From Balanoglossus misakiensis (taxonomy: Eukaryota; Animalia; Hemichordata), in contig CM082582.2 in the NCBI GenBank assembly GCA_040954595.2, positions 11,714,415-11,778,414 on the forward strand: 64,000 nt of DNA, read 5' to 3'. The notes beneath the pieces were generated by a model. The model was not told the DNA's origin. It made no database searches and saw only the letters and a program-made list of their open reading frames with translations. This document shows positions 1 through 64,000 of the stretch, in pieces (the stretch's first letter is position 1; each line of letters begins with the position of its first letter). A program made the position numbers and the translations under genes.

Positions 1-273
1 GAAATAACTGGTCCATCAGGGCCAAGGACGCGTCTCCAATCTTCATTTAGGTTTCCTCTGTGAACAGTTTTGCTTTTTATTTGTACAGATAGCGCGCACT
101 CAGGATAAAACCTCTTCAAGATTTTCACGTTCTTCAAGGAACCCAATACACATGCAGTTATCCTCATTCCAATATTTCTGCATTAGGGATTGGGGATTGG
201 AGCATAGGGACAAAGGTATCTTGTGGGGGAGGTAGTCGTCGCAGGATAAATGAAATATGACTAATGCACTTAC

Positions 274-10085
<9,812 letters not shown>

Positions 10086-10723
10086 GTTTGAAAGAAAATA
10101 ATATGTTTAATATTTCTAGGTCAATCGTTCAATTGACCTGTCTGTCGAGTATATGATTGGCTTCAAAGCAAGTTGAAAGGTTATATTAAGGTCACTGATT
10201 GGCGGACCGTTCCAGCCTTTAAAAGTTATTAATCATTGTAGTTCAGGATTTCGGGAAATTATTCGAATCCAATTGAATTCATTTGCATTTTGAGGAAATT
10301 GTACTTATGGTCGCTTAGTATATTTTTGTGAAAAATGCCAAATACTTATGATATCCCGAATGACTAAGAATGAATAAACCAATAAGATAGCTCCACACAA
10401 ACGTGTCACAACAGGGAAAGCTGCATCTCATTTAAATATTTAATGCTGATAGCGGCGTCCCCGGCGAAACATGTTCGGGCAAGCACGGACATGCTGCTAT
10501 TTTTAGACAGTTGGTGGCTACGTCACTTAATCTATAGTATTATAATGAGGAAATTACAAATTCGGCCAATAAAAAGCTCGCGTTGCCGGCTCTGCGCTAC
10601 TGAATGCATAATAAGCAAAACAAGTTCATTCATGGTAATCGACATCGGAGCATGAATCGTAGAAATGTCCCGGCGTTTTTCTACAATGTTACGCCGGGAC
10701 CCTGTCGCAATATTTAGTAGAAC
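10086..10723. promoter_or_regulatory. Probable bidirectional promoter shared by GMDS and the SAM-protease gene
   Basis: Only 638 bp separate the two divergent ATGs. Inverted CCAAT boxes (ATTGG at 10156-10160 and 10198-10202), further CCAAT words near 10379 and 10566, an octamer ATTTGCAT at 10281-10288, and CpG retained relative to the GMDS gene body. Confidence 0.55.
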
Positions 10724-12899
10724 ATGGACGAAGACGTCGACGATAGCGCTATTGCCTGTTTTCTGGAGCCGTTGGATTTGATGCAATATGCAGACATTTT
10801 CCAAACCAAGGGTTACGATAAGGAGATCGATTTCTGCAACTTGACCGATCACGACCTGGATGATCTAGGCGTCGTTGACGACGATCACAGAGGGATGATC
10901 CTCGATGCAGGTGAGTCAGTCAACCTTGACATTATTTTTCGTTTTATTCTCTGATTTTTGATATTCTTGGGGATTTTTATGAGGTGCCAGTAGCTCGAAA
11001 TTAAGCTCACAACGGCGCGGCGTCGCGCCACTGTCAGCGACGCTGACGATAGTACGGGGAATCCCCAACGTGGAACAATGACTTTGCGTGCGCATATTAT
11101 GCCGGGACCTTCGTCCACGGTCAAGCCTGCTGTGTGATAATGCTAGGGTGTTGCTATACTTTTTTTTCATATTTTGGTTTTATAAGTGTTAATAAAGCTG
11201 CTGCAAACTTTTCAAATTCATGCTGTCTGCGTTAAAAATAAGTGGATACTTTAATTCACATTTCAAGGCAATTAGGCCTGATTTAATTGCCCGTTAAAAT
11301 TTCGAAAGAATAAATGTTTCGTTTTAATTTCCCATAATCACATGGGTAATCACCTGTTAAGAGTGGTTTCGGTGTTTACCAGCCCCTGTCCAGTGGCGGG
11401 TGGTCGTGTGGGTGGGTGCGACTGGGGGGTTCCCAGTTTATCTGAGCCACACGTCACCGCGCTAAGGTCAAGAAGTACCAGTCTAAGGTCAAGAAGTACC
11501 AGTCTGACGACATCTTTGTATTACAGTTCATGATTCACCCTTTTCCCCCATTCCCCCAAATTTTCTTTGTAAGAGAGTTTCAGAATCAGTCCCACCGAAA
11601 CTTTGGGGGAACCACAAATAATTATTTTCACTATCTGTTCCAATAATACTCAATGGCATCAACTATATTCTGAAATGTCCCCTTTCTTTTCATTAGTCAC
11701 TCGAAACCTATCGTATTTTGCGATAATTCATCTTAAGTACGTTTTTATTTGTGAGTCATGCTCGATTCTCTATTGTTTTCTTGAAGCTGAACACTACGAA
11801 GTATCCGACCAGTACAAACTTTACCAATTCTTAAAGGAATATGAATTAGAGTATTACTATAAGCACTTTATCAACTGTGATTACACCAGTATTGACTGCA
11901 TATCGCGAATGGACGTCGATGAAGAAAGCTTAGACGATCTGGAAATCACACTGCCCGGACACAAAAGACGACTGCAAGTGGCCGGTAAATATGAGTCTTT
12001 GTTTCCGATAGAGTTTCCGTTCCTATTGTGTCCTTTCATACAATTTTTTCATTGATATAAAATTGACGATATAGGCCTATGTCACGCTCAGACTTGTTCC
12101 GCCAGAGCTTTTGTGAACGGGTGTACGGTCGCCCGTATACTTCCGTTAGCGGGAACCGATTACGACACTGCGCGTGCGACCACTGTGCACTCTCACTGAT
12201 TTGTGTACAAATACAATCATCTATATAATTATCTATTATAATAGACAGGCAGCCTATCTGACATGAACGCCACGCTTCGGAAAGAAACAATGAAATTAAA
12301 TACATTTTCACACACGCCTGGCCATTTAAATTTCATTCTTTTATTGTCTACATCCCTCTTTTCGCAGTTGCAAGTCTCCGGAAGAGACGCCGGACGAGCG
12401 AGCTGGAACCGGAATCGCCAGTTGCCATTGGTTACTGGGGAAGGCCGTCAGCCCTGGTTGACGCAAAATATGACTTTCTTTGTTTACATTCGACGATAAA
12501 GTCCACCAAGCCGGACAAACCCACTTTTGAACTCGGTAAGACAATGTCAGATTTAGACTAGGACAATTTTATACGTGTAAGGAGTTGTATACAGCAATGG
12601 TTTACATGGAAACTTGTAATCTAAGTCTGGAAAATTTGATGTTAACACTTGTTTTTCTTTTCTTTTATCGAAATAGAATTTATGGTGGATTCCGGAAGTG
12701 ATGTAGTAACCGTTCGACAAAATATTTTGGACCAGTTAGATTTGGACCTGATTGGCACGATACAGAGCAGAGGTGTCCACGCTACCGTGGAAAAGCAGTT
12801 GTACAGGGCTGTGCTTGGAATTGGCAAGTTTAACGTTGAAATCGAGGTAAATGAACATGTAGTACAAAATGATGATGATGATGATGTTGATGATGATGT

Positions 12900-12976
<77 letters not shown>

Positions 12977-13358
12977 CCTAATTTGACTCTGTGTATTACA
13001 TTTCTTTCTCGTCCAGGTGATGTCGGAATCTTACAATTCCATCGGTAACCGAGTTCTGAGTCACTTCCGCCACTTCATCACCCCAAACCGCCACATCTGG
13101 CTTCAGCCCGAGGGCCACGACATCAGCGCGTCATCCCTCAGTTCCCTCGGCGAGTTGTCGCCCTCTGCGGCTGGTACGACAACCCCGGCAGCGGTGACGT
13201 CACCAGGAAGCCGCGAGGAAACCGAGCCACCAGCGGCGACCCAAAGCGAAATCGGCGAAACAGCCGTTGCGACCGAGGAAACAAGTGGGGCCGGGGAACA
13301 CGAGAAAAAGACAAGCACCCCGGTGACCAGCCAACGAAAGCACAAAGACACTGCTTGA
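10724..13358 (+). CDS. Uncharacterised protein: tandem SAM domains + retropepsin-like (clan AA) aspartyl protease + S/T/E-rich disordered tail, 354 aa
   Basis: Five phase-consistent GT-AG exons: 10724-10910, 11787-11984, 12368-12535, 12677-12846, 13017-13358 (1065 nt). An in-frame TAG lies two codons upstream of the ATG. SAM1: FLEPLDLMQYADIFQTKGYD...LTDHDLDDLGVVDDDHRGMIL. SAM2: FLKEYELEYYYKHFINCDY...LDDLEITLPGHKRRL. Protease: FMVDSGSDVVTV ... SIGNRVLSHF. Confidence 0.85.
11462..11505. repeat. 21-bp perfect tandem duplication (CTAAGGTCAAGAAGTACCAGT x2) in intron 1 of the SAM-protease gene
   Basis: Read directly from the sequence. Confidence 0.9.
12871..12975. repeat. (GAT)n trinucleotide repeat, 35 triplets with two GTT interruptions, intronic
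   Basis: Lies between the donor GTAAAT at 12847 and the acceptor CCAG ending at 13016. Confidence 0.96.
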
Positions 13359-16300
13359 AAATCGTGATACTTTGCTAACAAAATTATTTAATTTGTAAAT
13401 AATGTACATACTATACATTTTCCTAAAACAGAAGAATTTTACTTTTATTTATAAAGTTGACTGGAACGAGTTCACCGACAATTGCACAAAAATGTATATT
13501 TGATACGGGGATTCTATTAAGAAATTCATCGTTTTTTGAGAAAACACCAGAATATTTTGATATTTTTTAAATTTTACCAAGAGCCTTAACATTTTAGAGA
13601 AAAATCATGAAACTTAAATTTTATCTTGTTTTAAGAGAATTTCTTAAAATGAACTTCACTGCCGTTTTTCTGGGAAAAATCATGGATATTAATATTTTTT
13701 ATTCTTATTAATGGAGAAATTTTCATTTTTGCCGCCATCTCAGGAATAAACTTTAAATTTCATAAAAACCATTGTGATGACTTTTTCTCTCTATATAACG
13801 AATGCACCAGGCGCTTCAACTTGACAATCAACATGCGAGAACGTGATGACAGTGCCATTTGGAATTTCAAGGGTCTTGCATAGAATGCAAATGTGGGCGT
13901 TGGCCACTGTGATTGCCTACTGCAGGTGAATAACATATGGGCGAAAGTGGCCTGCTGCAACACAACGTTTTCCTTTGTCAGGCCGAATGTTGAGAATCGG
14001 CCCAATTGTCTTTCGACCTATGACCATTGGTATTTTACAAAAGCTCGCGGATATATAACAAACCCCCGGAACATGGTAATTGCACCCATTCTATTGAAAA
14101 CTAATTAGCGTGACGCGGTGCCTTTCTTCTCTGCGCGGCTGGAGTTCAGTGTTTATCCTATCGAGGGAAAGTCTTCTACGCAAAGCTTTCAAAAACATAT
14201 GTAACCGCGTCACACACACGTAGGAATGGTAACAATCAAGAGATTGTTGCTTTAAAAATATGAAACTCCTCTAGGAAAAATGTGAACATCAGATTGAAAC
14301 CGTGACTTCTATTACTATCTGCTATCACTGCAAATACAGTGTGAACCTTTCTGATTTGCAAAATTATTAATATACCAGTAAGCGAAACCTAATTTTCGTA
14401 TATTGGTCACAATGACATGAGATGGGCAATAAAATACAAATTTGTGTATATACATGTTTTTCCATATGGACCCAACCACAACGGGCGAAACATCTGAGAG
14501 AACGAAAGAAAACTTGACACGTATGCAAACTCAAGGGACAAACCATGTCCGTGTGCATGGAAAGACACCTGTTCAGAAGCCATTTACATGATGCAGTTCG
14601 CGCCCAGAGCTGGATATGGCATGACAGGCAGATTGAAGGGGAGGTGTGCGGACGGTTTCCCTGGGCCAATATTAGCGGATACCTGAATGCCGAGTCATTT
14701 AGGTTGTTATACATTTATGTCCATGGTGTCATATAACGCATCCATGGATTATTTTGACGGAGCTATTCAACCAACAGCACAGGCAACTGTGCATTCCCTG
14801 TACATACAAAAGTTTGCGAACCCCACCCTTCTGCGTTTACTCACCGAAACTCTGACCTTTAGCATGTTGAGAGAATCTTCGGGCAGTTTTTCCATTTTGG
14901 CGACAGAAGTATTCCAGTCCCGATCCGAATTGTGGGTTATTCCTTTCTTGATACTGCGCTCGAAGTGCTACATGTACTTATGTAATTCGTCAACAAACCA
15001 CAACACTGTACAGGTATTTAAATACGACGACGCGCCTGTCACGTGATTGTGCTAGCGTAAAATGGCGGACAACGGATCACCCCCCCCCCCCCATCCCACA
15101 GCTGTTTTAGGGGTCGCGCACAGCCTTTATATTTTTCGATTTTTTTTGCGTACACGGCTGGTATGACGACGGCAGAAAAGGGTCAGCAGTGTCAATGGAC
15201 GTACAATAGATGTAAATTACCGCCATCAATTACAAGACACATATGTGCAGACAATTCTTTGTCTGTGATAATATTTCGTTCCCAATTTACTATCTTCCAT
15301 CTCAGGTTATTGTAGTAACACGAGTTATATGTGACGCTTCCCCTTAGAAAATTATTCCATCGAAATCCAGATTTATAGTACATGTAACTAAGTTCCAATT
15401 TGAGACAAAAAGCAATAAGCTTACACATGGCAACGTTTTATCTCGTTGTAGTCGCAATTGTCCGAGGTTTTACCAACAATCACAGGAAAACCTTTTAAAT
15501 CTGTTTAATTTTTAAAATGTAATAAAATACGGTGTAGGCCTGAACAGTTTCGCTCCGGAATATTGTTTTGAAATGCTCCCAAACATCGCGTTGATACTTA
15601 AGATAATATCATTTTACAAAAGACTGAAGGAAGCGCAACAAGCAATGATCATTGATAAAGGCACCGCGATAAAGCAATCCATTGTCGTTGATGGACATTA
15701 AAAGAGATTAAGACATTTGTGTCCTTTTATTCAATATCAGATTTTGATTACTGTGTACATTATATTTTACGATGAGCACAGCTGACGCGTTAAGCTGCAA
15801 CCGGTTAAAGTGATGCGCATCTGACACGACATTTCTACCTTTTTCGCCACGTTTTTTCAAACGCCGTGCACGGCTAAATTTCGTCTAATGTCCAGTGGAA
15901 CGTCAACGCAATAGTTAATGAAAATAAAGTGGAAATGAATCTGTCGACGTCACAACATTGCTTTATATAATTTGGGTTATGTAAGTAAAATATCGCATGT
16001 AGTGATCATGTATAGCATATCAAACCTGTGAGTAAATCGTTCGATTGATATCTTTAAGCTTTAGAGATACGCGAAAAATCGATACACATCAAGTTCCAGG
16101 TTCCCCCCTTTAATGTTAGTTGCAGCAAACTTTGCGATACCGTCCACTATGCGGCAAAATCTTTCCTGGTTTAATTGATTGAGAAATAAAAGGAAAGTGA
16201 CCGCGAAACTCCCATGAATATATTAACTCTCATAACTCGGTGTTACGGGGGGTTGGGCACAAAATTGACCGTTCACAGAACATTGTTGTAGCCTCGGTGC

Positions 16301-17803
16301 CATTAAAAATTCTGTTTAAAATGACACGTTTTGAGGAAGCAAAAGATATGTGTAAAACAAATTTACCCAATAATAGAGACGAATTTAAATCGATGAAACC
16401 ACAGCCATGTCGGCGTGTCTGGTGACATCAAACAAGCCGAAGTCCAACTGTGATTTCACCAGAACCGAATAGTAACCTCGAAAAACAAACTTTAAAAAAA
16501 TGAATAAGAATTTCTCACCGCCAATTTTGTTACCAGTGCCGGTTCCATCGCCATTACGATGCCTCAGTAATCTTCAGAAAAAGCTGTAATATTTATTCTC
16601 CAAATTTCAGAGCCTATCCTCCACGTATACTGCCAGGCAAATACCAGTGTACAAGCTGCGGTGTGCTCGCGGAAACGACTATCACCTTAATGACGTGCCG
16701 CGTCATAATCTCTCTAACAGGCGCGGCGTGGACATGTTACCTGCACGCGAGCAATCCATGGCAACTGCGGAGTGTTTCTGATCATGACTGCCTAATACAC
16801 TTTTGATAAACAGCGGGACAAGTTCTCTCAGCCAGATTTATGCGTAATTTAATCCAAATAACATTCCGTCTTGATTTCAATAGTGATCGTTTTGACTTTC
16901 GGGAAAGGTAGTGTACAATAATATCGATTCCATATTAAAAGCCGTCACAAACAGAGAAAAAATAACTTGAAAGCTTGAAACCTGTCAATCATTATATAAA
17001 ATACCATCGTAAATGCATGGATTAAATTGATATCTGTCTACAACTGAACAGAAATATGTATACGCCAGTATGAAATACAATGCGTTTCCAAGCGCACTCA
17101 AAACTATATCAGATACACGTGTGTTATAGCAAACAGATATATGCAATAAGGCTGTGTGAAAATCACAACAGCCACTTTCACTACTATTAAAAGTGTTATA
17201 GCTTCTTTTGGATACAATATTATCAAATCTATTTAAACTGTATACATAAATGTAAATGTTAGTAAATGAGTACTGAGTTCTCTAATCCGAACATTAAAAT
17301 TTTGGCACCATCTTACCAATCAATATACATGTCACAAAACAAAGGAGCATTGGTGGTCCACTTATTGGCCTGTGGTGGCGCTATTTTTTTCAAAAGTAAA
17401 CGTTTTGCTCTGATCATGCAATTTATCATCAGCTACCGATTTATGTTTAATCACTCATCTTGAATAGAGCATGTTTGTCAAATCAAAATTATTAAACTAA
17501 CTTAAAAGGAAACCACTCTATTCTGATTACAGAAACTTTAATTTGCACCCAATAAGATTTTTAAAAAGCTCAACTACCACCGATTCAAAATTGTTTGAAA
17601 CACCTTCAAGTTGGACTGACAACCCAGTAAAAGATTATCATTTGGTACCTTTTACATAGCTAAATTTTGCAATTTAGCTCTGATTATCCACCGGGTAAGT
17701 CATGACTGTTGCCCCCCCCCCCCCCGTCCTATATAATACATGCATTCGAAATAACAACAGACAGTTGATGACGTCACTGCCGTCATCTCACCGACCACCA
17801 ACT

Positions 17804-20800
17804 TTAACGACCTCTTTGTCCGCGACCCCTTCGGTTGCGACGCCCGCCGCCTCGGCCTCTCGGAGTGCCACCAGGGCCTTCGTTAGCACTTCCGGTAGTT
17901 CTAGTACCGGAACCGGAACCGGAACCGCCACCTCTGTTACCACCTCCTCTGTTACCTCTGTTACCTCGACCAGCACCACCACGACCCCTTGACCCAGAAC
18001 CGCCGCCACCGCCTCCTCCACGGCCGCCACCATGCTGCCAGCCACCACGACCCCCACGACTGTTACCCCTGGTAGTAGTGGCACCTCCGTAAACTTCTCC
18101 GAATTCGGGCCGCTGCGAATATGTCCAGTGATCGCCAGCTGTTCCTGCAGCGCCACCGTACGCGTTGAAATTTGCAGGATTCGGTGCCACGTTTGGGGGA
18201 TATCCTTGTCGGTAACCCTAGTAAAAGAAACGTTGAATGATATAACTCGACCTGTTGCGGAAACACCTAATTCACATATATGGTTGTACAAAAAAATCAG
18301 TCCATAGCATTGAAAAAGATACCAATTTTTTCGTCATTTAAAAAAAATGTAGGTGTTTGTTCATAAATCTTCAGTATAGGCCTATTCGGAGACTTCCCCT
18401 ATTTTGTGAAATTACCTTAGTTCGTTTCTTGTTGCCTTGTGAGGAAGGTACTGGTTGTATACTTCCCTGTTGCCCAACCTGTAATTAGGAAGGAAAATAT
18501 CCAATTTGGTTTAACGTCTGCCGGAATTTCAATTTTTTATCACATGCACAGATCCACTTATTACCCGTGTATAGCATCGAATTGGTAATATGGGACAAAA
18601 CGTGTTGCTATGACCATGGCGTCACCAGTCGGTACTGCTTTCAACTTGTAAATAAACTTTTCGGTAGGCAAACTAGAATATAAGTTGTCAGTTTTCTCCG
18701 ATGGAAATATGGGCAAACCATTTACCTTGGTTTTCGTGTTGTACCCTCTGAAGGATAGTTGGTTCCAATCAGCATTATTTTGTTGTGGTAATGTCCTCTC
18801 AGCCTCCTAGTTAAAAAAATAATTAATTGACACAATTGAGAGTTTTGACCTCACAAAAAGGTTGCACTAAATGTTTGAACTAAAAGTGTGTGTTCAATTT
18901 AATTAAAACCAGTGTTTGATGATGGGTAACTTACCAATCTGATGTCCTCTGGAATTCTCCACACGAAGTCCCTCCTTTCAGTCTGCTCCACAATTGAGGG
19001 ACACTGGTCACACGTGGGTCCACGGTTGTGCTGTTCGTGGTTGGCAGTGCTCTGCCCACCCGTCTGCACCGTGTGGCAAAACACGTGACCGTTGGAACAA
19101 CTGTACCACTCGTCCTTTCCAAAGGTCCTAAAGTTGCCAATCGTAGCAGGATTGAGGTCGGGAGGGTTGGCCAGCTTGGAAACTATGTTCGGGTACAGAT
19201 GCTTGAAGGTCGATAGAGTATTTGACAGTGTCTGAAGGGAAGGGGTTTCTGTCAAAACACCGAGTGCCAATTCGTGAACACTTCGCACTCGGCGCCCTTC
19301 CTTAGACATCTGGGAGAAGGAATGACATTCCTGCAGCCGATATATCACAACCAGAGCGCAACTTTGGAGCATAATACTGCGATGTCTCTCCTTTTCTTCG
19401 CCGTGGAGAGAGTCATATTGACAGGTTGCCACTTCGACCATTCTCTCTTCATTTAGGATTTGTAACGACCTTGCCTTCTCAGCTGTCACCTCTGAAATCT
19501 CGTAGTCAAGCGAGGGTTTTGTGTGAGTATTGCCACAGGACTCGAGTGTGGAAATGACCCTTTCTGTCCACACTTTTGCAGATAAAAGCTGTCCATAGCT
19601 TCTAATGTTATTCTCAATCGGCACCAGTTCATGTAAGGACGATGCCGACCGAATCGCCTCTTCAAACAGGTGTTGATGATGAAAAGGCACCGTCGTTAAA
19701 ACGAGCTTCTTAAGATGTTCTCTGGAGGAGCTTTCAAATGCAAACTTCTCGGGAACAATATTCATATGCTCAATTGTAGCGAGTACATATTTGGTTACTG
19801 TGTTGTAACGATTACAACCAGTTATAGTCGTGTAGCAACTGGGGCATGCTTTCATAACAAGTGGTCGGGCACTAGTTGTTGATGTGATTCCATGCATCCA
19901 TCGATCCAGGTCACGAACTTCAAATACATCACCGCATGCAAGTTGAATAAAGCTACTTTGGGCGGAGTATTTTCTACCAAAGAAAGCAGCAGATGCTTCT
20001 AGTTTCCGTCGGTCACAAGCTCTGCACAGCCGTGGACACATTTCTCCACATAAACCAACGCAGTTGTGACCACACTTTAGCTTCAGCGGACATGGGTAGT
20101 TGCAAGGTGGTCTTTCACAAGGCTCCCAACATTTCCTTGTGCACTGATGGTGTACGCATCGCCACGTACACTGCATGTTGCATCTTCTTCCCTGTGTCCT
20201 GTGTCCACAAGGATACGGGTGTTTTATCGTGCAGATACTGCAGGTTTCGTAACACTTGTTCAGGCATGGATGGCCACATAGAAGTATGCGATCACACTTT
20301 TCATTGCATAGATTGTGGCGGCCATTGCAAGTGCCGCATGTACCACTGCATCTGTGTCCACATTGGAGAACAGCACCACACTTGTTAGGACAGAACAACA
20401 TATTTTCACAGCATCTCATGCCAAGGACATGGCCGCAATCCTTATACGTTCTTCGAACAGTGGCCAAGCAGATGTCACTACATTCTTCACAACACAGCTT
20501 TGTGCATTTATGTCCACAATGTAGTGGTCTGTTGCATTGTAGCTTGCAGTCTGCGTGCGTTCCAGTCTTCAAGCAAACACCACATTTACCAGCGCATGTG
20601 TGTCCGCACTCCAATTTTATACCACAGACCTGTTCACAGCTCTCTGCAGTGAGGAAACAGTGACCTTTCACCTTGTGACCACATGGCCAATCCTCGTGAA
20701 GGACCATTACTTTGCACTGTTGCTCACACCGATCACCACATTTATTTGGACAAACATGATTACACCCAAGCCGTTTCTCACATGGACGTTTGCACACGAA

Positions 20801-23800
20801 TCTTGACTCGTCTTCTGAGCATCTCATGGTTTGACTATGACCACATTTTGACAAGGTCCTTTCCACGGTTACTTCGCATTTTGGAGGACATTGGTCTGAA
20901 CACCTCTTCGTACAGCTGTGACCGCATTCAAACTGTTTCCTGCATTCATCTTGGCACTGGAAAGTTGAAGGATCTTCGTGGCATTGCATCTTTTGTTCAT
21001 GGTAGCATACGGGAATCCGTTTATACACAGGCACTGTGCATTTGGGGCAACTCTCATGACAGCGCTTTGGACAAGGGTGATTCCTTTCGCACATCTTCGG
21101 GCATGGCATCTTGCAAAGAAAATGACTGGGCTCTTTGTAACATGACATCTTTTGTACATGACCACAAGACGGTATTTCCTTTTCAACTTTAACTCTGCAT
21201 TTCTTGCAATCTTCATGACACTTCAGTGGACACTGGTGACCCTTTTCACACTTCTCTTCGCATGGAGCTTGGCAATCATAGTAGCGAGGGTCCCGATGAC
21301 ATGGTACCATCTGTAAATGACCACATGAGGGCATTTCTTTCTCCACCTTCACACTGCATAAGCGACATCCCATATAACATTTCAGCGGGCAAGGATGACC
21401 TTCCTCACAGGACTCTGGGCACGGTTCTTGACAATTAAAACTTTCAGGCTTTTGAAAACATGGCACCATTTGCATATGCCCACAGTCTGGTATAATCTTC
21501 TCAATTTTTACCTCGCAGGGCTCACATCCTAAATAACATTGTAATGGGCATCTGTGTCCTCGTTCACACGAATATTCACATGGTTCAGGACAAGGGAACT
21601 TTTCGGGGTTTTCATAGCAGTACATTTGTTGGGTGTGACCACATCTTTCAATTGTTTTGGTCACTCTTACGAGGCACTTTTTGCAGTCTTTGTAACATAC
21701 CAGCTTACAGGAATGTCCACCACTACACACTCGCACACATGGCTTCATACATTGGTATTCTTCATGGTTCGAGTCAAATGGGTGACAGAAAAGTCTACAG
21801 ACATGACCGCATTCGAGCCTTGTATCACATCGAAGAGTACATCCCCCTTCTGGCGAAGCTTTGAAATCTTCTGCCCGTGAACAGCTCAGAATTGTATCCG
21901 GGTGATTTCTGCAAAACACCTTCAGTGACTTTCCCATTTTTCCACCTGACTTCAAATCTGCTGTTATATTCTTCCACAGTTGGCTTTTCATGCCAAGTAG
22001 TTTGAAGTTCCCTATGCAGAAGAATCCCACCTTGGCCCTGCTCAGAGCTACACAGACACGATTCTCAATGCTCAGGAATCCTATCTTCCCATCTTGGTTG
22101 CTTCTAACAAGTGACAGCAGAATGATATCATTCTCTTCGCCTTGAAAATTGTCGACTGGAGAGATGCGAACACCTTCAAAGACAGACCTTGGCATCATGT
22201 TTTTCAGCTGGATCACTTGAGCTGTATACATAGTAAGAATTGTAATTTGGTCAGGTCTGTAGCCTTGCTTCAGGAGGTACTGGCACAAAGCAACAAGGAA
22301 TGAAGCTTCATGTGCATTAGATCTGCTTCTGATATCATCCATGAATGTTTCCTGTTCTTCGTGGTTCACAAAGAAAATGTTGCTGCTTACTCCCATTACG
22401 TCATCATACTTCTCAACAGATGGGTGGTTGTGCAGCTCTTTGTAAATGTGTTTCATCAATTCGGCTATCTCAGGCCTCATTCTGTGTTGAATGTTAAGCG
22501 TGTCATACTGCAGGTTGTTTTCAATCATCCGCTCAAAGAGTGACATGCTCAGGTTGTAGTCCCTGGCCAATTTATACACTGTAGGGTTTGGGCGAAGCTG
22601 CTGGTGATCACCAATCAATATGAGGTGCTGACATTCGGATGTTAGCGTCGTTATGATGTGTGCCTCCAGGACCTCTGCAGCTTCCTCAACCACTATGATA
22701 CGAGGGCGCAATTCGTGTAGAAGTGAGCCATATTTTGCAGCCCCTGTTGTTGTCATCCCGATGACCTTTGCCTCCCTAAGAACCTCCAAGTCTTCAGTCC
22801 CACGAGCTTCCTTTAGTCGCCGTGCATCTCTGTCATATTCTTCTATAGTTGTCAAAAGTGCTTCAGTGTTCCTTTTGTGCAACTCGTAGTGCCAGTGCCG
22901 ATACAGCTTCCACCGATCTTGTAGATTTAGCGCCCATACGTCTGTTATGGCAGACGCTTCTTCCGTTGTCATGGAAGCTGTGTCTGCAAGTAGATCATGT
23001 AAGAGCTGCTCCTGAAACTTTATCTGTTCACTTGTGTTGGCCCTTCTAAGACGGTTGTCAGCTTTAACTCGCTTACTTTGCTCAGTACGGACTTCTTGCA
23101 ACAGATTGTTCAGGTGATCATACTGTTTGGTGTATACAATATGCTGAGCTCTTGTATCGGTTTCATCATCATCCAGCATTCTGGACTTGTTGAGATAGTC
23201 TGCCTCCCCTTCAACCTCAATGGTATTTTCTGCCTGTTCAGGTGATTCATTTTCTAGAGCACTATTCTCGTTAGCGGCATCTTCAAACAAGCCTGTCTTG
23301 TTTTCATGGCAAATTCTTGCCACATCTTCTCTATAGGTATTTTTGATTTGCCTTTCAGGTAACTTCAGCTCAGCGATTTTTGCAACCAACCACTTGTTGA
23401 CAGCTTCAAAAATATTTCGCCCAGTAACCATTTTGTTTTCGTTCAGACTCTTGGTATGGTCTTCAGTCATTGACTGTTCGATACGATTGCCATCAGTTGA
23501 TCTTGTTTCACCAAATCTCTTTGTAATATTATCCTCTTTGGATTTCAGATCGCCGCGGATGCCTCTGCTGTGCCGTCTATCTTCCAATTTCCTCCGCAAT
23601 CTGGAGAGCTGAAACTCCTCCAAGATTTCACTCTTACTTCTATTTCCAATTCGTACAATGCCAGAATGAAGAAATTTCAAGATTCCTTCCAGAAACTGGT
23701 CAAGAGCATGGTTTGTGTAGCAGACGACCAAAATGGGTGAACAATCACCATTACCATTATGATATCTTTCAGTCGGGTCACCACGACACTTATCACACCA

Positions 23801-25702
23801 GATTTGATGATTGTGGAGCAGCATTTTCATAATCTTTAAACCAACATGTGTTTTTCCTGTGCCAGGAGGACCTTGGATGATTGCAAACTCACTTGTAAGT
23901 GAAGTCTTGAGTGCTTTCAGCTGAGATTCATTGAGGTGCAATTGTTCAGCCGAGGGCCAATCATCTGCATCAAGGATATCTACTGGAAACCTTGCAATTT
24001 CCAGTCTTTGTAGATGTAGGGGTCTATACACTCTCCGATGAATTGGACGTTCTGGTGTCTCTTCCATCTTCCACTTTTCATTCAAGAGAGGCTCAAAATC
24101 ATAACGTGGAGAGTGATCTTCTTGTGCATATAAGTAGCTTGGTTTATCAACAGTGTCTTCGCAGTACACAATGTGTTTTGTGAATGGTAGGCTGTCTTCC
24201 TCAAGTTCCTGCAACCCCGCAAGAACATACCTGTTTGCCACGAAGTAAGCTGTTGTCTCAACCATGATAAAATCATCCTCTGGCGCTACCTTAAGAGTGT
24301 CTTCGATGCAGGAGAACTTCAATGTCACTCTGAACATTTGGAGTTGATCGATGTCCCGGTTAGCAATCGTTGCAAACATCACTGTTTGGAAGTTATCCTT
24401 TGTGAGGCACACTAGGCCACCGTATATCAAGCGTTTTGTGTGCTTCCATTGAACATGTTTCAACTGCTTCCGGTCTAGGCTGACCTCGTGACATATGCCC
24501 TCATTTTCAACGCACTCTGGTTTGAGAATATGTACATTGTAATACACACGGACATCACTTAGTCGCTGTTGTTGTGACCGAGGCAATCCCATGTTTCTGA
24601 GGATTTCTCCGATACCTTCCCTCAAAGGTGCCATGAAATCTTCTCTAAGAAGTCGAAACTGCACATCAAGATAGTCATCAACATCTTCAAACGAACCCTT
24701 TGGGAGGTTTGCTCTTATGAAGGGCTTCCTGTCTGTGACAACATCGCCAAATCTTGGGTAAACGGGAATGTCTCGAAAACTTTCAGAAGGCCTGTTTTTT
24801 GCCTTGGTCAGGAGCTGATTTTCACCCTTGTCCTGTTGTATTCTTCCTTCACGAACATCTTTCAAAAATCCATCCCTGTCTTCCTCCAAGGTACGGACAT
24901 CCTTGACAATGTCTCCATCAATGTCTACCTGCGTTTCACTCAGCGTATTGATTATGTCTATTGCTAGACTTAGAATTGGTGACACCTCCAAAAATTTGCT
25001 GGGCATTTTCTGGAGAAGTGTCCTCAGTATGGTCACCACCTGTCGTAACTCTGTTTCACACCTGCTATCAAATCTACCAAGTGATATAGACACCATCATT
25101 GAGCTTAGATGTTTTGGTACAAGACACGTGAAGAATTTGCACTCACTCACTGAAATAAGCAAGTGGATGACACTCTGCGGGGCAGTCGTACAAGAGATGG
25201 CTCGGCTTATGACGCGTAGAATGAGAAGAAAGTTATTAGCTGGAGCTCCTTTTTCCTCACCAATGAGATTTGTAAATCCATTCACATCCTTAGAGAGTTC
25301 CATCACAATCTCCCTTGGGTCAGACTCGTACAACCGGCTCAGTTCTTTGAAGTCTAGTTTTTTCTGCCCCCTTCTTGGATTGCGATGTTGCTGCGGATTG
25401 TGTGTTCTGCTATTACCTCTATACTGCATCCCCCTGGTTCTATTGGCATTCTTCTCTGGGGCTGTGTCCTGGGTCTTTGTTGCATTTGTATGGTCTGTTG
25501 CACACAACGCTCTGTGTGAGTTTACAGTTGGAGCACTGAGGAGAACTGGAGCGTACGTCACGTACTGCACATGCGCTGATGCCCCGTATAAGCCACGCCC
25601 TGAGTGAGCAAAGTGAGCAGCATTTGCATATCTGGGATGTTGCTGAAACGGTTGCTGGGTGTTATGCCTTCCGCGCCCTCTTTGTCTACCACGTTCCGCC
25701 AT
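17804..25702 (-). CDS. ZNFX1: NFX1-type zinc finger-containing protein 1 family (UPF1-like SF1 RNA helicase), about 2441 aa when spliced
   Basis: A giant coding exon at 18935-25702 plus phase-0 exons 18726-18806, 18416-18478 and 17804-18217. Motifs: YLDVQFRLLREDF, KRLIYGGLVCL, Walker A GPPGTGKT, CYTNHALDQFLE, VEEAAEVLEAH, LIGDHQQLRP, QHRM, VDNFQGEENDIILLSLVRS, RVCVALSRAK, then a long CGH-rich NF-X1 finger array, a RING-like segment and an RZ-like remnant. A likely 5' UTR acceptor lies at 25871-25872. May be a paralogue rather than the one-to-one orthologue. Confidence 0.95.
20639..21751 (-). repeat. Seven tandem 52-54-aa (about 159-nt) Cys/His-rich Zn-finger units inside ZNFX1
   Basis: Units align by eye, e.g. 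CQEPCPESCEEGHPCPLKCYMGCRLCSVKVEKEMPSCGHLQMVPCHRDPRYYD and CQAPCEEKCEKGHQCPLKCHEDCKKCRVKVEKEIPSCGHVQKMSCYKEPSHFL. Confidence 0.9.
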
Positions 25703-26236
25703 ATTTTATAGTGACCTTGAGAAAATGACCTCTCAAATTAGTACGCAAATTTGATCTTCTCTAAGATGTCCTCTTCTTCTAATTATCAATGTCTTAGTCC
25801 CCGCTGGTCATCAATAGGATTCTTGCACAGGGGCTTGGAAGCGGAACATGATAACATAACACAAGACTCTCTGAAGAAATTCAAACAGAATGGTTTAAAC
25901 ATGAAGACATTATTGAAATAAACACAATGCATACACAACGCGAGGACAGATAAAAGTACATGTTACAACGTAAGTGTCCATACATGGTAATAGTTCAGAC
26001 ATGTTAATAATAGCTTATGAACCTTGTAAGATTAGCAATGAAAATGCATCAGTTAAGGGTTACAGGGATATGTAATTAAGAATTTCAAGGAATCGCGAAG
26101 CGCAATACTTTGTATCCGTCTCAGGTAATATCTAATTCTGCAGAAATCGTGAGCTTGGCACAAAACTCGTCTGGGAGATATCGCGGATTAGGTTTCCAAA
26201 GGTCGTTAATATGCCTTTGTTCCGTTTACATACAGG

Positions 26237-26334
26237 GCCAAAACGAAAGAAGAAATTCTCTGCATTCCTCACGCCCCAGATTTAATACGCGTTTGCTCCT
26301 ATCACATGCATAGCCAAAACGAAAGAAGAAATTC
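26237..26334. repeat. 22-bp direct repeat GCCAAAACGAAAGAAGAAATTC (26237-26258 and 26313-26334) upstream of the ZNFX1 coding exon
   Basis: Two identical copies 76 bp apart, read directly. Confidence 0.85.
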
Positions 26335-27227
26335 GCTGTTTCCTGTACACCAAAGGCGGCGATTTTTTCAGAATAAAGAGTTAATTTGAAAATAAACACT
26401 ATGTGATAAATGCATACACAAATTTATATATAATTATTGAAAGTTCTGAGCTCTCAAAGATACGTATTTAAACGCGATGCATGCCGGTAGATTTTAAAAT
26501 ATTTTTCCGAGTTATTCACTTCCTCATATCATACAGCCTCTGTTATTGGCAAAATATACCCATGCCTATAGAAACCAACCGCACGACCAACATGGCCTAC
26601 ACACGAAAGTTGCCAAATCGCAGCCTGCATAGAATTGAACTGGTAAAGTATTAAACTTGCCTCTTATTCCTGACGTGCAAACTGCGGCCGGTAATTTAGT
26701 CACAGTCGGCCATAGCCTGGGTGTAGCTCCAACGCACCTGCCAACGCTGCCGTCTCTCTGCGAGTAGGTTGACGTTCTGAAGCGACGCTCGTTTGAACAC
26801 GCCACACAAGTGATGTGCACTGCGACGGACAACACCACGTCAACACAGCGCACCAAGGAGGTGTATGTACCGTCTGACGCCCGGTCCCCAAGCAAGTGAT
26901 GTATTTCAATTGCGTGGTTGCTATTTATGAGGAAATGGTCGGCAGAGCTGAGGCCCTTTCCACGAACTCATTAAATATGCAGACAGTCACCTTTGTCCTC
27001 TTGCAGTAAAGGTGAACCGAGTTACGTTGAAATGCTTTTCAATTACGAACTGAGAAATTGGGAAGGCTACTATTTTCCTTTTGCGTGAATGTTGTTCTTT
27101 GCCAATGTGAAAATTGAAAACAAAGGATTAATCGGTCTAGGTTTTTCTGCATTGCTTTCATATTAAGCAACCGATGAATTCTAGCTATCAGTGTGAATCA
27201 TCACAACTAGGTTAATGACCCAACAGC

Positions 27228-27530
27228 ATTTTCACTCTAACTTCGGAGAATCTGCTCCCATTGTTTCTATGGAGCCCCAAAGCCAATTGATTTATATATG
27301 GCTAAAATGCTTTGTCTGTCGTTTTATTACACAAATGAGATAGAGGAACGTAACATAGTAAAAGTAAGTGGCCTAGTAAAATTTGGTTTCATGTTTTCGG
27401 ATAATTATGTACGAAACGCACAATCCCCATTGTCATCTTAAAGCGAAATCAAATACGGAGAAGAGCCGACATTTTCATTTTTGCTTCGGAGAATTCTACC
27501 CATTGTTTGTATTGGAGTGACCAAGCAATC
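27228..27530. repeat. Imperfect direct repeat of about 55 bp (CATTTTCA...CTTCGGAGAAT...CCCATTGTTT.TAT.GGAG), copies about 243 bp apart
   Basis: CTTCGGAGAAT begins at 27241 and at 27484, with matching flanks. Confidence 0.7.
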
Positions 27531-27785
27531 CGTCTGCCTGGTTACCTTTCTATACACAGGGAGTTGATTGATAATTTATGATCCCGCAGGGTTTCATAGA
27601 GCTCGGGGAATGGTCTGTTTCTCTTAGTGTTTACCACTCTATTTTTCTGAGTGCTTTATTACATGTACTATGTACACTTCAAGACCAGTGAGGTACTGAA
27701 TAAAATTAATTAAAATCAATTAAATGACGATTAAATTGATATAAATCGATAGTAAAAACTGGACTCAGCTATTAGTGTTCTCTTC

Positions 27786-30700
27786 TTACTGCTTGTAGTC
27801 CGTGATACATACTTGTAGTAACATTTGGCAGAACCTTGTGAAGGAACCTATGAACGAATAGACGACAATATCAGTTAGATAATGAGCAGTTGCTGTATGA
27901 TCATAAACACAATGGTATATAAGAGTGTATTGCCGTCATTGAACGTGAGCTTGAACCGCACGCCAGACTCTCTACATCTGCAATGACATGATTACGACTT
28001 GTCTAATTCATCACAGCTAGTAATACATGTATCAGGTTTGTCTCACAGAGACCGAGCATCCGACGATATGAATTTCATTCTTTTTACCTATTTGCCGCAT
28101 CATCGGTTTTGGTTTATTCCTCTTGAAGAAAACGCCGGCGAAATAAACCGGTAGTCCAGAAAGCGTCACCAGAAGTCCAACCAGTGAAACCATCGGATTT
28201 GCATAGAAAGGTACAACCACAAGGAACAGCGCAAGTAAAGCAAACAGTATCGGGATTGGTAAAGGCAGCTGGAAAGGAAATATCAAATTAAAGCGTTCCA
28301 TTATATTGGTTGCCACATTTAACATTTTAAGAAGAATTAGTTATACTATGATACTCATCATAACATAATTTGAATGCGACAACACACCTTGACTGGTCTT
28401 TCGAGTTCAGGCCTTCTGAAACGCAGCCATAGTAGTCCACTGACGGAAGTTAGTATTCCCAACCATTCGATGAAACTGAAGTAACTTATAAGGGTATTGA
28501 TGTCACTAACTTGAATCATTATCAGACTCAAAGTACCCTGGGAAATAAACAAAGAGACAAATAAGGGGGGTGGATAAACGAAATGTCATTGTCATGGTAA
28601 TTTTCCATCACGTATATGACTGTTAAACTTGATGCCATTTTAAAAGTGGTTTCCTTCAATTTAAATTGATTTTGCTTACATTCACCAGCAAAGCCGGAAT
28701 TGGTGTACATTTGTTGACGTGGATCATTGCCATCACGTCAGGAAGATGGCCTTCTCTTGCGGCAGAAAAATAAACCCTGTGGTAATTAAAGGTAAGAAAA
28801 AAGATGGTTCAAATTATCATTGAAGCGAGTACACTAATCGTTTAGAGACCTTGTCATGAATTAGACGTGCAGCCACCTTACGTTTATCTCATCACATCAG
28901 TCAGCTCGAGGAATCGTTTTATGTTTTAAGGGAATTACCATTTTAAGATGCCTGCCTACCTTCCAGCGGTGAAGACGGATGCGTTTGTTGCACCAAGTGT
29001 CGACAAAGCCACGAAGACTGGCATTATCCATGCCATGACACCAAGCGTTTTATCTGCGAATGTCTGCAGGAAAAACGTAAAAAGAACGGGTGCACTGTTC
29101 AAGAATTTGGTCAAGCAAGTTAAACATTTATTCAAACCATATTATGGTGGTGACTTTAGTCCAATACTATGGAAGATAAGGAAGATAGAAAGTCTTCTCT
29201 GAATAATTAAACGATCATAAACTTACCACAGCCACTGCGTCACTTTGAAGAAGCTCTTGAGGACTGAGCACCGCAAAATATGATGAAATCACCAAAAGGT
29301 AGATACCGGTTATTAAAGTGACAGCTGTGATTAAAGCAATCGGCAAAGTTCTGTAAGAAAAAGAAGAAACAATTTACAGAACATTTGGATTGGACGTAAT
29401 GTTTGTACACACGAAATTACGCACATGCCCTTATGACGATCGTAAATTCTTGGTATCGGTAAACATTACAGCAAGCTGCAATGGACCAGAATATCAGTCC
29501 ACATATAAGGTTTGTCGGTGTGTGAAGCATATGGTCGGCAAAGACAAGAACTTTGGGTGCGGAATCTTTACTCTATGGTGGTATTCTACGATAAAGAACC
29601 CATCTTACCTTTTGACGTTCTTTATTTCTTCTGTCACGCCGTTTAAATTATTCCTACAGAGAAAATGCGGACAGTGTCAAAGTCAAGTTCATTATAGAGA
29701 AACACTCAGGGTATATCTGTAAGAGATGGTTAGGTGAATTAACATAACTGTCATAATACATGTTGTACATTGTGAAGTATGACTGTTCATGTACATGTAC
29801 CGCACATGTACATTGATTGTCAAATATTTGAACTCTATATGTGGTGTGAAAACAAGGGCGATTGTGTTTGGGAAAAAAAAGGGGGGGGGGTAATATACTC
29901 ACCATCCTGAATAAGCCCACAAGCCCGAGTACATAGCCAGAGATATATCACCAATGGAGTTCGTACTGTTGTCGAAAGCATTCTGAAAACTTTCAGTGTG
30001 TCCTAATATGCAAAACGGGGGTGAATAAGTTAGCAGATTTAACGAATCAATGGCTCAGTGGTTTTGGCTGTAATCCAGAGAGGTCAACACACATAAGAAA
30101 TCCGAACAAACTCATCAGAGGAGACTTACCTGAGCAGAGGTAATATATTCCAGTACCAATTATGATTGCAGTTGCGATCAGTTTCGAATAGGAAAGAATA
30201 TCAGTAAACCGGGCACTCCATTTTGCATTCAAGCAATTCAGGAAGGTGAGAAATACTGCAACAGATAGATAAAGATGAATGAATGATGAGCAGAAGCAAT
30301 GAAGCTGACGATTATGAACGCTGCAACTACATAGGGTGTGCTGTGGTTATAACTTTCGGTCGACAAGTCGCTTTATAAAATTGTGTGTTCCTATAGTGGA
30401 GAAAGGTCGGGGGGTCAGAAGGACGAAGTCGGTCAGTGGAGTGAGATGGACTCTGGTCGACCTTGTCAGTCGACCAGTCCAGTTTAATGTCAATAAAGTT
30501 TTGAAGTTCAGTCTGCACCCTTACTAAACCCCCGTTAAACTTTCACGCCCAAAACTCACTTATTCCCACTACAGCGATGAGGCGTTTGGTGAGCTCAGGA
30601 CTATAATTGCACTCCGAAACTACCGGGTAAACAATATAGTCGGCACACGCTAACATGATGATTGCTTGGCTCGTCGGCTTCTGGATGACCATCACAATCC

Positions 30701-31010
30701 ACAAATATAGAAACGACGGTATTGGTCCAAATGCCTCATTAATATAGATGTAGTCACCCCCGAATTTTCTAATGGAAGTTCCCAGCTCCATCATACACAG
30801 TGCTCCCAGCATGGAAAGTATTCCGCAGACGAGCCAGATTATCAACGACAATCCGACAGAACCAGAGTACAACAGCACTCCCTTCGGCGAGATAAATATA
30901 CCAGATCCAATTATCGTGCCAATGATGAGAAGAGTACCGTCGACGACAGTCAGTTGCCGTTTAATGTGAAATCCTTCGCCGGGTTTATCGTGCTTAACTT
31001 TCGATGCCAT
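27786..31010 (-). CDS. SLC7 L-type amino acid transporter light chain (LAT / y+LAT / b0,+AT / xCT subfamily), 479 aa
   Basis: Ten phase-consistent exons: 30560-31010, 30130-30255, 29903-30002, 29609-29653, 29227-29350, 28960-29063, 28680-28776, 28388-28537, 28088-28268, 27786-27847 (1440 nt). Motifs: [70 protein letters not shown]. The extracellular Cys after TM3 (VSECN) expected for the heavy-chain disulfide is present. Confidence 0.95.
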
Positions 31011-33810
31011 GGTCTTATAGGTGTCGTTCAGAATGTAGGGGAGTTGTTCGCTGTGTCGCGACTTTAGTCTGCACTAGGGGAGTGTAGTTAAAACAACGCA
31101 ACCAGAAAGCGATCAACAATTTTTCTGTTGATAATCAGAGGCTTGAGATAAGAGAACAATGACACAACTCGCGCTTTTATGACGGGTGCAATTTACGCCC
31201 ATGCTGTTGTAAAACGTTTATCAGTTGTAATTTTGAGACGTGGCCAAGTATGTGCGAGTAGTATGCAATGGTTACTGTGCGAAGAAACATAATTCAATAC
31301 CTGAATTGGCCGCTTGTCGATCCGACGTTTGACAAGAGCAAGTCACAACCCTTGCAGCAAAAATATCCCAAGGCCCGGAGTCAATTGCCAAGAGTGTTCA
31401 GAACGGCAAAGGGACGAGAGCATGCACAGACACAGGACACCAGGAAGGCTGATATTCTGACTGACCAGATTGAATTAAATTCAATCCTGTATATAGTAAC
31501 ACACAGGTGTAGTACCATTACCAGGTGTAATGGTATGACTATGTAAATATATTAGCATATGCATACAGTGTACAATACAAATGAGTTCCATGACTGTTAT
31601 AAATTTATACAGGTCACTACGCCTTACCCATTTAGGTGATAAATCATTGATATGATTTATTTCCACGGTGTGGTGTTTGAATTGTTCTGTAAGTGGTGAA
31701 CACCCGTCTAGAATGATGTCAGATTTCGATTTCTTTAAGTAAACACCGATTTTAATACAATCACACGAATTCGCTCAATCAAGATAAGGTATAAAAGAGG
31801 ACGGGAGTTTGAACACTTCTAATAGACTATAACCTGTGTTATTATCGTAGGCCGAATACGAATGTTGCAGCAAAGACATTCTGATCATATTTAAAAATCA
31901 CCTCAATTAAAATTAACATTTAATCAATCAAGCAAATAAGTATAACGCAAACAGGAAATCTGGTTGCGGGCAAATGTCATATAGATCAAAGAGTAACGTA
32001 AATGAATATTCAAATTGTTGGCGGACAGAAATTACAGGGGGACAGACAAAATGCTGATGCATGAAAAATATTGACCCTCTTTGCGCAAAAAAGGCGACAC
32101 TCCACCCAAATCAATGACAAAAAAGCTTGCACGGAAATCGCGACCCCCCCCCCCCCGCCCATATAAAAACAACACACAGGCGGCGCTTCCCCGCAAATTC
32201 TGTCCTGTCCTATTATTGCCCTTTTTATAACACTACTCCCTAAAATAAACCCGCGTTCGATGTGGCAAACAAAATGACGCACGGAGTTTGTATGGCTGTA
32301 CATGTACAAAGGTGCCCGTAGTTTAGTGTGCACCCAACATATTCTATTCACATTCAAATACGCATTTTTCTGGTACATATGTGCCGTGGCAATCGAGGTG
32401 AGTATGACCATGTGATACAGGTGTACATGTATCTAATTTGTATAATGAGCTGAGGCGGAGCGAGTAATATTGTTTTAGTTTTATATATTTTATCCTCTCT
32501 CAATCCTCCCCAGTGAACTTCGTCTCGTTTTGTACAATTCACCGCTCATACCGTCAAAGTTATCTACAGTGACACTTCTGTTTTCTGGAAGAAATATGAG
32601 GAATAATAATGTGTTTTCACGATACATTTAAAGCTGGTAAAATGACCTATATTCACAGGTAAACGACACCTTTAATTCATGTGAATTGCAAATTGGTTTC
32701 GGGTTATTTTAGGCCGCAAACTAACAAGGATTGTGTGACGCATGTAAAAGCTGCCTCTGTGGAATGTTTACTTTTAATTTTTCAAATTTAGGATGGCGGG
32801 TTAAAGAATTAAAAAAAACATTGTTTGGTCATGACAATCTTTGGTTTGTTTCCATAGTAATGTTTAAAACTAGGAGGTAAAGAGTAGCTCTTTAAAATAT
32901 TGTAGAAGTGATTCATTTCGTAATAGTTGAACTGATTATATTATGGGTTTGTTTACTGAGCATTGATAGTTTTGCGCTTTATCTTGACAACAAACGCACA
33001 AGTAAATACTTGGTCCACTCACACGCATTGTTTGCATGCCGAAAAATGCGATTGTGCGTCCAAACAATCATATCGTGACGCCTCAGAGGTAGGTTGTGCA
33101 ACGGAAGTGTTAGATTGGCGGCAATTCTGTAAGCTCACGATGTTGGTGTCGCTTGGGCAAAAGTAGTTGGAGCCAGTGGTATCGAACGGTAAGTGAAATA
33201 TGAGTGAAAGCCAGGAGAGTGTGTTGTGTTAGTGATCACCAGTCACGAAAGGGCGATTGAAATAATGCAAACGTGGCCTGTCGGACCTAAACGTCTTGGT
33301 TTACTAATCAGAGTAAGTGTTGATCAACAGGTGTCTAGCTATATTCGAGCCGCACACACTGCCCACATCCAGGTTACATCACTGACGTTTTTTTTTATCG
33401 ATCTCACATCAATTACAAATTTGAGTCTCAGGCGCATTATTCCTCAGCTCGCTGGAAGGGAGCAAAGCTGGGGTATAGGTTAAGTGCGCTTACCAAGTGG
33501 GCGTTCGTTTGAATGAAAAAATATTCAAACTGTTTGAAATACATATCGATGCGACCTGTAATCTTAAAATTACTGTGCCTCTCACATTGTGTGAACTTTG
33601 AACTCTGTCACGTCCTGACTACATGTTGTGAAGACAACCACACATCGTTACGTACCAGTGTTAGTCTGCCCCCCCCCCCCCATAAATGTGGTTACGAAAT
33701 GTCTGTACGGTGTATATGACGGTTAGAAGTTTTCTCCCCAAATTCGTGATTCGTTTGGTCTTTGACTCCACAGGAAAGTACAGCACGTTTGAAAATACTA
33801 ACGAGAAACA

Positions 33811-36800
33811 ATGTCGTCAGAAACCACACCGTTTGGAGTGGTGGACTACGTGGTGTTTTCAGCGATGCTGGGTGTGTCACTTTTGACTGGCATCTATCAT
33901 GGAATCAAAAGTGGGCAGAGAACGAGCACTTCGGAGTAAGTTTCACTTTGAGTCTTAAGATTATTGCCAGCCAAGTAATCGAAATCAAGCTCTGTATGAA
34001 ACTAGAAAATGTGCCTGCTACACGAGAATGTTCATCCACAAACAACACAGCCACGCGAGATTCTCGCAGGGACTCGAGGAGTTCGGATAATAGTCCATTC
34101 GCCATTGTTATTGATTCTGTACATAGTGTTTCTGGTGGGAAAGATGATGATGGCATACGTCTTTGATACAGTGGGTTTCTGTGTCATGTTAAGTTTACTC
34201 TCTACGGCCACGATCTTTGACAGATCTCTCAGTTGTTTTCTTTCTTTCTTTCTCTCCTCAAAGGTTCTTGGTGGCCGACAAGTCGATGAGCGGACTGCCA
34301 ATCGCAATGTCATTGTTGGTCTCTTTCTTGTCCGCCTTGACTATTCTAGGAATGCCGGCAGAAATTTACATCTATGGAGCCACGTATTCTTTTCTGGTGC
34401 TGTGTTACATTTGGTTACTACCAGTTCTGACATTTCTGTACGTCCCTGTCTTTCATGGTCTCAATTTGATTAGTGCTTATGAGGTAAGTACTGGCAACAT
34501 TGGACAAGAGCACGACCCAATGAATATATATTACAGCCCAAAACTTTTATATTTCAAATTATTGTCTGTAGGCCTATACGGAATTTACTGGTCTGGTCTA
34601 TCAACAAGGAGGACCCCCTCCTCCAAATGCTTATTTTATGCCTCAAAATAAAAACAATCACACATACATTTGCAGTACTTTGGACTGAGGTTTAACTACG
34701 CGGTCCGGATCACAGCGGCTCTACTGTTTGGCTTGCAGACGATCTTTTACATAGCGGTAACGATGATTGGTCCGGCAATGGCCGTGGACGCAGGTGAGGG
34801 ACCCAGTAGGCCATTTTAATGACCTCTACATGACCTTACATCCTCGTACTTCTGTGTTGGTATGAATCCATCTGTCGTGTAAAACCTACAAAAACTGTCG
34901 TGTACTGTGAATTTACATTTTTCTACTTGCCAACGTTTTCATTTTACGAAAACTGAAAGTCTATTTATTCTTAATTTGACAGTTATGGAGATAGATTTGT
35001 GGATTACCTTGTTGGCTACTGGTTCAGTTTGCATATTCTACACTACACTGGTGAGTTTTCAGCAGCACGCCCACAATTGATCGATTGGTGAAAAGAAATA
35101 TAAACTCAAAACATACCATAGAGATTTTCCAGTGAAATCTCTGTGAAACCAATGGCGAAAACAAGATACAGCAGTCACTTCACTGTGAAGTGTATGCTAA
35201 TAAATTTATCCTCAAACATGCATAGGGCGGAATGAAAGCTGTCATATGGACAGATGTCTTCCAATTTCTGGTTATTGTCGGTACTGTCGTTACTGTAATC
35301 GTCCTGGGGACCATGGAAGCGGGCGGTCTGGACTACGTCTGGGAAACCAACAAACAGGATGGCCGACTGGACATATTCAAGTAAGTGTTTCTATAGGAAC
35401 CGATGTATATCTCCTTGATATGTGAAGTTTTAAAGACGGATATGACTGTTGAATATGAATGACATTATGTCAAGGAAATTTTGTACAGTCTTGTTTGGCC
35501 CATTTCTCAAGAGTTAGTTTTAGAGTTTTAATCATTTCCGTTTTCCACGATTTATTCTAGGGTGCCGTTCGATTTGACAGAAAGAACAACAATGATAAGT
35601 ATGATAATCGGAGGAGGAATGAACACATTTGCTCTGTACATCAGTCAAACTGCCGTGCAAAGATATGTGTCGTCCAAAAATCTGAAACAGGCACAAATGT
35701 AAGAATTACAATATAGTATTATTCAGATTTTCATGATTCCTTATATAATTATTTGCAAATGAACCAATCTTTGACCTAACATTTAAACACGAATGAACCA
35801 AGTTTGCCACTCTTAACAACGCAGATCTGTCATGCTGAATATGCCCTTTCAATTCGTCATTCTACCAATGGTTTTCTTCACGGGATTGGTGATGTATGCT
35901 TACTATGACGGTGAGTTTCTCTCAGGCTAAACAAACCACATAGTTCAGAGTTTAAAATGCTAAAGTGCGCATGTCATCACAAACAACAACAAACCATGTC
36001 TGCACACCGTGACGATCCTTTCATAACGGACCTCGTCATAATTCTTTTGAAAACTTTATCAACGACTTCTCAAAATATGCTTTCCTATATCCTTATCCTG
36101 TATAGATTCCCTGATGCCTTTGCAACCAGCAATTAACGCAACATTCGCACCGGGTAAGTCCGCCACCTTTTGTCACATGCTAGAGGCCACGACACACTGG
36201 CCTGTCATTTTGCATTTTGCATTTTGCTCTTTTTCTGAGTGTAATTTGGTTGGCGTATCGATTTATGAATGAATAATGCTGTGTTACATCTGCTATCTTC
36301 TGTCACGTCACAGGGTTTCCAACTAGTGGTGGCGCTGATCCGAATTACGCGCCAGACTATACTTCATCAGACCAAGTACGTATATGCGCTTCAGAATTAT
36401 AAAGTGTGTTCTCGTGACAACTTCCACAAACATATGTTCGTGTCATAGACCCTAAAGCAACATGTCTAAGTGTAATTATTAATATCAACTCTCTATTCCA
36501 GATATTGGTGTATTTCGTAAGTTCACTTTTTGGATCCATACCGGGCATACAAGGCCTCTTTGTTGCTGCACTCTTTGCGGGAACTCTCAGGTATTCAAGA
36601 CTGTGTGTCTGTCTGTCTGTTTCTCTCTTTCTCCCTCTCTCTATAACATACATGTACACAATTTCGATACAAGTCTCACAGTTTTGACTTTCTTTTTTCA
36701 ACTTTCTTGTCTTTTGATGAATTGATCAGTTCAATGTCATCCGGATTAAACGCTATGATCGCTGTGACTTTGGAAGATCTAGTGAAACCATGGCGACGCT

Positions 36801-38282
36801 GGAGGGCAGCCAGAACGCAGACAGCGGTGTACGAAAACGATGCCCTGGACACCATTGTATCGAAAATACTGAGTGCGTATAGTCTGATGTTATGACCTTA
36901 AACGGCAACGGGAAGATATTTTCAGGCAAACGAAAATGCACACGAAAAATTTCCACATCATGCACCAGTTCCGCCCGTGCGTTTGACACGTGAAATCTTT
37001 ACATTTTTCTTCCAGCGATAGTGTACGGAATCATCGCCATCGGATTGTCGTTCGTTGCTTCCTCTCTGGGTTCACTCGTTTCGCTAGCCAACACAATATT
37101 TGGAACTTCCGGCGGACCCTTGCTGGGAGGCTTCACGCTGGGAATGTTCTACAAAAGGGCAAACGCCTGGTGAGATATCCCACTTCACGCGAATTCAGAA
37201 CAAGGAAATTTTCAATATTCCTATGCTTATAAAACGTCGACAGTTCAAACGGACATGTCGGTGCATACAGCGCCCTCATCGAAATCCCCTTGTCGTTCAG
37301 CTGGAAGCTACACTTTTCACGTCTATCAGCAAAAGTTTTACATCACATGTTCCATACTTGTTGCGCCAAACAAACATAAGTTCAGGTCATTTGAGACGCA
37401 GATTGACAAAAACAAGGCAACTATTTTTTTCCAGGGGTACGCTGATTGGGGTGTGGGTTGGTTTTGGTCTTGCTGTTTGGATTAGCGTCGGTGCTATAGT
37501 GCATGCAGACAACCTCGATGAAGTCATATCGATTTACAAGGTAATCAAATGTATAAGACTATTACTTATCCGATGCATATTTGTTGATTCATACATTACA
37601 TAAACCCTATAAAATGTGTGACTACGGGGTGTGTCTCGGGACAGTGAAGACTTTTTTGAACTATGAAAGTTAACGCAATACCACAATCTTTATAATATAT
37701 TGTATTTCTTCTCCCCTAGTTATCGTTCATGTGGTACAGTACGGTTAGTTTTCTTTGCACCGTGCTCTTAGGTATAATCTGCAGTGAAATTTTCCGTTGT
37801 ATAATACCAAGCGAGAGACATAAAACGGTTGACCCGTTATTGCTCGGAGTATTTCTTAGGTAAGAAGACAAGTTTGTTGTTGCGCAGCGTATCTGCATAT
37901 AATGTGCGCAAATTTTACAACGCACAGACAAATGTTGCACGAGGGAGCTAAAATGACAGACAGACAGACAGACAAAAAATCTCTTGGCTTCGATAATGCC
38001 CTCTCTGTAATACATTATCGAAACAATTCAGAATTGTTTACGATCAACGAAAGCGAATAAGGATGATAATATCAGAGGATAACTTCAGACCAGCATCTTT
38101 TGTTTTGTTTTTTTGACAGACCTAAGGACTATCACACTGAAAACGAGTGTACACAGACTGAGGAGGACGATGAGGATGACTTACTTAAGGGGTCTGAGGA
38201 CGATACGGGCGGAATAGACATCAATTGTTCGCTGAGACTAACAGGTGACATCAACATGAGTGAAATCGACAAGAAAAACTAA
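33811..38282 (+). CDS. SLC5 sodium:solute symporter of the NIS/SMVT/SMCT (SLC5A5/6/8/12-like) group, 604 aa
   Basis: Fifteen phase-consistent exons: 33811-33935, 34264-34483, 34676-34793, 34983-35050, 35226-35380, 35561-35698, 35825-35910, 36106-36153, 36314-36375, 36502-36590, 36730-36872, 37016-37169, 37435-37540, 37720-37859, 38120-38282 (1815 nt). Motifs: DYVVFSAML, SFLSALTILGMPAEIYIYG, YTTLGGMKAVIWTDVFQ, AVQRY, GTLSSMSSGLNA, GGPLLGGFTLGM, YKLSFMWYS. An acceptor ending at 33773 suggests an upstream non-coding exon. Confidence 0.95.
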
Positions 38283-41200
38283 CAACACCAAGAGATTACG
38301 CAAAGCACAGCGGTTGAAATGAATTGAGGCCGTTGTCACACCTTCATTGCAATGGACAGAACACAAAAAGACGTGTTCATGAAAAAGAAATAAATTTACG
38401 CGTTCCACCACAAATGTCCATTGATTGCTTGGTGCTAATGACCAGTACAGCACTCCAGACGATCGATATTTTACCTTACGTGGACACACCTGTCAAATTT
38501 CTTGTCATGTCATTACCAAAGGTCGTTAATGAAAAGGAAATTTGCATATGTCAATATGTAAAACCTGTCTAAAATCTGTCACCACAGAAAAAATACCAAG
38601 AAAAGTTGACAGAGACAGACTGTCTCCTAAAATCAGTAAAACGCGCAGAGAAACAATATCATAGCATAGCTCGAATACATGCCCCGGGTAAAACTAAGAG
38701 ACAGCCATGATGAGAGAGCAAACTAGCCTTCCAAAATAGACTCTTTTACTCAGACACGCCATCTCTGAAAAAGAAAATGTTTAACGTTGGAATCCTTTTG
38801 TTGTGGCGGACATACTGATGAATATTTATACCCACAACCACGCAGTGAGCATAGCCATGCCTGAAGGGAACACCTCCCCACGATAAAGAAAATTTACGAA
38901 CCATCGACGGTGATGAATAAACACACTCTGTAAAACCAGAGATTATTCTAATAAGCACTACCGTATCGATGGCAACTGGTGCGCCGTTAAAATCCAACCG
39001 TCCTTTCACAATCCGTGAGCACGTGAAAGAAGTTCGAAAAAATATCTGTCGATGTCGGTTGCGTCAGACAGCAACCTTCGAATATTCAACTCAACTGGAC
39101 GGTTTATCAGAGTGTAGTACATCTGGGTTATTAGCATACTGATGACGCGGTAAAAAAAACTGAACAAGCTGTTCGACTGACATGAGACGTAATGACATTT
39201 GATAACGCTAATTATCGGTCCCGGGCATACTTATCATTCGTACGGCCGCCCTGAAGGGATTTTTCGGTCTCAGCCTGCGCGAAGCTTTCGTCGTCTTAAT
39301 TTTGTCAGAGAGGGAAAAGGTGGTGGTATTCGTAGTGTTTTTAAAAATATCAGTATTACATTTCCAAGAAGCAGGCTATCCCAACCTTACTGTTGTGGGG
39401 TAGTTTACATTTACGCATACTAATCACTCGGTATAAACTTTCAGTCAGCGTCAATTAATTCCGCCTTTCGACAAATCTTGATATTGAAAAACAATATTAC
39501 TGAACGGAAATTTGTTGCTCAACAGAGCGTGGTTTAGAAATGGTGCTGTTTTTGCTTTTCGTAAATGCAAGAAAGCGGCGGTGGTTTTCGATTCATTGGA
39601 CAAATTTGCAGAGAATGTCTTGTTGATTGATTTGTTATGACTCTTGAGATAAGTGTACAGCTATAACTGAAATGTTTGTCTAGAATATGATTACACAACA
39701 CAATTGATGAAAACTTGGTGCTTTATGACGAGGGGCAATGAAACGACAGGTTTTGTTTTCAAATCAATGGCCGAATTTGACCTGGCTTGTCTCTATTATG
39801 TGAGCATCCAGGCGGTACATTTCTTCGCCTGTATTTCTGAAATTCACTTTCCATCGGACGTTTAAGTGTCGGGTATCGACTCAGTCAGATCGAGGGCCTA
39901 GGATCGAAGCTGGCCGGCGCAGATTTACATATTCAGCTGCGATAAATCACAGGGCACGACGTGACACAAACGATTACTTTTCAGAAATGCAGACGGGCGC
40001 CTGACACGCGGACAAAAGAGGCGACGGACAGAATCAATACAAAAATGCTATCATCAATGAGACCGTCGCTGAAAGAGTGGTAATGAGAAAATGGGAATCT
40101 CTCACGGACGGAGACGCATGACGTCACTAAAAGATTTTCAGGAGGGATGATCACACTCTTCCAGCCTTTCAATTCTTTGGTGTGTTAAAGCGTGTGAGGG
40201 GTCATCTTGAAAATAAAGAAGAAAACAGGGTGTTCACCATCTTGTTTCCATCTTAAAATGTCAGTACTCCATATAGAGTTAAGACCGAAAATGGCGGCCA
40301 TTTTGAAATTCCAATTTTAGACAATTTGGCTATGTCGTTCAAATGCGCATGTTTTTGTTGAGTTGAGATCATTCTCGTCTCAATAGCGTCATACGGCGTG
40401 TCCAAGCAGTGTGTTTAGAAAAACACCTGTTGGACACCTTGGCAGCAGTATAGCAATGTCCTTCAGCGGGGGTCCTCATCGACAACTTGCTTTGATCACG
40501 ACTTGTCCCCTACAGAAGGTTCCCCGTTAACGCGTACACCATGATACAACCGCACAGACACACATCCGGGTATGTGTGATGCGTATAATTTGCATACTAC
40601 AACAAAGGTACCTCACTGATATTACGCATTGGAATTTCTTGTCATTTGCCTTCTTCAGGGTCTTAACCGTGACCTTATCACTTGGACGGTAAGAGCACTT
40701 TCAACAAAATGAAATGGTTGATTGGTATTCCTTTTAAAGCGAGCAACACATATAATAAGATCTGACATTATTGAAGCGCCATTATTGCGTGCAGATATCC
40801 ACGACAGAGTAATTTGCAATTTTGCGTCGGCACGTTTTATGTTTGTCATGTGACACAGCAATATCCTGCACTTCGATCGCTGAGCACCTATATCGAAGAC
40901 GTACAGGGCGGGTTACTGAAATGCATACCCATCTATTGCTGCTACGAATGAGCTTATAGGAAGGCCAACCTGGGACATCACATCCTCCTTCAACTTGCAC
41001 GTACTTTGAGATAACACCTGTTGCCGTCAATCACAAAGGGTGGGGCGAACTTTAAATGCTGCCAGTGAAATTGATGGGCGCAATCTCGATTTCAATTACA
41101 GATTAAAATATACTATCATAAAATCTGTAAATATTTAGGGATCTGATTGTGGATATGGTGCTAAATTTAACATCAAAATATCAGAAATGTTTTTGCCGTT

Positions 41201-43516
41201 TGACATTTAACTGCTCGATATGAAATGTACTTTCAGTGACAATGTGTATTTGTCAAAAGCTTTCACGGATTATGATTCACAGGTGATCTAAAGCACAGCA
41301 GATGAGAATCGTCCACGTGACCTGTGACGAGAAAATTGTTCAAGTTGATATATTCGATTTTTTACCCGAGTTTATCCGATTGTCTCACAATTGTTAACAT
41401 ACATCTAAAAAGGACAATTTGAAGTCCCGTTTCCACGATTCATTACCGCTAGTTGAAAGCAAATGCAGAAATAAAAACTAAAAAGTACATTTAGCTATGT
41501 GCTCACAATTATCTATAAAAAAAACTACAAAAGCCGCGTCAAATGACAAAAGTTCAACTCTAATCTCACCGATCTAAGAATTCCATTGAGGGCTGCTCGC
41601 CCTGCAATCAATTGTCCTCGGCCGGCGCTGATAATGTCGGATAATGTAAGCTGCCTATTACGCTACCGTGATCACCAGTTCCCGCGCATCGATTTCAAGA
41701 GATAGCGTCCATTACGGGCGATGTATCGAGGTATTTAAAAAGCGATGAAGCAATCCCGTGACCTAATTATTGTGTGACGGGATAACGACGGAGTCGGCTG
41801 ATAAAACGCCAAGGATCACTCTCAGGAAGTCGGAGATACTATTATACCAGTCATTATTTCGCGAAAAGACTGGTGTCATCTTCTGCCAATCGAAAATTTA
41901 TTACAGACATTATTGCATGTTGTGACGTATATTGTTGGTGGATTATAGGGGAAAATTCAAAATCACACGGCGTTTTCTTCATTTTTACGAGTAGGAAAGT
42001 TTGTAATGATATATAGATATTAAGCTTGAAAATCTGCGGCCATGAACACGTGGCGCTGTTTCATCCATCGTATTTATCATCACTGCAGTTGCTTAGCAGT
42101 CGTGGAAGCAATGTCACGTGCGCACCACGTGGGCGCATAAGTGGAGATCGCTGTTTGTGCATGTACGCGATGAGCAACTGAAGTAAAGGGTCACCGTATT
42201 TAGAAAGACGGTCGCGCATGTACACAAAAACTCACTGTCCAAAACAGAAACGGTAAAAGACGTAACGCGGACGCTCAATACTACATATTCAGTCGAGCAA
42301 CGCTCTCAACAAAAGCTTCGAATCAATGTATGAAAATATGATTCAACCGAATCGTGTGATGCTCAATTCCTATCTGGAAATAAACGTATCGAGTGGTTCT
42401 CCATTGAGAGTGCTAATGGTTGGTCGTGCACTGATACAGCTGACAAGACGACTCTCGGGAACTGTGAAAAAGAATATCTTGTGAATCTAGTAGAGTATCG
42501 TCATTTCAGAGCATTGTTTTGAAAAAAGAAATCTTAAAGAATGCCCTCTGCAAGACATGAGGATACTTGGAGCGAAATGATACTTGTGAATGACAAAACG
42601 TTTTACTCCCTCCAGATTCCACGAGTCTTCGAAAGAAAATCGCACGCGTCTACGTCGAGATACACGAAAATCCGTACTCTGGCACGTACATTTGTCAAGT
42701 CAGAAACAGAAAGCGGCATGCATAACTTTATCACTTCACCATACCGACGGCTCAGTTGAGTTTTCATGATATACTAGTAATGCGCGCGTGATGGGATGTG
42801 AAGGACGCGCTGATGTCTCACGACGAATCCTATTCTCCAGGGTATACCCCTATTGGGATTAGTGGTTAGAGCCACTTTGATGATTGACAAAGGAAATTTC
42901 TCAGCCAAAAGGGTGTGGGTACGTTATCAGGGAAGTATCAGCGCATAACTTAGACGAACAGCTGCGTGTTTCTATCTCTAAGTTTTCCTCTCTCAACTCA
43001 CATGCGCAGTATCCAGAGATGAATGGGACTGGAAAGAATGTTCAGTATACAAGCTTCCAGATTAGACAGGGTTCGGTTCAGACAGGTTTCACTGCATAAA
43101 AATGCAATGCTGTAGATTCTAGTAATGGGGTCTTAAATGTTTATCAAAAACCCGAGTGGGCGCATTAAATTCCGTAGATAATTCAATTTCACGATTTTAT
43201 CTCATCCTCTCTAACTCTTTACTTTTTAATGTTGCATTCTTCTGTTACCGATCTACACAGAATAATGCAGAATAAATCTTTCAAGACTGGTACGATTAAA
43301 AGTACTATATTTCTGAAGTATTGAGTTTCAGAAGATAAAAATTATTGATATTTAATTTCCAATATACCAGAGTATTTTTAAAGTTCCCAATTTTGCAAAT
43401 AAGGTGATGGTAAATTATTAATTAACCCTAAATGACCTCGACCCGGAAGCGAAGCGTGGAATGCAAAGCACATATCATAGCCTTCTCAATGAATCTTTGA
43501 AAACGATCTACCATCG

Positions 43517-43578
43517 AACCAACCAACCAACCACCCGTCCATCCATCTATCTATCCATCCGTCCATCCAGTCATCCAT
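43517..43578. repeat. Degenerate (CCAA/CCAT/CTAT)n tetranucleotide repeat
   Basis: Read directly from the sequence. Confidence 0.75.
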
Positions 43579-46500
43579 TTATGCACCCCTCAATTTATCC
43601 ATCCGCCTACTCGACATTTATCTAATAATATACTTGCCTACACAGTCAAAGACGTTTTACTAATCACATTCACTTAGAACCTTGACAACAACAGAATAAA
43701 GTCAAAAGTGACAGTCGCACCTTATCCCATTTAAAATCAAGCGGATCCCTTCCTTAAAGTACACCTCGACTGACAACAGAGTACCCAATGACGTCATGTG
43801 AATACAATTTTCTCGCTTGAAATTGGTCATTATTGAATATCGCAGGATCTACCGATTGGGCTTATCATTCAGTGCACTGGACTAAGAGCAAATGAGATTA
43901 CCCATAAATCAACGTCACCGCCAATTTCTGCCGATTTCACGGGGTTTAGGGAGCTCTTAGTTTGGTTGAAAAATACCTACATAAGGCCAACTATAAGTAA
44001 AATCCGCCTAAGCAAGTTCGGTAGTCGAGCTGAATATACCCACATATATGCCAATGATGTTATGTATAGTAATTAACGTTGAATATCTTTGAAATCAGAT
44101 TAACCAGTTATGTCAATTTTCATGAATTCTTTGTCTCGGATATCGACATGGTTTTGATATTATTGCAGAAAGAAATAAACCCAAGGCGACCATATATAGA
44201 AATGATATTAGAGAAACACACAATTTAAAATTCAAAGAGTGTCTATTTTCTGTGCAAACTAAATAATCAAAGTACAAAGCCTCATGTTCAAAGTCTCGTC
44301 CATTCTAGTTACAAGTCTGTTGTCACGTGACATATTTTACCAATGGTATATGGAGATTGTCCGCGTGATCAAACTCGTAGTAGGCTACTCTCAGCGCAGG
44401 CGTTTGCGAATCAGCGTGCAACTGTCGTCAACTGTGTATAGTGAAGGCTCGCAACCAGTTTTCACCGTTCACCGACTCTACATCACTTTCTCGCCGCACA
44501 CATTTTTGAGACCGGTTTTCGTGTTGTCACAGTTGAAAAAGGTACGTTATTCAGACCTCTCTTTCAAGGTAATAATCTGATGAATATCTTACATGAGTCA
44601 AGTTATATTTTTAACGACTTCCTTCTGTTCCAAATACACGCGAAAGCAACAGGGATGCCCATTTTTGAATTCTCGGAGTGACACTGCAGTAGGAGTGTTG
44701 TCATTGTTTGCATGACAATATCACATGGCTGCTTTGTATTCCGGAGATTACGATGAGCGACAAGTTTTATTCACGCCATGTCACGATTTATGTCAACGTG
44801 TTAATCAGATCGAGTCACAAACGAGAGTAGTGCAGTGAGCTATCACTCTATAGGCTTTGAGTGCCATTTATTTGCCGAAAAGTTTATTTTAACATACCCT
44901 AGTACTGTAGACAATTCGTCAACAGCAAATTGTTTATATAGTTCTAGGCGCGGTGTAAATTCATTTCAAGTCGCAATATCCTTTAAGGACGAGTTATTCC
45001 ATTTACAGATTCAGTTTGCAGAATTTGATTTCAGAAAGCAAGTGAACGTTCTTAAAATACAACTTGCCGACTTTGCATCATGGGGCAAGTATTAAATAAG
45101 TGGGCGCAAGTCGAGTCTACCGCCAAATAACTGCTCTGAAATTACTTCGTTGTAAACGTGATTGTATTCGTGAATAATATATATCATACTGAGCCTATAT
45201 GCGTGCACCTTCATTCACACTATGGAGCTTGGTGATCCGTGTATGCAAATACGCGTCGGCTGTTTAGCTCTGCAGTCATAGAACAAAACCTATTCGCTCA
45301 ACTTTTCACCAAGAAAGAAATTCCATAAAGAAATGTGTACCTTTTCGACATTCCAATTCCCAAGCTGATTGTAAGCACGCAAACAACCATCAACAGTTTT
45401 AGTTGCCACGGCGACGGCTGCGCGCGACAAGAGACACGTTGTTCGGGATGCGATCGGAAAAAGCCGCACATTGTCTTTCGTCGAGAAAAGAAAAAGACTG
45501 GGACATAAATCGTGCCTTTCTGCTCGTTGAAAGATTGTCTTAATCATATTTCAACGTGACCAGACGACGGGGGATAAAGATGATTTTCCCATCTGGACGA
45601 GTGTAGAATCACGCTCCGTTAATTTGCGACGTTTTCCAGATGCAATATGAAAATTTACATCCGTGACCACTTGCAGACTGAATCAAATGAATTCGAAGAT
45701 AACCGCGGCGTGAATTGCCCGATTACAATAAAGTCGGTCCAGCATCAATGTGCTTATGACCTAGGAAGGAGAGTATTGTTCATGTTGAAAGGGGTTCAAA
45801 TGCCTATTAAAAGGAAAATTGCACGTTAGGTACAGTTGCGCTTCACCTACACTGCTCATGGACTGAAAGGAAAGGCCATTTTCCTCTTCACAGATGCGCA
45901 GTGTGCGCACCACTCAACAACCGCGTACTGGAAGATCGGTGAATCACTAATAAGTCAATTGGAGGCGGCTACCTAGCATTTTTTTCGCGAGATTGACAAT
46001 AATCTTCATTATTTACTCCATTCGGTCGATTACGTCAAGTCTGCTTTTTCTTAATGATGCCGCAAGATGCAATAAACCGGAAGTCTGTCATAATTCGATT
46101 GTATATACAATAGAAAATTGACAAACTATGATCCGCATGCTGGGTGGCCTTTTCAAGTCCTGAAAAGCTATGTTACCCTAGCAACCTGTATGTGAACGGC
46201 ACCAGTACCGGTGGTGACTGGTTTTCTGCATCTGGTAAAGCTTTCAAATGTGAAACTGTCATGGCGGATGTCAGTGGGGATTTGATACGAGGTCGAGGCA
46301 ACCAATCACAACTCTTTGCCCTAAGTATACACAACACATAGAGTGCATGAGAAGTATACAAATAATTTGGGGAAATTAATGCATAAAATAAGAAATTGGT
46401 CGGTCTGGCCGTTGCATTACACTAAAAGTAGGTGCATATATCACACCCCCGAACTGTAATCATTGTAATTTGGACTTCTTACGTCATTAAAGTGATGACC

Positions 46501-49500
46501 CGTTATTTTCGCTTTTCGGCGGTCTTCCCGCGAGGGAGGCGGTGCTGGCATGGATACCGTTGCCAAGGGTTCCCTTGTCGGTAGTCAATCGATTGCATTG
46601 ACCCCATTAGATGTAAATCAAATTGATATGACGCGATTGGAAAAAAAACCTATTTTATGTAATACTTTTATCGGTCATAAGTAATTTGTTCACTCAAGAA
46701 TACCACAGAGAGGACGGAGGACGAGCTATCGTTCATGAGATGAATATTTCACGATATCTTTTTGTCACGTGAAGAATCGATGATGATTTTTAAACGATGA
46801 GCTAATCATCGTAGTAGAATAATAAATAACTCTTGAAGAAACATCAACAACTTGAAACCCTGGCAAGTTATCAAAGATCTCGTGGCTGAGTTAATAAGAA
46901 GAATAGTAAGTGGAGTCATAATGATCAAATAGAAGTGTGTCGGTCGCCTTGAGTCTACTTGTCTGAAGGTTACTAAGATACACAGGCATGCGCGTCATAC
47001 AGAAGACTTCTACTGGTGACTTGTACGCATGCGTGTTAGGTGTACTGTGGAATGACTGTTAATGAATCGTAGAATCCTGACTTTTATACGTTTATATCCT
47101 TAACACCACATTTATTCTTTCGGGGTAGTCTTATTTCACCATGATGATGAAGAAAGGAATGGCAGAGAAGCGATCAGGAATTAATATTCAACCAGTGTCC
47201 GAATGAACTCAGTAAACCTTGAACTTTGTGTGGTTTCCTTAGAAACGAATTTTAATTGCTCCCTCCGACTGTTAAGTCAAAAATATCATTGATTATGACT
47301 TGATGAGTCTTGTTAGATTGTCACGAACTGTCATTACTTTGCATGCCGTCGCCATGGAGACAAATCTGTAAATAGGCAGAATCATTTATTCATTTCGTAA
47401 CGAATGTATATTTAACATGGCGTCAATGGAACACCGCTATTCATGGGATTCCGCCATTTTGCTGACAATTCCAACATTTGATGAAATTATCGGCTGTGGG
47501 CAAAAAAAGCTAGTAAATTTGGGAGAAATTTGCATTTATAAAGTCTGTCCTAATATGTTTGCTTGTGGAAAGAGAAAAAAGAGTTTGTTTGTAAAACATT
47601 CAGCATTGTACTGGCTCTTTCACATCAGAAGAAAGTCGGAAACTGTTCTAGCATTGCCGAGGGTAATTTGTAACAATGGGTCATTTTGGAATTTCTGTCC
47701 AGACTTCAAGACGACATTCCGTGCTGTGAACTTATTGCTGTTGTATGCAGACAAGCGTTCAGCGAGGCTTTGAGTTAACTCTGATGCTATGTGACGATCT
47801 TACAGCTGTTGTTCTGCGCTTTCACGCTGTTTGGATCTCACAGAATTTCCGCCCACAAATTTCATCGGGTTGCACGACTTTTCACTTCCGAATGGAGCTT
47901 CCTTTCAATGGAGAAGATCGGATTCACGTGTGTAACGAGATATTCTCACTTTTTTATCGATTTCTGTTAACAGTGAACTTAGAACGAGAGAAACCGATAT
48001 GAACATTTCAAGCGAAGTTGACCAGTGACTTGCGTGAAATGAAGCTTGGTCGTTTGGCTTTACACGGACATGACTTAGTCCGAGTCAGACCCTCGGGTGA
48101 AGGTCAACGTCGTCTCTCTTAAATTCTGATGCTCAACGACAGATCCCTCTGCTCTAGGGCATGGCGTAAGGATAATAGATTCTTGATAGTGTACACGTTT
48201 GCCGTGTCTTATGCGTAGTCACTGGTGATCAAAATCGATAACAACTATCCACACATCATACCTTGCCTTGCCTGTTCACGACATAGACTTTGTTCATTGC
48301 CGTTTAACGAGGAACGGCTGTGGGCATATATGGTCTTTGGTTTTTAAAAATAGCCTAACAAATGGGTGTTAGCAGACCTGCTTTTGAAAGCTGGGTCGAT
48401 TTATCTTCATTAAACGTTAGTAAGAGTAATGTATGTCATCTCGACGGTCCAAATTTAGATTCAACAAAATGTGCGAGGGATTAAAGAGTTGCTGAGTTTT
48501 TGTGGAAATTGTCTCGTAAAAACAGAGAGACAGACAGACGATGGGTGGAAAGAGCGGGCAGACATGCGAATCAAAGCGCCTGATCCAGATCCTTGCGACA
48601 GAGATAGATGGCTGATGAGCGAAAATAAAATAAATGACAAGCGACCACCTTATTGAGTAACGTAAACAGCAATTATATATTAATTCACTCAAGTTGCGAA
48701 TGTACTTTTGTCATATTTTCATCAAATTTACAGATGACGCGTGAAGAATATGCGACTTTTGTCGACATAATTGGAAATTTCTACTCTCGTGTGATATTCG
48801 TGATTTTTGTCGATATAATTGAGTATTTCTAATCACGGATGGTTTATGCAGATTGACACTTTTATTTTATTCATCATGGCCATCAACTACAATCAGTCAA
48901 TCATTGTTCGGACACATGTCACTACACTGGAGAGGGACTTGTCATGGTGCGCGTATGTCCTTAAACGCGTATAGACCATGGATGTTGAAATTGTCTCATT
49001 TCAAATTTCCAAAACAACTTTACTCGGCTGGGAATCACGATTTCAGATATCACAATATATCAAAAAATAATAGATGGCTCCGCGACGAAACTGAACCACT
49101 TTCTGAATGCGCTTACATGTCATCACACTTTCAAACGATAAAAAGCCAGAGTAATCGAATTGTCTCCCAAACGGAAGATGCTTTTCTGTGGAAAAGAAAA
49201 CAACGCGGAATTCATAACATGAGAACACAATGAGCAGCGACACGCCGTGAAAACTCGCCACTTTAGAGCTGAGCTGATAAAGCCCGAGATATTCACCGCA
49301 AAGTCGGTCATCATTTTAATTCAATCACCGAAGCCACGCAGAAGAAAGCCCTGTGATGATACGCCTCACAATACCGATGTATTTGTATATAGATGCAAAA
49401 TGCAGTTAAAAGCCTTTTACAAATGCGTTTTCTCAGTTCATCAATGAGGTTTGCAACAATCGCCGGGTATATAGTGAAAGGCGTTCCACGATGTATATTA

Positions 49501-52500
49501 TCCAGTAACTCGCAGCACTACGATTCTGCACGTATCAGCGACGGCTCTCGCAGCGCTTGGCGAGTTTAATTACGAGACATGTCGACACAGCGACGGACTG
49601 CGCCATTAGCTGAGGATTTGTGAAAGTTGTACTTCTAAGTTCGGTGACCCTGGTTTGTCTTTCTTCCCAGCGTTCATTTCCGGTGTCCTCTTAAAGACAA
49701 CGCGGGACGATAAATCGATCCATACGCGCTGGTTTCCATAAATCACCCTAGCTCACTGATTTGAAAATATATCATTGCCCTGTTGACTGGGAGATAAAAA
49801 TTCAATTTCTCTATTTCCAAAGGATGCGTTCTTCACCTTCCTACAAAACGGCAAAAGCCTTTGATTTCATTAATAAATTTATCGAAATTGTGAATTTTCC
49901 TACATTGCTGGAGATTGCATCTACTAATTTGAGCGCACTTTAATGAAATTTGAAGATAAACTTTCCATTTTGTCCAAATTAACTCAGGGTATGCGCCCAG
50001 ATAAAGTTCGCATCGTCGTGACATCGATAAATTCTGAACGATACGTGCTTGAAAGGGGACTAAAGCAACATCGTAGATTAGTCCAATCAAACGGGTAAAA
50101 ATCTTTAAGGCGGTCGGCAGTGGCCTGTTTCCCTGACAACGGCGCGTGAAGCCCTGGTTTTCCCTATGAACAGGCAAAATAAATGCGTGTTCGTGATGTC
50201 GAGGATCGTGCCAATTGTAAGTCGTGAGTCGCCAAAACGAAGGCGCCGGCACGACAATTTTCGCCGCGGTTGCGTTTTTCACTCCGCTTAATTCCTAGAA
50301 ATTTCAATCTTGGATATGTGAATTATCAGAACAAGATGAATGCTTGCAACAACATGTTCTGATATTTATCGGGACAGCTTCTGGAATTGTCTACTATTTG
50401 CTAACTACATATTTAGTGCCTCCGATTTCAACTGGTGTTACTGAGTGTTAGTCGGACTGTCAACCCGAAGAAAGTTTTGTAAATAAAAAGGATAGATTTT
50501 TAGACATCAATTCAACGTCACCAGATTATGCTAATTGTAAAACCCCTAAAACGATGGGCGTCAGCTGTACACGTACATGGCTATCGAATTAACCCTAAAG
50601 CTACGGTTTTAGTTTTATTGTAAAGGCGAAAAAACAAGCAGTCTTTGTTACCAATGATTACGTACTAGCAGCAGGTGAGATGCACTATCATTGCCTACGG
50701 AATAAAGGATACCGACTGTTGAACGTTTAAAATGGTGTAGTATTCGCTTGCCACAAATTCTGTTATGTCCAGAGCACAATCACATCGATTGCATTCGCGT
50801 TAAGAGTACACTTGGCATTTTATTGGCCTCATTTAATTTAAATTTGCCATCCTTGTGGGCAAAACGAGATGCTCGACCCGATCAAATGTAAACTGTTCCG
50901 CTTGAAAAACATCTGCCACTTTCATGTAGCTACGTCACAGAGAGTGAACATTGTGGCCGGTTATCGTGAATGGCTTCGTGTATTCTCCGTCTGTCGGTGA
51001 TAACGCGTTGACAGGGAAGAATGTTTCGAGTGATTAAGTAGCGCCAGAGACCCACCTGTGTCAACCATTATGAAACTTCCAGTGTCTGGAGAATGATTTT
51101 AAAAACACATCCACAACAAATCGTTTATGTTCGTTTATATTCTAAATGGAATTATTCCCGCTTGAAGCAACGTGCACCCAGTATTAAATACCGGGATTTT
51201 GAACGGTTCGGCGTTGAAAAAGCCTTTAGTGTTATTTTTATTGGATATGCGCCATTTTGAAATGGTAGAAAGAGAATGCCTCCGTATTCAGATATTGCAA
51301 AGAACAAGCTAGGCTGTAAAATATCACTGGCTCCCTTGATTAAAGTTGACAGGATCGACAAATCTGTCAATTACTAGTTTATCAATTAGGTGTAAGAACA
51401 ACCCCGCTTTTCTCATAAAAAAGAAAACGTTTCCTTCCGTTCCCCGCCGGAAGTAATCAGTTCATTTGCCGCCTTTTATCAAAAGATATGCTAATGTGAC
51501 GAGATGTGACATTCTCGCAGTTTGTATCACAACTTGAAGTTAAGAGCGATGATGTGCATTCAGCTACGCAACAATGGGCACTGCATTTATAAGACAACAA
51601 ATCAATACATTTAAAGTGTTAGTCATTTGTCCTGACCAGACCCTCATGTGTTACCACAACTACGCCATCATGGATGGATGGATGGGTGGGATTAGTCGGC
51701 GGGATTGGTGGAAAAGACACAACTCCCACGGAACACAGGCAACCATTATCGACCACTCCCGTGACACGAAATACAATGTAGTCGTTAGGAATTAAAAAAA
51801 ACATTACTCAGTAGATGAGACACGTTAAAATTAACAGCAAAGGATTGCCCTCGTCGCTAATCGTAAAATCAATGAAACACGTGTCCACACGAATAATGTG
51901 ATAAATGATTCAGAATAATTATAGTCACCACAGTCACATGCATTCTTACAGAGCATTTCTTCTGTTTCAATATTTACTTATTTGAATGACAAAACGTCCA
52001 CCTTGACCAAATAAATGCGCAGTTAGTATTTTATTTACAGTTATGAAGAGTCCTTTACGGACCATTAAATCGCGTAATATGCCCTCGGGGAGCCATGGTC
52101 TGGTCTCTCAAGTCATAACTAACGCGAACTGCGTATTTGTGATTTCTACAGATGTATGACTGTGTTAAAGTGTTTGAAAATTCTGCCGGGCAGCGCGACG
52201 CGCGATGCTTTTGACGAGCCGTGTTGTTAGCATTAGTGACCCGTGAGGCAACGCAGTCACGGAAGGCGAAGACTCGCTAATTTGCAATTACGCGGAACGA
52301 CCCTGCCTTCAGGAACAGTCCGGGATCTAGTTACTGTAACGACGTTACTTATAATACGTGTGGAATTATATAGTACTCCTGACCATAGCTGCCAATGTTG
52401 CAACCTCAATCCGAGGAGCGAACTGTTTATACAGGAAAATGGCTTGTTCACTGACAAGACCCGCTTGAAAGACAAAATTCTCAGGATGAAGCACTTGAAA

Positions 52501-55500
52501 ATAAAATACATACAATCATCTCTACTGAATATTTATGGACTTATACATTATATAACGCCACTCCCTCGCGAAGCACTTATGCACTTTCTCCTTCTGACTT
52601 TCGTTTTCCATTTTCGGTGATAAAATCTGGAACGCAACAAAAGCCTATCATTTAAATATTGAACAAGGTCGGCAGGTCGAGTCAACCCTTTTCAGCCGAG
52701 CATATTGTTTCCGCTTGGAAAATCGTCGAGGGAGATGTGCTTGGCTTTAGATTCATTTAGTTAGTCACTTCATAGTGTCATTAAAGCTGCACGAAATCTT
52801 TGCAACTGGGCGGTGCTTTCTGGCGACGGATGAACTCGCTCTCTCTTGGGACCCAGGCATTAAACTAACAGTCACATATCCGAAGAGCGTCGTGCCGTGC
52901 AGGCAATTTAGAATATTGCAACGGACGTGTGTTACAAATGCACACGGATGCAAAGTTCAAGGGCGGTGATTGCATTGTTATTACTGGTAAAAAGCTGAAA
53001 ATAACTGCACTGCTTGTAAAAACACGAGGAGTTGGTATGGAAACAGAGTAAATTGAGAGTACAATCACAGTCCCGCTATGGACTGTGGTACAATAAAGAC
53101 ATGTTTCGTGTCTACTTGTGCCGTGTAGAAAAGGTCCGGCAGAATCTAACCCCATAAGCATATGAGTTTCCAATAATACATCAGCGTTAACAAAAGGTTG
53201 TCACCAATCTTGTTTAAGTTCACTTGAAACAGTTTTACTTCCTTCGCATGAATGTAACCACGTTTTCAACTGACAATTGTCACGGTAATAAACCATGAAA
53301 CTACTACAGGGGGAGATATTAATTGACCGTTTCTGGAGACATTAAACACAATATCCCCGTGCAAAGGAGAAAGTTAATTTACGTGCAAAGAATTTACAAC
53401 GAGCTTCAGCTTTCGCATCGCCACACAGAGACGAGACGACCCAGAAATGAGATTCTCCGCGTAGCATTTTTATGTTATTTGCCCATCTGATTAAAAGCTG
53501 CGTTATTGTTAATATGAAAACTAAAATTAATACGACATCTAAATTGGTGTTAACATACATTTCTACAGCTTCAAATATGACATTAATTTGCAAATTGCTA
53601 CTACGAGCTCAACTACGCAAGGGCAGACAGACAGACGCTCTCTGTCTGTGTGTCTCCCTCTCTCTGTCTGTTCGTCTCTGTCCTTGTCTATCTCTCTCCG
53701 CCTGTCACATATTAAGCATCTTCTCTCAGTCGCGCGCAGATGGAGTAAATCCGCGTGCAATGTGAGTGAACCTCGCATTTACTAGCTTTGTTTGAAAAGC
53801 GGATTCCACATTCTATCGCCGTCGTTTAACACAAATTGGTTCCGTCGGATTGCTGTTTCCCGACAAACGACGCGGTCGATTCGATTTCTTGTTCTCGGCA
53901 TCGTTAGCAACAAACCAATAAGACACATATAGCCAATACCACGACTGCATCGCCCAGAAATTCAATAAAAAGTGTGTGCGTACATGCACATTAGTGGGTA
54001 CCAAGAATGGTAATCAATAAACTCAAAACAATTAACGTCGTAATACTTGCCGATCGTCTGTGCACCTGAGCACCATTATATCGGCTGTGTTCGACAAACA
54101 TCGACTCGCTTCGACAGTAATTCAGTTTCCGTCCGACAGCGAACCATCATTTCGGGTTTCGCCGTCTCGCAAATGACTTCAGATAAACTCAATTGCCCTT
54201 GAATTCTCGTCTTTTCTCCAGAAATGAAACACACCGTCATGTGAAACATTACTCATAAAGTGACAAACTTTGAGCGGAATTGACAATCATGACGTTTAAC
54301 CGATTCAAGGTCACCCTCCACAAAGATCATGAGCTCGGATTTTATCTGAATGCCAACGCGGCTTAATGCACTTTTCCTTATAGTTTTTATTTGGTGTGTG
54401 TGCCTACACATTACGCTGGTTTGGCGCGCTTTTAAGCACAGACACGTTTATAGTCGTGTTACTCTAAGAACAAACGGCAGAAGATGGGAACGGACAGTCG
54501 AGCGGACATTAAATGGAGCTAAGTGATGGACGGCGATACATCCGCCGCGTGCTCCATTCATACGTGTCACTTCTCATCAAAGTTTCTGGGGAAATCCCTT
54601 AATGCGCTTAAGACACGATATTAGCGCCAATTGACAAGGGAAATGACCTGGAAATAGTTATGATCCCTGGAACGGAAATCTAATTCTACAAAAGATACCC
54701 CTTTGTGTAAAGGAGATCAGAAAACGTTTTATTGATTTAAGGCAAGAAAACGCTACGCACGCGAACGAAAACTCGCCTGATTCTTGAGAATTTCTCCTTG
54801 CTTCGGACGGGTACACTTGTTGCGAAAATAGCACCACGCCATATCCACGTCACGTGATCGATCGACGACGTCACAGTGGCTGCAAAAAATACAGAAGCAT
54901 AGTGATGATTTGACCTCGCGACCTAACTTTTATGGGTATAAAAGAGAAGTTCGTGCAGTTTGGCCAAAATCTCATTTTCTGGTCCTTTGAGGAGTCTCAT
55001 TAAAGTTCTCCTGACCTCATGTGACGCACGCACGAATTTTCTTTGAGAATATCCTGTATTGGTCGAGCATTACGCATACCCTGCCATTTCCCCCCTGCAA
55101 CTTCATATTGATCCAAGATATGGTTTAAGGCGAAAATATTCGTGCTATGCTTTCCGAAACAGGGGCAACTCGCCTCTGATAAAAAACAATCTTGCAGCGA
55201 AATACAATATCCTGGCTTCTTTACACCAAGGAACCAGATGTATCGGTTCTCAAGGCGAGTCTTTTCATCCACCAGAAAAGAAACGTTTCTGTCAACTAAC
55301 GCGGTATCACTAACGCCAATTTATGAGGCAGAAACAATTTTACTCGATTGATTTCCCTAGCTAGAATAGACTCCCACTGTAATAATGAAAAGAAACGCAC
55401 ACAAAGAGATCCTTTTTCTGATCGTGGTCAAAATCAATGTTCTCCGCTTTGCTTAACTTCCACTCTTAAGTACCTTCAACAGAGGATCGACTGCTTTACA

Positions 55501-58500
55501 CTTTTAAAAAATATCGCTAACGGGAGCATTTAGAAAGGGAAAAACAGAAGGAGGTTTGTTTTCTATTGGAATAGATTTCCTTTCATTCTGTAAGGATTAG
55601 CAATATTAATCTTCGCTGATCCGTATTGGTTTCACTCAACAGAATGACCTTTGTCCCCTGTCTGCGAAGCTTGCTTCTTTGCTTTTCAATTTTTATTGCC
55701 TACGTAATCTCCTTCGACGTTAAGTGTTTCTTAATGTTTTAGACGGTATTGCTCACAGTGCATTATTTTTTTTTCATTTTGAAAGAAATATTACAATGAA
55801 TTTTGCATCGTTTTGCCATTCGATACTGTCTCGCGAGAATCAGTATCGCAAAAAAGCTCGGTGCAATTCTGTTTTAAAAGATTTATATTAATCACCAATA
55901 AACGCACGTCACCATAAAGATGCACAGACATTTCAGAAATCCGATGGCGACCCCATTTAAAATAACTTGAAATTTATTGAGAGAAAAAAAATCAACTGGA
56001 ATTATGCTCGGTAATCGAGGGGATTGTTATGCAATAAGTTATTTTACAATGACCTTGTGTCAATTGAAAATTGCTTGCAAATCGAGTCTAAACGCGTAAA
56101 CGTGCTTGCCGACAAACACGACACAAATTGCTGAAGTCACTGCGGAGATTTGCCTTTCACATATGTTTAATTAACCTGTCTCCTGGGTGGACCGATTGTG
56201 ACCCCGTATGTAGATGATGAATTATAGGACGGTTTTTGTACGGGCGTCCTTAACTTTGCGGTTAGTCTTCGCTCATTCTTTGACGACTCGCGTTTACGTT
56301 ACCAGTAATCTTGCAAGAGACCCTAAATTTTTCCATTGTTTTTGCTATTCCGCATACGCACCGCTAATGACAACAGTCTTGGCGTGCTGCCTTGGGGTAC
56401 GGGCTATATTAAGTCTTGTGGGAGTACCCAGTTTGAAGAACGTGTACAATTATGAGTCCCCGATGCGTCGTCCCCGGTAGATACGCAGTCATCTCCCTCT
56501 GACTGACTATCGATGAAGGCGGTGCGCTCCGCAAATACGGCCGTTGGATTAATACAAATTGCAGTCGATACCAACACAGACATCCTAATAGCTTCGTCAA
56601 TACTATTTACTGTCAATTTAGAAGCAAGGCAGAGATACAGGACATGGAGGCCCGGCATCATCGAAGTTCACAAAATGAAAACTGAATTGGTTGTCGGGTA
56701 CGGGGAGAGGGATGTTTGTGACGTTCGCCGAGTTTTCTTCCCCTTCTCGATCTTGCTAACAAACAAATAATAACTACATCACTCATCAGTCTTCATTTGG
56801 CGTTTGTACTTTGATGTTGAATTTTGAGTGGTTGAACCTCCTCTATAAAGTCTTGCAAGTAGGCTGAACACGTAACTATGGTGTCCCGCGCTCGAATGCC
56901 AATCATCAACCGACGCGGCGTCCAAATAAATAAATCATATCACGAAGCAAAAGCAACCAAGATAATATCTAAAGAAAGTGTTTGCACATTTTAAATATTT
57001 GGCTCAAAATGCCAAAAGTTGGCAGTTTAATTTCCAAATACTGCTCATTCCTCGTTAAGGTGCATTACTTGGCCGCTTCACGTCGACTCAAAATATCTCG
57101 GGGTGCCGTTTGCAATTACATTGTGTGGCAAATGTCGCGAGCTGTTAGTAATTGCGGTCTGCCAACATGACGGCGAACGGGTGCTAACCAATGCTTGAAA
57201 TACAAAAAAGTTGTTACTCGTTCTCTTGGGAACAGACATGTTCATATCGCTGAGGCAACACTCTGTACTGTTTCTGAAATGCTCATCTGTAACTTGTGTT
57301 TCGTTTTAGTGTCAAAAATTTCCAAGTTGATGAAATGATTGCTTCTCAGATATAGTTGGGATTATAACTTGATGCCTGTTCCCCACGGTCTATATTTGCG
57401 ATATATTGGACATTTATTTAAACAAACGAGTCTGTCAAACCACTGACTGATGACGTGGAAACTCATCCACTGAAATACGCAGCAACGATATTGGTCCATC
57501 CGTCACGATCTCTTGATTGTGTAGAGAATATCTTTTAACATGTCAAATGAAGGGTATTATGTCTTTGCAGTTGTAAATTCTCAGCTTTGAGACATTTTCT
57601 TTTCCTTCAAGTGAGAGCTACGCTGACGTCTCCTGTCTGTTTCGTTTAATATCACACCCTCGGAGACGCGGAGAAAACTTTCAGATATTAACGGCGATAA
57701 TGGTGTGACACGGTCGCTGTTAAGCGTCCCAAGTGCCCGTTCCATTACAGCTTGTATTTCCAGCAACTAATCACCCGTGTCTACATTTCAACATGGCGTG
57801 ACAGGCTCTCGACCTGTTTCCATTTTGCGCGGCACCTGTAAGTGATCCCTGCTGTGTGCACCTGGCATTCCCGTGCAACGACAAAAGCAGGCGACGTGCT
57901 CATGCGAGACTTTGACCTCTTATCGTCGGCTGGTTTCGTATATATGCAATCTGGGTGATTCTTAATCTCGACGTGATCAGTTCAAGCGAGCGAAAAATCC
58001 ACCCAGCTTCAGAAACGTTATCTGCTTCCAAAACTCGAACGGAAGTAGAATGAGTATGGATGAGATATACTGATGATGCAGTGTGAAGGCAGGTGTGAAG
58101 GGCAAAAAGTGGACGCGTCGACGATGCAACCTTTAGCCTCTGAGGTGTACAGCTCGTGATAACATGGAGAAACAGTTTCAGAACATGAACATTTTTACCG
58201 CATTCAAGTCAACTTTCTAGCTAAATGAACTTGAAGTCACATACAATCCTTTGAGCGAAAGCTCGCTGAGTTAAAGGCTCTGTATGCCGTGTGTGATGTT
58301 TAGGCCCTATACGGCACGTTCGGGCGTGGTTCTTACAACTGGCAACTATTGTACAGTCGCCATCTTTTCTCGGGATTACCGCAATCTTTCAGACATGGCT
58401 TACTGTTCTCAGCGAAGTTGTAAGACGCATGCCCTCAGGTGTAGTGAAGTCTGTCATTTTGCCTATATTACAGTAATGACCTCTCATGGCTATTATCGTG

Positions 58501-58539
58501 CCAGTCAAATGCGACCCTTATTCGAGGCTACGACGACTG

Positions 58540-58626
58540 CGCTCCCTCCGTCTCCCTCCCCCCTCTCTTTCTTCCTCCCTCCCTCCCTCCACCTCTCTCT
58601 CCTCACTCCCCCCTCCCTCTCTCTCA
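58540..58626. repeat. C/T-rich low-complexity tract (purine- and G-rich on the minus strand)
   Basis: A near-pure pyrimidine run with repeated CCCT units. Confidence 0.7.
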
Positions 58627-61600
58627 CGCAGCTGATAGCTAGCATGAAATCCTCATGAACATGGCAGGTGCCATTTAACCTTTCATGAGATAAACCTACT
58701 TCCATTGAATTTGACTACTCTGGCTTTATGAATGCCATAAAAAATATTGCAGGTGATAAGCACTCGTGTGATTGCCACTGATGCCTGTTAACATTCAACG
58801 ACCGTCACGACTATGTTTTGTTGGAGCAACTTGCCATTCATGGGAGTGTTAGCAGCTCGCGATAAGCTCCACTGTTCATGCATATGGCGAAGACATTTCT
58901 TGTGATATCCGGTGCTTATACTTAGACTATCTTTCACTCGCGAAATGTCAAAATGAAAGATTGACCCCCGCCCCGGGAGAACTCCTCGGCGAACCTATAT
59001 TCGGCGGACAACATCTCGGACAATCGACCGGCGAAGCTTCCGTCGGTTCTATGGGAGAGACTTAAACGAGAGTCAAGTCATCTTATGCAGTGCTATACAC
59101 ACAGAAGACGTGGAGACAGTATCGGCTTATCGTAGCGGTGACGTGAAAGAAATCTTAATAGCATCCCCGGAGGCTTACGGCTTACTCTCTCCTATTGATA
59201 GCTCCACCCGGGAAAAACAATTTACCGACCGGGACGGCACACTTGTTAGACGTCGAGCAAAGATGATTCAGGGGCAATTTAAATTAATGTTGCCGGTCAT
59301 AAAGAAGCTTGTTAACGACTCCTAGGCGGACGGTTTCCACACCAGAGGACATAAACAAGTTTTCGGTCTCATATGGCTCTATATTAGAGGGTCGTGTCGC
59401 AACTGAGAAATCTGCCATTTTCAGAAATTGGAAAATGGCATCGCTCAAAGTTTAGCTTACTGCCCTAACAACTGTACAAGTTTGAACTCCTCATGAGTTT
59501 TGATGCAGACAAATTTAAAGTCGATCTGTATCACCCCAGCTACCAAGTGCCATATTGTAGGTGTCGCCAGTAACACGAGCATGACGCAACCGCTAATTTA
59601 TCACCACATAATGGCGGCCATATTTATGAACCTGTCGGCAGATTCTGCAAGAATCACATTTTGTTGTCCCCACGTGGATTTCACCTGCCTTATCGCGATT
59701 CTTTGCTATCAACCGAATGTAATTATCATAACTCATAATCTTTTCAAGAAGAAACGCGTGCATCTTTTATCTTTGTGTGAACAACGTTGATTTACGAGTC
59801 GAGGTGGCAGAATATGTTGGTGGTATAGGTTTCGCCAATGGGGTGGCGCTGCTGCAGTTGAATTATTGATCATTGTACTATTAGACATATCGGGAAGGTT
59901 ACATTATTCTAAGTGGAAATGCTTCATTGCACTATATGGCCAGCAAGCGGCAATTTATGGCAATGCTAATGAGTAGACACCATAAAACACAAGGCAATTA
60001 TGACATGATAACGAGGTCAACGATATTAATTTCTTATTAGGGATTTCAAATAGAATCTCCAGGCAAGATACAAAATAAAATAAGTTGATTCGTTTCATTC
60101 AAACATACACTTTGAACGCATCGACTCAGAACATTCTTAATATTTTATTTGAAGTTTTGAGTTTTTTGCCAGATGTGGGTTCAAAGTATGCAGTCGCAGG
60201 ATAGCTGACGGGTAACAATTAATCTTTCAAAACACAACACGCCTTATCAGGCTGGCGATGCAACCAATAATTTATGTTGCCGACGGGTTTGATGACTTTT
60301 GAAAAAAGCCTTGTATTGGAATATTTCAGGAAGATGCTTAATCCGGTCTACGTTATCTCGTCACTTGGCTGTGTTTTAGCGAGAAATGCGTGACGGCAAT
60401 CGCTTTCGGAAACCACGGTTCTGATCGAGAAGTGGCGCTCATGTTTGTGTACGATGGGTAATTTTAATCTCAACCATCACCGGATTATTTTAATCGCAAC
60501 AGCCACTCCGGCGATATTAATCCGCGTCTCGTGACATGTAGGCCTACCAACAGATGAACATCTCGCCCGTAGCGATGAATCGAGCATACTTTTAATTTCG
60601 GAATTCTCTCCCACTCATATACATGTGCATCCTGCGGCGGCGTATTTGCCTCCTTGGCGCGACCATTGATAAGCGTTGCAACAAAATATCCTTAAGCTAC
60701 AGGTAGCGCGCACACAAACAGAAAGTATATGGAGTGAAATATTTAAGACACGGAAATACGATTGGAACTTCAGAGAAAACAAGATGGAGGTATTTTTGTC
60801 CTCTTTATCACGACTCCGCGTGATTCAGATAACTGCTATCGCATTCATACTGATTGGGCTATGCACTATATCATGCTTCCCCCATAAAACTAATTTTTGT
60901 AAACGCTCGAAAAACGAATTTGAATATTATCGGGTAATTTGTCGAAGGGTAATGACATTTAAAGTTGTCTGGGGGTTCACTCGAGTTTGCCAATGGAGTC
61001 GGAATACGGGTGAGGGCGGGTCTGCATGGTAATCGGGAGAAATGCTTTAAATTGTTCTAATAAACAGCATTACAAACTCTTTCCTCTCATAATTGATGAA
61101 GTTGAACACTTACTGTAAGAACAGAACGCAGCAGTCAGTCCACGTTCATCCGGGACCTTCATATACCCGATCCATGCAAATGAGACCAGAAATTGTGTCG
61201 CGCAAACGTACTGTAATGTTCACCTACAAAAAATGGACGAGAACAGGTAAATCAGCTTTTTTAAACGAAATATCAATGGTTGACATGTTTGATTACTATG
61301 GCTACCAGACAGGAAATCAGCAAAGAGGGGCGCGTAAGAGAACGTGTACTCGTAAAACTCGGTGAAACGAAGCATGAAACGCGAATTTCTTTTTAATATG
61401 TCTCTGTGGTCATCGACAAGTGGGCGGGACGGGACATCATCTGTAATGGACACACTCTTGCGCGGATCGCAAATGTAGTAATGGTTATTGCGATCACGTT
61501 CCTCTGGAGATAACGCAGTGGAGTAATGAACTGCGTGCGTAACACAGGAGCGATTCAATTCCAAGGTCATAGGTCATCTTATCTTTGTTCGCATAATGTG

Positions 61601-63848
61601 AGTTGTAATGACCAATAAATGGTAGGGCATGCATTATCGCTGGACATGAAAGTACTTATGTGAGTGCAATGAGTTCCATGTTGAGTCAAAATTTGATTGA
61701 TGAGAAGACCTATGATCTGCAAAAAGAATGACCACTATGCCTTTTGTGCTTACGCATAATAAGCTTGAACTTTTTTACCAATGCCTACGCAAACTAAAGA
61801 AAAATATGAGTACCAAGTACAAATTATCAAAAGCTGTAGCTACTGTTAGTTAAAACGCACGTGTCTGAAGAGATGAAAGCGATAGGCTAAAGTGGTAATA
61901 ATTTGAGCGTCTGCACGCCTTGGGGCAGCCACGATCAAATCAAGAAAACTGATCATCGCCGGTTGAGACCGAGTCACTTTCAACACTGAGCTGTCCGTGC
62001 TTACAGATACTGGCGTGATTGAATTGTACGAATACTCATCCCCGGCAACGGAATATGAGAGATTTCTCAGATACGGTGCTGCGTGGGTTGTCATGCGAAA
62101 AAAGTCTTAATCTTGTGAAATCGTCATAACAGAGAAACTTTGACCTCGTTTGAGCATGTTTTGCAAATAAAGTCTTCGAATTCCCCAAGTAAGCGCCTTT
62201 CACTTATAAATTTAACATTTTAAAATTTATTGTATTATTATTCGCATTAAAAGTGCAGAGTTCTTTCCTTATATGCGGTGATCAAGAAAAATAGCGTGCG
62301 GCTTTTGAATCGGACTGATATATCTGTTAATCAGCAGAATTGTTGACTCCGTAATTCCTAATATTTGGCTGATGAGAGCTCACACATCGATTAAGCGCCG
62401 TTTTCACTCAGCCTAACACATTTGTCACTTGTAACACGTAACACAAATACAGAGAGATGGTATTCAACAAATGACAGGAAAACTATAAACCTATCAGGTA
62501 CAGTGACAGAAAACAACACGAGGGTGTCCCTTAAGAGTCTTATCCATCTTTGTGTATCGCCTTCGTTGCGTGGGAATTAATGTTATGAATGGACGTTACC
62601 GCTGAAGTCGCCATTGATCACGCTAATCGATCTTTATCAAACCCATCTATAGCCGTGTACATGTTACGTGTTTCGTGTCAAACGCTGGCCTACGACTGTG
62701 AATATATTCCAAAGCCTTGAGTAAACTGACTTCTGTGTTACAGAGACCCTTAAATGTGGAGACTCTTTTTTCTCTCTCACACGAACTGCTAAAAGTGAAC
62801 AAGCAAATAATGTTCAGATGGTGAAAGAGGGTATGGTCCTTGTGACGCAGCCCGTACGACCGCCAGATATCGCGAATGCACATGAACTGCGTGACTGCTG
62901 TACTAACAACACTTTCCGTCTGACTCAAAAAGACTAAATAGAAACAGTGTATAGCAACAGTCTGTCGCTGCAGTCGACTATATCACCACTTAAGAATTAA
63001 TGAGCTATATCCACGTTCGATCAATTTTTCGATTTGCTTTTATTCTCGTCAAGTCCACAGGTTACGCCACTTATATTCATTCCTCTGCATTCGCGGAAAA
63101 TGGGCAGAGAGAGTGAGTGTCTGTATATTATGGATTCCGTTGACTACACTAGTGGCACGCCGCTGTCGACGTCGCATCTCGCGAGCACGTCTTCCTGAGC
63201 CGGCATTGCTAAAGCAAATCAAATTGGGCCTTTACTGCATCGCTTTAAATCGCTTGTTATGCGCTGTCACTGTAATGTCTAATAAACCATGTGGGTTTAT
63301 CTAAATGTAATTACTGCTGTCGCTCCCGTCATTTCCTGGAGATGGGAACACTTTGTGGCGGTAATTCGCAATCGCCACAGTCGATTGCATTCTGCCAGCC
63401 AGCAGTGTTGAGCGCCCGTTGTGCATTCTTGCCTTCTTGCCGGCGAGTTGTGCACACCCACACAATCAAATGTAATGATCTAGCAGGGAACGAACTTTCC
63501 CATGGCTGGTATCAAAAGCTAGAAATTGGTATCCCTTCGGCAAAAAATAACGACGTACCTAGGGAGTCGTCATTTTTATCCACTGAGGAGCCTCGCTTTG
63601 AGGCAAGTAGTCTCGGCGATCAAGTCAAATCTCGAGCTCTGACACTAGAGTTAGGACCACTTTGAGCGGCAAGTAAAATTTCGATTCAACTACTCGCCTA
63701 GAATTATAACGCCTCATTTTGATCGTCCTGTGACAGGTATACGGGACACCTACGCTGTTTAGAATACCCGAGCAGGAGGGCGGCCCTATGCAGCGAAAAG
63801 CGGGGAAGAATACACCAATAAGATCACTTGCATAAAAAAAAGGCGGAG

Positions 63849-64000
63849 ATGGATAAAATTCGTTACTATGGCTTCTACTTCAAGACGATGTTCTTCGGGT
63901 TCAACAACGGGTACAGTGAGTTCTGTGAAGGAACAACTAGAGACGACATCGAGCTGTGTCCGAAGGAAGCCAACGGATTTGTCAGCATGGACAACGGCAA
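63849..64000 (+). CDS. Possible first coding exon of a gene continuing beyond the right edge (product unknown)
   Basis: A candidate acceptor (...TGACAG) ends at 63736. ATG 63849 (GAGATGG) opens MDKIRYYGFYFKTMFFGFNNGYSEFCEGTTRDDIELCPKEANGFVSMDNG with no stop before the edge. An overlapping frame from ATG 63868 (ACTATGG; MASTSRRCSSGSTTG...) is also open. No recognisable motif. Confidence 0.3.
   Translation, partial: MDKIRYYGFYFKTMFFGFNNGYSEFCEGTTRDDIELCPKEANGFVSMDNG

Follow-up and report, generated by a model that had tools for sequence, protein, structure and literature searches.

A five-exon gene encoding two SAM domains and a clan AA protease

The DNA stretch analysed here (64,000 nucleotides from Balanoglossus misakiensis, hereafter the window) carries one copy of a gene whose five exons, all on the plus strand, splice to 1065 nt encoding 354 amino acids. 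Translation of the window gave an unbroken reading frame with a single terminal stop. All four introns were of the GT-AG type, and inspection of the splice sites revealed pyrimidine-rich tracts preceding the AG acceptors. The domain order of the protein is SAM-SAM-clan AA protease-tail. The original prediction of a SAM-SAM-LRKRRR-protease-tail product of five exons was borne out by the splice sites, by the length of 354 residues and by colinearity with two orthologous database proteins, which also supports the exon junctions: P0003 from Ptychodera flava (isoform X1; 74% identity over 340 aa) and P0004 from Glandiceps talaboti (76% over 280 aa). The motifs it had named (LRKRRR, FMVDSGSDVV, IQSRGVHATV and SIGNRVL) were all found in the translation.

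Exon 1 (10724..10910, + strand; aa 1-62) and exon 2 (11787..11984, +; aa 63-128) were delimited by splice sites and encode one SAM domain each, both above the Pfam cut-off as anticipated (SAM_2, E 2.2e-6, and SAM_1, E 4.6e-8, respectively). By charge, SAM1 has an acidic mid-loop surface and SAM2 a basic end-helix, LPGHKRRL. Exon 3 (12368..12535, +; aa 129-184), whose content was assigned from the AlphaFold2 (AF2) secondary structure of an orthologue, carries the end of the long SAM2 helix together with a basic cluster and supplies the protease with its N-terminal strands. It is a symmetric phase-1 exon and is missing from four database models. The cluster itself (LRKRRR; 12376..12393, +) resembles a nuclear localisation signal and may act as one; the pattern recurs in 27/43 bilaterian-group proteins. 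Exon 4 (12677..12846, +; aa 185-241) was recognised by its invariant columns as the protease core with D-S-G-S and a flap-like S-R-G-V-H segment, and its match to Asp_protease_2 (E 2e-4; 22.4 bits) lies slightly under the Pfam cut-off of 24.3 bits. The codon at 12688..12690 (+) specifies the predicted catalytic Asp189, and FMVDSGS corresponds to the clan AA signature hydrophobic-hydrophobic-D-T/S-G. Exon 5 (13017..13358, +; aa 242-354) encodes the hydrophobic-Gly-helix motif SIGNRVL, the C-terminal strands, the tail and the stop codon. These strands form the sheet of the predicted dimer; the tail after them is variable and was modelled with low confidence.

Downstream of the SAM-protease gene lies one for a ZNFX1-like helicase, and a PDB search gave no confirmed identity for the gene upstream. 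As the only long relative locus (L004) has just the SAM-protease gene in common with the window, the ZNFX1 neighbour provides no evidence for an immune role.

An old animal family with conserved introns

The range of the family was determined with a profile built from 14 members and scored against 7,990 candidates. It matched 51 proteins, namely 43 family members and eight fish ANKS1A proteins; the latter were dropped because they are similar through their SAM domains only. Named members came from hemichordates, all five echinoderm classes, Branchiostoma, a chiton, bivalves, gastropods, an octopus, an annelid, Lingula and two nemerteans. Divergent members with the same architecture were found in the cnidarians Nematostella, Exaiptasia, Actinia, Desmophyllum, Pocillopora, Stylophora and Acropora and in the sponge Oscarella. 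The search across metazoa for SAM domains joined to an aspartyl protease, which had been proposed at the outset, thus extended from amphioxus, molluscs and a brachiopod to a sponge, and the family dates back at least to the split between sponges and eumetazoans. Database records call the members 'uncharacterized', 'hypothetical' or 'SAM domain-containing', or give them look-alike labels (ANP32E-like, ANKS1A-like) that derive from SAM or acidic-tail similarity only. In the precomputed Pfam column, 40/43 family matches carried SAM families only, 3/43 carried none, and a protease family was listed for 0/43. The family appears to have been overlooked because its protease scores under Pfam cut-offs.

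A protease-only profile run against 1.84 billion representatives (E ≤ 0.001) gave 176 matches. According to BLAST, 148 of the 150 listed are family members or single-exon fragments. Also among these 150 is P0190 (E 3e-5), a stand-alone 'predicted aspartyl protease' of 122 aa from JGI. P0205 is a relative without SAM domains and with the motif D-T-L-S. Another match, P0079, was dropped as a false positive of summed repeats in an insect allergen repeat protein. SAM domains and protease lie within one ORF in P0101, a sponge transcriptome record marked 'complete', and on Logan contigs of 1.2-2.9 kb which, judged from their length, look like spliced transcripts. Among the matches listed, many of which carry no taxon, no family member was named as vertebrate, tunicate, arthropod, nematode or non-animal; given the incomplete searches, loss of the family in these lineages is a suggestion only.

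In the cnidarian and sponge members, the SAM pair and the protease make up the whole protein, with tails of 4-18 aa compared to 29-436 aa in the bilaterian group. The basic cluster, scored by eye, was present in none of the 10 members outside that group. From these comparisons, LRKRRR and the long tail are later additions outside the ancestral core.

Gene structure was compared at metagenome loci. The intron just 5' of the catalytic F-M-V-D has the same position and phase as in the window in 9/10 loci; the exception is L001, where the coding sequence is continuous at this site. The intron following the last core strand is kept in 7/9 loci reaching that point, and the donor after SAM2 in 3/3 loci where the motif pattern was found. 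Profile matches on genomic fragments, coral fragments among them, showed the same break, with 75 ends at positions 98-102. Two of the four introns of the window gene lie within the protease domain.

A protease-domain tree was calculated from 61 selected rows, comprising neither DDI1 nor LTR-element sequences. It recovered molluscs (support 97/90) and hemichordates (99/95), with the window protein inside the latter clade, as well as nested bivalve, gastropod and coral groups. Cnidarians fell into at least two clades, amphioxus was misplaced among echinoderms, and deep nodes were without resolution. In this tree P0190 sat on a branch of 6.18, and its placement was not recovered. Since intron positions are shared and the tree for the most part tracks host phylogeny, the SAM-protease gene is an old one of the host and, as first proposed, no transposon relic. 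LTR retroelement and retroviral pol genes are intronless, are flanked by LTRs and encode gag-pol with RT and integrase; the window gene does not conform to this organisation. The claimed lack of retroelement parts nearby also held: no LTR-like repeat was detected across 5-19 kb of the window, nor did a crude scan of the whole window in six frames reveal an RT motif, a Gag zinc-knuckle or a second clan AA motif.

Conservation, fold and affinities of the protease domain

Residues were counted in 213 fetched proteins, a redundant set with many fragments from which P0079 and the ANKS1A rows were left out. In the 166 domains that span the active-site column, the Asp was present in 165, followed by Ser (139) or Thr (26), Gly (154) and Ser as fourth residue (165). 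Conservation of the DSG motif in orthologues was thus confirmed, with a count biased by the first search having been seeded on the protease exon of the window; D-S-G-S was present in 46/46 proteins from a full-length search. The variants D-S-A-S, D-T-A-S and D-T-L-S occur in the family. Flap residues S, G and H and the Gly of the second motif were invariant in 40/40 aligned members, and mean column identity was higher in the protease core (0.72) than in SAM1 (0.56), SAM2 (0.59) and the tail (0.29). The residue following the second-motif Gly was Ser or Asn in 96/112 domains; retroviral proteases carry Arg at this position.

AF2 modelled the full-length orthologue P0003 with pLDDT 83 and pTM 0.51, so that the placement of the SAM domains relative to the protease is unsure. 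The protease domain alone reached pLDDT 92. Its best solved match was Rickettsia APRc (Z 11.0, rmsd 2.8, 109 aligned), tied with EIAV protease (Z 10.2, rmsd 2.7, 99 aligned) and followed in the same fold search by foamy virus protease (Z 9.1) and Ddi1 (Z 8.5). Foldseek agreed on a retropepsin fold. The domain is therefore predicted to fold as a single retropepsin lobe with a flap and a downstream hydrophobic-Gly-helix, in line with the initial assignment.

Two protease domains were modelled as a symmetric homodimer with a score of 0.78, compared to 0.00 for the best of three controls; contact agreement between runs was at least 95%, and pLDDT did not fall below 88. The closest contacts were Ser46-Ser46, Asp45-Asp45 and those between strands 115-120, which form a sheet of C-terminal strands, and the predicted interface also includes N-terminal residues 8 and 16-22. 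The model hence has the paired Asp that had been expected. In the calibration, the mark was reached by 21/30 microbial and 17/29 eukaryotic solved homodimers and by 0/23 microbial and 0/30 eukaryotic single chains. As retropepsin dimers are already solved, the pass may reflect likeness to known structures. On the basis of the residue pattern and the models, the domain is probably catalytically active, and it would work as a homodimer to which each chain contributes one Asp.

Eighteen members were compared with Pfam families. Asp_protease_2 matched 18/18, gag-asp_proteas 17/18 and Spuma_A9PTase 9/18, with best E-values of 2e-5 to 1e-3. The prokaryotic family TIGR03698 matched weakly in 4/18 members (best E 1.7e-5) and in 5/19 further members at 16-21 bits, far below its curated cut-off of 57.35 bits. 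In the ESM Atlas, which holds large clusters only and whose taxa are no sign of transfer, 9/10 rows of the nearest predicted structures were bacterial and one was unrecorded (TM 0.73-0.81 by query); for the Nematostella member all 10 rows were bacterial. P0190 aligned to the family with an hhalign probability of 97% over 103 columns. The predicted closeness to prokaryotic stand-alone clan AA proteases rather than to LTR-element Pfam families thus holds as a resemblance, and the similarity to foamy viruses is a counter-signal. Prokaryotic proteases of this kind (TIGR03698/COG5550 type, Asp_protease_2; APRc of Rickettsia) stand alone, whereas the members described here are animal, spliced and SAM-fused. 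Pattern searches, insensitive at about 30% identity, found no close relative in GTDB contigs, viral contigs, PADLOC or phages, one chance-level row in PHROGs and a single Ku match (E 0.7) among plasmids. In the absence of a close prokaryotic or phage sequence no donor lineage was identified, and an origin from bacterial stand-alone clan AA proteases is unproven.

Among known animal proteins, DDI1/2, NIX-1 (NRIP3) and SASPase (ASPRV1) likewise have one retropepsin lobe, a host gene, a Ser-type catalytic motif and a dimer sheet of C-terminal strands, the last of which is a prediction in the case of the window family. DDI1/2 carry ubiquitin-like and UBA domains, whereas the window family has a tandem SAM; in the window protein, exon-wise Pfam matches were confined to SAM, SAM and Asp protease. 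The DDI1 Pfam family (presumably PF09668) was not among the seven families matched by the 18 members, and the Ddi1 structure is farther from the P0003 model than APRc. No DDI1-, NRIP3- or ASPRV1-like protein was present among the 150 of 176 protease-profile matches listed. DDI, NIX-1 and SASPase are the non-viral eukaryotic single-domain clan AA families given in PMC2642776.

The SAM pair and control of the protease

In sequence searches the SAM pair matched the Caskin1 tandem (E 3e-13), AIDA-1 (E 2.5e-11) and, far more weakly, the SARM1 tandem (E 0.005), and is at the sequence level Caskin/ANKS1/Eph-like. Caskin1/2 and the ANKS1 proteins AIDA-1 and Odin also have two adjacent SAM domains; they serve as scaffolds, without an enzyme domain, and carry ankyrin, SH3 or PTB domains. 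The modelled tandem differs in geometry from Caskin tandems (rmsd 9.9-11.8 Å, no superposition). For the full model the five best Foldseek rows were heterotypic EphA2/SHIP2, EphA6/Caskin1 and EphA6/Odin complexes, and SARM1 was missing among the 50 VIA rows listed.

SAM domains often have an acidic mid-loop and a basic end-helix. In the family, charge was scored in windows that the analyst set from the helices of the structure model: net charge was acidic at the SAM1 mid-loop and basic at the SAM2 end-helix in 53/53 full-length members (43 of the bilaterian group and 10 others, in part grouped by similarity; scored without a control SAM set). The SAM1 end-helix was neutral on average, and the SAM2 mid-loop was acidic mainly in bilaterians. 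The link between SAM1 and SAM2 was short and of constant length in 43/43 bilaterian-group proteins, which would favour pairing between molecules. The end-helix of SAM2 has the motif PGH-K/R-R, which we take to resemble EphA2. According to review PMC10252437, the usual SAM contact runs from mid-loop to end-helix, Caskin and SARM1 tandems oligomerise, and Caskin tandems do so head-to-tail (section 3.2.2). Assembly via the acidic SAM1 mid-loop and the basic SAM2 end-helix is somewhat favoured by these data.

The model originally put forward, in which SAM assembly switches on the protease, would operate as follows: (i) the SAM pair assembles head-to-tail between molecules, acidic mid-loop to basic end-helix; (ii) assembly concentrates weakly pairing protease lobes; (iii) active homodimers form. 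As there is no evident signal peptide at the N-terminus, the site of action would be intracellular and, for many bilaterians, probably nuclear. We assign this model a probability of about 0.45. The SAM pair and the dimer model stood; the switch itself is inferred. It is supported by the conserved catalytic residues, by a core conserved above the SAM domains, by the charge pattern in 53/53 members and by the cnidarian and sponge proteins that consist of SAM pair and protease. Weaker dimers are formed where the fireman's grip has a Ser and where the interface consists of C-terminal strands only (PMC7072860). Both are present in the window family and leave room for a dimerisation aid. Several observations speak against a switch. 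The lobe dimerised in silico without SAM domains, so that the model can do without them, and interface residues at the N-terminus may make the protease dimer stable alone. The best structural matches of the SAM domains are heterotypic Eph complexes, the tandem geometry is unlike that of Caskin, and P0205 has no SAM domain. The charge pattern is one that many SAM domains show, the SAM-to-protease placement in the full-length model is unsure, and the protein has no sensor domain.

The analogy to SARM1 (ARM-SAM-SAM-TIR) was retained in part. Both proteins have a tandem SAM immediately upstream of an enzyme domain requiring self-association. SARM1 is, however, an NADase with an ARM sensor, and ARM and TIR are absent from the 354-aa protein and from the Pfam columns of the family, which has no comparable sensor or autoinhibitory domain; SARM1 is thus an analogy and not a homologue. 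The foamy-virus protease (MEROPS A9), whose lobe is reported to be monomeric and to require help to dimerise, shares the D-S-G motif and a weak profile match. It is a domain of a viral polyprotein with a helical C-terminal interface (PMC7072860), whereas C-terminal strands are predicted for the window family.

Nearly as likely is a constitutive protease dimer of the DDI1 type, with the SAM pair as a targeting module that docks onto SAM proteins of the Eph, SHIP2 or ANKS1 type or recruits substrate. The confident dimer model without SAM domains, the Eph complexes at the top of the Foldseek rows and the Eph-like end-helix of SAM2 fit this explanation, while complementary acidic and basic faces within the same chain are better suited to self-assembly, and Ser-type grip and C-terminal sheet suggest a weaker dimer. 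It is improbable that the domain is a non-catalytic or very weakly active scaffold for dimerisation and peptide binding: D-S-G-S does depart from the retroviral consensus D-T/S-G-A, with Ala as fourth residue (PMC7072860), Ser or Asn follows the second-motif Gly and motif variants occur, but the Asp is retained in all but one domain from sponge to amphioxus, and flap and second-motif residues are unchanged. A retroelement relic or a recent exon capture without a stable host role has only a very slight chance, for the foamy-virus similarity (best Spuma_A9PTase E 0.0013; PDB 2jys, E 0.02) and the near tie of retroviral proteases with APRc are set against shared intron positions, the recovered mollusc and hemichordate clades and the missing retroelement parts; the recent version is already largely refuted, and for the protease domain an ancient retroelement ancestry is still conceivable.

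In the literature covered (full texts, with few subscription journals and without supplements), no description of the SAM-SAM-protease architecture was found. The word 'sterile' does not occur in the text of PMC2642776, nor 'protease' in that of the multi-SAM review PMC10252437. An earlier mention may exist in some table or database. The proteins thus represent a real, ancient and apparently undescribed animal family, in which a known protease clan has a new domain pairing. It adds a further family to the very few host single-lobe clan AA proteases credited to animals in PMC2642776, and tractable animals such as Nematostella, sea urchin, amphioxus and oyster have it. If the favoured model is correct and SAM assembly gates the enzyme, the family would represent a new design for signalling proteases inside the cell, and protease activation by polymer formation could be put to a clean test in it. 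A more speculative and rather doubtful extension is that a clan AA protease of prokaryotic derivation was joined in an early animal to a polymerising SAM pair to yield an assembly-activated signalling protease, retained from sponge to amphioxus and lost in vertebrates and ecdysozoans, possibly with a decoy isoform that skips exon 3. If this were true, the family would parallel, with an aspartyl protease, both SARM1 and the initiator caspases that act on death-domain filaments.

Exon 3 and intron 4 of the SAM-protease gene

Exon 3 of the SAM-protease gene (positions 12368-12535) is 168 nt long and has symmetric 1-1 phases. It is the exon that is lacking in four database models from different animals (P0002, P0006, P0077 and P0103), in which SAM2 is fused directly to the catalytic exon. 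The encoded proteins thereby lack the basic cluster as well as N-terminal strands of the protease, which contact the partner chain in the dimer predicted for the protease domain of the Ptychodera flava orthologue. Most of the exon 3 stretch is likewise missing from P0057, a newer Saccoglossus model. Models without exon 3 could represent a decoy isoform or else a recurrent gene-model error. Most of intron 4 is occupied by a (GAT)n microsatellite (12869-12976) which is in frame with exon 4. Read-through of this intron would generate a poly-Asp run followed by a stop ahead of the C-terminal dimer strands.

Neighbouring genes

The first exon of a divergent upstream gene is located at about 9980-10086 on the minus strand, and the start of this gene lies approximately 640 bp from the SAM-protease ATG; the two genes possibly share a bidirectional promoter. 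An 11-residue motif of the upstream gene is reminiscent of GDP-mannose 4,6-dehydratase, an identity that a PDB search with this gene did not confirm. Roughly 5.5 kb from the SAM-protease gene, in tail-to-tail orientation, is a ZNFX1-like helicase gene (18902-25705, minus strand; Pfam ZNFX1, AAA_11 and AAA_12) consisting of a single open frame of 2,268 codons. It is not found in the vicinity of the SAM-protease orthologue in the long metagenome locus L004. Exons of an amino-acid permease (30546-31073, minus strand) and of a sodium:solute symporter (34193-34648, plus strand) are also present.

Possible intron loss, a divergent relative and cnidarian clades

In metagenome loci L001 and L002 one or both protease-domain introns are missing, L001 being uninterrupted from SAM2 to the end; this reflects either lineage-specific intron loss or a transcript-derived contig. 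Five unnamed records (P0205, P0129, P0147, P0182 and P0204) represent a SAM-less relative on a long branch. Its active-site motif reads D-T-L-S and the Gly of the second motif is replaced by Pro, so that it may be a stand-alone offshoot that has lost activity. Cnidarian members fall into at least two clades in the tree (P0078/P0085 and P0086/P0095/P0099/P0206-P0208) with different flaps: one retains G-V-H alongside D-S-A-S, the other has a Pro-Gly-Gly-type flap. These unlike flaps hint at paralogues which may act on different substrates.
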